64,000 bases of DNA, from contig NC_057718.1 in assembly GCF_004010195.1 (NCBI RefSeq), positions 51,169,941 through 51,233,940 of the forward strand, read 5' to 3'. The translations under genes were made by a program, and so were the position numbers. The DNA comes from Chiloscyllium plagiosum. Taxonomy: Eukaryota. The notes under the pieces are model-generated. The model searched no databases, was not told the origin of the DNA, and saw nothing but the letters and a program-made list of their open reading frames with translations. Below are positions 1-64,000 of this stretch, one piece after another (the stretch's first letter is position 1; the number at the start of each line of letters is the position of its first letter).

Positions 1-59
1 TCACAGCCCAAAAATTTAACAAGGCATGTTTTTGTACATAAACCAGCATGTGATTTGTA

Positions 60-144
60 CCAAAATCAAATTGCTGGAGAAACTCAGCCATGTGTGGCAA
101 AAATGCAGAATTAATGTTTCAGGTCCAGTAACCTTTCTTCAGAG
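60..144 (-). mobile_element. 85-bp solo PLE pseudo-LTR fragment carrying a minimal hammerhead motif
   Basis: Flanked by 10-bp TSD GTGATTTGTA (50-59, 145-154). Minus strand reads CTGAAGA-A-AGGT-TACTGG-ACCT-GAAA-CATT. Confidence 0.8.
111..144 (-). ncRNA. Minimal type I hammerhead ribozyme motif (core intact, stem I truncated)
   Basis: CTGAAGA at 142-136, stem II AGGT/ACCT, GAAA at 120-117, NUH triplet ATT. Confidence 0.65.
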
Positions 145-530
145 GTGATTTGTAATATTTGTAAGATTGCCTCCAACTTTATTTTAAATGTATCTTTATA
201 TTAATAATAAAGTGAACATAATCAGTATAGACATTTTAAGGAACTCAGTCTGTACCAGATACCTATCTCAGACAATATAGCTTAAAGTACATTCTTGTCA
301 CACAAGAAATATTGGACAACTTTCAGTTTTTCTGACAGTCAGGCAAATAATATAGTGTGTGTTTTACAACAAAAATGTAGTGTTACAACTTTATGTATTA
401 CAATGGAAATGTCACATTGCTATTCCCACCCTTTTACCTATGCAGCAGCCATGAAAATCCATTTCTCAGCAGCAGTCCAAATAGTGCTGATTTTGCACAA
501 AGCATTACCATAATTTATCAATAGTGAGTC

Positions 531-582
531 CTATTCTGGTGTGAGAATTTTTTTTATTGGGACAAAAGTTCCAGCATTGCTT
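531..582 (-). CDS. Candidate terminal coding exon of an unidentified minus-strand gene (SNAGTFVPIKKILTPE*)
   Basis: Acceptor ttttgctgcag, phase 2 matching the 3011-3109 candidate exon, TAG at 533-531. No homology recognised. Confidence 0.2.
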
Positions 583-1288
583 CTGCAGCAAAATATTAAG
601 CATGCTCTTATAAATGTTAACACAGAGAGCAAATCATTTGATCAAAATTCCTTAGTCCATTATATTGACATAGAATTCAGACTTACACCTGGATTTAACA
701 TACTACACCAGGAACATTTTGATTCAACCTTATGCTGAATATTCTATGATTATTAGACCAAATGGTATTGCTATATACCATATTTTATGCTTAATTGAGG
801 TTCCAAATTGCAGGAACCAGATTATGAGCATATGTATGAATGTGCTCAACAGAGTCCTAGAATTGATCACATCCATGTACTGAAGCAGCCCTGAGCAAGA
901 GTGTGCCACCAGGATGGATGCTTTCAGTCTGTATATTAAAATTGGGTGTCATCCCCCAGAAAGTGCACTAGCCATTAAATCAATTGACATACTAATCCAC
1001 TTAATAAGCTTTGAACTTCAATGTGGTTGCAAAGATCTGCTATTGGACAGAAGGCAAATCAGCTTTTATGAACCAAACTGCTGCAGAGCTGGTTAATTAG
1101 AGGCAGCGTTACTAAATACAGTGAACCACAAGTATCCTGGATCTATGGCTACCTTTCAACAGCATTTTGAAGTTTCTGGTGAATCAGGAGTAGAATTAAA
1201 TAAAACAATACCACTATTTTTCACAACTAATTTATGGTGTCATACTCCACACCAGTCTTCTGTGTACATTTTAATTAAGGAAATCTGA

Positions 1289-2093
1289 TCAAAGTTTGGG
1301 AGAAGATTTGTAGCTCGGGTGCTCGTTGTTGTGGTTCTGTTCGCCGAGCTGGGAATTTGTGTTGCAGACGTTCGTCCCCTGTCTAGGTGACATCCCCAGT
1401 GCTTGGGAGCCTCCTGTGAAGCACTTCTGTAATAATAGTATTGTCCCAGTCGAATTCATGTTGCTTGTCATCTGTGTGTGTGGCTACTAAGGATAGCTAC
1501 TAAGGATAGTCCGAACTGACAGCCAGACTACTGAGACCACTAGGACGCATAACAGCACACAAACCAACATCCACTCTCAGACAACAACTCACCAGGATGA
1601 AGGACCCGATAACCAGCATGAGCAAAACCAATGTATTGTACAAAATCCCATGCAAGGACTGTACAAAACACTACATAGGACAAACAGGAAGACAGCTAAC
1701 GATCCACATCCATGAACACCAACTAGCCACGAAACGACACAACCAGCTATCCTTAGTAGCCACACACACAGATGACAAGCAACATGAATTTGACTGGGAC
1801 AACACTATTATTATAGGACAAGCCAAACAGAGAACAGCCAGAGAATTCCTAGAGGTATGGTACTCATCCACAGATTCAATCAATAAGCACATCGATCTGG
1901 ACCCAATATACCGACCACTGCAGCGGACAGCTGGAACTGACAACCGGAAGTGGCAGATTCAAACCATTACAAATGCCGGAGGAAAGATCACAGAAGTGCT
2001 TCACAGGAGGCTCCCAAGCACTGAGGATGTCACCTAGACAGGGGACGAAATGTCTGCAACACAAATTTCCAGCTCGGCGAACAGAATCACAAC
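1289..2093 (+). mobile_element. 5'-truncated Penelope/Poseidon-like element with an inverted 5' segment; GIY-YIG endonuclease fragment
   Basis: 12-bp TSD AAGGAAATCTGA (1277-1288, 2094-2105). ORF 1597-2037 contains VLYKIPCKDC..YIGQTGR..HEHQ..REFLE. About 1326-1428 is an inverted copy of about 1990-2093. Confidence 0.92.
2017..2057 (+). ncRNA. Minimal type I hammerhead ribozyme motif in the PLE pseudo-LTR
   Basis: GCA-CTGAGGA-T-GTCACCT-AGAC-AGGGGAC-GAAA-TGTC-TGC: stem I GCA/TGC, stem II with one mismatch, GTC cleavage triplet. Confidence 0.75.
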
Positions 2094-3010
2094 AAGGAAA
2101 TCTGAATTGTGAAACAATATACCATGTGACTGACCTGAGCCTTTGCAGGTTTCACATAACTTCAATTATTTTTCATTTTTATATCATTGTCAATAATAAT
2201 CCCATTGTTGTCAGCATTTTTAATTGCTTTTCTGAAATGTGATTTCCTCTCCTGTGGCCCCAGATTTGTTCATCCTTCTATTTAAGTTCCTTATTTTCTA
2301 ATGGAAGAAGCTCATGGAAAGTATAGAGCATTCTCTTTACAAAAAATGAAGTGTAGAGCCCTACTTTAGGGTGGATATGCTAATGAAACAAGGCCAAGAC
2401 CATTTGCTACGTACAGTCCGGCAGAAACAAGCTCGTTGGAGGTTGCGTACATAGTTACCCATAATTGCAAATTGTGGTTTGAGCTGTTATAAGAGTTTCA
2501 AGTAAAGCAAATGCATGCAACTTGATCTGTTGTCCAAAAATAACACACGAAACACAACACTGTTGGCTACCACAAATGCCACATGCAGGGCCTAACAGTA
2601 TACATGCCAAGAAGGCCATGGGATAACAGGCTCCCAGCAGTCTGTAAGCAAAACCTTGCAGCTAATCAGATAGCTATTCTTTGAACTGAAAAAATACTTA
2701 GATGTGGTATGTTAGGTAATAGATATCAGACAAATTCCACAGCACAAAGAGGAGCGTTTAGATAAATGGACACTGTTCAGACATCACTCAATAAACTCAA
2801 TTGATTTATACATTGTGCTAAGAATGCTTTTGTGACTAAGAAGAACATTAGCTGCAAAGCAAAAGATGGGCACTCATGATATGAAGCAAGTGCAGAAAAA
2901 AGATTTGGTGAATGTGGTTTCTACCTTTTATATTTGACAATTGTACATTACAAGGTACAACACAGCTAGTTCATCAAAAGTATATTGTATCAGTGTCTAG
3001 TTACTCATAC

Positions 3011-3109
3011 TCTGGGTGCACTAATATTTTGGGAAATGCTTCAACTTGTAAACAATCTCCTGATGACCCAGTTAATGCACTGTGTTTCTCCTTCTTCATG
3101 GTTACACCT
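3011..3109 (-). CDS. Candidate internal exon (GVTMKKEKHSALTGSSGDCLQVEAFPKILVHP)
   Basis: Acceptor ttgttctgcaaag, donor gtatga, 99 nt, open in phase 2/2. Confidence 0.22.
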
Positions 3110-3269
3110 CTTTGCAGAACAAATTTAATAAGCAACTATCAGTGACTGTGGAGGCATTGTACTGGTTTGTAGAATCATTGTACAGGTTTTCCCATAATAC
3201 GTCACCTTAGCTGTCCAGAGATATGAAGCAGTTTTCAATTGTGATCCTTATATTTGCACAAACTTAACA

Positions 3270-4490
3270 AGGATTCCCCAGGAGTCTCAACCGGGTCTAA
3301 CCCATCTCCTGCACTTTTCCCTCAACACCTCTTTTCTAACCTGCAACAATGATAGGGTTCCCCTTGTTGTTACCTACCACCCCACCAGCATCCACATCCA
3401 GAAGATCATCAGCAGCCATTTCCACCACCTCCAGTGAGATGCCACCACCAGACACATACTCCCCTCCCCTCTCTTGTCCGTCTTGCACAGGGACTGTTCC
3501 CTTTGGGACACATTGGTCCACTCTTCCTTCACTCCCAACACACCCTCACATCTTCCCCTGTAATCACCAAAGGTGTAACACCTGCCCATTTACCTCCTCA
3601 GTATCCAAAGACCCAAACATACCTTCCAGGTGAAGTAGCACTTTACCTGCATGACACACAATCTAATCTACTGCATTCGCCACTCACAATATGGTCTCCC
3701 CTACATTAGGGAAATGAATCATAGACTGGGTGACCAATTTGCAGAACAGCTATGTTCTGCCCACAAAAAAGACCCTGAGCTTCCAATTGCCTGCTACTTT
3801 AACATGCTTTAGCATTTCTGATAAAGAACTTATGCTCGAAACTTAATTCTCCTGCTCCTCGGATGCTGCCTGACCAGCTGAGCATTTCCAGCATCGCACT
3901 CTTCAACTCCGATCTCTAGCATCAACAGTGCTTACTTTCTTCCACTTTAACACACCACCCTGTTCCCTGGCCAACATCTCTGTCTCAGGCTTGCTGCAGT
4001 ATTCCAGTGAACCTCAGCTCAAGCTGGAAGAGCAACCCCTCATTTTCCACTTGGGGACCCTGCAGCCCTCCGGACTCAACATCGAGTTCAATAATTTTAG
4101 GACCTGAACTCCCTCATGTCGCAGCCCCTTACCACACACACCAGGCTTGTTATCACATAGTTTGCCATTACACACTACCTATTGTCAGCCAATAACAGTC
4201 TCCATTAACAGCTATTCACCCTTCCAGTCACATCATTATCGACTCCTTTGTCTGTCCAATTGTCCTTCTCTCTCTCTGCGTTCCATCCCTGCTTACTCCT
4301 TATCCTCTCCCCCACCCTATGTTCTGCACATAAACCGACATTTTCCTAACTATCATTAATTTCGGAGGAAGGATCACTGGATCCAAAGTGTTAATTTTGA
4401 TTTCTCTTCACAGATGCTGCTAGATCTGCTGAGCTTTTCCAGCAATCTGGTTTTTTTTTCGTTTCTGATTTACAGCATCCACAGTTCTTT
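3270..4490 (+). mobile_element. Degenerate Neptune-like PLE 3' fragment (Zn-knuckle, GIY-YIG, pseudo-LTR)
   Basis: CNHQRCNTC and a frameshifted IYCIR..YGLPYI motif resemble the 32.6-35.3 kb element. Decayed HHR at about 4357-4397 (stem GGATC-ACTG-GATCC). Confidence 0.85.
3805..3943 (+). mobile_element. 139-bp solo HHR/pseudo-LTR insertion nested in the older PLE
   Basis: TSD ACTTTAACA (3796-3804, 3944-3952). CTGATAA..GAAAC followed by the same tail as 43627-43714. Confidence 0.75.
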
Positions 4491-5425
4491 TTAACTGTTC
4501 ACGCTGATGTCATTTCAATATTAAGGGCTGAACAGAATAGCCTTTGTTGCCCTGTTGCCATTCCTCTATTCTTTACTCTTCCCCTCTTTATTCCACTTCA
4601 AATAATGGTGACATCGATGTTTGGTACTAAATAAGAGCATTGAGAGGACTTCCATGCAAGCAGCCTTGTGAGATTAATCAAGTCCCAAGGAAATATCTAC
4701 AAGTAGAAGCTGGACAAAAAAAATACAATATAACAGTTATTTTCACCATTAACAACTCAGTCTTGCAATGACTTTTGCAAAACAATGCTCTGAATGAGTG
4801 AGTTGGACACCATAGAAATCAATGGAAAATCTTAGATAAAAGCTCTAAGAAATTATCAAAGGATTTATCGAAAATATACACTATACAATAGACAGTTATT
4901 CCTTTGATTTCCATTGTCCCTTGAGTTTTTAGGGCTGATTGATATCACCATCCTGCAAATGGAGACTTGATGTCAAGTGGAATCACTACCACCTCACTTA
5001 TGGAGTTCAGCTCTTTTGTCCATGTTTGAACAAAGGCTATAATGAGGTTAGGAGCTGAAAGAATAGCCCTGAAAGAATAGTGAAGCAATATGGCCAATAT
5101 GTTAAACAAGCACAACTGGACTAATACACAATATAACAGTTCTGTTAAAAACTAGCGCTAAAACAATTGCTCAGGCCTGAATTTTCACTCTGTCGGGAGC
5201 ACAGAATTGGGAAAACTCCTGGCTCTGCAAACCTGGCTCAGGCAAAAACAAAATCCTTGGGATGTCCCATTTTATGCTGAGGGGAAGAGGTTGGGTTCTA
5301 TGTGAGTTGTGACGGGTAATCCTAGAAACAGAGTGGAGGCTGCCTGGTATGCAGGCAGTCTGGGCGGAAGATCTATCTCAGTGAATACAATAAAAACTCA
5401 CTTCATGAGAAGAATATACACTCAC

Positions 5426-5501
5426 AAACTGAAACCAGCAGTGATTTCTATGATCATGACTGCAGTAAATGTGCATACCTGGCCATTTTCCAGAAGACTT
5501 C
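5426..5501 (-). CDS. Candidate internal exon (G)SLLENGQVCTFTAVMIIEITAGFS
   Basis: Acceptor caattttag, strong donor gtgagt, 76 nt, phase 1/2. Confidence 0.28.
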
Positions 5502-5643
5502 CTAAAATTGACAACATCTCAAAATCTTAAAATAATAGTTTTAATAGTTAGAGCAACACTGTAGAACTAGGCACTACCAGCTCTGTATTAAATTATGGAA
5601 GCTAATTGAGAGATATTAAACTCAATAGGAAGGCATATATTAC

Positions 5644-5759
5644 CATATTTTATGACAATATTTTCTGAAGTTATTATCCCAGTGTAGTAACGATTGAAAC
5701 TATTATCTCCGCTATGTAGCATATTGTGGAAGCTTTTGTGCTGCGCTCTGGTTTCAAAT
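5644..5759 (-). CDS. Candidate internal exon FETRAQHKSFHNMLHSGDNSFNRYYTGIITSENIVIKY
   Basis: Lies within ORF 5588-5782(-). Acceptor at 5760 (alternative 5765), donor gtaata. Joins 5426-5501 in frame over a 142-nt intron. Confidence 0.28.
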
Positions 5760-6149
5760 CTGATCTTTATAAGACAGAGCATTGAAATTTCTTTGAAAGT
5801 TCTATGCTTTCCTCCTCACAATTTACAATTCTCAAGGGTGCAACATCTGTAGATGACACAGCATTGTACCAAAGAGACTCCACAATGAGTTTCCCATAAA
5901 CTCACTTTTTTTCTTTTGTAAAATTACACTTAAAAATAAAGCTATCTGTTGTGTGTATGTGTATATGGTATGCTTATTGTTTCCTTCTTAATTTCAAAAT
6001 TTTAACAAAATGCCAGTACTCACTGACTGTCCCTACTTCCCTTAAAGGTGGTGGTGAGATGTCTTCTTGAAGTCCATGTACTTAAGAGGGTAGCAGTGGG
6101 AAGTGATTGAGGAGAATGCTGAGAGAAATTTTATCTTTTCTTCCAGCAG

Positions 6150-7215
6150 CTTATAGACGGAGGCAAGCTCAATTGGGAGCAGCCATTTTGGACAGGGGCT
6201 GTGAGGTTGAAATGCTGCTATTTACTTGCAAGTGTGGGCTTTGGTGAGCATCAGGCTTCAATGAGGAGGGTTAGCAGCATTAAGGTATGTCTTTTCTTTT
6301 TCTTTTAATCCATTTGTTAGTACAGGAGTAGTAATGGTGGTTAGTGGAGTGATTTGCTCCTCCTGTGAGGTGTGGGAGATCAGAGAGAAATCAAATGACC
6401 CTGACAACAATGTCAGCAGGAAGCATGTCCACCTGCAGCTCCTCTCAGACTGCATGAATCAGTTGGAGCAGCAATGCAAGATGAAAGCATATAGTAAATG
6501 ACAGGACCCTTAGGAGTATTGATACTTTCTTGGGTGCAAATCCATAGCTCCCTAAAAGTGGCAACACAAATGAATGGGATGGTAAAGGATGCATATGTCA
6601 TGCTTGCCTCCATTGGTGGCGGGAATTGAGTATACAAATTGGCAAATCATGTTACAGATGTATAAAACTTTAGTTCAGACACATTTAATGTATAGTTTCT
6701 GCAGCCACACTACACGAAGGATATGGAGGCTTTGGAGAGGGTGCAAACGAGATTTACCAGGATGTTTTTTGGATTGGAGTGTATTAGCTTTAAGGAGAGA
6801 TTGGGCAAATTTGGAATGACTTCACGAAAGCATTGGAGGCTGAGGGGCAACCTGATGCATATAAAACTATGAAGGCATAGATAAGGTGGACAGGCAGAGC
6901 CTTTTTCCCAGATGAAAATGTCAAATTCTAGAGGGCATAAGTTTAAGGTTAGAGAGGGAAAGTTTCTAAAGGAGATGTGTGAGGCATCTTTTTTGTTACA
7001 CAGAGGATAGGAGTTGCCTGGAAGGGCCTGCCAGAGAGGTTGTAGAATCAGACAGAGTAGTAACATTTACAAAGGCATTTAGACAGACACATGAACGGAC
7101 AAGGAATAGAAGGATACAGACCATATGCAGGCAACTGGGATTAGTTTAGAATGGCATCATGGTTAGCACAGATATAGTGGGCTCAAAGGCCTGTTCCAGG
7201 CCTACACTGTTCTAT
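6150..7215 (+). mobile_element. Internally deleted CR1 LINE (ORF1 zinc-finger start fused to the ORF2 3' end)
   Basis: About 6334-6480 encodes MVVSGVICSSCEVWEIRE..LQLLSDCMNQLEQQ (CR1 ORF1-like). About 6490-7215 matches CR1 ORF2 C-terminus (GIEY..MLQMYKTLV) and 3' UTR. Confidence 0.75.
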
Positions 7216-7450
7216 TTCTACTGTAGGTAAACCCACAATGCCGGTCAGGAGGGGGTTTCCGGATTTTGATTCTGTCACACTGAAGAAATGGTGATATATT
7301 CATAGGCAAGATAATAAGTGGCTTGGAGGGGAGCTTGCAAATGGCGGCGTTCCAAAGTATCTCTTGCCCATGTCTTGTGAGATGGAAGTAATAGTGGGTT
7401 TGGAAGGTGCTGTCTAAGGAGTGTTGGTGCACTTCTATGGTGCATCTTAC
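7215..7450 (-). mobile_element. Old L2/DeuSINE-type 3' fragment
   Basis: Resembles the reverse complement of the repeats at 10290-10600 and 52040-52770. Confidence 0.55.
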
Positions 7451-8500
7451 ATGTCTATTAACAACATCAGCTGTGATCATAATATACTTGTCATGTTGAT
7501 GGAGACTTTGGTTGACATGGAATCAGCCTGTCTCCAGGTTGTTTGCATTACATCTTTGAAACTAAGAAAAAATCATCTGAGCAAGAATATTTTTCTTTTA
7601 TTTGTAAGATAAATGATTTTTTACAGAAGATAATTTTAATGAAGAACAAAAGTTATGAAAAGAAAAGTGCTTTATTTTTATCAAAGGCAAGTTGCCGGAT
7701 GGAACCATTTATAGTCTAATAGGATTAGATATGATAGTTAAAATACAAAATGAGCTCAGAAGATAACTGCATTGAATGTTACTGTTCCTAATAATGTTAG
7801 TGGGTATCCCTTTTTCAATCATAAACACAAATCACAGAACTGAACTTATAAAATGATAAATAGATACAAATTTCTTTTCAGAAAATGAAAAGAGGCAAAC
7901 TTTGTTTTGCTTTCTGATCTTATTTTTCCTAGTGGCATTAATATTCTAATTATATCTTTTAAAAAAGCCATTAGGTTAATAGGACTAATAATTCAGAGGT
8001 TGGTGAAAAACATGCCCAACACTTTCTGGACAGATTTACCATTTGTTATATGCTGCAAGTTGCAGCTGTTCTGTTAGTTTAAATTGAAGCTTGAAAGATA
8101 ATTGGCTTTTCTAGCCAGGGTAACTGCTTTTTTTTCCTTCCACTGCTACACAAGTAGTGGCCTCATCAAAATGCTAGACATTTCAATTTGACAGACATTG
8201 AGAATCAGCTGTGACAATGTATACTTGCCTGGGCATTTGATTGTTTGAGAAATTGCACTGACTCATATCACCATGCCTCACAAAAGAAAAAAAAACACCA
8301 AAACTATGAACAGCAAAGCAGAGTCTCTGATATGAAGTCTGCACCCAGAAGACAAAATCGCAGATGTGCAGTATTATTTTGGTAATTTTCATCATACATG
8401 TTAAATTCAACATCTTGTTCTTGGTTTCAGCACCAAGGATAGCACCACTGCACTGAATGTACACTACTGTATTCTGTTCAGTGACACTGCATCACATCAT

Positions 8501-10169
8501 GGCCTATATTTTCTAATGGCAGACAGAAGTTATTCCTGTATAGATCAGAGTTGGCAAAGGGATATGGCATAATCCCCATCATCGCAGACTCAGCAGGAAT
8601 ATCCCAGAACATTGAAATTTCCAGAGGTTAATTCCTTTATGCCTGGAAACCTCCAAGTCTCAAGTGAAATTGGAGAATTCAGAGGGTTCTGAAGAAATTA
8701 AGAGAAATAATTTCTCAACAAAGTTTAGACTATTAAACACATGGTCTAATTCCTGAGGTAATTATCCAGCTGATGCCAAACATATGTCACCATCATCCCA
8801 CCTCCCCAATCCAACTGTACCTCCCGTAGACCAGTGACACCACCACCTCGCCCAATTCCCAACCCTAGGCATAGACCTTTCATCCCGATACCCAGCCCAC
8901 AGCAATGTAATCCACTCTGGACTCAATGGTAACACCCCACTCTCCTCCCATTCCCACTTTGGGACACATCCCCCTCTTCCCTGGCTCCGGATCCAATCCA
9001 CCTTCCCCACTCTGATCTTTCTGATTAGTGCATTACAAAGTCTCAAACAATGAAGTTCTTGAATAGATTAGATTAGATTAGATTAGATTACTTACAGTGT
9101 GGAAACAGGCCCTTCGACCCAACAAGTCCACACCGACCCGCCGAAGCGCAACCCACCCATACCCCTACATTTACCCCTTTTAACGTAACACTACGGGCAA
9201 TTTAGCATTGCCAATTCACCTAACCCACACATCTTTGTGACTGTGGGAGGAAACCGGAGCACCCGGAGGAAACCCACGCAGACACGGGGAGAAGGTGCAA
9301 ACTCCACACAGTCAGTCGCCTGAGTCGGGAATTGAACCCGGGTCTCTGGCGCTGTGAGGCAGCAGCGCTAACCACTGTGCCACCGTGCCGCCGTGGGTTT
9401 ATGGAACTGAATTTAATCGTCTTATGGGGTTACCCATTCCACTCACCAAAAAGTTGCTGGCAACCCCCTCACAGCCATTTATAGAAGTCAGGGTGGGATT
9501 ACTTATCAATTAAGCAGCTAATCTGCTGCTGTCAGAATCAGATGCCTCAGTTAGCCTCGAGGGGGAAGGCGTTGTTTTTAATCAAGGACATAGAAGTGAT
9601 CAGGACAAAACTTTCTGCTGACTTGCTCAAGACTGAGAAAAGCAGGAAATGCCACAGAATCCTGCAATTTGGGAATTCCCCCACTCCCTGTGGTGGTCTA
9701 ATGCTCACAGAGCAAGGAGCACTAGAGTGGTGGGGCTATTATGGAAGGTGGTAATGAGGGTGGGGAATGGAATGGCTACTAATCCTGTGAGGGGACCAGG
9801 GGCTTGAGCAAGGGAAAGGCTCAACGCTTTATAGGTCTAGGCAGTTTGGAAGCTTCCAGCAGCGAGCAGAGTGGTGACAGATTGGAGCCAGTGGAGCTGG
9901 GGGTATCACAGCTTGGCAAGTGTGAGAAATCAGATATTCACAATCCTCAGGAAACCCAGAGGACTACAGCTGAAGAGTGAAGCCCGAATGGTTATGCGGT
10001 TCACAATCACAATTGTATTTTACATTGCAATATAACATGCCTCCTCGGGTTACTCATGATCTTTTGGCTTCAGTTAAAACTATAAATGGGAAGTGGGTTT
10101 GGGTCAGTTAACCCATTTCTGATATTTTTCCCCCCAATTGAAAACCATCTGTTTTTTGAAAATTCAGCC
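8501..10169. mobile_element. Probable old non-autonomous TIR (Harbinger-like) element with an HE1 SINE inserted
   Basis: Imperfect termini GGCCTATATTTTC / GAAAATTCAGCC. Similar GGCTGAATTTT-like ends recur near 5175, 57605 and 63040. Confidence 0.35.
9064..9392 (-). mobile_element. HE1-type V-SINE (tRNA-derived)
   Basis: tRNA head GGCGGCACGGTGGCACAGTGGTTAGC with box B GGTTCAATTCC, V-domain GGGTTTCCTCCGGGTGCTCCGGTTTCCTCCCAC, (TAATC)n tail. Confidence 0.93.
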
Positions 10170-10289
10170 ATCAGTCTCTGAATACCTTTGTACAGTGAGG
10201 CAACATAATTACATTTTGCGATGTTTCCTCAATTTTAAGTACTTCCTGACAAAAGGAAAATGCTTGTAACAACAGAAGACCCATGATGG

Positions 10290-10600
10290 TCATAATGCCA
10301 CCAAAACTCACCAAAGATCTTTCAACAACAGCACCTTCTAGAAACATGACCTCTACCACCAAGAAGGAAAATGGCTGCAGATAGCTGGGAGCACAATTCC
10401 CATCCAAGTGACAAGTAAACCTGAGTTGGAACTATATTGCACTTCCTTCAAGTGTTAGGTCAAAATCCTAGAATTCTGTAACAGCATTCTGGGTGTATGG
10501 ACAGCTTATGGACTGTCATGTCTTGGGAAGATGATTGATCATGTTTTTATGTGCAATTTGGCATGGACAATATAAGCGGACTTAGTCAGCAAGACTCACA
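10290..10600 (+). mobile_element. Old L2/DeuSINE-type 3' fragment
   Basis: Same motif order as 24740-24810/25250-25470 and 52510-52770. Confidence 0.55.
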
Positions 10601-11459
10601 AACTATGAAACAATACAAAATGAAAACCTAGAGCATCAAAAATATCAGAATACTGAATGCAACTTTTGACTATTAACACTTTAAACAGCATTGCTTGCAC
10701 TACTATCACACACACCCCTCCCCCCACATTTTTTACACACACCATCAGGGAATTCTGTGAAATTTCTGCAAGGGGAATTAAAAATGGCATATTTTTAGCA
10801 GAAACTGAATGAATAAATTTCTCAACTGAGTAATGAGATAAGTCAGAATAATTCAAAGCTTTGAGTCAATAATTGAAAATTTATAAAATTTGTAAGATGA
10901 AACAAACCAAAATTATGATCTTATTGGTAACATTTTGAATCTAGTATTGATTCAAGTTTCATTCAATTAAATTTTCCTCTCACTGGGAAGTCTTATTTTT
11001 CTAGTCTCCCGTTAGAAAATGTTTTTTGTGCATTTCTATTATAGAGTGATATGACCCATACAGGCTTCCATATTTATTTGCAAAATCCTAATTCAAACAA
11101 CACCAAGCTAGAGAAATTCTTTCTTCCATTCACTTTAATTACCAAGATATTGGCATAACATTTGTCAATCTGGGATGTCTCTTGCCAGATAATGAGTTAC
11201 AGAACTGCAACTCAATCAAGGATCTATGGTTAACAGAAACCATAGATTCAATTATAACCTTCAGCCTACTACCAGCTACAGGCCATTGTGTGTGAGAAAA
11301 ATCAAATAGATGATGAGGGAGCAGGTACTGTAATAATTGGATGAATAGAGAATAAAGAAAGAGAAGATATTGGAAGGGATACCTGTTCTTGGCCTTAATT
11401 GGCAGACAGAACTAGAAAAAAAACACTCTTGTTCAAAAAAACAGATAAAAGCTGGATAA

Positions 11460-12476
11460 TGTCATGACAACAGATCATAGCCCCAAGTTATGTAAGGAGA
11501 TATTATGCTTATGAATAAAACAGGTTTTTTTTAAAGCAATGATATACAAGTCAGAGATAGCTCAGAATATAATTCAGTGACTGTCTGGAAGTGTCATGTG
11601 TGGATTATACCCAGCGTCAAGAGATACCACAGAATGTTGCACCTAGAAAGATGCTAAGGAATTTTAGAAAGAACTTCAAAGGAAAGGATAAGGTACAAAG
11701 ACCTGTAAGTTACATCTATAGTCTGTGGACATTTGAGAAGGTAACAGACAGTATCTCGTTGAAGTAAATGTCTTCTTTTTCCTGCCAAGCACACACAAGG
11801 GAAAGGATTAAAAACCAAATGCACCTCTGATGTATATGTTTTAATGCTGGTGCACTCAATTATGTGTTCTACTGGTACAGAGCTCAAATTTGCTGTGGAG
11901 ATGACAGCTGAAGAGCATTTATTAGACACCCCTGCACATGCAGGTAAAAAGATGAGGGACAGAAAGTATTTCTGTCTCTCTTTGATTGTTCAAAATAAGT
12001 CACCAGTCAAAAGTTGCAGTAAAACAGGAAAGCAGACAACTCCTTTTAGCTAATATGCAGAATCAAGAATCTCCAAATCAGCTGCTCAACTGTCAGAGTC
12101 AATGTCACCAGAATTGTCAATTTAACGGTCACAATCTTCCACTACTCGATAGGGACAGACCAAAGCCTGATTCACATCTTTTTTCAAGTATATCTTTCTT
12201 CTAACCATTCATTTATAATCTATGCACGTATGTGTTGTGTTTTAGTAATTAATAAATTTGATCTTTCTTCAACTCAGGAAAATCTGATTAAATTGGCTCC
12301 CATTAATACGTAAAAACATTAACGTCAGGCAAGGTAATCCTGAGGGAATGAATTCTTTATTTTAAGTTAACCTTATTGAGGTCAATAGCAGGAGGGGTTT
12401 GAATAAAGCCAGTTCCTCTATCCTATTCTGAGATCATATTGATTTGGGGACCCTTGCCCAGGGTCTGGTCATAACA
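11460..12476 (+). mobile_element. Probable solo LTR (about 1 kb)
   Basis: TG...CA termini with 9-bp inverted ends TGTCATGAC / GTCATAACA and an internal AATAAA near 12251. No clean TSD. Confidence 0.55.
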
Positions 12477-12795
12477 TTAGTCTAAATTTGTAACAGGAAA
12501 GGTTTTAGAATTGATAATCCTGGGCAAACTTAACAGTCACATGGGCAAGTGGTTAAAGAAAACCAGCAAGAAATTGTTAATAAGTAGCTAATTTGATCAG
12601 GCTTTTTGATAGTGTAATAAGAAAGTTTGGTAAGGATGGTGCAATTGGTGTAGTGTAAAAGGACTTTCAAAACGGGTTCTGAGTGCCACATAATGGGTTT
12701 GCCAGCAAAACCTGCAATTATCAAAGACAGAGTATTTGAGTAGGCCTGACTGGACTGTTTTGCTCAATGGACTGAGTAGCCTCCTTGTATAGAAT

Positions 12796-13151
12796 CATAT
12801 AATCATAGAATCCCGACAGTGTGGAAACAGGCCATTTGGCCCAACAAGTCCACAATGATCCTCTGCAAAATATCCCACCCAGACACACTCTCCCACACTA
12901 TTACTCTACACTTAACCTGACTAATACACGGCGCCTGCATATCCCTGAATGCTATGGGCTATGTAGCATGGCCAATTCACCGAACATACATATCTTTGGA
13001 CTGTGGGAGGAAACCAGAGCACCCAGAGGAAACCCACATAGACACAGGAAGAATTTGCAAATTCCACACAGGCAGCTGCCCATGGCTGGAATTGAACCCG
13101 GTCCCTGGTGCTGTGAGGCAGCAGCGCTAAGCACTGAGCCACCGTGCCGCC
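12796..13151 (-). mobile_element. HE1-type V-SINE
   Basis: Same head, V-domain and CR1-like tail as 9064-9392, more diverged. Confidence 0.9.
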
Positions 13152-14201
13152 TAAATTCCATACTAAATTATATATTTTTTAACTTGCTTATTGTAAGGTA
13201 TTGTATGCTGTATTTGACAGGCAAGGTAGAACTGATGAACAGAGGTGAATGTGATGTTGTACTTCAAGGCATTTAACAAATACTCAGGGATGACCAATTT
13301 GGGAAATGGAGAAAAGCTGATCAAAGGGAAATGGGGCATGTTCATACATTCACTATGAGTAAAATTCACTCCATTGTTATTGGGTCTGAATTAATCCATA
13401 CATGTTAGTCATTTGCATCTTTTTGCGACAGATCATTCTTGACACTACCTAACCAGCACTCAATTCTTGTTCCATGCATCATGGTATAAAGGGAAACAAA
13501 AGGTACCCCCATTCTTAAAAAATACTGCATCTCTGTTTCTTGGGTTTTCTGCATAGATATTGTTTCTTATCATACCTTATCATGTCATTTGTAATTCTTA
13601 ACAAGCTATACACTCCCAATATTCTTCTCAAGCAATTCATTTGTTTTGGTATCTTTTACTCATCAATTTTCCTCATGCTTAAAAATAAAATCCATATAGT
13701 AAGGTGAACGACCATCAGGAACAAAAGGTAGCTGATGATTAATTTGGAAACAAGTGATTTTATGTCATGAATTAATGTCAGGCCCTCTCTTCAGTAAAAT
13801 TAAATGGATCATTTTATTGTTTCTTTTTAATCTAATTGCCTATAGAAATCTAATAATTTACCCAGATCAAGTTGGTGTGCAATCTTGCTTTCCTTTGAGT
13901 GACTCCACATTAGAGACCAAAAGGATACAAATGAGTTCTGCCACAATGTTAACAATAGCTATCGATTCGTATTTAGTGAAATCAATCATTCTTTGCATCT
14001 TGAATTATTTTTCAACTGTCTTAACCAGACCATCAAATGTCTGGGCATTCAATTAATGGCAACTGCTGAGTTTTGGTGAGTTGATGTGACCCACCCCATT
14101 TGGTCCTTTGCAATAGATACAGCAGCAATCACAAGAGTAAATCTATGAAGAAAATCACTCATGTAATTCAAAGAAAGGTTTTTACAATTAAGAATTGTGT
14201 G

Positions 14202-14515
14202 GGTGGCGCGGTGGCACAGTGGTTAGCACTTCTGCCTCACAGCGCCAAAGACCCGGGTTCAATTCCCGCCTCAGGCGACTGACTGTGTGAAGTTTGTACA
14301 TTCTCCCCGTGTCTGCGTGGGTTTCCTCCGGGTGCTCCGGTTTCCTCCCATAGTCCAAAGATGTGCAGGTTAGGTCAATGGGCCACGCTAAATTGCCCGT
14401 AGTATCAGATGCAGGGGTAAATGTAGGGGAATGGGTATGGGTGTGTTGCGCTTCGGCGGGTCGGTGTGGACTTGTTGGGCTGAAGGGCCTGTTTCCACAC
14501 TGCAAATAATCTAAT
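14202..14515 (+). mobile_element. HE1-type V-SINE
   Basis: GGTGGCACAGTGGTTAGC..GGGTTCAATTCCCG..V-domain..GGCCTGTTTCCACACTG tail. Confidence 0.93.
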
Positions 14516-14553
14516 TCAGTACAATAGATTAAAATTACAGTACCCATACAAAC

Positions 14554-14714
14554 CAAAACATTTTTATCATCTGTATAGTTCAAAATGCTGCTATTGATAA
14601 CTTCTTTTCTCATGACTCTGACTTCATCTGAAGAAAATCCCAGAACACAATATGTTGGTGGAGCAACAAAGGATAAGCAAATTGTAGATCTGGTTTCTAG
14701 CAGTAATCCGAGAA
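14554..14714 (-). CDS. Candidate internal exon (LGLLLETRSTICLSFVAPPTYCVLGFSSDEVRVMRKEVINSSILNYTDDKNVL)
   Basis: Non-repeat part of ORF 14188-14745(-). Acceptor ggttttatacag; donor uncertain (gtttgt or gtatgg). Confidence 0.22.
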
Positions 14715-15610
14715 CTGTATAAAACCAACATGTTGAAGAACACATAATATAATGTGGCTTAATCTTATTGTCTAATCTAAGGTTGCTGGCAATTTAATTC
14801 TTATCAGATTTTAAAGTGGAATAACATTACAAAAATAACTGACAATCTGATAAAAAAAACTACTGGACAATTCTGCAGGAGTATTTACTGTACTTAGGAT
14901 AAGTGGTTCTATTGAAAACAATCCACGAACAATATTAACTCCTGTGTGTCTCAACATTTGTCAGTCACATGGTGAAACAAAACCAGTGCAGTTGAAGGGG
15001 AATGTACAGAAATAAATTTAATTGAGATAACAAACATTCTACAGATGTGATATTGATTTCACAACGGTCTGCGAAAAGTATCATGTGTAATTAAGGAGAT
15101 GAGCAACAGCAATAAGTCTGTGTGCAGAGTTTTGAAAAAGATGGTAGATACTTGTACCAGTAACCACAGTTTTTTTCTGTTTTGCCAGAAGTCAAATGAG
15201 CATTCATGACTATATACAGCCACAGAAAGATACTATAGAAAAGATTTAAACTGACTCTGAAAGAGCAGCGCTGCTGAGTTATTATTTTATAATCAGCCTA
15301 TGCAAGTGCAAATGATACTTTTGATCCAGCTATATTCAGTATTGAATAAGATTATTCATATTAAAATAAAGATTAGTGTCATCTTTAAGATTAGGAAAGT
15401 TTAGAATTGACTGAAATCCAGGTCTGCCCAAAGTTGTTGAAGGACATTGGATAGGTTTTCTGTGAGCACCTTACTCATAACCTCAAAGCTCTGTGGTGTT
15501 AGGGATAATGCCAGGGAGCTACAGGTCTATCAGTCTAACATTCATTATGGGGAAACTGTTATTAGGAATTATAAGAAATGTATTTCTGATCACTGGACAA
15601 GTGAAAGGGT

Positions 15611-15950
15611 TATAGAATCCCTACAGTGTGGAAACAGGCCTTTTGGCCCAACAAGTCCACATGAACCCTCTGAAGAGTATCCCACCCCTATTGTATTACT
15701 CTACATTTATCCCTGACTAATGCACCTAACCTACACATCTCTGCACATTATGTGGCAATTTAGTATGGCCAATCCACTTAACCTGCACATCTTTGGACCG
15801 GGGAAGGAAACCAGAGTATCCGGAGACATCCCACGCAGACACAGGGAGAATGTGTAAACTCCACACAGACAGTCGCCTGACGCTGGAATCGAACCCGGTT
15901 CCCCAGCACTGTGAGGCAGCAGAGCTAACCACTGAGCCACCATACTGCCC
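15611..15950 (-). mobile_element. HE1-type V-SINE
   Basis: Same head, V-domain and tail as the other copies. Confidence 0.9.
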
Positions 15951-16554
15951 TGACAGTTACAACATAGCTACTGAAAAGAAGACAGCTTGAGCTGAATAGA
16001 TTCAATGTTGCTTTTTGAGACAGTCAAGAGAGTCATGGATGAAGAGAATCCATAGATATTGTTTACTTAGATTTTCAGAAAGCCTTTGATATGATACTAG
16101 ATGCATAAGGTTATTTGTGATACTAATAGAAATTTGAAACACTAGATGAAGAACAGACTCTAACCTCAAAACCAAAATGTTATAGTTAAATGATGTATTC
16201 GAGACTTGATGTCCCTTAGGGATCAGTTTCACATTCTTTATTAATGAATGGTGAGTGAAATTTGGACTAAGGTTATCAAGTTTGCCAATGACACCAAAAC
16301 CTGTGCAAGAGTTAGGATAGGGAAGAAGTACAATCCCAGCCAAAACAATTTAGATGAGCTATTATAGGCTAGACAAGAGCAAAACATCCCAGCACTAATA
16401 AGAGAAAGACCATTCAGGAAAATTCCTTTCTAACTCCCTCATTCGACAAAATTCAGTCCAAATTATCATCAGAACCAAGTGTCATCTATACCTATATCTT
16501 CTACATCATAAATCTCTACCTCTGTCAGGAACTCATTTAACTCGCTCTTGAAGG

Positions 16555-16663
16555 CATTTTCTAATTAACCTGTATAGAGATGTTATTACATACCTCTAGA
16601 GGTGAGACTTGAACCTGGCCTCATGGCTCAGAGGTGGGGACTATCACTGTGACACAAAAGCCC
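16555..16663 (-). mobile_element. Short (about 110 bp) tRNA-derived SINE with a long TSD
   Basis: Near-perfect 17-bp TSD TAACTC(G/C)CTCTTGAAG(G/C) (16538-16554, 16664-16680). Box B-like GGTTCAAGTCTC on the minus strand. Confidence 0.65.
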
Positions 16664-16908
16664 TAACTCCCTCTTGAAGCCCATTGAGATAGTACCCACA
16701 CTTGCCAGCAATGTAATCCAGAGGGTCATTTTTTTCCTAGGGAAAGAAATGTTTCAAACATTCAGTTTATTCCTATTGTCACTCTATTAAACATCTATCT
16801 CATATCTTCCCAAATGTATCAAATGGAAATAATCTTTAAAATAGTTATACTATCCAACCCTTTAATTATTTGACAGGCTTTGATCAGGTCACCCCTCAGT
16901 ATGCAACT

Positions 16909-17090
16909 AAAACAGAGCATGTTGGTGAAACTCAGCAAGTCTGGCAACATCTGGGGGAAGAAAACAGAGTTAAAATTCCAAGTTTCATTCTGACTCGAAA
17001 CATTAACACTGCTTTCTTCCCACAGACACTGCCAGATCTATTGAGTTTCACCAGCAATTTCTGTTTTTATTTCAGATCTCCAGCATTTTC
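16909..17090. repeat. Palindromic pseudo-LTR element with the central HHR cores deleted
   Basis: Arms 16909-16983 and 16993-17068 are imperfect reverse complements. Only CTCGAAACATT remains of the ribozyme. Confidence 0.75.
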
Positions 17091-17299
17091 AGCTCTTCAT
17101 TGTATTGTTCTAAAGTAAATAAGTCAAGGTACTTGAATCTATCTGAAGTGTTTACAGTATATCCTTTGAATTAGGAACCAGTTTTCCTCTGGACATTTTC
17201 TGCTACCACTGTATTTCATACCACATGGGCCACCGAAGTTGGTAACAGAACTTCAGGTTTTACCTATCTCTGTCCTGCATTGTGTTAAAATGGTGACAT

Positions 17300-19760
17300 T
17301 TACAGAGTTCATTTGAGACAGTATCTTAGAACAATGCATTCTAGAATGAAACAGGAAACAGGTATTTAGACCAGGTCACAGTTAACAGTAAAGTTTGAAG
17401 ATTTACTTATGAGTCCCACTTCTGGACTTAATGCATATAAAGGCTAGATGGTAATTGGGTGAAAAACCCTTTCTAATATTCCAATAGCAGGTAGCATGAG
17501 TAGGCGAGTCTCTTGGTCAGCAATGCTGGATGCTGATGATACTCTTTAAGATACAGCCTCTGATGACAGATTTGACACCTGTTCCAGAAATAAATCCCAT
17601 GATGGAAACAGGTGAAGCACATGTTGTGTTTGCCTCATAGACCACCAGGGATCAGAAGAGGAAATAAAAGAACAATATTTAATGAGATGGATTTAATTAT
17701 TAATCTCACAGGAATGTACCCCGAGTAAGAATTATCATGATATGATAGATTTTCATTGGCAGTTTGAGGGTGAGAAATTTAGGTCTGAATCTGGAGAATT
17801 AAACTTAAGTAAAGGGAATTAGAAGGATCGCAATACAGAGTTGACTGCGGTAGACTCTTAACCAAGTTGAAAAATAAGACAGTGTGGAGGCAGATGCTGA
17901 TATTCACAAAATAGTTCATAAATCTCAACAAAGATGTATTCCATTGAGAAAGAAAGACTTTGAAGGGATGTACCATGCTTGACAAAGTAAAGATTTTAAG
18001 GATGGTGTTAAATTGGAAATGATGTATAATACTGTAAAGATCAGTGTTAGGACAGAAGATTGGGAAAGTTTTACAAACTATTAAAAGGTGCCTCACAAAA
18101 AAAAGAGGGAAATTGATTATGAAAGCGAACTAGCAAGAAATTTAAGTATAGATGGTAAAATATTCTTGAGGAGCATAAAATATTAGTACAAAATAAGGAA
18201 ATGACAGGGATCATCTTAACAATAGAAGACTGAATAAGTAACAGAAGAGTACCAGCAAATCAAGTGGCAAAAGAGAGGGAGGAACTTAAAATAACAATGA
18301 TCACTGGAACTAAAGTATCACAAAAACATGTGGACCAATGGTTGACAAATTCTCTGTCAAAGATAGCCTGCACGCTAAAGCCTTAAAAAAAGGATTGCAG
18401 GTATAAAAGGGTGCATTGGCTACAATCTTCCTAAATCTCCTAGATTCTGAAAAAGAACAAGGAGATTGTAAAAGCCCCGAGACAACACATTGTTTCAGGG
18501 AAAGAAGGAGACAAAAAGTAGAAATGGTCTGTTAGCATAACATTTATCATTGAGAAAATGGTGACTTCCAATGATAAGGAGGTAGTAATGTGACATTTAG
18601 CAAACCATTAGCTAGACAGAAACAACGTGGTTTTGTGAAAGGGAAATCATGATTGTAAAATTTATTAGAGTTCTATATAATAAGCAGGACAAATAAAACA
18701 GGACATTAGATTACTGTATTTGGATTTCTAAAAGCATTCAGTTAAGCACAGAATAAAAGCTTATGTTGTTGGAGTTTATATGTTAGCATGGACAGAGGAT
18801 TAGCTAACGAACATGAAGGAGAGAGTCAAAATAAATGGTTCATTCTCAGATCGACAAATCATAACAAGTGGAGTGTCATAGGGATCACTGCTGGTGCCAC
18901 ATTAATATAAGTTGTACATTATTAAGTTGGAATGAAAGGACATACTATTATAGACCAATTTTCTGACAGTAGAGATAGATAGGAAAGCAAGATGATAGAA
19001 AAGATAGATGGAAAAGCAAATTGTCTGGACAATACAAAGACTGCAAAGAAATATAGACAAGCTTAGTGAGTAGACAAAAAACATCTTGAGAGATGGGGGG
19101 AGAAGGTAAAGCTGTTCACTTTGGCAGGGAAAATAGAAAGTCATAATATTTTTTGGAAAGGCACTGCAGAATACTGTGGTGCAGAGGGATCTCGGTGTCC
19201 TTGTACACGAATCACAAATGTTATCATGCAAGTATAATTGGGTGACACGGTGGCACAGTGGTTAGCACTGTTGCCTCACAGCACAGGGGTGCGGGTTCAA
19301 TTCCCGCCTCAGGCGACTGACTGTGTGGAGTTTGTACATTCTCTGTGTCTGCGTGGATTTCCTCCGGGTGCTCCGGTTTCCTCTCACAGTCCAAAAATGT
19401 GCAGGTTAGGTGAATTGGCCATGCTAAATTGCCTGTCCTGTTAGGTGAAGGGGTAAAATGTAGGGGAATGGGTCTGGGTGGGTTGTGGGTCGGTGTGAAT
19501 TAGTTGGGCCGCAGGGCCTGTTTCCACACTGTAAGTAATCTAATCTATACCAAGTAATTAGGAAGAGAAATTAAATGTTCATTTTTATTTCAAGGGAGAT
19601 GGAATATCAAAGTAGGGAACTCTGGTACAACTATACAGGGTATTTGTAAAAGTACACAGTTTTGATCTCCTTTCTTAAGGAGGGATACACTTATAATCAG
19701 GACAGCTCAGAGAAAATTGATAAGGCCAAGCCCTTGCCTGAAGGGGGTTATATTGTGAGG
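17300..19760 (+). mobile_element. Highly decayed CR1/L2 LINE ORF2 with an HE1 SINE inserted
   Basis: RT-like remnants (GGGAAATCATGATTG, GATTTCTAAAAGCATTC, AGTGGAGTGTCATAGGGATCACTGCTGG) collinear with the CR1 at 44-45.6 kb. Confidence 0.7.
19241..19547 (+). mobile_element. HE1-type V-SINE
   Basis: Head, V-domain and (TAATC)n tail present. Confidence 0.92.
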
Positions 19761-20273
19761 AATGATGGAGCAGATTTGGTTCACTGGACTTCAGAACTCT
19801 TCCTGCAAACGATTTTGCATCCTACTTTGGTCTAATAAACATGTATGAATTGAGTTATCTTAATTAGGCCCTGCCATCATGATATGGATTATGAACAGAA
19901 ACTGCTAGAAATACAGACCAGGGCTAGTAAATCATTTGAATGAAAAACAGACTGTTTTTTGTAACTTTCCAAATGTTACTTCTGTTTTTTCACTCTGCAA
20001 ATACTTCCAGGATTTAACTTTTATTTTATATTTCCAGCATCTGCAATATTTTGCTTTTATGTTACAGTAGGAGATTGGTTTAGACTGCTTGGTTTATTAC
20101 TTTCTGACAATTCTGGATGTTTCTAAGTATATATTACACATGCAAATTATAATAATACAATTCTAGTTTAAGTAATTAGATTTTCTTTTGAAAATGTGTA
20201 TTGTGTCAGAAATAACTATACTGCCTCAAGGGTGAATAAAAGCTCTCAAAGCTTTTGGGTCGGAGATAGTCTG

Positions 20274-20593
20274 TGTATTACAATGAATAACCTATTACAA
20301 GGAGGAATGCATCACAAGCTTTAGGTCTGCCAACAATATTGTATCTCTGTGTCTCATTATCCATTCAGTAATTAAATTCATTACCAAATTACATAAAAAC
20401 TCTCTGATAAGGGCCTTGTGACACAATTGCACTGAGCTTACCTCTGAGCTAGGAAACTCAGGTTTAATTCCCACCTATTCTGGAAGTGCATAATAACATC
20501 TCAGAACAGGTTGATGAGAAAGTATCAATAAAATTTCTATTTCAGAATTTGAGAAGTGCTTCTTTGACAAATGAGATCTTTCTCACTGTAGGT
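20274..20593 (+). repeat. 320-bp segment, copy 1 of a near-identical local duplication
   Basis: Matches 21901-22220 with 4 substitutions by eye. Confidence 0.95.
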
Positions 20594-21900
20594 TTACCAA
20601 CAACACACTTTATTCTTCACAGCCTTAGACTTTTAAATATTATATACATCATACATATTTTTAAAAAAAGATCTCACTTGAATGAGTCCCTTACTCTTGG
20701 CATATTTTTCTTTTGAGATTTCTTTCAATAAGAAGCTCTCTTACACAGCTACAGCACAGCGTGCCAACACCCATTAGTCCGTTTTAAAAAAATGATAAGC
20801 TACATCATAATTTTCTCAAATTGAATTTAGGTTAGAACTGTAAAAGCAAATTATTACAGCTAAATTATACTCCAATGATGATGACACAATTTCTCCAAGA
20901 CTAAATTAGAAGGAATCTTTGATCGTTTTGGTTTTGTTTCCCTAGTTTGTGTCATGATAAACACTTTTGATAGAAAAAATGTTGTAAATTAAATTCCATC
21001 CATTTGTCACAGCTCACCTGAGCATATATGCAGACAAAGTCATATTCACTCAGGCTAAGTCCATAATGACTCTGGCTAAGATGAAAACTGGCCTAAAAAC
21101 GAATTATAATTTAAATAGACCAGTTCTTAGTGTTAATATTTTAATCTCCTCTCATCTGTCTGATAATGAAACTCCAAAAGTCTTGTTGCAAATTACAAAG
21201 TTACCAGTATAATGCGAAAACAGCTTAAATAGAAATTTTAGATCACAGTAAAAACAGAAGTGTTTAGCTCATCCTCCTATTTAGGACCCTCAGTAGCTCC
21301 AGGCAATAATGCATTCACATAATTGTTTAACTAGTTTACACAAGAAAAATATGTAGTCCCCTTGAATGCCCTCCAACCACATTGCTTGCCATGGTCAGTG
21401 CAATAAACTACTGGGGAAGGTTTCATCTATGTGCGATGTATCAAGTCATTAAAACAACAGTGCACAATGGGAAAGGAAAAGGCTTCCCTGCATGAGTATA
21501 TAACTCCTACCCTTGCAATTTGTGTGACCACAAAGACCAGAATATCTTTTGAAATTTTGAATTCATATTAGAAAGCTCCATTAGTACAGAAAAGAATATA
21601 ATATATTTGTGTAATTAAGAATTAAAAGGCATAAAAGTAATGTCGTGAAGTACTGAGACATGGGAAATATTGTAGAGTCCTTCGCGATGTGGACTATGCT
21701 GAGATTTTTGGTCAGAATCAAGAGAGAAGTCCAGCAAAGCCTACTTCGCCATCGGGAAGAACTCACTGTATCATTTCTGTATTTGCGGAGTGGTGATGTG
21801 AGGTGAATTTCTTACTGGCCAGTGGTGAGTTGCCAGTAAAGGGAATTATAGATTTTTAAACATCTTATTCATGTCACCATTTACACCATTAATATTTCTA

Positions 21901-22220
21901 TGTATTACAATGAATAATCTATTACAAGGAGGATTGCATCACAAGCTTTAGGTCTGCCAACAATATTGTATCTCTGTGTCTCATTATCCATTCAGTAATT
22001 AAATTCATTACCAAATTACATAAAAACTCTCTGATAAGGGCCTTGTGACACAATTGCACTGAGCTTACCTCTGAGCTAGGAAACTCAGGTTTAATTCCCA
22101 CCTATTCTGGAAGTGCATAATAACATCTCAGAACAGGTTGATGAGAAAGTATCAATAAAATTTCTATATCAGAATTTGAGAAGTGCTTCTTTGACAAATG
22201 AGATCTTTCTCACTGCAGGT
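21901..22220 (+). repeat. 320-bp segment, copy 2 of a near-identical local duplication
   Basis: Direct repeat of 20274-20593 at an offset of 1627 bp. Confidence 0.95.
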
Positions 22221-23902
22221 CCATTGAACAGGTTATACATCTTAATATGAAAATCAGAGCCAATACCTGGCAACTTCAGCTCAGCAAGGACTTCCATGTT
22301 AGTTGGCATTCAATGACACACGTCCTGCTCATGGATGGGCCCGGACCACATCTCTGGCCTGTTCACTTACTCTCATAGCACTCATTCACTGAGCCTACCT
22401 GGAGGCTCACAGCAACACTGGCCTGCCTTTTTGCACATTTCTCGTTCAGCCAGAGTTACCAGGCCCACCATTTTGCAGTGCTGTTTGGCACAGATAAAGA
22501 CCAATGAAGATTGTCTTGATTGTCGGCGGTCCTCAGTTAATTCATGGGAAATAGCATTTTTGTAGGGGGTCCCAGTGCAGTAAGTCAAACACTGTATCCT
22601 TAACCAGTATAGGGCTTGGATAGGGTGAAGTTAGTTGTTCAAGACGGACAGAATCAGGATGCAGTCCACATTTAAGGGTGAGGAGGTAAAAGGCAGACAA
22701 ATCTCCTCTTGTCTGATTCTTTCTGGGTTGTTTTCCTCCTGGAGTGAGGAAGATATAATCATTAAGGGTAATCAAAATGGGCAGCACCACTGTTACTTTT
22801 GGTGTAGATGGGCAGGTCTTGAGCAAGTGATTGGGTAGTGAAGAGGGAATGCAGGGTCAGTGATTTCAGAGGCTGGATGGGTAAAAGCGAGGTGAGGGAA
22901 AATGTTGCAGGCAACAGTGAGAATGATAGAGCATGAGCTTTGGTGGGAAGTGGGAACGGTAGCAGAGAAAGACTGACTGTGAGGTAGTAGAGAGAAAAGT
23001 GTAGCACTTGCCCTGACAGAGTGGAGAAGGACATTGACCTTCTTCCTACATTAGTGTGTAATCATCCAGATAGCTGAGACAACTGTGACATGAGTTAGAA
23101 TGTTTCTGATGCCATAGCCTCCAGTGTTGATGTTGCATGATGGCAATATCCCACCTGTGCACCACTACAGAACCTCTAGGTCCTTGTCTCCAAAGCCAGG
23201 TGATAAATTTCTCTTGTCTGCCACCTGCACAGCAAATGTCAGAACCCAGTAAGGGCAGCTCTGGTCTGGTAGGCCTTGTCTGGGAGCACAATGGACTTCT
23301 TAATGGTACTGGTGCCAAAAATGTTCCATAATTCTGGGATATCTGTTGCATGTTGTTTCTAGGAAAGACAGGTACCAAGATCAGGGTAGAATCAGTTGAA
23401 AGGGAGGCCATAAGGTAAGGTAGGTTGTTAATGGAGCAAGTTTGATAAGGTACTTAGGAAACCTGCTAGGTCTCTAAAATCCTCAACACAACTTGCACTT
23501 ATTCAAAAAAGGATAAGATTCATCCCAGGGAGACTCTTCACAACACGGCCCGTAATTTGAAGCACATAGTACAATTCAAATCTGAAAAGCTTCAGAATCT
23601 TTTATAACATAATACTTTATCCAAAGTTATGTTTTAAACTGCTAACTGTATCAATTGCTTTAAATGAAGATTAAATTTACATGCCAAATTTGTAAACAGT
23701 CCACAAAATAATCACATAAGTTATTGAATTTCATAGGAATCATTTCAATCAGAAAGTTGATTATTTCACTCATGTTAATAAGAATGCAAATACTCTAATT
23801 ACTTCAATAGCAAATAACATTATTCTTTTACTTAAATGGAAAATTACATTTTCAGATTTTCTAACTTTGTAGTTGCAGGAAGCATCAAGTCACCAATGGG
23901 GG

Positions 23903-24177
23903 AGTTCCTCAGAATAGATATTTTCTAAACCAACATGTCTAATGCTGTTAATACGCACCTCTGAAGTAGGTGGGGCTTGAATGCAGGTAAGGGGTCAGAG
24001 GTAGGGGCACTACCACAGCACCACAAAGCATCCCTAGTTCCTTAGGCTAGATATTCTTCAAATAAGCTGTTCAGATGACACAGTTCTGAAGCAAGCGGAA
24101 CATGAACCCAGGTTTTCTTGCTCTGAGGCAAGAACGCTACCAATGCATCACAGGAACCCCTTAGTTCCTTGGCTAAT
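23903..24177 (-). mobile_element. Two tandem diverged copies of the short tRNA-derived SINE family
   Basis: Both copies resemble 16555-16663 and are bounded by three AGTTCCT..(G)CTA-like motifs. Confidence 0.55.
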
Positions 24178-24289
24178 GTACTATACTTAACCATCTCCAG
24201 TTATTTCCTCTATGACCTGATCTCTTTCATAAGATCAGAAGGGGAAGTTTACTGATGTTTGAATACTGTTCAGTGAAATTCACGACTCT

Positions 24290-25480
24290 TCGGAGGCTGA
24301 AGCAGTCCTTGCTCATATGTAACAAGAACTGGACACATTTAGACATATAAATGTTAGGCAATTTCCAAAGAGAGAATATAACCATTGCCCATTGACATTC
24401 AATGGCAGTGCCATTATGAGATTTTCAAGATCTTGACAGCCACCATCAACCAGAAATTTAACTAGATCAGCCAATTAAATGCTATTGTTATAACAGCCAG
24501 TCAAAGGTTCGGAACTCTGCAGCAAGTAACTCAATTTCTGAATTCTTAAAGCCTGGCCACCTTCTACAAGTCAGGAGTGTAATGGAATTCTCTCCAATTG
24601 TCTGGACAGGTGCAGCTCCAAAAACACTCAAGGATCTCAACACCATACTCTATCAAATATCTTTTAAAAAAATCACTCACCTCATCTCCAGTACATAGCA
24701 ACAGAAATGGGTACAGTATACATGGTGCATGGCAACAACTCGTGAACCCTCCTTTGACAGCATCTTCCAAATACATAACCTACATCACCAAGAAGATCAG
24801 ATATTGCAGAAATGGTTTACTAGAATGGTACCAGGTGGATAAATTAAAAAAACTTGGGAACATTCTCCCTGGACAGAAGAAGGCCAAGAGATCAGATTAA
24901 GATTTTCAGAATCATGAGTAGGCTGGACAGAATAGAGTGAAGCTATTTCCAATTGCTAAAGAAGCAAGAAAAGAGCACAGATTCACAGTCATGTGCAAGC
25001 AAAACAATAGTGATGTGAGAAAAAAAATTCACACTGCACTGCACTGAAATGTGATAGAGGCAACTCAATTGAGGCATTCAAGAAGGCATTGGATTTTTTG
25101 TTAGCTAGTAATGGTGTGCAGAGATAGAAGAAAAAGACAGGAGACAAGCACTGGATTACATTGAAACTGGATAACCGAACTGGTGCAAGCACAATAGGCT
25201 GAATAGCTGCTTTCTGCACCAAAATAATTGTGACTCTGTGAGATGTATGAGATATCACTACCTGCAAGTTCCTCTCCAAGCCCCACATTCCATCCTGACT
25301 TGGAACTATCATCATATTTTTACTGCTGCTGGAACATCGCTCTGACAACATTCATACACCACATGGTCTGCAAGGTGGCAGCTCATTGACACCTTCTCAA
25401 GGGCAATTCAGGAGAGGTAATAATTGCTGGCGCTGGCAGTGATGCGCACATCCCACAAAAGAACTAAGAAAAAATATGAA
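24290..25480 (+). mobile_element. Old L2-type 3' end interrupted by a CR1 3' fragment (about 24820-25235)
   Basis: Same motifs as 52040-52770 on both sides, with a CR1-like 3' tail in the middle. Confidence 0.55.
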
Positions 25481-27023
25481 GCACGTTTCACGTGCAATGC
25501 TTTTGATCAATTGTTCACAATTTTTAGCTTCTTCATGTCTTTTACATATCAGCATATGCAGGGGGTCTCATCACATCTATGTACTTACATAGGTGTGAAT
25601 TTCTAAGTCTTTGGCAGTGAACATTTTCTTCATTTATGAATGGCCATTTTATATTGTGCTGCATCGTTGCCAACTTGCAGATAAATTGACTTGGAAAGAG
25701 ACTCGAGAACAGCTCGGGGACTGTCTGTAGTTCCTTCTATACCCATGATGCAGACAGCTCAAAATGCACCATGTATTTTCCATTTTCTGATGGTCTGGAT
25801 ACCACAGAATCAATTTGGACACAATACTACAGTTGAGTCCAAATTATAATTTGCTTATTTTTGTACTCTCTGCCTCTGCTTATGAACCCTTCGAAAAGAT
25901 AAAGGGCAGACTCCTGTTATTGCAGTGAGTGTCTGGACAGTGGGACTGGAAACAAGCAGAGGAGGGATGGCATGCAGCCAATGAAATATCTACAATTGAG
26001 TAGCAAGACCAATTTTGAGGCGGGGTGGGCAGGAGGTCATTGACCCTACCATTGCCTGATGATGGTCAAAGGTTGGGTGCCACATTAAATCAGTGTCAGG
26101 GGATCCAATCCCTACAAACCAGTCTCATCCTTCTATCTACATGAACAGAGAAAACTGAACTTGTACTTTTGCCACCTCCTTCCTTCTCGCCACACTTGGA
26201 TTCCCGAAGCTGTAATCTATCGTCCTTCACCCTCCGTCATTCATCTTTCGCCTTCCATTCTTCATCTGAGTCCTGTCTTGTGACCTTCAAACCAACCACC
26301 AACATCATTGACAACTGTCCCTCAACCTAGAGTTGTCTCCACCATCACCACTGAGGTGTCATCAGTGTCCTGGATTTGTATTCCAATAACGTCGATGTGC
26401 CACCATCAACCTTGATCCTCTGTCACTCTTGACCTACCTCTCAACTGCATTTGACTGTCCTAGCGTCACTATTTTTCTGCCATTCAATCATCTTCAATTT
26501 TTCCTCCTTCATGCCTGAGCAGCCTTCAGCAGAAATTGGCTTTCCCTCTCTTGTTCAACTCCTCTGATTTGTCCCCACAACTTTCTTTCGGCACACCATG
26601 AGCTTCCTTTCCTGAACAACCATTCCTCACCCTCTCAGACAGCCACCACCCAAACAACAGCTTCCCTTCTTTACCCCAGCCCAACAACATTCCTCATATA
26701 TGAAAAGCAGCTCCTCCTCACTCGAAATCCAGCAAGAAGGCACCTCACCTTCTGAAGCCACCTTTAATCAATTGTGAAAACAACAAAGGGGGAAGAAATG
26801 AAGGTTATCTTGATACAGTTAAATAAAAAGTGGTTTGTGTAGTGCATTAAAAAAAAACCATGAATCAATTAGTAAATATTTTGTTATAATGGACCTCTTG
26901 GCTCAATGAAAATCTGGCTACGTTTTCAAGCCTGCTCAAGTCATATTCTATTAGAATATAGAAACAGGAGTAGGCCATTCAAACCTTGAAGCTGCTCAAC
27001 CATTGTTTTATTTAAATGTATTA

Positions 27024-27821
27024 CAGTAACGTTTTTATTATCCGACACCTATGGGATCAGGAGTATACCAGTTGATCAAATATTCTGAATAATCAAGAGG
27101 TCCATATAAACAATGTAAAAGTAAACACTAAACAACAGAAATGGAATACAGAAGGTACACACATCACAATTATATCGTATATACTTAAGTAAGAGTTGAT
27201 CTCATGTGAAAGTCGACCCCCCCTATTTGTGGCCAAATATCTGTGATTTTCCATATATTTTGTGTAAAAGTCAACCCTAGTTCTTCAGAGATAACAGATC
27301 ACCATTTATAAGTCACTGTGCCAGGCATCTCATTCTGCTCTGGGTTTCTTTATTCGTTTAGAGACCAGTTGGGCTTCTGCTAGTGATATAGTATGAATTC
27401 TGGCGGGCATGATTTCAGCCCCTCAAAAGTAGTAACCAACTTAATAGTCAACCACATAAATTTAACCTTAAAAAGTTGTCAAAAACATTTGGCTGTTACT
27501 CAAGTATATATGCTACTTAATTTACAGCGCAAGTCATTAAAACAATAATGCAACTTCACCTTCTCACTCACACCCTCAACTGATTACTCGGATATTGCAT
27601 TATTTGAAGAGAAATTGACGCGAAATTGAATCAATTGTTGGTATTTCATGTGACCATTCGATTGAACAACAAGGATATTTATATTGAGGTAAACAGATGT
27701 AGAAAATTATAATAATTGAACAAACTAACACCGTAAACTTCATGGTATTAGAGGCACATAATTGTTCCCGGTCTATCAAGAGTGCTGGTTCATACGGCAT
27801 CAGTTAAAACAACGTTTGCCG
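27024..27821. mobile_element. Tc1/mariner (pogo/Tigger-like) MITE
   Basis: TA on both flanks. Imperfect TIRs CAGTAACGTTTTTATTATCCGACACC and GGCATCAGTTAAAACAACGTTTGCCG. Confidence 0.6.
27175..27513. mobile_element. Second pogo/Tigger-like MITE nested in the first
   Basis: TA flanks. TIRs TCGTATATACTTAAGTAAGAG and CTGTTACTCAAGTATATATGC. Confidence 0.65.
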
Positions 27822-28065
27822 TATTTTGATGGGATGTGGGCATTACTGTCGAGGCAAGCATTTGTTGCCAATGACTATTTGCCCTTGAACTGAATAGCTT
27901 GCTAGGCCAGTCCACAGTCAATTACATTTCTGTAGATCCAGATCCAAATGTTCTAGGCCTGATTTCATTCCTTATAAGACATCAGGGAACAAGATGGATT
28001 CTGATGACAATTGGTGACAATTTTGTGGTTACAATTATTGAGGCTAGCTTTCAATTTCAGATAGA

Positions 28066-28361
28066 GTCATTGAGTCATAGAGATGTACAGCACAGAAACA
28101 GACCTTTTGGTCCAACGTGTCCATGCTGACCAGATATCCCAACCCAATCTAGTCCCACCTGCCAACACCCGGCCCATATCCCTCCAAACCCTTCCTATTC
28201 ATACACCCATCCAGATGCCTTTTAAATGTTGCAATTATACTAGCCTCCACCACTTCCTCTGGCAGCGCATTCCATACACGTATGACCCTCTGCGTGAAAA
28301 CGTTGCCCCTTAGGTCTCTTTTATATCTTTCCCCTCTCACCCTAAACCTATGCCCTCTCAT
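28066..28361 (-). mobile_element. CR1 (HER1-like) 3' end inserted into an older SINE-like repeat
   Basis: ORF RGHRFRVRGERYKRDLRGNVFTQRVIRVWNALPEEVVEA, near-identical to 32070-32360. Confidence 0.92.
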
Positions 28362-30144
28362 GAATGAAGTTAGATTCCACCAGCTGCCACGTTTTTAGCC
28401 CTCACCTCTGAGTTACTTGCCCACTGACATTATCACCACCCAAATATTAATCAAAATTAAGTTCTGAATTAGGAGCGTGATTGATCTGCACTGCAACTGC
28501 ATTTGCCACTTTACTTCCATATCCCATAAATAACAAAATGTTTTTTGATTTCTACTTCACACTTAATTTTCGAGTTGTACTTAAGGAAAATAACATTCTG
28601 GTTGTTTTTTTTTCATTCTGGATCATCAGCCTGCTCTAGAGGCCTCCTGGATTCCCATAGATAATGTAAAGGCTTGTACAGCAATGTTTGAGAATAGTTC
28701 TCTGTTTAAAAGCCTTATTTCAATGTTTTCAGGGATCGACAAAGCTAAAACATTCCTGAGCATTTAAAATAATGTTTTCACTGGAGATGTAGACGCTATA
28801 AAGACAACTGAACATTTACCTACAATTGTACTCTTCTTGTATAAAAGATTTTTAAAGGAAAAAATGTGGACCATTTCTTAATGACCATTGAAGTGACTTA
28901 CTTAATTTACATGTAAGTTTAAGCAGTTGAATGGCTTAATCTAATGTCTCAGTTCTTATGTTGTTAATTAACTGTGTCTGAACAACAGGAAATTTGTCTT
29001 CATATGGTTTATAAAAGAGAACAGACCTCCTTCAGTAACAGTTTCCAGAAACTGTCACTTGCCCTAAAATTTGGTTGTTGTAAGATTAAAACAGACTGAT
29101 GTTACTTGTGAAATTGAAAAGTGTAAGGCACATTGCTTTTCAAATTACATTCAATAAAACATGAATAAGTTCATTTCAGTCAGCAATACAGTGAAAGCAT
29201 AAAATATTAAAACATTGAACCTTCTTTTGACCATTAGTAACAAAATACAATCCTGAATGTAGCTCCATATAGAATATAAAACTGCAACAATTCAATAGAC
29301 TGAGTTTAAAGGTTTTATATGCTACATTAATACATGCAAAAATAATCAGCAGAGACAACTTAATGGTCTATTTGACTGGGATGAATTGTAGATGAACTAT
29401 ATAATGACGGGCTGTGAAAGTGCTACTTAACAGCTGTGCAGAAATCAATGTTAAGGTTTAGGGAAGTCTTTTAACCATCAGTTCTGATGTTATCAAAATT
29501 GTCCACTCATTTCGTTAAAAACAATCAAAGAAAGCATGAAGAGTTGGAAAAGTTAGAGAGATATAGGCCAAATATAAGCAAATGAAACTAGTTATTTTGA
29601 GAAACTTGGTCAGCATGGACAAGTTGGATTGATAGGTGTGTTTCCATGCTATGTGACTCAATGACTAAGATGTCAAAAGTAAAGTGAGTAAATGATATTA
29701 TTCAACTCTACAAAAATCCAGTTTAGAAGGCTTTATGGCTCAATGGATAACCCCGCCTCAGGGTTCAAGTCATCTCCACAGTATATTTGTTTTACAAATA
29801 ATTTTTAAATTTCCACTAAATCAAATATTCAGTTGATAGCAATGGTATTACCCTGCTACCAGAACTATCTATTGTTGGCCACTTTGATTAGCAAAGATCA
29901 TTTTATCTGATTTTGGGTTTACGTATAGAGCCAGTTTCCTCATTCTGACTTTGAATTTCATCAGAGGTCTGTCACCTTTCTACAGGAACTGTTCCAGAGG
30001 ACAAGAGCTGTAAGATTTTGTTGTTACATAATGCTAGGACAGAGCTAATTGATAAAGCATTCTGATTAGCATTCCTCTCACGACTGAATCCTTTGTTCAA
30101 CTGCATAGGTGCCTGTTCACCTCATTTTTCACATTTGAAGTGAA

Positions 30145-30362
30145 AGGGTAAAGTTGTCATAGTCCAAGAGGACCATAGAGCTGTTCTATCAATAGACAGA
30201 GATGACAGGTGTTGAGTTTAAGCTAAGAGTCTTCATGCCTCAGATGAGGGGCAAGGTTGAGAAGATGGGACCTTCACAGTCTCAGCTGGTGCAGAAATTG
30301 AACCCAATGTTGTTGCCATCACCGTATCACAAACCAGCCATTCAGCCAACTGCGCTTACCAA
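30145..30362 (-). mobile_element. Old tRNA-derived SINE
   Basis: Minus strand begins GGTAAGCGCAGTTGGCTGAATGGCTG..GGGTTCAATTTC (box A/B-like). Confidence 0.5.
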
Positions 30363-30554
30363 CTCATGAAAGGGTCTGTATCTAAAACATAGTTTTTCAG
30401 TTTCTCTCACAAGAATAAAGTAACCTGCTCTACGTGTGCTACCAGCTTACATACGTCTGCTTAACTTTTAACATCTGCACTATCTTGCGTTTTAGTGCCA
30501 ATTATGAACTTTATCGCTTTAGGCTCTGATATTGTTCAGTGCTATATTTTGAGG

Positions 30555-30895
30555 AGGGAGGCAGTAGCAGAGCAAGAGTGCTTCTGGGCTTGTAATATGG
30601 AACCCCAAGCTAGTGTTCTGGGAAAGTGGGTTTGAATTTGACCATCAAAATTTGATTTGAATAAAAATCTGGAACTTGCATAAATAGCTAATCTAATGGT
30701 AACTATGTGCAATTGTTGCTGGTTGTTGTAAAATCTCATCTGGTTCACTTCCAACCTTTAGGGAAGAAAATCTATCAAACTTATCTGGTCTGACATACAT
30801 GTGATTCCAAACCCAAAGCTGGGTGGAGTTGACTGTCCTCCGGCAATTAGGGATAGGCTAGAAATGCTAGCCTAGCCAACATTGCCCACTTAATA
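30555..30895 (+). mobile_element. SacSINE1/DeuSINE-like element
   Basis: tRNA-like head, CTGGTTCACT..TTTAGGGAAG core, GGCAATTAGGGATAGGC tail. Confidence 0.6.
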
Positions 30896-31207
30896 GAAAG
30901 AAAAAATGCTGAACTTTTGGTGTTGACATGCATTTGGACTATTTTCTTCTGCATGACAAGTTTCAGCTGTCAATCAGGGGAGCTCTTTTCCCAAAGCTTT
31001 AGCGTGCCCCTCATGACATAAGTAGCCAGTACAAAAAGTGACTGTCCTCTTCAGTCTCATAAGCTATGAGTTGAAGGCCATTGCATCCTCCCATCACCAG
31101 GTAAAGTCAATTATATCACACCGTATTTTTAACTTCAGCTGCACATAAAAATAAATAAAATTTGTTAGTCTGCATTTTGTCTACTTTGTTATCCTCATCA
31201 AAACAAA

Positions 31208-32362
31208 ATGAAGGTTCCCCATGGGAGACTGATCAGCAAGGTTAGATCTCATGGAATACAGGGAGAACTAGCCATGTGGATACAGAACTGGGTCAAAGGT
31301 AGAAGACAGAGGGTGGTGGTGGCGGGTTGTTTTTCAGACTGGAGACCTCCGACCAGTAGAGTGCCACAAGGATTGGTGCTGGGTCTACTACTTTTGATCA
31401 TTTATATAAATGATTTGGATGTGGACCTAGGAGGTATAGTTAGTAAGTTTGCAGATGACACCAAAATTGGAGGTGTAGTGGACAGCGAAGAAGGTTACCT
31501 CAGATTACAATGGGATCTTGATCATTTTGGGCCAATGGGCTGAGAAGTGGCAGATGGAGGTTAATTTAGATAAATGCAAGGTGCTGCATTTTGGGAAAGC
31601 AAATCTTAACCGGACTTATAAACACAATGGTAAGGTCCTAGGGACAAAGAGACCTTGAAGTGCAGGTTCATAGCTTCTTGAAAGTGGAGTTGCAGGTAGA
31701 TAGGATAGTGAAGAAGGCGTTTGGCACGTATTCCTTTATTGGTCAGAGTATTGAGTACAAGAGTTGGGAGGTAATATAGTGGTTGTACAGGATATTGGTT
31801 CAACCACTGTTGGAATATTGAATGCAATTCTGGTCTCCTTCCTATCGGAAAGAAGTTGTGAAACTTGAAAGGGTTCAGAAAAAATTTCCAAGGATGTTGC
31901 CAGGGTTGGAGGACTTGATCGATAGGGAGAGGTTGAATAGTCTGGGGCTGTTTTCCCTGGAGCGTTGGAGGCTGAGGGGTGACGTTATAGAGGTTTATAA
32001 AATCATGAGGGGCATGAATAGGATAAATAGACAAAGTCTCTTCAATGGGGTGGGGGAGTCCAGAACTAGAGGGCATAGGTTTAGGGTGAGAGGAGAAATA
32101 TACAAAAGAGACCTAAGGGCCAACATATTCACGCAGAGGGTCATACATGTATGGAATGAGCTGCCAGAGAAAGTGGTGGAGGCTGGTATAATTGCAACAT
32201 TTAAAAGGCATCTGGATGGGTATATGAATAGGAAGAGTTTGGAGGGATATGAGCTGGGTGCTGGCAGGTGGGACTAGATTGGGTTGGGATATCTGGTCGG
32301 CATGGACAGGTTGGACCGAAAGGTCAGTTTCTATGCTGTACATCTGAATGTCTCTATAACTC
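31208..32362 (+). mobile_element. 5'-truncated CR1 (HER1-like) LINE: RT C-terminus and 3' UTR
   Basis: VPQGLVLG..YINDLD..KFADDTKIGG and QFWSP..LERVQKK..RRLRGD motifs, with frameshifts and stops. Confidence 0.95.
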
Positions 32363-32601
32363 TAACAGTAAAAAGGGATGGTAAATGTATTTTCCTTCAT
32401 CCTCAGGGAATGACTTATTTAACTTTAATTGACATAAAATTGAACATTTAATTTTTAAAATATGAATTGTCATGACTATGGGTTGGAACCAGATGGTCCT
32501 GTTTGATTTTTGTTAACATGGAACAGCATATTATTAAAAAGAAGCAGGCTGACACAGCCAAAATGGCTGCGGATGTATTTGAATTGGCTGTCTGCAGAGA
32601 G

Positions 32602-35298
32602 GATTCTGGATTAGAGGTGTTGGAAAAGCACAGCAGTTCAGGCAGCATCCGAGGAACAGTAAAATCGACATTTCAGGCAAAAGCCCTTCATTGATGCCCT
32701 GGGGTTGAAGTGTTCCGAGCCGGAAGATGAGGCGTTCTTCCTCCAGGCATCAGGTGGTGAGGGAGTAGTGGTGAAGGAGGTCCAGGATCTCCATGTCCTT
32801 GGCAGAATGGGAGGGGGAGTTGAAATGTTGGGCCACAGGGCAGTGAGGCTGAGTGGTGTGGGTGTTCCGGAGGTGTTCCCTAAAGCACTCTGCTAGGAGG
32901 CGTCCAGTCTCCCCAATGTAGAGGAGACCGTATTGGGAGCAACGGATACAATAAATGATATTGGTGGATGTGCAGGTAAAACTTTGATGGATGTGGAAGG
33001 CTCCTTTAGGGCCTTGGATGGAGGTGAGGGAGGAGGTGTGGGCGCAGGTTTTGCAATTCCTGCGGTGGCAGAGGAAGGTGCCAGGACGGGAGGGTGGGTT
33101 GTAGGGGAGCGTGGACCTAACCAGGTAGTCACTGAGGGAATGGTTTTTGTGGAAGGCAGAAAGGGGTCGGGAGGGAAATATATCCCTGGTGGTGGGGTCC
33201 GTTTGGAAGTGGCGGAAATGTCGGCAGATGATTTGGTTTATGCGAAGGTTGGTAGGGTGGAAGGTGAGCACCAAGGGCATTCTGTCCTTGTTACGGTTGG
33301 AGGGGTGGTGTCTGAGCGCGAAGGTGCGGGATGTGGACGAGATGCATTGGAGGGTATCTTTAACCACGTGGGAAGGGAAATTGTGCTCTCCAGTGAAGGA
33401 GGCCATCTGGTGTTCTGTGGTGGAACTGGTCTTCCTGGGAGCAGATATGGTGGAGGCGGAGGAATTGGGAATACGGGATGGCATTTTTGCAGGAGGTAGG
33501 GTGGGAAGAGGTGTAATCCAGGTAACTGTGGGAGTCAGTGGGTTTGTAAAAAATGTAGGTGTCAAGTCGGTCGTCATTAATGGAGATGGAGAGGTCCAGG
33601 AAGGGGACGGAGGTGTCAGAGATGGTCCAGGTAAATTTAAAGTTAGGGTGGAATGTGTTGGTGAAGGTGATGAATTGCTCAACCTCTTTGCGGGAGCATG
33701 AGGTGGCCCCAATGCAGTCATCAATGTAGCGGAGGAAGAGGTGGGGTGTGGTGCCGGTGTAATTACGGAAGATGGACTGTTCTACACAGCCAACAAAGAG
33801 ACAGGCATAGCTGGGGCCCATACGTGTGCCCATGGCGACCCCTTCCATGGAGGAAGTGGGAGGATTCGAAGGAGAAATAGTTAACGGTGAGGACCAGTTC
33901 GGCCAAACGAATGAGAGTGTCGGTGGAAGGGTACTGTTGGGGACATCGGGAGAGGAAGAAACGGAGGGCTTGGAGGCCCTGGTCATGGCGGATGGAGGTG
34001 TAGAGGGACTGGATATATCCATGGGGAAGATGAAGCATTGGGGGCCGGGGAAACGGAAGTCTTAGAGGAGGTGCAGGGCGTGGGTGGTGTCTCGAACGTA
34101 TGTGGGGAGTTCCTGGACTAGGGAGGGTAGGACAGTGTCGAGGTAGGTGGAAATGATTTCAGTGGGGCAGGAGCATGCTGAGACAATCGGTCGGCCAGGG
34201 TGGTCAGGCTTGTGGATCTTGGGAAGGAGGTAGAACCCGGCAGTGCGGACTTCCTGGACTATGAGGTTAGACGCTGTGGTTGGGAGATCTCCTGAGGTGA
34301 TGAGGTTCTGTATGGTCTGGGAGATGATGGTTTGGTGATGGGGTGGAGTCATGGTCGAGGGGGTGCTAGGAAAAGGTGTCCTCAAGTTGGCGTCTGGCTT
34401 CAGCGGTGTAGAGATCAGTGCGCCAGACTACCACTGCACCCCCTTTATCTGCTGGCTTGATTATGAGGTCAGGATTGGAGCAGAGGGATTGGAGGGCTGC
34501 GCGTTATGAGGGTGAGAGGTTGGAGTGGGGGAGGGGGTAGACAGGTTGAGGCGGTTAATGTCCCGGCGGCAGTTAGAAATGAAGAGGTCGAGGGCAGGTA
34601 ATAGGCCAGCATGGGAGTCCAAGTGGCTGCAGTGTGTTGGAGGTGGGCGAAGGGGTCCTCAGAAGGTGGGCAGGAGTCCTGATTGTGAAAGTAAGTTCGG
34701 AGGCGGAGGCGGCAGAAGAATTGTTCGACGTCACGGCGTGTATTAAATTCATTGATGCGAGGTTGGAGGGGGATGAAGGTGAGTCCTTTGCTGAGGACTG
34801 ATCGTTCGTCCTCAGTGAGTGGGAGGTCTGGAGGGATGGTGAAAACTCGGCAGGGCTGGGAGCTGGGATCTGGTGTGGGTGTGGAGTTGGGAGTGGGGGC
34901 GGAGCCGGTAACTGGAGTGGGTGTGGTGGTGGAGGGAATGGGGGTGGAGTCAAGAGCAGGGGTGGTTTCCCCCCAGGGTTCTGGGGGGCAGGGATGGTGA
35001 CACTGGGATCTGTGGGGGGTGGGGGCGTGACAGCAGAATGCAGGTGGGGGCGAAAGGGGTGGCAAACACAGTAGTGGGTGGTGCGGAGGTCACTGAGCGT
35101 GTGACATCAGCGATGATGTGAGGGGAGGAAGTGATGTCACTTGTGGTGCAGGAGGGATTAGAGGTGCTGGAAAAACACAGCAGTTCAGGCAGCATCCAAG
35201 GAGCAGTAAAATCAACATTTCGGGCAAAAGCCCTTCATCAGGAATACAGGCAAAGTGCCTGAAGGGTGGGGAGATAAGTGAGAGGAGGGTGGGGGTGG
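32602..35298 (-). mobile_element. Neptune-like Penelope element (RT + Zn-knuckle + GIY-YIG) with direct pseudo-LTRs; pseudogenised
   Basis: 12-bp TSD GTCTGCAGAGAG (32590-32601, 35299-35310). RT motifs LPKIHKP..RPIVS, GVAMGTRMGPSYA, RYIDD; CHRRNCKTC; IIYCIRC..LYIGETGR..FREH. Direct repeats at about 32608-32690 and 35155-35238. Confidence 0.95.
35209..35246 (-). ncRNA. Minimal type I hammerhead ribozyme motif in the 5' pseudo-LTR
   Basis: ATTC-CTGATGA-A-GGGC-TTTT-GCCC-GAAA-TGTT-GATT. Confidence 0.75.
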
Positions 35299-36774
35299 GT
35301 CTGCAGAGAGAGAAATCCACTGAGTGTCAACCTTGGACCAGGAAAGGAACCTCAAACAATAGCCCTTCAACGAGGAAGCGGTAAGAAGCAAGTCAGTTTA
35401 TTCTTCCACACTAAGAAGATTAGTGAATTATGGTATCCAGTTCAGAACCACAAGTTGGAGAGTCTCGCCTGAGATCTGAGTGCAACAGAAGGTAATGAAT
35501 TTTACACTCCTACAAATCGCAGATTAGAACAGACTGTTCTGCCTATGCTACCTGTATGCATGCTACTTTTACAAATGAAAGTGCATTTCTGATTCCATTT
35601 TTCTGTTGTGGAGATCCTCTGATGTTCTTTTTCAAACAACTGGATTGCAAACTACATATCATTTACAAACTAATATTATTACCACCATACTTACTGAATA
35701 TTTCAGCCACTTGGAATTATAATGAATGTACCTAATTATTTTATCTATAGTGTGTCAAATGCTTTCCTATTAAGATTCCTGCTGTTCACACCTCTTTGAC
35801 CTTAGCACACAATTTAACACCCTACAATTTTCTCTATGAAGTCTGTGATCAGTTCATTGACTGGCTTTTGTTACGGTTTATCAGTCTGTGACAGTCATTG
35901 TTGTTAGCATGACAAATAATTTATGAAATTCTAGAGGTACATTAAATCTAATACCTTGTCGATATTATGATAATAAATTGAGGGAGATGCATGTCATACA
36001 GATTTATGAAAATAACAGAGAAGAAACAATGTATTATGTAAGTAAGCCTTCTCTTCAGGATCTCTCTGATAAACAGCTTGACATTATACAATGCAAGATA
36101 ATGCCTGTCAGTTCCTCACTGATAAAGGTCCTGGAATATTCTGTGCATAAGTGTGTTTTACTCATCTCCTGCTGTGTTGAGAATGAAAAGATGAAATTTT
36201 TGATGAATCATTATAATAATTCTCTCCATAGTAATAAATGTCACCCAGTACTCCAATAAATAATTTTGACATATCAGCGTGTCTCACCTGGTCTCTGCAC
36301 TACCTCCCGATCTGAGCCAATTTTGCTCTATCTTTTTCTGTATTATTTGATTTCATTATACTTTGAGGAAGCAAACTTCAGAAGGTTTGTATCTTATTAA
36401 TAAGCCACATAATGTTATTATCTTTCTTTTCTCATACAATGGATTAGTAACCATTTTATTTTGGAAGTTAATCTCTGCCAGACAGAAAATCCTGCAAGAA
36501 AGTTTCTCAGAACTTGACTTATGTTAGTGGGAATGCTAGAAAATACACCAATGAAAGTATACCTCAAAATAAAGCTTTTTTTGCACTTCAACTAGGTAAA
36601 TATTCACTTAGGGAGCATAAATTAATGGAACACACCAGATTCCAGCTGTGAAATGAGCCACACTTGTGTATTACAGCTCCATGGAAAAGGGAAAGTCTTA
36701 ACTTATTCCCAATGTCTAATCTTCCACAAAGCAAGCATTCAATGTTCTTTCAGTGTTTCATTTACATCTTAGAT

Positions 36775-37500
36775 ACAGCAGGATATAAATCAGTTGGAAG
36801 CATGGACAGAAAAATGGCAGATGGAGTTTAACCTGGACAAATGTGAAGTGATACATTTTGGAGTTATGCAGTGCATGGCAGAACCCTTAGCAGTATTGAT
36901 ACGCAGAGAGGTCTGGGTGTGCAGGTCCACAGATCATTGAAGGTGGTGGCACAGGCAGGTAAGGTAGTAAAAAAAGCCTAGTGCATGCTTGCCTTCATTG
37001 GCAAGGGCATTGAGTATAAGGATAGACAAGTTATGCTGCAGCTTTATAGAACTTTAATTAGACCACACCTGGAATATTGTGTACAGTTCTGGTCACCACA
37101 CTACCAGAAGCATGTGGATCTTTGGAGAGGGTACAGAAAAAGTTTACCAAGATGTTGCCTTGGGGATTTTAGCTAAGAAGGTAAGTTGGATTGATAAGGT
37201 TTGTTTTCACTGGAACACAGGAGGCTGAGAAGTGACCTGATAGATGTTTAAAAGACTGTGAATGGCAAGGATAGAGTGGAAATTAAGGGGCTTATTCAAA
37301 GGGTGACAGGGTCAATTACTAAAGGACACAGCTTCAAGGTGTGAGGAAGAAAGTTTAAAAGAGATGTATGAGGAAGGATGGTGATGACTGGAACATGCTG
37401 CCAGAGGGTGTGGTGGAAGCAGGCACAATAACAACATTCAAGAAGCACCTGGATGAATACATGATTAGGTAGGAAATAGAGGGATATGGCTCCTGTAAGT
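36775..37500 (+). mobile_element. CR1 LINE 3' fragment
   Basis: MLAFIGKGIEYKDRQVMLQLYRTLIRPHLEYCVQFWSPHY. Confidence 0.9.
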
Positions 37501-37789
37501 GAAGAGAATAAAATAACAGGAGATGTGAAACCTTTATTCCTTGAGAACACATCAAATTTAAATCTTTGACTTTTTCAGCTTTGAATAACCAATGCAGACT
37601 TCTAACAGAACATTCCATCTGGAGATTTCACAAAGTAAACTCTTTTGCTGAGCTATATTATTTCCTTAACAGCTCTGAACAATCTTGCTTCCTCAAGACA
37701 GATGATACATACTTCTAATCTCAGGCAAGACTTCGTTGAACTACCCAAAAGCTCTCCAATCTCCAGATTTTTTGAAACTAAAGTTAATC

Positions 37790-38300
37790 CTGATGGTAGC
37801 TAGGAAAATGTTGGCTCAAATGCAGATGATAGAGTGGGGGGATGGGATAATGAGTAAACGACAGATGGGGAAAGAGCCCAAAGAGAAAGAAGATTGGAAA
37901 GACAAAGGAGTGGATAACAAGTTGATTGGGAGGGACAACAGCTGTTAGTGACTATCAATAGGTAGTGTGTAATGGCAGACTACATGATAACAAGGCCTGG
38001 TTTGTGTTGCAGGGGAGTCAGACAGACGAGAGTTCAAGATCTAAATGATTGAACTCAATATTGAGTCCGGAGGACTAAGGGTCCCCAGTAGAAAATGAGG
38101 TGTTGTTCTTCCAGCTTGCACTGAGCTTTGCTGGAGCACTGCAGCAAGCCTGAGACAGTGATGTTGCCCAGGCAAAAGAGTGGTGTGTTAAAGTGGCAGG
38201 CACCTGGAAGCTCAGGGTCTGTTCTATGGGTAGAATATAGATGTTCTGTGAAGCAGTCTCCCAGTTGATGTTTCATTTCCCCAATGTAGAGGAGACCACC
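37790..38300 (-). mobile_element. Neptune-like PLE GIY-YIG/3' fragment
   Basis: LLYIGEMKHQLGDCFTEH..ACHFN..LEEQHLIF, homologous to about 3700-4300. Confidence 0.85.
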
Positions 38301-40842
38301 TTTTCTTTGTTTACTTGTCAGATGACAAATGAACTACAGCATATAGAAGGCAGCTTACAATCACTTTCTCAAGGGCAATTACACATGGGAAACAAATGCT
38401 GACCCACTTAGAGATGTTCATATCCCATAACTGAATTAAAAAAAATCGCGTTTTGCTTTCTGCCTCCACGACCCTTTATCATTTAATCTTCTCCCGTTCT
38501 TGAGCCCCTGACTTTTCTAGTTCCAAGTCATTGACCAGAAATATATAACACGTGTTTTCCCCAATTGACCCAACTCAACTAAGAATTCAGGGGATAGAGA
38601 AAGCCCACTGTGGGTGAGACTGAACACTTCCATCTATTTTGGGGCTTAAAATATACGTAAGGAGAGACTTTTGCCCTTTTTGGAACAAAAAGCCCTGATT
38701 AAGGCACCACTAATCACAAGCAAGCAGTTCTGCATAATTTATGACAGAGACATGTGACACTGGGTTGAGTATTGGGGATGGGACCCTCATCATGTGCCAA
38801 GTGGCAGGGCCTGCAGGGGGTTGGGAGTTTCGCAAAATGTGACAGTAGGTAACCTGGAAGAATGTAAAATCTTGGAATTGGGAGTGGTCTTCTGGGAGTA
38901 TGGGAAGAGGCCCTGGCGCTGCTCCCTTCTTTGGCATAAATATGTTGGGGACAGTAGCAAGCAGGTTGGCAGTGGGAGGTTGTCTGCTGGATTTAACAAG
39001 CTGCCTAACCTTCACACCTGTTGGAAGGACAGCATAAGATATAGCCCATGTACATTGTTTCTCTTCCTACTGATGCTGCCTGACCTTGCTAAGGATTTGC
39101 AGCATTCTTAAAATTTTTAAAATTAGAATTGCAGCATCTGCAGTCTTTTGGGTTTGAATTGACAACAGATGTGGAGCAAAACTGTCCCATGAGAAGAGTG
39201 ACTTCAATAACAGAGATAATCAAACGGAGGTTTAGCTGGAAAGCTATCCATTTTTTAGAAGAAAAAATGTATTGTATATGGACCATCAACATACATGTCA
39301 AGGTCTAATTTACCTAAAAGTATAATTTGGTTTGGCTGTTCAACTTCTCCAACAACCTCCTTAAAAGACAATGATTTCTCTTTAAGAACTCATCCTATAA
39401 TTCAACTGCAAGGCTGATTTTACATTTCAACTCTTTAGAGAAACTCCTAAAGATTCAATCGGCAACGCATTAGTTCAGGAATGGCAAGGGGAAAAGCCTG
39501 GTATTCTGGAGAAGACATTTGTTTATAGACGGAGAATAGTTTCTGTAGAGAAGGACATAAGCCCTGATTCTAAATAAGCCTGGTTGAACAGAAATCACAC
39601 TGCGATTTAATTACTGTACACATCCTGAAACTGCAGATTGAGTACAGGCAGGGGAATAGTGGTATGATTTCCAAATAAAGGATCTTATCTTGCTTTGCAC
39701 GAAGACATAGATACAATTAAAGTCTATTTTGGCAATAAAAATAAATCAAATGTCAGCACAATGATTTCAAAATGTCAACTGTAAATGATCAGACAAGACC
39801 CACAAAAATAAATTGCAACTTCTCCAAATCCAATATACAAGTGGTACTATTTATCACGATGTGCATGGTAAAATCTAATAATCAAAACAGTTCCAAAAAA
39901 ACATAAAGAGATACATTACAATAAAGTTATAATAACACCCCATGAACAATAACAGCATCCAAGTTCTGTGGACTCCATTTAATTTACATTCCCAAGTCAG
40001 ATCCATAAAGATTTTTTGAAGGTTAGATTTTACATTTTCAGTTTTGGGAACAGAGCCTTTCTTGTGCAGATTCTTAGTGGGGACAAATGTACTTCCTGTT
40101 TCTGGAGAAAGCATTTTCAATTGCTGTGGTATCTAATAATCCCCTGAGACATTGAGGTAAATCAAGGGCACACCAGCGTCTTTAGTGTTTTCAGTGCTAT
40201 CTGACTCAGCATTTGTGGATGCTGGAGAAGTCAAAGATGCAGCCAAGTCCATACTTATGAAGTATGCTTATCCCATCAAGGAAAATAACATGCTGATTGC
40301 ACCATTACTATTGGATATCAAAAAAACTGGTGCAAAAAGTCTGGAACACAGGATTTCACAATACACAATATGTTTGCTATACTCAGTATGGTCTCCTCTA
40401 AACTATGGAGAGTAAAGGTAGCTCAGGTAATAGTTTTCAAAAACACCTCTGCTTGGACCGGAAGCTTAGCTTTGAATTTCTGGTATCCTGGTATCTCTGC
40501 CTTACTCTCACAATGACATTACTGTCCTTTGTCTCCTGTAAAGCACAAAGCAAGTTTGAAAAACAGCACTTGTTTGGGCATTTTACAGTCTTCTGAACTT
40601 GGAGTTCAACAATTTTAAAAATGTTTTAAATTTTTAAAATCATAAACAATTTTATATTTCAATTTTTCTCTAATTTTTGTTTTTTGAGAGTAGAAAACCA
40701 GCTTTTAGCACATCTTTTGTTTCTTTGTATTTTTTTTAATGTCCTGGCCCCATTCTATTTGTCTTTTTAAGATGATCTCTCCATTATCAATCAGAAATTT
40801 TTGTCATTGTTATTATGTCATTGTCTCACCCACTGTTATTCC

Positions 40843-40970
40843 AGTTTTGATGACAGTTCATCGACCTGAAACATTAATTCTGTTCTTGTATCTCCACAGA
40901 TGTCACCAGACAAGCTGAGTACTTGCAGCTTTGACTGTTTTTATTTCAGATTTCCAACATCCACAGTATG
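40843..40970 (+). mobile_element. PLE pseudo-LTR remnant with a decayed HHR
   Basis: TTGATGA-CAGTTCATCGACCT-GAAA-CATTAATTCTG followed by the shared TTTTTATTTCAGATTTCCA tail. Confidence 0.6.
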
Positions 40971-42389
40971 CTAATCACAGCCAAAATCTATCATGAGTGA
41001 CAGGCAACACAGTGTTCAGGAAATCATAGAAAATAGGAGCACAAGTAGGTCATTCAGTCCTTCAAGCTTGCTCTGCCATTCATTATAATCATAGCCTATC
41101 TTCCAGCTCAATAGCCTGCTTTCCCAATTATCCTTTGCTCACTTTCGCCTCAAGTACTGTATCCAACTCTTGCTTGAAATTATGCAATATATTGTCCTCA
41201 ACTGTTTTCCATGGTAACAAATTTCATAGGGTCACCATTCTCTGAACGAACTTTCTACTCTTCTCAGTCTTTTATGGTTTACTGTGGATCCTTAAACAAT
41301 GACCCCCAATTCTATATTCCCTCATCTTCAGGAATATCCTTCCTACATCTACCTGTCTAGTCTTGTTCATATTTCATGGGTTTCTATGGGATACCCCCTC
41401 ACTCTTTTGATCTCCAGTGAATATCAGCCAAACTGATTTAACCACTCATACATTGCACCTAACTTGGAAGGAGACTAATATACTGGCAGGAGGATTTGCT
41501 AGACCTGCTCGGGAGGATTTAAACTAGTAAGCTGGTGGTGGGGGGGGGGGGAATGGTAGAGCCAGGGAGATAGTGAGGAAAGAGATCAGTCTGATACTGG
41601 TACAGTTGAGAACAAAGGTGAGTCAAACTGTCAGGACAGGCAGGGACAAAGCAGAGAACAAGGTATGACTGATAAATTAAACTGCATTTATTTCAATGCA
41701 AGAGGCCTAACGGGGAAGGCAGATGAACTCAGGGCATGGTTAGGAACATGGGACTAGGATGTCATAGCAATTACAGAAACACGGCTCAGGGATGGATAAG
41801 ACTGGCAGCTTAATGTTTCAGGATACAAATGCTACAGGAAGGATAGAAAGGAGGCAAGAGATGGGGTGGGGTTGGCATATTTGATAAGGGATAGCATTAC
41901 AGCTGTACTGAGGGAGGATATTCCCAGAAATACATCCGGGGAAGTTATCTGTATTGCACTGACAAATAAGAATGGGATGATCACCTTATTGGGATTGAAT
42001 TATAGACCCCCTAATAGTCAATGAGAAATGGAGAAACAAATTTGTAAGGAATTCTCAGTTATCTGTAAGAATAGTGGAGTGGTCATGGTAGGGGATTTTA
42101 ACTTTCCAAATATAGACTGGGACTGCCATAGTGTTAAGGGATTAGATGCACGGGAATTTGTTAAGTATGTAGAGGAAAAGTTTCTGATTCAGTACGTGGA
42201 TATACCTACAGAAAAGATGCTATTCTTGGGAAATAAGACAGGGCAAGTGACTGAGGTGTCTGTAGGGGAGCACTTTGGGGCCAGTAACCACAATTCTATT
42301 TGTTTTAATATAGTGATGGAAAAGGTGAGACCGGATCTAAAAGTTGAAATTATAAATTGAAGAAAGGCCAATTTTGATGGTATTAGGCA

Positions 42390-42980
42390 GTTTTGAGAAG
42401 ATTTGTCAGAACATCTTGGAAATGACTGCCAGGCTATTCAGAACTCTTGGCATAGCCCACAAACCCATCAACACACTAAAACAGCAGCTAATGAACTTGA
42501 AAGACCCAATACAGACAACAAGCAAAACTAATGTAATTTACAAAATACTGTGCAAGAACTGTAACAAACACGACATTGTACAAACATTCAGAAAACTAGC
42601 CACCAGGATACATGACCATCAACTAGCCACAAAACATCATGACCATCTATACTGGTATCCTTACATACAGATAAGGAAGAACACCACTTCAACTGGGACA
42701 ACACATTCATCCTAGGGCAAGCCAAACAGAGACAAAAATGAGAATTCCTAGAAGCACGGCATTCCAACCAAATTGGACCCCATTTACCATCCCCTGAGAA
42801 AAAAAAACAAGAAATGATATCACCATAGGAAATGACATCACCAGCCCAAAGAAACCCAAACATATAAATAGAAAGCAAGATTCATCAGCAGTTGTTCGTC
42901 CGGAGGTTCACTTATCTAGTATGGTGATGTAATGTCTAAAAATGAACCTTCCAGCACAGCGAGCAAACCTACATCCAGAC
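42390..42980 (+). mobile_element. Poseidon-like PLE 3' fragment nested in the CR1
   Basis: TSD ATTAGGCA (42382-42389, 42981-42988). HKPINTL..NVIYKILCKNC..RIHDHQ. Confidence 0.9.
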
Positions 42981-43100
42981 ATTAGGCAAAAATCTTTGCA
43001 AACTGACTGGGGGGGCAGATGTTCACAGGTAAAGGGACGGCTGGAAAATGGAAAGCCTTCAGAAATGAGATAACGAGAGTCCAGAGAAAGTATATTCCTG

Positions 43101-43552
43101 CTGTGGTTCTGTTCGCCGAGCTGGAAGTTTTTGTTGCAAACGTTTCGTCCCCTGTCTAGGTGACATCCTCAGTGCTTGGGAGCCTCCTGTGAAGCGCTTC
43201 AGTGGTGTTTCCTCCGGCATTTATAGTGGCCTGTCCCTGCCGCTTCCGGTTGTCAGTTTCAGCTGTCCGCTGTAGTGGCCAGTATATTGGGTCCAGGTCG
43301 ATGTGTTTGTTGATGGAGTTTGTGGATGAGTGCCATGCTTCTAGGAATTCCCTGGCTGTTCTTTGTTTGGCTTGCCCTATAATGGTAGTGTTGTCCCAGT
43401 CGAATTCATGTTGCTTGTCATCTGCGTGTGTGGCTACTAGGGATAGCTGGTCGTGTCGTTTCGTGGCTAGTTGATGTTCGTGGATGCGGATCGTTAGCTG
43501 TCTTCCTGTTTGTCCTATATAGTGTTTTGTGCAGTCCTTGCACAAACTTTGA
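43101..43552 (-). mobile_element. Poseidon-like PLE 3' fragment (GIY-YIG) nested in the CR1
   Basis: 14-bp TSD AAAGTATATTCCTG (43087-43100, 43553-43566). ORF 43156-43545 is closely similar to 1597-2037. Confidence 0.95.
43135..43176 (-). ncRNA. Minimal type I hammerhead ribozyme motif (intact)
   Basis: GCA-CTGAGGA-T-GTCACCT-AGAC-AGGGGAC-GAAACGTT-TGC, with palindromic AAACGTTT in the stem III position. Confidence 0.8.
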
Positions 43553-43626
43553 AAAGTATATTCCTGTTTGGGTGAAAGGAAAGGCTGGTAGGTGTAAGGA
43601 ATGCTCGATGACTAAAGAAATTGAGG

Positions 43627-43714
43627 TGAAAATGCGTTGCTGGAAAAGCGCAGCAGGTCAGGCAGCATCCAAGGAACAGGAGAATCGACGTTTCGGGCAT
43701 AAGCCCTTCTTCAG
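43627..43714 (-). mobile_element. 88-bp solo HHR/pseudo-LTR insertion nested in the CR1
   Basis: GAGG duplicated at 43623-43626 and 43715-43718. Homologous to 35165-35241. Confidence 0.85.
43682..43714 (-). ncRNA. Minimal type I hammerhead ribozyme motif (intact core)
   Basis: CTGAAGA-A-GGGC-TTAT-GCCC-GAAA-CGTC-GATTC. Confidence 0.8.
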
Positions 43715-46399
43715 GAGGGGTTTGGTTAAGAAAAAGAAGGAAGCATATGTCAGGCATAAACAGGATAGATCGTGTGAACCCTTAGAAGAGTATAAAGGCA
43801 GTAGGAGTATACTTCAGAGAGAAGTCAGGAGGGCAAAAAGGGGACATGAGATAGCTTTGGCAAATAGAGTTAAGGAGAATCCAAAGGGCTTTTACAAATA
43901 CGTCAAGGATAAAAGGGTAACTAGGGAGAGAATAGGACCCCTCAAAGATCACCAAGGCGGCCTTTGTGTGGAGCCACAGGAGATGGGGGAGATACTAAAC
44001 AAGTATTTTGCATCAGTCTTACTGTGAAAAAGGACATGGAAGACATAGAATGTAGGGAATTGGATGGTGACATCTTGAAAAATGTCCATATTACAGAGGA
44101 GGAAGTGCTGGACGTCTTGAAATGCATAAAAGTAGATAAATATCCAGGACCTGATCAGGTGTACCCAAGAACTCCGTGGGAAGCTAGGGAAGTGATTGCT
44201 GGGCCTCTTACTTAAATATTTGTATCATCAATAGTCACAGGTGAGGTGCCGGAAGACTGGAGGATGGCTAATGTTGTGTCACTGTTTAAGAAAGGTGGTA
44301 AGGAGAAGCCAGGGAACTATAGACCAGTGAGCCTGATGTCAGTGGTGGGCAAGTTGTTGGAGGGAATCCTAATGGATAGGATATACAAGTATTTGGAAAG
44401 GCAAGGACTGATTAGGGATTGTCAATATGTCTTTGTGCATGGGAAATCATGTCTCACAAACTTGATTGAGTTTTTTGAAAAAGCAACAAAGAGGACTGAT
44501 GAGGGCAGAGCAGTAGATGCGATCTATATGGACTTCAGTAAGGCATGGTTCCGTGGGAGACTGGTTAGCAAGGTTAGATCTCATGGAAAGAGAACTGGCT
44601 CAAAAGTAGAAGACAGAGGATGGTGGAAGAAGGTTGTTTTTCAGACTGGAGGCCTGTGACCAGTGGAGTGCGATGAGATCGGTGCTGGGTCCATTATGTT
44701 TCATCATTCATATAATTGATTTGGATGTGGACCTAGGAGGTATAGTTAATAAGTTTGCAAATGACACCAAAATTGGAGTTGTAATGGACTGTGAAGAAGG
44801 TTACCTCAGATTACAACGGGATCTTGATCAGATGGGTCAATAGGCTGAGAAGTGGCAGATGGAGTTTAATTTCATAAATACGAGGTGCTACGTTTTGGAA
44901 AAGCAAATCAAGACAGGACTTATGAATGGTAAGGTCCGAGGGAGTGTTGCTGAACAAAGAGACCTTGGAGTGAAGGTTCATAGCTCCTTGAAAGTGGAGT
45001 CCAAGGTAGATAGGTTGGTGAAGAAGGTGTTTGCTATGCTTTCCTTTATTGGTCAGAGTATTGAGTACAGGAGTTGGGAGGTCATGTTGCGGCTGTACAG
45101 GACATTGGTTAGGCCACTGTTGGAATAATTCTGGTCTCTTTTTCCTATTGGAAAAATGTTGTGAAACTTGAAAGGGTTCAGAAAAAAATTACAAGGATGT
45201 TGCCAGGGTTGGAAGATTTGAGCTATAGAGACAGGTTGAATAGGCCATGGCTGTTTTTCCTGGAGCGTCGGAGGCTGAGGGGAGACCTTATAGAGGTTTA
45301 TAAAATCATGAGGGGCATGGATAGGATAAATAGACAAAGTCTTTTCCCTGAAGTGGGGGAGTCCAGAATTTGAGGGCATAGGTTTAGGGTGAGAGGGAAA
45401 AGATATAAAAGAGACTTAAGGGGCAACATTTTCATGTAGAGGGTGGTGCATGTATGGAATGAACTGCCAGAGGACGTAGTGGAGGCTGGTACAATTGCAA
45501 CATTTAAAAAGCATCTGCTTGGGTATATGAATAGGAAGGATTTGGAGGGATATGGGCCGGATTGGGATATCTGGTCGGCATGGACAAGTTGGACCGAAGG
45601 GTCTGTTTCTGTCCTGTACATCTCTATGACTATGACTATCAGTCCTCCTAACTGAGGAAACTTTCACTGCATTTCCTCTGTAAAAAGAACATCCTTCCTC
45701 AGACAAGGATATTAAAACTGCACACAATATTCTAGTTGTGGTCTCACCAAGGCCCCATATAATTGCAGCGAGACATCCCTAATCCTGTACTCAAATACAC
45801 TCACTATGAAGGCCAATAAATCAGTTGCCTTCTTTATCACCTACTGCACCTGCATGCTTACCTTCAGTGACTGATGTATAAGGATGCCCAGGTCTCATTG
45901 CACATTCTCCTCTCTCAATGTATGGCTATTCAGATGATAATCTGCCTTCCTGGTTTTGCTACCACATTGGATAACCTCACATTCAATCACATTACACTGC
46001 ATCTGCTGTACATTTGCTATTTATTCAGCTTGTCCAAATCACACTGAAGCATCTCTACATATTCCTTATAACTCAACCTCCCACCCAGATTTGTATCATC
46101 TATGAATTTGGAGATATTACACTTAATTCCCTCGTCTAAATCATCAATATAAATTGTGAATAGCTGGGGTCCTAACCTTGTGGTACCCTACTAGTCACTG
46201 CCAGCCATTCAGAAAAATACCCGTTTATTCCTACTCTTTGGTCTACTAACCAATTTGGGATTGGGAGTGGTATATTGAGATGGGTAGCAAATTGGCTGGT
46301 CATCTCAATATTACCACTCCCAATCCCATACACTTTAGTCTTACACACTTATCTCTTATGTGAGACTTTGTCAAAAGTTTTCTGTATAAATATTTAGTG

Positions 46400-47630
46400 C
46401 AAATGTGATCAAGCAGAGTTAACATGGCTATATGAAAAGGAAAATTATCTTGTTCAAGTTTTAATGGGGGATAACTAAAAGTAAATCAGTGTATTTAGAT
46501 TTTCAAAAAGCAACCAAAACAATGTCCCACAAGACATTTATTACATAAAATGTTAGTTCGTGGAATTGGGGTTACTATATCAGCATGAATTAAGAATTGA
46601 TTAGTGGATGAGAAATAGAGGAGGAATAAATAAAGCATTTTCTAGTTAGAAGACTGTAAAGAGAGGGGTACTGAAAAGGTAAGTACCAAGTCTTGGTTAT
46701 TTCCTATCTGTATGAAGGACTTAGATGAGGGACTGAGTGTAATGGATGCAAGTTTGCTGCTGATACAAAGTTAGGAGGGAAACTAAAGGTGAGGATATAA
46801 AGAGGTTGCCAATGGATATAGATAGGGTTGAAGAGGTGTTAAAATATAACACATGGAATACAATGTGACAAAACATAGAGAAATCCACTTTGTTAGGAAA
46901 AATGAAAAAAAATAGTTTTGTCATGCTGAAAGACTAGAAAGTTTGCATTCAGAGGAACTTGGTTATCCTTAGTCCGGAATCACAAAAAAACCAAGATACT
47001 GCAAATGAATAGGACATTAAATTCTGTGATAGATTTTGTTACAAAGCATTTTCAGTCCAAGAGTAGAGTTGTCTTAGTACAATTATTGAGGACATTGGTG
47101 ACGTCACACCTGGAGTACTGTGCATAATTTTAAGACATACTTAAGTAAGATGGAGAGAAACAAATATTTGTTAGTTGTTAATTTGCATAAGGGAATTGTT
47201 TCAGGAGAAGAGATTTATGTCGAGCAGGCTTACATTCCCTTGGGTTTAGAAGAGTGAGAAGTGATCTAAATGAAGATTAATACTGTTTGAGAGAATTGAC
47301 AGAGTTATGGTGAGAAAATGATTTCCCTGGCTGGGGAATCAAGAACATGGGTAATCAGTGGTAACCATTTAGAGCTAAGATTAAGAAATTTCTCTGTGTT
47401 GAGTTGTAATTTTCTAAAAGTTCACGACCCAGAGAACTGAGGATGCTTGGGTTGCTGAATATATTCAAGATGGAGTTCAGTGAACTTTTGGGTATTCAGT
47501 GAATTAAGGAAAATAGTTATAGTGTCGGAGCTATAGTTGAGATAAAAGATCAAGCATGATATTTTTGTATTGTGGAGTAGGCTCAAACGATCAAAGTAGC
47601 CTCCTAAACTCTGATCTCTTATGTCCATAC
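46400..47630 (+). mobile_element. Highly decayed CR1/L2 RT and 3' fragment
   Basis: GTGTATTTAGATTTTCAAAAAGC, AAGTTTGCTGCTGATACAAAG and CACCTGGAGTACTGTG remnants. Confidence 0.75.
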
Positions 47631-50051
47631 TGCTTTAAGATTTTCTCAGAATTTGTTATAGCATGGTCTCTCTGGAATTAAACAATGAAACAATGCATAC
47701 TTCTTTCGAGATGCAGGTGCAGAGAATCACCATAACTTTATGGGAGGTATGAGAGGCAGTTGTATTCAATTGCTCTTATTATCAAATTCAAATATCTCTT
47801 TCTTTTCCATTTACTTTTATGAAGTCGTGTATTTGTACAATTAAGGTGCAAAATACCTTATTGAAACATGCACTGATCAAATTCCTTTTAACAATGTTTT
47901 TTTTTATTTGCAAAATACATAGCTGTATATTTTGCTGTATTTATGCCTTGAATTTTCTAATTTCTGAAAGTTTTGACAATTGACCTAAGATAGTGCCAAC
48001 AAAAATAATGGGGATTGCCTTTGTTCAAGATCATCAACTCAGTTTCTCTCTGTGACAATAAAAAACAGTAAATTTTTTTTCAAATCATGAATGCTGAGGC
48101 AGCTTTAGAATAAAAAAAACACAAAAGCTCAGCTGTCTTAGCTCAATAGTATTTAATTCACAAAAGAACAAACCTTTAAATTTCCAACAAGAAAGTTCAG
48201 CAATCACAACAATCAAGATTTTCTCATGCTGACTTCTTTTTGTCCCACTCTTACTACATTATTGTCATTTACCCTGTGGAATCTAAGTGTATTCTAAATT
48301 TCCTGCTCCTCATTTGTAATTTAATCAGGAATGCGACTGTTCATGCACAACAGAGGTTTTAAATTTCAGAGACATGCTCTCAAAGGATGGAATATGAAGC
48401 TTCAATGTCATTCACTGCATGTTCGATTGCACAGCAACCTGCAGTTGCTATTTCAGCCTTGTCGACTTAACATGGAGAGCATTCTATGTGGTCATAAAGA
48501 CTTCTAAAAAATACAACTTTATACAAAGGTAACTCAATGGCAAAAAAGTGAAAGTGCAATATATTCAACATGGCTTATCATTCAGAGCCTGAAGAGCTCT
48601 TAGTAGAGCAAAACTAGAACAGAAAAAAAGTGATTCAAATGCATATTGATAATTTCTGGGATAAATGGAGACTTTGCATTTTGCTTTCCTTGATCTATGA
48701 CCGAAAGTAACGTTGAAAACTTTTGTTTAAACCGAAGGTTCAGTCGTCCAGTTACAGCAATCTTTGGTAAAGCAGATTTCAGCACTTTAATCCTAAAATT
48801 TGAAATTTATGGGTGGGATTTAAGATTCCAAATCATTGGATTTGAAGGTGGGTGTGCAGGGACGGTGGTTAATCAGCCTGTGGTCTTCCCAGCTGCTCTA
48901 TCCATGCTGTAAAGTGCTCAGGATGGCGACAGGTAGGGTTCCCACCACTCAGCCAATTAATGCCTGTATCGTGACCTATTAATGCTAATTCAAAACCTCA
49001 TCCCATTATGCTACTGAGATCTAACCACAGCTGTCCCACATAAGTTTCTGCTGGAAGGCAGAGTTGGTGTGGGTGAGGGAAGGAGAGGTTCCTCTTTATC
49101 CTGCGCCCTGAGGTATATCAAATTGTCATTCCGAAGGTTTTTACTCCCCAATTCATTCTTTCCTCATTGTCATTTAAATCCTGGCACCCAATCCTCTTTG
49201 CCACACTTGGCCAGAGCCTGCCAGCTTGGCACCCAGTGAGATGCCAATCAGATTTCAATGACCCAATGTATACTCTGTTTGCTGGACAGCTTCCAGCGTT
49301 TGAGTGGCTGGCAGCTCTCTGAGGCAGGACTTCCAATGCACGAGAGGAAGAAATTCCTTCTGCTATCTAATAACAGCCAGTGAACACTAAATGGCTTTCA
49401 GACACAATGTTCCTCTAAGTGGCCTCCCCCAAGCCCACAAACATTTTAGCCAAGATGTTGAGGAGGAGGTGCACATACAGGAATTTATGCAATTCACAGA
49501 TATGTTTCAAAACAAAATTAGACTTAAAAAGACAGTTGTAAAATTGGCCAAGTAATCATTGATTGATTGAAAATTAATGACTGAAACCGTATGTAGAGAA
49601 AAAATCCTTGGTGAGCTATTTGTAAAATGTTTTTCCAAATAATGAACTTATTACTCACCATTATCAAATAACAGAAGATCATAGTTTGCAATCCACTAAT
49701 TGCATCTCATTTAATTGATCAAAATTACAAGTTTGAAAATTATAAAAATACTTCTTCACATAAATCAGAAACTTAATGGACTCTAAGACAGCAATCTTTG
49801 AAGTAATAATGACATGAAAATGTGCAGATGATATAATTAAACAACTGCATGTCTTGTGAAGAGTGTATGTGCAATTTGAATAATAGTAACAGCAAAATAA
49901 ACAAACTGTGGAACTATCTGTTGATGTTGGCATTGATTAAGGAATGAGGAGCAACTCCCACATCCCATAAACAAATTTTTAAAAACAGTGTTGGATAGCC
50001 CACCAGGATAATTACCACTGCATCTTTAAAATGAATTAATAGATGAATATT

Positions 50052-50266
50052 ACTGCAGATGCTGGAATCTGTACTGAAAACAAAATATGCTGGAAATCAC
50101 AGTGGGCCAGGCAGTATCTGTGGAGAGTCAGCAAGCTGATGTTTTGAGCCCAGATGACTCTTCATCAGAGCTCTGATGAACAGTCATCTGAACTCAAAAT
50201 GTCAGCTTGGTTTCTCTCCATGGATGCTCTCTGACCTGCTGTGATTTCTCCCATGTTTTGTTTTCA
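50052..50266. mobile_element. Palindromic element of two back-to-back HHR/pseudo-LTR units
   Basis: Axis at 50170/50171 (TTCATCAGAG|CTCTGATGAA), arms about 96 bp, one CTGATGA core on each strand. Confidence 0.85.
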
Positions 50267-52039
50267 AGTCTTGCTTTAAAGTTTTGGTTAAAGTACGGTA
50301 GGGTGGAGGTGCTAATTTTGATGCATTGGAAATCGTTCCCCAAAGAGCAACCAAAATAATATTGGCTCAGTTACATTTCAGGTTTCTGATATATTTTACA
50401 AAAATCACAACCACAAATGGAAAATCTTTCACGAATGAGAGCGATCAAGCAATGCAATGGAACTTAAACATTGTTTTTCTTTCCACTAAAAAGTAATCTC
50501 AACGTATTTGGGACCGATAGTCTGGTGGCATTCTAGTAAAACAGTTGAAACTTGTTTTATCCCCAAAAATAAGTATCTTAGTGAGAGTGTCCAGTATTTC
50601 ACCTCAGAGTAATCTGATTCAAAATTATTGAAAATGATCACCAAGAATGTTAAGTCTACAAGGCTGAAATAGTAGCTGCAGACTACTGTGCAATCAAAAA
50701 TCCAATCAATGACATTAAAAGTTCATGTTCCTTCCTTTGAGAATGAGAGTTTGAAATATAATACCTACATTGTCCATGCCATAGATTTTGTGTACAGTAG
50801 TCTATGTATTAAAAATTTAAATACTCCTTAATATGAAAAACTTGTATTATGTATCTATTAATACCTGTGTACCAAAAAAAAAAGCACAATTCAAAAACCT
50901 TTTCTCACCAGTGCAGTGGAAACTTACAATCTCAACCTTTAGGCATGGCCCCTTTCATGTGTGGCCTATATTGGGAAATTCAATCCTCAACCAGGGTAAC
51001 AAAGTATGGAGGAAAAGAAAGGGTGTGAGTTTAGGCAAAACTCACTTACATGTGTTAAATTTTCTAATCTTTTGCACTGGTTTATGTTCACAATACTGGC
51101 GTAAATGAGCATAAACATTCCAAACATTGCAGTAGTCTTTCAGTATTTCACCGAAGTGTACTTTGAAATCTAAGTGTTCAATTTAATAGTGGGAGTTTGA
51201 CTGACAACATCTGACTCAGCAACAAAAGCACTGCCAACTGAGACATACTAACACAAGAGGCCTCTTTCTGACCTGAAATTTTCATGAAAAAAAGTTCTGA
51301 AATGTTTTAAGCTGTATCATTTGAACTTTTGAGAAGCTTTCCTCACTTTGCTTTGCTAAACAAATAATAGATTGTTTTAGGTTTAGTCTAAATGTATCAT
51401 GGATCTTTACAGTCTAAGGGGTGGTTGGTCTGAGGAAGCTTCACTCAGCAAACTGATGGGACACCAGAACTCTGCCACATTCCACCAAAACCAAGTTCTT
51501 GGTGGGAGGGGCCAAGCTCACCCACCCAACACTGTCACAAGATGAGATGCAAAGCAATGAATGAATGACCACTAAGGGTTTATTTCCATTTGGGCTGCAA
51601 TTATTTCAGATCCAAGCAGAATGATTAAGACCTAGCCTCAGTTGCTGGTAAATGTGCACAGGCTGGGGATGGAGATCCCTTGATCTACTTTCATCTATGG
51701 ATGACTGAGATTTCAAAGTCTGAACACGGATGAAGGGGATGGCCATTAAGAGCCCTCCCCCTCCTCTTGCTTCCAACCTACATAACATTGCTGTCCCCAG
51801 GATGTCACCCTTCCCTAATGGTACACATCTGTTTCAGGGTTGTTTTAATATCATGGGACTCCTAGTGATGTCAACCTTCATCTCCTCCCTAGCCATGCTG
51901 AAAGCTAGAGCTACCAGCTGGCCTCTAAAGGGCATCAAGGATCAAAACTGGAGTCAATGGGATTTAGCCAGAGAATGCCTCAATGGCTGGAGTCAAGCCT
52001 AGCAGATGAAAAACGGTTATCGTTTTTGGAAATTGACTA

Positions 52040-52775
52040 ACTCAGCTCCAGGGCATCCTTGCAGGAGTTCCTCACATTAGTGGCCTGGCCCATCTATCTT
52101 CAGCTGTTTCATCAATTACCTTCCCTCCATCAGAAGTGGGACGTGTCTATTGTGCAATCATCAATGCTCAGCACCATTCATGACTCATCAGACACTGAAG
52201 TAATCTGTATCCATATGTGGGAAGAATGAGCAACATTCAAGTTTGGACTGAGAAGTGGCAAGTAACATTTACCCCCATTCATGACAAAGACAATCTCCAA
52301 TAAGATCAAAATAAAAAATCTCTGCTTGACATACAATGACACTACCAACATTGAATAGCCCATCACCAACATTTTGAGGGTTGCATTAACCAGAAACAGA
52401 ATCAGAGCAGCCATATAAATACCAGGGCTACAAGAGAAAGTCAAAGGTTAAGAATCCTGGGACAAGTAACTCACCTCCTGTCTTCTCAAAGCCTATCAAC
52501 CATCTACAAGGACAGCAGATCCATGGGAACACCACTACTTGCAAGTTCTACTTCAAGCCACATACCATTCTGATCTTGAATTACTTCTCCATTTCTTCAC
52601 TGTTTCCCTGGATCAAAATCCTTAACTCCTCCCTTTTAACAACATTGCAGATGTACCTACAATACATGGACTGCAACGGTTCAAACAGGCAACTCACCAC
52701 CACCTTCTCAAGGCCAGTTAAGAATAAGCAATGAATGCTGACCTAGCTAGTGATACCCACCTCCACAAATTAATT
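52040..52775 (+). mobile_element. Old L2-type LINE 3' end
   Basis: GCAGGAGTTCCTCAC..ATCTTCAGCTGTTTCATCAAT RT remnant and CACCACCTTCTCAAGG..AATGCTG tail. Confidence 0.7.
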
Positions 52776-53334
52776 CAAACAGAATAACTGCATTGGTCAG
52801 CTCCCGAATCTGTCGTAATAAGCTCCTGGACTTCAGGAAGTTCTTTGGAACAAACTTGTCTGCTACCTTTTCCTTAAGGCATTTATTCAGTGAAGAAACT
52901 CAGTAGAAATGGCTGGAAACAATTTCTAAAATAAAACATTAAATGAATATAATTTAAATCTACTTCAAGCTACTTAGTTATTCTGAGTCCGAGATACTGC
53001 AAATGGAGCTGAATATAATTCTCTAGATTTTTAAAAATTGATTGCTACAAGTAACCTGTTGGCTTTGATTAATTAAAAGTTAAACAATTATCTTTTACTT
53101 TTAGAACACTGTATTTCATTTTAATAATTATCTCCATCTCAAACTTGCTGTACTGCAATTCATAATTGATACATACCTCTTCTTCCTGCCAAAGTAATGC
53201 TGTTACTGAAACTTTGCTTGGAAACAAAGTTGTGCTAATTTTTAAATTGCAGTACATCTATAAATGAATGACATTTTCTTTGATTAGCTAAATAAATAAC
53301 ATTCTTTAAAATAATTTATCACACTGACTGCAAG

Positions 53335-53990
53335 AAGACCATATAACATAGGCTGAATAACTTACTTCAGTTCCTATCAATTCTGCCCTGCTATTCAATG
53401 AAATCATGGTTTATATGACAACGCACAATTCCAATTTCATGCTTTTTTCCCCATAATTCCTTACTGATTAGAATCTGTCTAACTCAGTCTTAAATTTACT
53501 TAATGACCAAGCCTCTAAAGCCCTCTGCAGTAAAGAATTCCACACATTCACTATCCTCAGAGAAGAAATTCCACATCATCATCCTTCAAACTCTGATGAA
53601 GAGTCATCCTGATTCCAAACGGTAGCTTGCTCTCTCTCTACGGATGCTGCCAGATTCGCTGTGGTTTATAGCATTTTTTGTTTTCAGGACAGATTGTGCA
53701 GTAATTTGCTCCTCCTCATATTCTCATAAACGAGTGACTCCTTATTCTAACATTATTACCATTGTAGACTCTCCCTCAAGGGAAAAGTAAACCTTTCACC
53801 ATCTACTGTGTCAAGTACCCTAATAAACTGATATGTTTCAATAAGGTTGCCTCTCATTCTTTGAAATGAGGACACACTGAACCTATTCAACCTCTTCTCA
53901 TAAGACAGTCCCTCCGTTCCCAGGATCAGCCCAGTGAACCTTGTCTGGACTGCCAATTCTCTCATAATAGTGCTCCTTGTTTAAAAATGG
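53335..53990 (-). mobile_element. CR1/L2 3' fragment containing a solo HHR insertion
   Basis: ORF VQTRFTGLI..GLSYEKRLNR..RMRGNLIETY. Confidence 0.75.
53583..53710 (+). mobile_element. Solo HHR/pseudo-LTR unit of the same subfamily as the 50.1-kb palindrome
   Basis: CTCTGATGAAGAGTCATCCTGATTCCAAACGGTAGCTTGC matches the palindrome arms. Confidence 0.75.
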
Positions 53991-55532
53991 ATTGAAGACA
54001 AGAGAGGCAGGGAAGCTTTCCCCTGGCTTTCTGTCATTCTCCTGGAGGTGATGTTGGAAATGGTCAGGGCAAGAAGAAAGTGCTACTTCCAATGGATGGC
54101 AAGCAGAGGTCAGACTTTTAAACCAAATAGGTGTAGCTAGAGATTGCTGAGCTGGAGAGAGCAGGAGTGCAGCTGGATTCAGGCTGCTACATATTAATGT
54201 CTAAATGAGGGAAACAAAGGTGAGTGACATCCTGCTTTCCATTCGAATTCCCTCACTGACTTCACCAGCATTCTCCCACACAGTAGCTCCACTTATTCCT
54301 CTCTTGCTAAGTACCTCCTCAGATGCCCATGTCAATGGTCAACAACCAGATTCACCCTCAATTCACAACGTCGTGGAGTTGTTATGGCACTGAAGAAGGC
54401 CATTTGGCCTATCAAGTCCATGCTAGCTCTCAACATAGTAATCTTCACCCTGCTTTATTTTTAGGCCTTGCACATTTATTTGCCTCAAGAGCTCATCTAG
54501 TTTCCTTCTGAAATAAATGAACACCTCCACTTTCATCACGGTTCATAGGCAGCAGGTTGAATGTCATTATGACTTGTTGCATAGAAATGTTTGTCCTCAC
54601 ACCCAACTGCATCTGTGCATTAAATTGGTGTCCCCGATCCTTATACAAACAGGTAATGGAAACAATTGTTTCTGTCCACCCACCTAAACCCACTGTTATC
54701 TTAGGTAAATTTATCAAATCTCTAATCTTCTTTGCAACAAAGAGAACAACCTCAGGTTCTCTGATCTTACTTTGTACTTACATTTCATAATTCCTCAAAT
54801 CATGCTCCTCTTTTTCCTCTGAAAAACCAGATCTTGGAGGATACTGCAGTTGTGATTGTCAGGTTGTGAGACAGACATAACAAAGGAACAGCAGTTGGCC
54901 ATGTCAGCCCCTGGATGGAATCTGGGTGGAATCAGAATTAACCTGGGAATATTACACCTAAAATGTCAGCAACACTATGAAAGTTGTAATACAGACCTTG
55001 GGTAATTAACTTGTCTAGTTATCCACTTCCTATTCCACATAAGTGCTGGAAAGGCAGTGGTTTCAGAAAGTTAGAGGCAGGCTGTTCGGCCTCCTGTCCT
55101 GACACATGAAATGTTCGAGCTGACACCCTCTGGGTTCTGAAGCCCAAAGTGCCCCCAGACAAGGCTTCATCCTGCAAGGGTAGACTTGGTTATTGCAACA
55201 TGAGGCAGCATAATAGCAGTGTCTGGAAGTCGGAGAGACAAAGAAATAAAAAGTGGCAGCGTCTTGAGAAGAATCCCCACTTCCATGTGCCCTTTCACCA
55301 TTTTCATTCACTTGCTTGCTTGCCAAGAGCTGGAGTGACTGGGTGCATATCATTGAGGCACTGAACGCAAGATGGGTGGGGTGGCACAGGATATTCTAAC
55401 ACCTGCAAGTCCCCCTCCAAGCTACTTAACATCCTGACTTAGAAATATATTGCCATTCCTTCACTAGTGCTGGGTCAAAATCTTGGAATTCCCTCCCAAC
55501 TGACACCGTAAGTCTACCTATGGCACATAGAC

Positions 55533-56270
55533 TCAAAGAGTCAGAGAGATGGACAACACAGAAACAGACCCTTCGGTCCTTTGCCAACTCGCCCATGCTG
55601 ACCAGAAATCCCAACCTAATCTAGTTCCATTTGCGAACATTTGGTCCATATCACTCTAAACCCTTCCTATTCATATACTCATCTAGATACCTTTGAAATG
55701 TTGTAATTGTACCAGCCTCCATCACACACCACCCTCTGCATGAAAAAAGATGCCCCCTAAGTCCCTTTTAAATTTTTCCCTCTCACTCTAAACCTATGCC
55801 CTCTACTTCTGGACTCCCCCCACCCAGAGACAAGACCTTGTATATTTATCCTATCCATGCCTCTCAAGATTTTATAAACCTTCAAAGGGTCAACCTTCAG
55901 CCTCTGACACCCTTTCAGGTTTCACAACATCCTTGTGACAGCAGTGAGACCAGAATTGCACTCAATATTCCAAAAGTAGTCGAACCAATGTCCTGCATGG
56001 ACTCAAAATGACCTCCCAACTCCGATACGCAAAGCTCTGACCAATAAAAGAAAGTATACCAAATGCCTTCTTTACAATCCGATCCACCTGCGACTCAACT
56101 TTCAAGGAACAATGAACCTGCACTCCAAGGTCTCTTTTTTTCAGCAACACTCCTCAGAAATTTACCATTAACTGTATAAGTCCAGCTCTGCTTTACCTTT
56201 CCAAAATTCTCACATTTCTTTAAATCAAACTCCATCTATTACTCCTCAGCCCATTGGCCCGTCTGATCAA
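55533..56270 (-). mobile_element. CR1 3' fragment inserted into an L2/DeuSINE-type remnant (about 55410-55532, 56271-56375)
   Basis: RDLGVQVHCSLKVESQVDRIVKKAFGILSFIGQS; the host repeat resumes after 56270. Confidence 0.85.
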
Positions 56271-59200
56271 CATGATCTGCAGTAGTTCAAGGCAGAAACT
56301 CACTCGAAACCTTCTCAAGGTTGGGCAATAAATGCTGGCCAGTCAGCATCATTCACATCCCCTCAGTGAATAATAAAGAAAACTCAGACATTTTACTGAT
56401 TTCCTCCCCCAAGGAAGGAATGGTAACTGCATGAAGAATCAGACATGGTAGACCATCGAGAAGATACTGACAATAGTCAATGACCTGCACATTCAGTCCA
56501 CCACTCTGCAAAAGGTGGAAAAAGCTTCAATCTTGTGTTCAATATTTAGATGGCAATGGCCATCATGAATACCAAGATACCCCAGCAGTGGCAAGAACTA
56601 ACTATGTCAAAAAGGAGAACAGGCTAGAAATGGATGAGAGGTGTACCACTAGGGCCTGATAGATATTTAATGAGGCAATGGTGCAAGAAAACTCACTGGG
56701 CCTTGCAAAGCTAAGCCCTCCATGAAACTCAATGCAAATGACAATTTGCTAAAACATAGTAAGATTTAGTCCTTATTTTTAAACATTTTTGTTCTTCTGT
56801 CATCTACTTATTTGCATCCCAAATCCAAATGGGCAACAGTCTTCAGGTGATCGGCATGGCCAGGTTGAAAGATAATGAAATATTATAATCACATTTGTTT
56901 AATTTTTGACTGAGGGATTGATTTGTGTTGGACTGGGGAGAGGATGGTTACACTGTCAATATAGCCTCACTCATTCAGATAAGCTGAATGTGTCTGCATG
57001 AAGCTGTCATAAGCTCGATTAGAAGCCAAGGAATTGACTGGAAGCACTCTGGCAACATTTTTGTATCAACTGTCTGGCTCCTCCTCCTCATATTCCTTCA
57101 ACTCCATGGAGGATGCTGAGTGGTCTGCATCTTCCTCCTCCTACCACTCCTTTCCTTTCTGATGTTATGCCAGGCAAAGCAGAAAACTATTAGGCTGAAG
57201 ACCTTTCATTTTGTACACTGAAGTAGACATATGGAGGCACCTGAATCACAAGTTCAAGAAACCAATGCTTTGCTTAGCACTCACTCTTGTGGCTCATGTT
57301 GTACCTTTCTTCTGTAACAGTGAGTATGACCGAACGCAGGATTCCTTAGCCAGGTTCTAAGGTTGCCCTCATTTCTGAATAGTTACCATCTCGATGTGAG
57401 GAAATGTAAAAACCTGTGGGAGATTTGAGTGTTACGCAATGAAGGAATTGTGGTTGTCTCCATCAGCTGTTTTGCTCAGATACACATGATGTCTTAATGT
57501 TGGTCACAAACAAGTTGAAGATCAAGAGAGTGGAAAACCACTGAAACAGGCCAACTGCATATGAATCGCTCCCCAACCAGCCCTCCCACCAAGATTAGGC
57601 AGGCAAAACTCTGCCCATTGCATTTGATATTTTGAACATTTCAAGTATTTTGATGAGAGTAAATTTAAAGCTGTTCCATTTTTCTTGCTGGCACATATAT
57701 AACTTCTGATATTCAGTGAGGCAGAGCTGAAATACTCCAGTGTGGGATAGTCAAACTACTCTCAACTAATCATTATTGTGGGCAGGTACTAATAAGTGTG
57801 AATTGAGCACAGTCATGTTGGCAAGAACATCCATCATGTGTGAATTCATACATTTCTGTAGTGCTGCTCAAAGTGGGAAAAAAAAGCTAATGCTATTAAA
57901 ATCTTAATTGGATTTCTCCATTATACAGAACAAATCATTGCAAACTACTTTTGTGTATAAGACATATTGGCAATAGAGAATGATTAAGAGAATTATTCTT
58001 GTGTCTTCTTTAAATGTATGAAAATTCACTTGTGCAACTTTTCCTTTGGTTGAGCTATTATAAAGCAATATAAATGCATTTAAATCCTTTTAATGGAAAC
58101 GCATTACATCAAGCACCCTTTTCACATCTTTGCAGTATGCTACATTAAAATTCTCTTCCCTTTTTGAAATTATACAATGTTTAGTTTCACTGATATATGA
58201 TGATATCTTCAAAGCGTTAAGGGCAGACATCAGCATTAGAAATGCAAAAGCATATGGTCAATGAGCCTGCTCAGATATTAAAATGATCACAGCTGATCTT
58301 CAGATTCAATTCCACGTTCCTGACCACTCTCCATGCTCATTGAAAAATAGAAACAGTGTCGGATTCAGACTTCTTATTTCATATTCTGCAGTGTTGCATA
58401 CCTGCTATAAACTGGTTAAGAATAGGATAATACCTAATAAAGTTGAGTACTACCTGGCTACTCTGGGTCTCCGCTGATTTCTCATAGAGCATCTCTTCTT
58501 AAAAATTATCAATAATAGGGAGAAGGTACCCTCATGGAGCTTTGTTAAGCCTGCCCTGCTCTTCAAAGCCAATTGATAGGGAATCTGACGAAATCAGCAT
58601 GTCGGTCAGTTCAAGAAAATATACAGTTCACTGGATTGAGGTTTTGACCTGGAAAATCATGGAAGTGAAAGTGACTCTTGTCACTTGACTCTTGAGAAAG
58701 TGACCTGATTAATGTGTTTTCTGAGGTAGGAAGGAATTACCTATGCAAACGGACTACAGCAATGCAAGGCAGCAGCAAGTCAACTTGGGCAATAAATGCT
58801 GATTCAGCCAGAGATGCCCATATCTCATGAATGAATAATACTAAAATCCCCCCTAGCTGTTAGTCCACTGTGCCAGCAATTTCCATGGAGAAAATTGGTT
58901 TTTGAAGTGTGAAATATACTTTTCTGTGATTAGATAATGTCAAATCCTTAAGGAAAGCTTCATCTTCAGATGTAAATGCAACTGTCATGCTTATGGGCAG
59001 AAACAATGAACTGATTTTTGACAATAATTTACCTGTTTTCATATCATTTTTTTTTTCAAAATATTTCTTAACTTGCTAATATTTATTTTTGTACTAAGCC
59101 TAGTTATCCCTCTTTAAAATTACTTCTACCTCAACAGTTTACCTATGCAAAATTACACATTGTTTTTAAAATTTACATATTTATTTATAGATAGAATCCT

Positions 59201-59999
59201 TTCTCACAATTACATATCTTTGCATATTTGACTAATACAATCAATATGCCCACTGTACAATTATGGATAAGAAAGTGATTGAGTGACCATCATAATGGGA
59301 GAATGTGAAAGGGAAGGGGAAGGGACGGAAGGTCAGGAACAAAGCTGAGGCAGGACTAACGACCAAACTGTAGCACGATTGGTAGGAAGGTATTTTGTGT
59401 GAAATGAGAATGGGAATAGAGGAGTGGGTTCTGTAAATTATACAGGCAAACTTGAGGGATGGTAATTTAAAATGGGATGGTGAAGCACAGCGGACAGTTG
59501 ATAAGAGAAAGGGAAGACGTGGGCCATTAGGATCCTGTATTAAGTTTGAATGGATCTAATTTGGTTGCTTAGTTGCGCCTCATTAGCATTAGAGTACAAT
59601 TTTATTCCTATACACACATGATGATGGAGATTTGTTGATATGGTTACTCACACCATCGTGTGGGGTTTCTTTATTAGGAAGCATTATAAAAGTAAAGGCT
59701 TTCAGTTAAAAAAATACTTAAATTTTCTTCCCTGAAATTAAACACTTCAGAAGCATCGAGCAGCTGTAACACCCTCATATGCTGAGTAGTAAATACATAA
59801 TTTTTTCAATCAATCAATGTTTTCCGGCTGTTCAAATTCACTATAGTCATTATTTAAGCCATCCCCTGCAATCCCACAAAATATTTCAATTATTCAATTC
59901 TCCTGCCCAAAAAAAATTTGTCATTGGTAACTCACAGAGACTTTGACTGAGGAAATATAAAGAAAGAACTGAGAAGGAAACATGAACGTTTCTATTCAT

Positions 60000-61600
60000 A
60001 GAATTGTTACACTCCGGAATGTAGCCATTTATTCCACTGTGTCTGTATTAGATCTCCAAATGAGATCTCAATGAGTGCAATTCTTCTGCCTTCACCCCAT
60101 AATCTCCACATTCTTATTTTGCAAAAAACAACTTTACCTTCAGTACTTTATAAAATACCTTCTGGACATCCAAATATAATGCATCTGTTGATTCCCATTT
60201 ATCTATTCTGTGAGTTCTAATAAATGTATCAGGTATGATTCTCCCTTTATGGAGTTACGCTGTTTCTGCTTGATTACTGTAAATGCTTTGACATCACAGC
60301 CTTTATAACAGGCTCTAACATTTTATCAATGACAGATGTCAAGATAACTGGCCTGTAATCAATTGGAAGTTTGAAAACCCTCTGGGACTTTTCCAGAATT
60401 GAAGGGCTCTTGTAAGACTACTACCAGTCTGTTCATTATCTTTTCAGCTATTGCCCTCAATATCCTGGATGCAACATATAATATCTGGGATACTTAACAG
60501 TTTTCAGGACTCTTAGTTTCCCTAATACATTTTCTCTTGTGATAGTTATTATATTTATTTCCTTTCTCTTTTTTGACATTTGATTAGTCAGTATTTTGTG
60601 GAATGTTCATGTCCTCTACTATGAAGACTGATGCAAAGCATTTATTCAACTCCTCCCCCATTTCCTGATTCCCTGTTATGGTTTCCCTGGCCTCATTCTC
60701 TAACTTTAACCTCTCTCCTCAATTTTTATTTAAATTTTCATATACTGTCAATTCTGATGGCACTTCCTACATACTCTCAAAGTTTATAATCTCCTGCTTT
60801 ATCATGATTTTGGTCACCTTTTGTTGTTTTTTAAATACTTTTCCAATTCTCTGGCTTACCGCTAATCTTTGCATTATTCAATGTGTTTATCTTTCAATTT
60901 GATACTATCCTAACTTTCTTGGTTGACTATGGAGCATTTATATCCTCCTAGAATCTTTCCTCACTGGAATATATCTTTGTTCTAAGTCATGAACTATTTT
61001 CTTGAATCCTTAACATTGTTCATCAACAATCTTTTCCACTGAACTCCTTCCCCAGTCCACTCCAATTCAACCATGCACTTCTACATTTGTAATTACAATT
61101 ATTTGAGGTTAGCACAGTGGTTTCTGACTCACGTTTCTCACTCTCACACTGAATGTTAAATTCTACCATTTTATGGTCACTATTTCCCAGGATGTCTTCA
61201 CTCTGCATTTATCAAAATTGCCTCATTACCAGATCCAAAATAATCTGATCTTTGGTTAGATCCACAGTGTATTGTTCAAGGAAACTATTGCAAATACTCA
61301 ATGAATTCTGCCAGCTTGATTTTCTCAATCTGCATGATTAATGTTCTGTCTTTTTTGATATACTTTCAATTATTCCACATGTTATTCTCTGTCAACTGTT
61401 TAATTAATATTAGGGGGCTTTTGACTAATGACACCAGTGTCTTCCACCCCTGATATTTCTTGCTTATGTACAGGTAGTTTAAATCTAAGATCATTTCTTG
61501 TTATCACACTTATTCCATCTCGCAGTAACAAATGTACCCCACCGCCCTTTCCTTCCTTATTCAATAAAGTTTACTTCCAAGCTTTGATTTCTTTGTTATC
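60000..61600 (-). mobile_element. Highly decayed CR1/L2 ORF2 fragments
   Basis: DILGNSDHKMVEFNI endonuclease motif in ORF 61023-61208; NYRPV-like TTACAGGCCAGTTATCTTGACATCTG near 60335-60358. Confidence 0.7.
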
Positions 61601-62236
61601 ATGTATCTGCAATAGCTATGAGGTTTGATTCTGAACTCTTGCATGAGTCACGTATAAACATTCAAAAGATGACCCTGAATATCTTTCATTCCTAAGATCA
61701 GAACTGAAGTTTTTTTTTAATTTCTGTAGCTTCTATTCTAGCAGAAGTTAGTTAATCTAACCATGCATTGAATGAAAAACAGCTGCTGAAAAATATGTAA
61801 TTAGAGCAAAATCAAACTTTAAATCAACACAAGGGATTGCATAATCCTATCCTGACATGGAGCCAAATCACATCATACTGGAGTTAAAAATGGGGGGTGT
61901 GGGAATGATTATGGAATTAGCCCTCTCAATCCCATAACTAGCACAGGACAAAATGTTGGGTTACAGGCTCCAATGCAACTGTTCTGTGTTTACTGCCTCC
62001 ACTACTTGCTTCATACAAATTTTAGTAATTGGGTTGGGTTTGAAAGGTGATATATTTCTTAGCAGCTCAAAGGCATCATGAACCTGTGGAAGCCATGACT
62101 TGGATCCATGTAAAAATCTAAATTCACAAGTTGCTGATTTCAAAAGTCACAGTGAAGTACTATATCATGATGCATACATGTTTTGATATACTTATGGATG
62201 GTAGAACTTTGGTTTGAAAAGATTAATTACCATTAC

Positions 62237-62358
62237 CTTGAACAACTTCGTGAAAATGGAAAAGTCTTTAGATGTATTAGTGCACTTATTCCACTGGATA
62301 AAACTCTAGTCTGGATTGCACAATGGTGACATTCAGGTTTCATTGCATGAAATATTTC
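62237..62358 (-). CDS. Candidate exon EIFHAMKPECHHCAIQTRVLSSGISALIHLKTFPFSRSCS
   Basis: Acceptor tttcaaag, donor AAG|gtaatg, open frame. Joins in phase to an acceptor at 62118 (RFLHGSKSWLPQ.., ORF 61961-62143). Confidence 0.22.
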
Positions 62359-63416
62359 CTTTGAAATTCAATTCACTCATCTGCTTCATGTTTTCAATTT
62401 TTTAATAGATTTCTCAACCTCTGACTTGCCTTCAAAGCATTAATGTATTCAGTTCTAGAGGTTTCAATGTCACAATTCAATTAAATCTCTTTACAAATGC
62501 TTTCCCAGTTTTTAAATCCACATGTGGATCCGACTCATCAAGACTTGTTGTCACAGCTTAGCTACTTTGACAGATGTATGAACTTTTAAAAGATAATGTA
62601 TTTAAATGTATTTTAAGTACTGTTTGTACATTTTATTAAATTTATTAATTTCTCAGAAACACCATATTGCTTTATAGGGTTCAAGGGTTCAAGCGTTCAG
62701 ATTAGATTGGATGAGTTGGCTGGAGGACAGGGGAAGTATAGTGATAACGATAGTAGTAGGGATAGGGTGTGAGGAACTTGGGTGAATGATGAGAGGTTGA
62801 AGATTGATGGTTAGGGGTGGAGCAGATTATGCACATGTACAAAACTGGACCAACATGTCAGAAAACTGAGGCAGGCCTTTTAAACAAGTAACTTGCATCT
62901 CAGACCTGCTTTAAGAAGTCTAACTCTACTCCACCCTCAACTCCTTACAATGAAATATTGTGGATGGGAACTTGCATTCAGAAGACAGGGTTGAAAGGAT
63001 AGGAAATCCCTTGACTCCCATTGCCATCTCCAAGATGAAAATCTAACCCCAGGTCTGCTAAATGGCATTCAAAGTTTTTACCAGTGGTGCAGAAAGTTAG
63101 AAGGCTGGAATGACATGACAAATGTCAACATATCAATTATAGTCTTTTATTTTGACACGGTTGAGCAAGCCTGTGGATGAGCAAAGTTTTGTTAGAGCAT
63201 AAAGGTTAGCAGAGCCAGAACATAAATCCATGCTGCCTTGTTAATGCATTTTTCATTAGACACCAAACTCAGTGTTACCTGCAGTGAACAAGCAAGATTA
63301 AAACATTTTTTTTAAAGTAATGGATCTTTTCTGCTCCACTAAAACTAACTCTTTACACCATCACTACATATTTTGTAGTGAAAAACAAACAGGAGCATTA
63401 CCTTTGTTGTAGTGAT

Positions 63417-63642
63417 TGTAACAAGGTCATCCAACTAGACATCAAAGAATACGAGTTCCCTGATTGAGGCTGTCAATCTGGGCCAACCAGGGAGCCTCGG
63501 CTGACAGATAAGAAGAGGAGTGTCAGCGATACTGGCACACTGAGAACTGGCTCTGAATGAGGCAATACAAGAATCAAGGACTGTTCGTGTGTAAATAAAG
63601 GTGTCTTGGTGATGCAATACCGGCCTCTGTGGAGTTAATGCA
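63417..63642 (+). mobile_element. Possible short solo LTR
   Basis: TGTAAC...AATGCA termini, AATAAA at about 63594, higher GC than flanks. No TSD. Confidence 0.4.
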
Positions 63643-64000
63643 GTTGGTCTTTCACAATTTATTGTTTATACTTTAACTACCTTCAACCAAATGATGACAT
63701 AAAATGTCTTCTAAGAATAAATGAAGGAAAATGTCAATTAAGTTAAATAACTGCAAAATAATTACAATTTAATATTAATGATTAGAATGATTATAGGAGC
63801 AATCTTCCCAGCCTTTTTTTTCCCTCTGCAATCGATGTACTATTATCTCTATTGGTAACCTTACTTCAAGCTGTCATGTAATGAGTTTTATTGTTTATCA
63901 CTGATGCTGAAAATTGATGTACTGTCATGATTTATTACACTTGGCAAAGACTGGTAAACATCAATATTTATTCATTTTATTTTCAATTGAAATAATATAA

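Follow-up and report, generated by a model that had tools for sequence, protein, structure and literature searches.

Penelope-like elements (PLEs) are commonly 5' truncated and carry inverted pseudo-LTRs (PMC8969392). In the pseudo-LTRs of metazoan EN+ PLEs, among them Xena, Poseidon and Neptune of fishes, a type I hammerhead core occurs together with a palindromic, loop-less helix III (PMC4209133, PMC8557442), which is described as the minimal hammerhead (HHR) architecture of PLEs (PMC4209133). The same two papers describe an ORF in which a reverse transcriptase (RT) is combined with a C-terminal GIY-YIG domain by a CxxxxCxxC linker, an optional tail of about 35 nt, and inverted, 5'-truncated partners; all of these traits recur in the element treated here. 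In Neptune, the linker between RT and endonuclease has the form CX2-5CxxC, and a zinc-finger-like linker is also present in Nematis (PMC8557442). For the anole PLE Poseidon, in vitro work indicates that both target strands are nicked and extended, that two internal RT start sites define the tail, and that RNA left unprocessed serves as the main substrate (PMC11167929). Our element appears to share these properties, as well as the lack of RNA ends at the cleavage site.

Non-LTR retrozymes are arranged in tandem, each unit measuring about 150-450 bp and carrying a hammerhead, and are associated with circular RNA (PMC7229834; bioRxiv 10.64898/2026.07.22.740005). Those of animals derive from or are related to pseudo-LTRs and include dispersed monomers; like the unit described below, they are non-coding and contain a type I hammerhead. 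According to the texts consulted, the site of transcription start, the role of the hammerhead, and the regeneration of pseudo-LTRs and inverted ends are open questions in PLE biology (PMC2377424, PMC8557442, PMC11167929). Here we describe a short hammerhead-bearing unit in a stretch of 64,000 nucleotides from Chiloscyllium plagiosum (the window) and compare its ends with those of its relatives.

Results and Discussion

A recent leader stub in a LINE-like ORF

Element positions are counted from +1, the C of CUGA (43714, minus strand); -1 is the preceding base, and the predicted cleavage follows +28. The unit lies within the ORF of a LINE, which we take to be CR1, and the locus comprises the following features.

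43101-43552, minus strand: insertion of a second PLE family, with GIY-YIG end, its own hammerhead at 43172 and a 12-nt inverted tail stub
43553-43626, plus strand: host LINE ORF, left part
43623-43626, no strand assigned: GAGG target sequence, matching a variant of the element at +89 to +92; only GG is duplicated relative to the LINE copies
43627-43717, minus strand: PLE leader stub inserted here, spanning -2 to +88 of the element, with an additional base at 43717
43715-43716, minus strand: positions -2 and -1, what is left of the initiator-like motif and of the 5' strand of helix I, also within the duplication called by the first-pass annotation
43718-45631, plus strand: host LINE ORF, right part

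Since the stub interrupts the LINE-like ORF and the empty site is present 4303 times in the genome, it represents a true insertion. Alignment with eight LINE copies runs up to 43626 and resumes at 43718 with a two-base overlap, and the net gain relative to these copies is 93 bp; the joint with the best support in four DNA runs also skips 93 bases. Because the element consensus extends through -2 (43716) and the left GAGG is also found in an element variant (locus L003), the insert comprises -2 to +88 (or +92) and one extra base, which is C and not G. Both ends show microhomology, with a duplication of 2 bp, and GAGG is a possible priming microhomology. By its 3' end, the stub belongs to the tail-less type.

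The first-pass annotation had called this unit an 88-bp, ribozyme-only insertion with a 4-bp duplication, starting exactly at CUGA. Its status as an insertion stands, but two thirds of the unit are downstream leader and helix I has just 2 bp, so it is not ribozyme-only. The exact start is one ambiguous reading of a junction at which the element match begins 2 nt before CUGA, and the proposed size and duplication give way to the 93-bp net gain and two-base overlap, as the earlier reading would need an extra G in the target. The extension of about 60 nt beyond GTC was correctly described, the minus strand reading 60 further bases to 43627. The young look of the stub is likewise borne out: its CpGs are intact and its identity to the best-scored 40 of 935 candidates is 98-100%. 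The stub is thus a real, recent copy of a Penelope-type front end.

The net gain of 93 bp leaves the LINE frame open (43542-43900, plus strand), the antisense of the stub having no stop in that frame. This is probably due to chance; another PLE breaks the LINE 70 bp upstream. That second insertion is flanked by a 14-bp duplication (43087-43100 and 43553-43566) and has a better helix I than the stub. Its 12-nt inverted tail stub is an extreme head-to-head form.

An assembly artefact is extremely improbable as the source of the stub. Mis-joins of the locus do exist, as a stretch of 265 bp identical to 43455-43720 lies beside an N gap on another contig (L001, G000:C36:23887099-23890194), and none of the contigs from the four DNA runs, which stem from other individuals, bridges the stub junction; yet the stub itself has clean LINE flanks on both sides, without a gap, and thousands of sister junctions. 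L001 was considered as a second copy of the insertion and rejected, being identical only over the 265 bp by the gap and about 92% alike beyond. It is probably a mis-join, with the 265 bp inside a different insertion of the second family.

The parent is a Neptune-type PLE

An exact 34-mer from the stub occurs 90,470 times in the genome. Copies that read through the stub boundary run upstream into a 3' UTR and then into the end of an ORF, which bears a C-X4-C-XX-C linker as well as a GIY-YIG-like motif; in L127, the leader follows such a GIY-YIG end. Relatives of the ORF-end peptide (46 hits among 168 candidates) include P0011, a protein of 902 aa with PF00078 and PF01541, and the nearest named ones are from cartilaginous fishes. 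Four ORF fragments gave no match in Pfam, and a PDB sequence search with ORF fragments also gave none. On the downstream side, the leader precedes an ORF ATG at +162/+163 in 13 of the 29 loci printed, and at +117 in one with a deletion. The same leader is therefore found both 3' of the ORF end and 5' of the ORF start, which is the pseudo-LTR layout, and the order of the element is ORF end and 3' UTR, initiator-like motif, hammerhead (+1 to +28), 3' end sites at about +90 and +125, and ATG (+163). In anole Poseidon, by contrast, the ATG lies inside the hammerhead and initiation takes place within the ORF (PMC11167929), whereas both sites are upstream of the ATG here.

Given the upstream GIY-YIG ORF end and the downstream ATG-bearing ORF, we assign the stub, on the basis of sequence, to the leader or pseudo-LTR end of a Neptune-type PLE; it is a piece of an ORF-bearing element. 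The parent reads as an EN+ PLE from fragments, none of them an intact full-length copy, and is placed in the Neptune type by its C-X4-C-XX-C linker rather than by an RT tree. In six loci (L224, L225, L227, L228, L229, L235), the PLE ORF contains a long low-complexity stretch rich in Ala, Thr and Pro past the first ~145 residues, which varies from copy to copy.

The hammerhead motif in the stub consists of the following parts, all on the minus strand.

43708-43714: core box CUGAAGA, from sequence
43695-43706: helix II of 4 bp with a 4-nt loop, predicted pair probabilities 0.83-0.94
43687-43694: GAAA-CGUC, second core box and loop-less palindromic helix III (ACGU), from sequence, with the architecture of the minimal HHR
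between 43687 and 43686: predicted cleavage point, from sequence

The core features of a minimal type I hammerhead are present in the sequence and the helix II fold: the CUGANGA and GAAA boxes, helix II, the palindromic 15.2-16.2 pairs and an NUH site. Helix I has 2 bp in the stub and three of four possible pairs in the parent, with a predicted pair probability of at most 0.002. An Rfam scan of the window returned no matches at the gathering score, and CTGAAGA alone occurs in the window at chance level (20 versus 15 +/- 3.8 expected). A type III topology was ruled out, there being no upstream partner for helix III.

Copies end just upstream of the hammerhead core

Copy ends were read from loci anchored at +46 to +79, downstream of the cleavage site, in the first 3 Mb of contig C1, the window and eight LINE loci, giving 261 distinct anchored copies. 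Outside query-biased loci, there were 125 young-type copies: 66 inverted arms, 48 solos, 10 at gaps and 1 at an edge. The histogram leaves out the first 30 best matches, which are query-biased, L118-L128, the 10 gap-adjacent copies, the edge copy and the local duplicate L093, as well as older subfamilies, whose upstream sequence differs from the reference. The sole solo starting at +29 is a local duplication, and dropping it leaves 47 solos; some long "solo" copies in the sample are actually arms of longer inversions.

The 5' ends of these 47 solos are concentrated at one place. Seventeen lie at -5 to -1, compared with 5 at +1 to +5, 3 at +6 to +26 and none at +27 to +45; upstream, 2 lie at -14 to -6, none at -42 to -15 and 20 farther away. 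Inverted arms show the same preference (28 of 66 at -5 to -1). The expectation of the first-pass annotation that 5' ends are not evenly spread is hence confirmed, the pile-up having p = 6e-16 against an even spread over -100 to +45. It falls on the initiator-like A at -4, 166 nt ahead of the ORF ATG. While the papers on metazoan EN+ PLEs describe variable 5' truncation (PMC4209133, PMC8557442), about half of the young copies here stop within 5 nt of one site, and with an excess of G. The 3' ends are bimodal, at +83 to +97 in 69 of the 125 copies and at +120 to +125 in 56, that is, at sites about 35 nt apart, resembling the two internal RT starts of the anole PLE (PMC11167929); together with the inverted arms, which make up 66 of the 125, the tail and inverted-partner features of the group are both present.

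The distribution bears on the simplest alternative, that the stub derives from a longer read-through cDNA by ordinary, random 5' truncation, its end fixed at -2 by GA microhomology with the LINE target. The LINE target does supply the -2 and -1 bases, the stub is without a cap G, and the 20 solos ending farther upstream are scattered truncations. On the other hand, the ending rate per base is about 0.087 at -5 to -1 versus about 0.008 at -100 to -43, meaning that roughly nine in ten of the copies ending here belong to the peak. At the level of the family, random truncation is rejected; for this particular stub, we regard it as distinctly improbable.

Starts at the cleavage site are rare. None of the 47 solos begins there, and genome-wide such starts are at background level: +29 starts number 862 and +30 starts 599, so that +29 exceeds the next base at most about 1.5-fold, and among 25 sampled loci each, 11 at +29 and 10 at +30 are point changes. 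Since starts at +29 are at background and about half of them are point changes, cleaved RNA was rarely the template. The earlier proposal that the inserts were copied from uncleaved RNA is therefore upheld.

Longer copies show ends in the same place. Starts at -3 to +2 are found in the ORF-bearing copies L213, L215, L220, L222, L223 and L232, and ORF sequence is joined to -6 to -1 in L150, L212, L223 and L236. Neighbouring pairs among 319 copies are 70 head-to-head, 3 tail-to-tail and 9 direct.

In the window, other solo units had also been reported to begin near the core. This applies to the unit at 3812 (start at -5), the unit at 142 (about -2) and the palindrome arms at 50075-50266 (-2 to -4), but the unit at 53583 is decayed and no clear duplication was found there. 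Two further window copies, at 35241 and 32689, are joined to upstream element sequence and are not solo. The palindrome at 50075-50266 belongs to another pseudo-LTR family; it is an old head-to-head form whose arms meet in a 4-base palindrome immediately ahead of the core. At 32618-32750 (minus strand), an older leader from +6 is joined straight to GIY-YIG-end ORF sequence, skipping the 3' UTR, a join that may reflect an internal deletion or a template jump. Subfamilies with diverged upstream sequence (for example L047, L106, L115 and L133) retain pyrimidine-A-TTC, and sometimes CAGTC, just ahead of the core; the retained motif would fit either an initiator or helix I.

An excess of G in front of position -4

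The base at -4 is the A of a motif resembling YYANWYY, the initiator consensus. An extra G opposite the first transcribed base is a signature of reverse transcription across a cap. In a genome-wide set of copies intact from -4 to +36, the base ahead of -4 is C, the element's own, in 12282 copies, G in 2747, A in 1331 and T in 515. G thus stands in front in 2747 of the 4593 non-read-through -4 starts (60%). At -3, where 5297 copies start, G precedes in 14 of the first 100; 2478 copies start at -2. The -3 and -2 patterns are shorter than the -4 pattern, and these totals are just roughly comparable. About 20 of 30 sampled loci of the C class read through, from which it follows that roughly half of the copies intact at -4 stop there.

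When the counts of 82 G, 44 A and 30 T junctions are scaled to the genome, G accounts for about 65% of the filler junctions (95% interval 56-74) and about 54% of the solos (42-65), the expected share being 28% by the genome and 40% by the partner arm. Among the G junctions, partner arm or target templates the G in 29 of the 58 that are inverted and in 9 of the 23 solos. Fillers often repeat the first bases of the element, as if the template end had been recopied. The confinement of the G excess to -4 would fit a copied cap. A splice acceptor at -4 was ruled out because AG is absent and the flanks do not share an upstream exon.

The peak might instead arise on a template that extends upstream, if the cDNA or a double-stranded intermediate were cut or resolved at C|ATT by the element's own GIY-YIG endonuclease, or if it stalled and was joined at the hammerhead's front edge. 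The endonuclease of the anole PLE favours an ATT motif where ORF and pLTR meet (PMC11167929), and ATT is where the peak falls here, these bases being at the same time the 5' strand of helix I; ends at -3 and -2 are frequent. However, neither cutting nor stalling predicts a G excess confined to -4, and helix I barely forms. The second PLE family, in spite of its better helix I, shows no pile-up at its own core (0 of 8 copies, a small sample), which argues against a general fold stop and indicates that the pattern is not universal. A stop at the ribozyme fold, as suggested by the first-pass annotation, is also doubtful because a polymerase moving 3' to 5' along the template would meet the 3' foot of the hairpin first, while the peak is found slightly beyond the core's 5' edge. 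Taken as a whole, we consider an origin by cutting or stalling unlikely.

RNA reads and the question of circles

RNA reads showed no 5' end of the element's RNA. Run X21, a poly(A) single-cell run, contains 1957 matching reads in both directions, 93% of them from passenger copies running into unrelated sequence, and has no position where many molecules begin; run X22 has no matching reads. Loose ends in X21 at -4, +86 to +89 and +124 to +127 mirror genomic junctions and are not RNA ends. For anole Poseidon, too, we found no mapping of RNA 5' ends in the available parts of the study (PMC11167929).

The stubs had been proposed as a minimal retrozyme-like class, in which a small RNA circle, made by the hammerhead and re-ligated, is copied by the PLE machinery. 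Several points speak for this: the copies span the cleavage site, circles have been proposed as PLE templates (PMC4209133), and non-LTR retrozymes of animals, which have their origin in pseudo-LTRs, are present in a cartilaginous fish (bioRxiv 10.64898/2026.07.22.740005). Yet with a circle as template no stop at -4 would arise, and permuted or head-to-tail copies would be expected; none of the 9 direct neighbours among the 319 copies abuts as head-to-tail short units, versus 70 head-to-head pairs; there is no such array within 450 bp. There is just one hammerhead in the unit, its helix III lacking a loop and its helix I having 2 bp, and the only backward RNA joint (4 reads, 2 starts) is off the cleavage site, in a poly(A) run that is unsuited to circles. 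Stub ends match the leader of the parent and vary copy by copy. Circles are not needed, since linear uncut RNA explains both the spanning of the site and the stop at -4, whereas a circle explains only the spanning. We therefore regard a circular template as highly improbable and do not retain the proposed class, the units being pieces of an ORF-bearing PLE. Unlike retrozymes, they occur singly or head-to-head, their core is minimal and their linear ends are fixed. Counts of retrozymes should leave out solo hammerhead stubs, and the unit described here belongs, as an ordinary piece, to a known class of retroelements.

A probable origin from the end of capped RNA

The origin that we consider probable is that the stubs are short cDNAs that began internally and extended to the 5' end of a linear RNA, uncleaved and capped. 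RNA polymerase II would start at the A at -4. The PLE protein would nick the target and prime cDNA at +90 or +125, and the cDNA would reach the RNA 5' end after about 90-130 nt, with the cap often copied as one extra base. Joining to the other target end by microhomology would cost 0-5 nt, so that the stub at 43627-43717 would have lost its end down to -2. If both target ends were primed, head-to-head palindromes would result; PMC3846280 proposes self-priming on an antisense template as an alternative for these. A jump from the RNA end to another template could account for tandem forms and for the four joins of ORF sequence to -6 to -1. The ribozyme would play no part in making the stub.

Some observations run counter to a capped end at -4. 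The Penelope transcription start does lie in the pseudo-LTR (PMC2377424), but in D. virilis it is ~120 nt upstream of the hammerhead, across an intron (PMC2377424, PMC4209133). The stub itself starts at -2 and has an extra C, starts at -3 (5297) are as common as those at -4 (4593), and the partner arm or target provides the template for some of the excess G. About half of the copies read through -4, so other templates exist as well.

In LTR elements, strong-stop DNA is the short first cDNA that runs from an internal primer to the capped 5' end, after which synthesis jumps to another template. The stub may be likened to this product in the way it works, not as a member of the same class: LTR strong-stop synthesis is tRNA-primed and depends on elements with a primer-binding site and integrase, whereas the stubs would be primed by nicked target DNA, without either, and the short product is itself integrated. 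We found no description of a strong-stop or a cap G in PLEs in the literature searched, which mostly lay outside subscription journals, and the term "strong-stop" is absent from PMC3846280. That PLEs in general use such an LTR-like step, with target-primed cDNA that begins within the leader, runs to the capped 5' end 4 nt ahead of the hammerhead and normally jumps to the 3' leader copy of the RNA, is a tentative proposal that we think rather doubtful at present.

Conclusions

About 90,000 exact young copies mark one candidate RNA start to the base and indicate that cleaved RNA is rarely copied. If the strong-stop step were true, hammerhead cleavage would possibly end the 3' leader copy, and -4 to +28 would be the terminal redundancy. 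The tens of thousands of solo and head-to-head stubs would then be failed jumps, and the jump itself would be the missing mechanism that regenerates pseudo-LTRs. The value of the stub is that of a mechanistic fossil, as the ends of its copies make the model of a strong-stop followed by a jump testable.

What the first reader, a model, noticed from the sequence alone, without database searches (positions are those of the whole stretch)
50052..50266. Palindromic double hammerhead: one ribozyme on each strand sharing a central stem I arm
Seen: a spacerless inverted repeat with about 96-bp arms around GAG|CTC. Plus strand: GAGCT-CTGATGA-ACAGTCATCTGAACTC-AAAA-TGTC-AGCTT. Minus strand: GAGCT-CTGATGA-AGAGTCATCTGGGCTC-AAAA-CATC-AGCTT. 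The self-complementary AGCT at the axis supplies the 5' arm of stem I for both ribozymes. A single-arm relative lies at 53583. Inference: an ancestral element with a ribozyme in both polarities, reminiscent of ambisense viroid-like RNAs but probably formed by fold-back priming during PLE integration. Either transcript could fold as a long hairpin (small-RNA precursor) or as the HHR. This copy is probably inactive because GAAA has become AAAA.
Basis: partly seen in the sequence, partly recalled or inferred. Interest (0 to 1): 0.75.

Follow-up and report, generated by a model that had tools for sequence, protein, structure and literature searches.

The report
Head-to-head Penelope stub, two dead hammerheads
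This mirror-image stretch is a real but decayed short insertion of a Penelope-type jumping gene, whose layout is already described; both ribozyme motifs have lost a core base, and sister copies suggest each such palindrome was likely built on the spot from two separately made DNA copies of the element's RNA leader joined head to head.

Summary
In detail: a spacerless inverted repeat centred on AG|CT (50170/50171), with a minimal hammerhead motif on each strand. The element also carries a one-sided ~32-nt tail (to about 50042). It is one copy of an old, abundant Penelope-like retrotransposon family; longer sister copies carry RT and GIY-YIG motifs, and many have 12-17-bp target duplications. 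The family core is GAAACGTT; GAAA>AAAA is CpG decay, and both motifs here are broken. It is not an ancestral two-polarity ribozyme element. The exact axis occurs in only 3 of 100 tail-anchored copies, within a continuum of junctions. It occurs in four subfamily haplotypes, mirrored in both arms, so it arose repeatedly. Simple fold-back also fits poorly: in 27 of 41 inverted copies the second arm reaches further upstream than the first (8 the reverse). Best reading: priming from both nicked target strands at two RT start sites, run-off near the RNA 5' end, then annealing through AGCT. The predicted hairpin buries either ribozyme (about 53 kcal/mol). The layout is published. This scan noted the same thing before on other DNA (62 notes in at least 10 genomes). 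Interest is low to moderate.

The parts
50042..50073 (-). One-sided PLE 'tail' (+98..+129 from the axis), outer ~7 nt decayed; inferred first RT start site at its outer end
   Evidence: tail end sharp in 100 copies
50074..50170 (-). Arm 1: pLTR copy (+1..+97), sense on the minus strand
   Evidence: 89.5% to family consensus including tail
50171..50266 (+). Arm 2: inverted pLTR copy (+1..+96), no tail; its end matches the family's second end point (+95..+103 in 26 of 41 inverted copies)
50169..50172 (.). Self-complementary AGCT at the axis; parent positions -2..+2, the inferred annealing site of the two cDNA ends
50133..50173 (-). Minimal type I hammerhead motif, broken: G12>A (50145), CG>CA in the ACGU palindrome; stem II still pairs
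   Evidence: sequence
50168..50208 (+). Minimal type I hammerhead motif, broken: G12>A (50196), CG>TG in the ACGU palindrome, stem II closing pair lost
   Evidence: sequence
53570..53712 (+). Separate single-arm insertion of the same family (-17..+129, with tail, 7-nt deletion in the tail); core also broken

Best explanation
This is a decayed, roughly 225-base head-to-head insertion of an endonuclease-bearing Penelope-like retrotransposon, likely made by priming from both cut target strands, so the 'double hammerhead' is a by-product of two copies of the same leader meeting at AGCT. Steps: (1, shown) the parent is a PLE with RT and C-terminal GIY-YIG motifs whose pLTR begins with a minimal hammerhead. 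(2, inferred from 12-17-bp duplications, and from PAc in vitro) the enzyme nicks both target strands. (3, inferred) one end primes cDNA at the tail end (+129 to +133), the other just before the tail (about +97). (4, inferred) each cDNA runs a variable distance, often stopping near position -2, the likely RNA 5' end downstream of a CATAAA-like box. (5, inferred) the two 3' ends are joined by microhomology; when both stop at -2 they end in AGCT and give the exact spacerless palindrome. (6, shown) CpG decay later broke both cores. (7, predicted) any transcript through it would fold as a ~96-bp hairpin, not as a ribozyme.
For: Parent: tail arms run on into shared internal DNA that translates to GIY-YIG (Atlas best hits 0.96-0.97 to clusters with PF01541 on 22% and 55% of members) and RT motifs (read by eye). 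Duplications: score >=8 in 16 of 38 axis-class copies v 1.3% of mismatched pairs, and 24 of 41 other inverted copies v 1.0%. Two end points: tail end sharp; arm 2 ends at +95..+103 in 26 of 41. Continuum: 42 of 100 tail-anchored copies have an adjacent inverted arm with varied junctions; exact axis in 3 of 100; exact 20-mers 21 (axis) v 491 (parental junction), reversed controls 0. Repeated origin: variants at +60, +76, +87 agree between arms (28 of 33, 29 of 34, 19 of 22; p 2e-4, 5e-5, 1e-3) and the same haplotypes occur in long copies. Separate synthesis: arm 2 reaches further upstream in 27 of 41, arm 1 in 8, equal in 6 (p 0.002). Stop peak: 20 of 51 arm-1 copies that reach +4 end in -7..+4 (0.041 per nt v 0.0064 over +5..+97); 17 of 41 arm-2 starts lie in -4..+10. 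No peak at the cleavage site (2 of 76 in +29..+34). PMC11167929: PAc cleaves and extends both strands, starts RT at two sites that bracket the tail, and uses uncleaved RNA.
Against: Copies are old (each arm about 10% from consensus), so ends are blurred and the stop peak is broad, with a raised rate also over -43..-8 (0.019 per nt). Deletions at the centre of palindromes after insertion could produce some of the asymmetric junctions. Site +20 shows no arm-to-arm agreement (p 0.66). The RNA 5' end is inferred, not observed. In L092 and L109 arm 2 ends at -2 rather than +97, which the model does not explain. This copy has no clear target duplication. Pfam, PDB and the protein-database search did not recognise the decayed parent fragments.
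Confidence: 0.62

Rival explanations
1. Fold-back or self-priming: one cDNA folds back at a short palindrome (AGCT, or the CTTCA/TGAAG repeat) and copies itself, stopping before the tail; asymmetric junctions arise later by deletion. This is close to the self-priming proposal of PMC3846280 and to the first reader's view.
For: It explains mirrored variants equally well, the 6 of 41 symmetric junctions including AGCT and one GATC axis (L136), and the 8 of 41 in which arm 1 is longer.
Against: Arm 1 carries the tail, so it must be the template, yet arm 2 holds sequence absent from arm 1 in 27 of 41, by up to hundreds of bases (L106, L121, L128, L096). Random central deletion should not favour one side 27:8. 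AGCT cannot form a hairpin with no loop.
Confidence: 0.2
2. The spacerless palindrome is a self-propagating non-autonomous element (MITE-like) copied as a unit from one or a few palindromic masters, as in the reader's 'ancestral two-ribozyme element'.
For: At least 40 loci match nearly the whole unit, and the exact axis is far commoner than any single junction would be by chance (3 of 100).
Against: No asymmetric diagnostic site other than CpG decay. Four haplotypes are mirrored in both arms and shared with long copies. The unit lacks the upstream CATAAA-like box. Its RNA is predicted to be a -201 kcal/mol hairpin. It is a minority within a continuum.
Confidence: 0.12
3. The locus is a retained, functional RNA element: a bidirectional ribozyme switch or a small-RNA hairpin precursor.
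For: The decayed copy still folds as a long hairpin on both strands.
Against: Both cores lack G12. Only 1 of 76 arms and 0 of 38 copies keep an intact core on both arms. The arms here differ by 21.6%, about the sum of two neutral divergences. Minimal hammerheads need two same-polarity copies (PMC4209133), and each strand holds one.
Confidence: 0.04

Closest known systems
EN+ Penelope-like insertions with inverted pLTR, one-sided 30-40-bp tail and TSD (Adineta vaga Pen2a/Pen3, PMC3846280 passages; general scheme PMC8557442 Fig. 2 legend)
   Same: Head-to-head inverted pLTR, short overlap or palindrome at the inverted junction, ~32-nt tail on one side, short target duplications, 5' truncation.
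   Different: Reduced to two leaders with no ORF; overlap of 4 nt falling in hammerhead stem I; duplications 12-17 bp rather than 8-10. That paper proposes self-priming on an antisense template, whereas the junction census here favours two separate cDNAs.
Minimal hammerhead ribozymes of metazoan PLE pLTRs (PMC4209133, results and discussion read)
   Same: Type I, no helix III, palindromic ACGU at 15.2-16.2, unpaired base between 9 and 10.1, G10.1-C11.1 pair, short helix I. The paper also notes dual motifs on opposite strands about 100-700 bp apart.
   Different: Here the spacing is zero and stem I 5' arms overlap; helix II is 5 bp; both motifs are broken.
PAc (Poseidon from Anolis carolinensis) in vitro (PMC11167929, main text read)
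   Same: Two RT start sites bracketing the tail, both target strands cut and extended, uncleaved RNA as template, AC-rich tail end.
   Different: That work does not address how inverted junctions form. In PAc the ORF starts within the hammerhead; here the likely start codon lies about 45 nt past the tail (read by eye).
LINE-1 twin priming (recalled, no paper read)
   Same: Two target-primed cDNAs joined by microhomology to give an inversion.
   Different: Uses fixed internal start sites rather than poly(A) and target homology, and both cDNAs copy the same leader, giving a true palindrome.
Ambisense viroid-like circular RNAs with a hammerhead in each polarity
   Same: A hammerhead motif readable on each strand.
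   Different: Here the motifs are mirror copies of one sequence in chromosomal DNA, dimer-type, broken, and predicted to be masked by the hairpin; nothing points to RNA-to-RNA replication.

Membership tests
EN+ Penelope-like element | ORF with PLE-type RT in linked longer copies | tested here: met
   RT motifs in L178, L182, L175, L176, L180, contiguous with the family internal sequence; recognised by eye; Pfam and PDB gave no hit
EN+ Penelope-like element | C-terminal GIY-YIG endonuclease | tested here: met
   Atlas 0.96-0.97 to clusters carrying PF01541; Pfam scan itself negative
EN+ Penelope-like element | pLTR, direct or inverted, containing a hammerhead motif | tested here: met
EN+ Penelope-like element | 30-40-bp tail on one end | tested here: met
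   129 v 97 nt arms
EN+ Penelope-like element | Target site duplication | tested here: met
   Family: 16 of 38 and 24 of 41 above threshold v about 1% null. This copy: inconclusive.
Neptune clade of PLEs | Cys-rich linker between RT and EN, plus RT phylogeny | tested here: inconclusive
   A Cys-x-Cys-x-x-Cys linker precedes the EN, in line with the Neptune/Nematis description in PMC8557442; no tree was built
Minimal hammerhead ribozyme (PLE type) | Core CUGANGA and GAAA, palindromic ACGU, G10.1-C11.1, bulge after position 9 | tested here: met
   Met for the family ancestor: the dinucleotide before AAA is CG 26, CA 60, TG 29 of 132 arms, the CpG-decay pattern
Minimal hammerhead ribozyme (PLE type) | Intact core in this copy | tested here: not met
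   G12>A on both strands, ACGU broken on both
Minimal hammerhead ribozyme (PLE type) | Self-cleavage | not testable with these tools
   needs an in vitro assay
Ambisense viroid-like RNA | Two distinct active ribozymes, one per polarity, in a replicating circular RNA | tested here: not met
   mirror copies of one pLTR in genomic insertions with target duplications; 0 of 38 copies intact on both arms
Self-propagating palindromic non-autonomous element | Fixed unit copied from a master, with its own diagnostic variants | tested here: not met
   mirrored haplotypes shared with long copies, continuum of junctions; a genome-wide tree was not built

The most novel reading that the evidence does not exclude
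Penelope-like elements make their inverted pLTRs by twin priming: the enzyme copies the element RNA from both nicked target strands at the two tail-bracketing start sites, and spacerless 'double hammerhead' palindromes mark the case where both cDNAs run off the RNA 5' end at a self-complementary AGCT. The junction census then maps the transcription start and the integration pathway from genome sequence alone.
Probability: 0.55. Interest if true: 0.55.

Novelty: new member of a known kind. Interest (0 to 1): 0.28.

Why it matters
The locus itself is an ordinary dead transposon stub. Its value is as one of many fossils of an integration step that PMC8557442 lists as unresolved (formation of tandem/inverted structures) and that PMC11167929 leaves to steps not yet validated. 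The census gives specific predictions for the existing in vitro PLE system. It also warns that hammerheads found on both strands of animal DNA can be mirror-image integration products, not viroid-like elements.

Tried and rejected
Rfam scan of the window at E<=1: no hammerhead, two weak miRNA matches elsewhere. PF01541 search of the genome: one weak hit, not followed. Pfam on three stop-free parent fragments: 0 families. Longer-protein homologue search: none of 592 candidates passed. PDB sequence search: nothing meaningful. A second fixed axis at GATC (-117): 0 exact 20-mer hits although one copy has it (L136), so not a comparable hotspot. Junctions set by ribozyme cleavage at +33/+34: no peak. 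An extra cap-derived C after run-off at -2: one possible case (L115) among 27 copies listed, inconclusive. A spliced frame starting at the ATG inside the hammerhead core: meets a stop soon after the tail (by eye), rejected as the main ORF. Expression: no RNA holder listed; of two single-cell poly(A) runs sampled at about 2% and 6%, 16 and 0 reads were laid on 47500-54500, all 16 fitting only in part, i.e. from other family copies; this is no test. No small-RNA raw reads were available. Literature: seven searches listed no paper whose title or abstract start describes shark spacerless PLE palindromes or PLE twin priming; the single paper listed was not read; subscription journals, Repbase/Dfam and supplements were not seen, so absence from print is not established.

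Full report
Observation. The window holds a spacerless inverted repeat, arms 50075-50170 and 50171-50266, 79% complementary. Either strand folds as one long hairpin (-131.7 and -113.1 kcal/mol, z -14.3 and -11.7). Rfam does not detect the motifs. Positions below are counted from the axis, +1 being the first base of an arm.

Family. A search of the 3.56-Gb host genome gave 2722 candidates, of which 40 were scored, and all 40 matched most of the unit. I aligned 29 distinct loci from the top 30 (L018 duplicates L010). The unit is 226 nt: a 129-nt left arm and a 97-nt right arm, symmetric apart from CpG sites, with 32 extra bases on the left. These loci were chosen for likeness to the window copy; by eye about 17 of 29 have the exact axis and the rest have small deletions or nearby junctions. 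The host is likely a shark; that rests on recall and on earlier scan notes and was not tested.

Parent. A search with one arm only showed that the tail arm usually runs on past AGCT into shared internal DNA. That DNA translates to a GIY-YIG endonuclease preceded by a Cys-rich linker, and further upstream to RT motifs (recognised by eye). The Atlas placed the endonuclease piece at 0.96-0.97 with clusters carrying PF01541 on 22% and 55% of members. Pfam, PDB and the protein-database search found nothing for these decayed fragments. Three of 100 tail copies continue beyond the tail into shared sequence, which gave 38 matches and a likely ORF start about 45 nt past the tail. The hammerhead and tail are therefore the leader (pLTR) of an endonuclease-bearing Penelope-like element.

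Target duplications. Direct repeats of 12-17 bp flank many copies: score >=8 in 16 of 38 axis-class copies (the 29 plus 9 of the 21 exact-axis hits) against 1.3% of mismatched pairs, and 24 of 41 other inverted copies against 1.0%. The window copy has none that convinces.

Ribozyme status. Across both arms of 80 copies the dinucleotide ending in G12 is CG 26, CA 60, TG 29 of 132 arms scored; the one inside ACGU is CG 15, CA 57, TG 51 of 136. This is CpG decay from GAAACGTT. The motif has the features of the minimal PLE hammerheads of PMC4209133 (parts 1-2 of 4 read). That paper reports no cleavage by a single motif, low activity for dimers, and dual motifs on opposite strands 100-700 bp apart. 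Here 1 of 76 arms keeps an intact core and 0 of 38 copies keep two. In the ancestral-type palindrome, forcing the hammerhead fold costs 52.9 kcal/mol, against about 3 in a single arm. Each strand holds only one sense motif, so it cannot form the dimer by itself.

Is the axis ancestral? An exact 27-mer from the tail has 609 hits; the exact axis 20-mer has 21 and the parental junction 20-mer 491; reversed controls were 0. Allowing for decay, that suggests several thousand family copies and a few hundred at most with the exact axis (rough inference). I fetched the first 100 tail hits, which are blind to the junction. Of these, 42 have an adjacent inverted arm detected by BLAST, with widely varied junctions and spacers up to about a kilobase of parent sequence. 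The exact axis appears in 3 of 100 (L072, L147, and L087, whose second arm BLAST missed). Variants at +60, +76 and +87 agree between the two arms of a copy (28 of 33, 29 of 34, 19 of 22), both in the axis class and in other inverted copies; +20 does not (p 0.66). The four main haplotypes of the axis class also occur among the 21 copies that extend past -30. A permutation test on the 29 gave 65 shared variants against 41 +/- 5, maximum 60 in 1000. The axis is thus a hotspot reached repeatedly, not one inherited two-ribozyme element.

How it forms. Arm 1 starts sharply at the tail end, and arm 2 ends at +95..+103 in 26 of 41. These match the two RT start sites that bracket the tail in PAc, which also cleaves and extends both target strands and uses uncleaved RNA (PMC11167929, parts 1-2 of 4 read). 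If arm 2 were a fold-back copy of arm 1 it could not contain sequence that arm 1 lacks. It reaches further upstream in 27 of 41, against 8 the reverse and 6 equal (p 0.002; L126 dropped as doubtful, three junctions re-read by eye, three long ones taken from BLAST coordinates or by eye). Arm ends pile up at the hammerhead's 5' edge: 20 of 51 arm-1 copies that reach +4 stop in -7..+4, and 17 of 41 arm-2 starts lie in -4..+10. In the separate ORF-start set, 3 of 12 downstream leaders are joined at -3. There is no peak at the cleavage site. A CATAAA-like box lies at -33 in the parent, about 30 nt upstream of -2; reading it as a promoter is inference. Two cDNAs that run off at -2 both end in AGCT and can anneal into exactly this palindrome.

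Against this reading. The copies are about 10% diverged, the stop peak is broad, later deletions at palindrome centres may account for part of the asymmetry, two copies end arm 2 at -2, and the RNA start is not observed. The RNA data were no test.

Comparison. The layout is published: inverted pLTR with overlap or palindrome at the junction, one-sided tail and duplication (PMC3846280, passages; PMC8557442, passages). PMC3846280 explains the palindromes by self-priming on an antisense template. PMC6155905 (passages) added only background. My searches listed no paper on twin priming in PLEs, with the limits stated under Tried and rejected; supplements were not seen. I recorded the twin-priming idea, before one search showed that 62 earlier notes of this scan, in at least 10 genomes, hold the same search words; the eight shown describe such palindromes and most reach the same reading. 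Those notes are not independent evidence.

Verdict. The feature is real and is a new member of a known kind. It works like, and is a member of, EN+ Penelope-like insertions; it is not an ambisense ribozyme element. Interest 0.28; the mechanistic reading would merit about 0.55 if confirmed.

Noticed in passing
window 48342-48473 and 50647-50778: A 132-nt inverted pair, 78% complementary, 2173 nt apart, enclosing the palindrome; no other copy in the window or in the fetched loci. Possibly old transposon ends or two copies of another repeat.
   Followed up: partly
window 3350-4091, 32907-33277, 38049-38302: Decayed PLE ORF fragments at 66-74% to the family's parent consensus, probably from related families.
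   Followed up: no
window about 16930-17100, 35160-35245, 43630-43720, 60-150: Leaders of other hammerhead-bearing PLE families; the one ending at 43714 (minus strand) keeps an intact-looking core with GAAACGTC. The weak Rfam mir-3202 match at 16946-17030 overlaps the first.
   Followed up: partly
family consensus +31..+97 (window 50201-50267 on +): Looks like a 67-nt intron: GT just before the cleavage site, a CTGAC branch-like motif and a pyrimidine tract ending in CAG at +97, the same point where arm 2 ends. Splicing would remove half of the ribozyme. Not tested on RNA.
   Followed up: partly
L185-L202: Direct-tandem mini-units: leader, tail and about 100-200 nt of ORF start joined to a second leader starting between -126 and -3, suggesting template jumps from the RNA 5' end.
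   Followed up: partly
L092, L109: The inverted arm ends at -2 instead of about +97; L092 has a 14-bp duplication right after it. Unexplained; -1 also resembles a splice acceptor.
   Followed up: no
L136, L063, L092, L096, L109, L128: A second cluster of arm ends near -106..-135; L136 is a symmetric palindrome centred on GATC at -117.
   Followed up: partly
L009, L020, L026: The same 4-nt loss just right of the axis in three copies: a recurrent junction or a small subfamily.
   Followed up: no
window 46255-46330: Short perfect-looking hairpin with a weak MIR1507 match, E 0.99.
   Followed up: no
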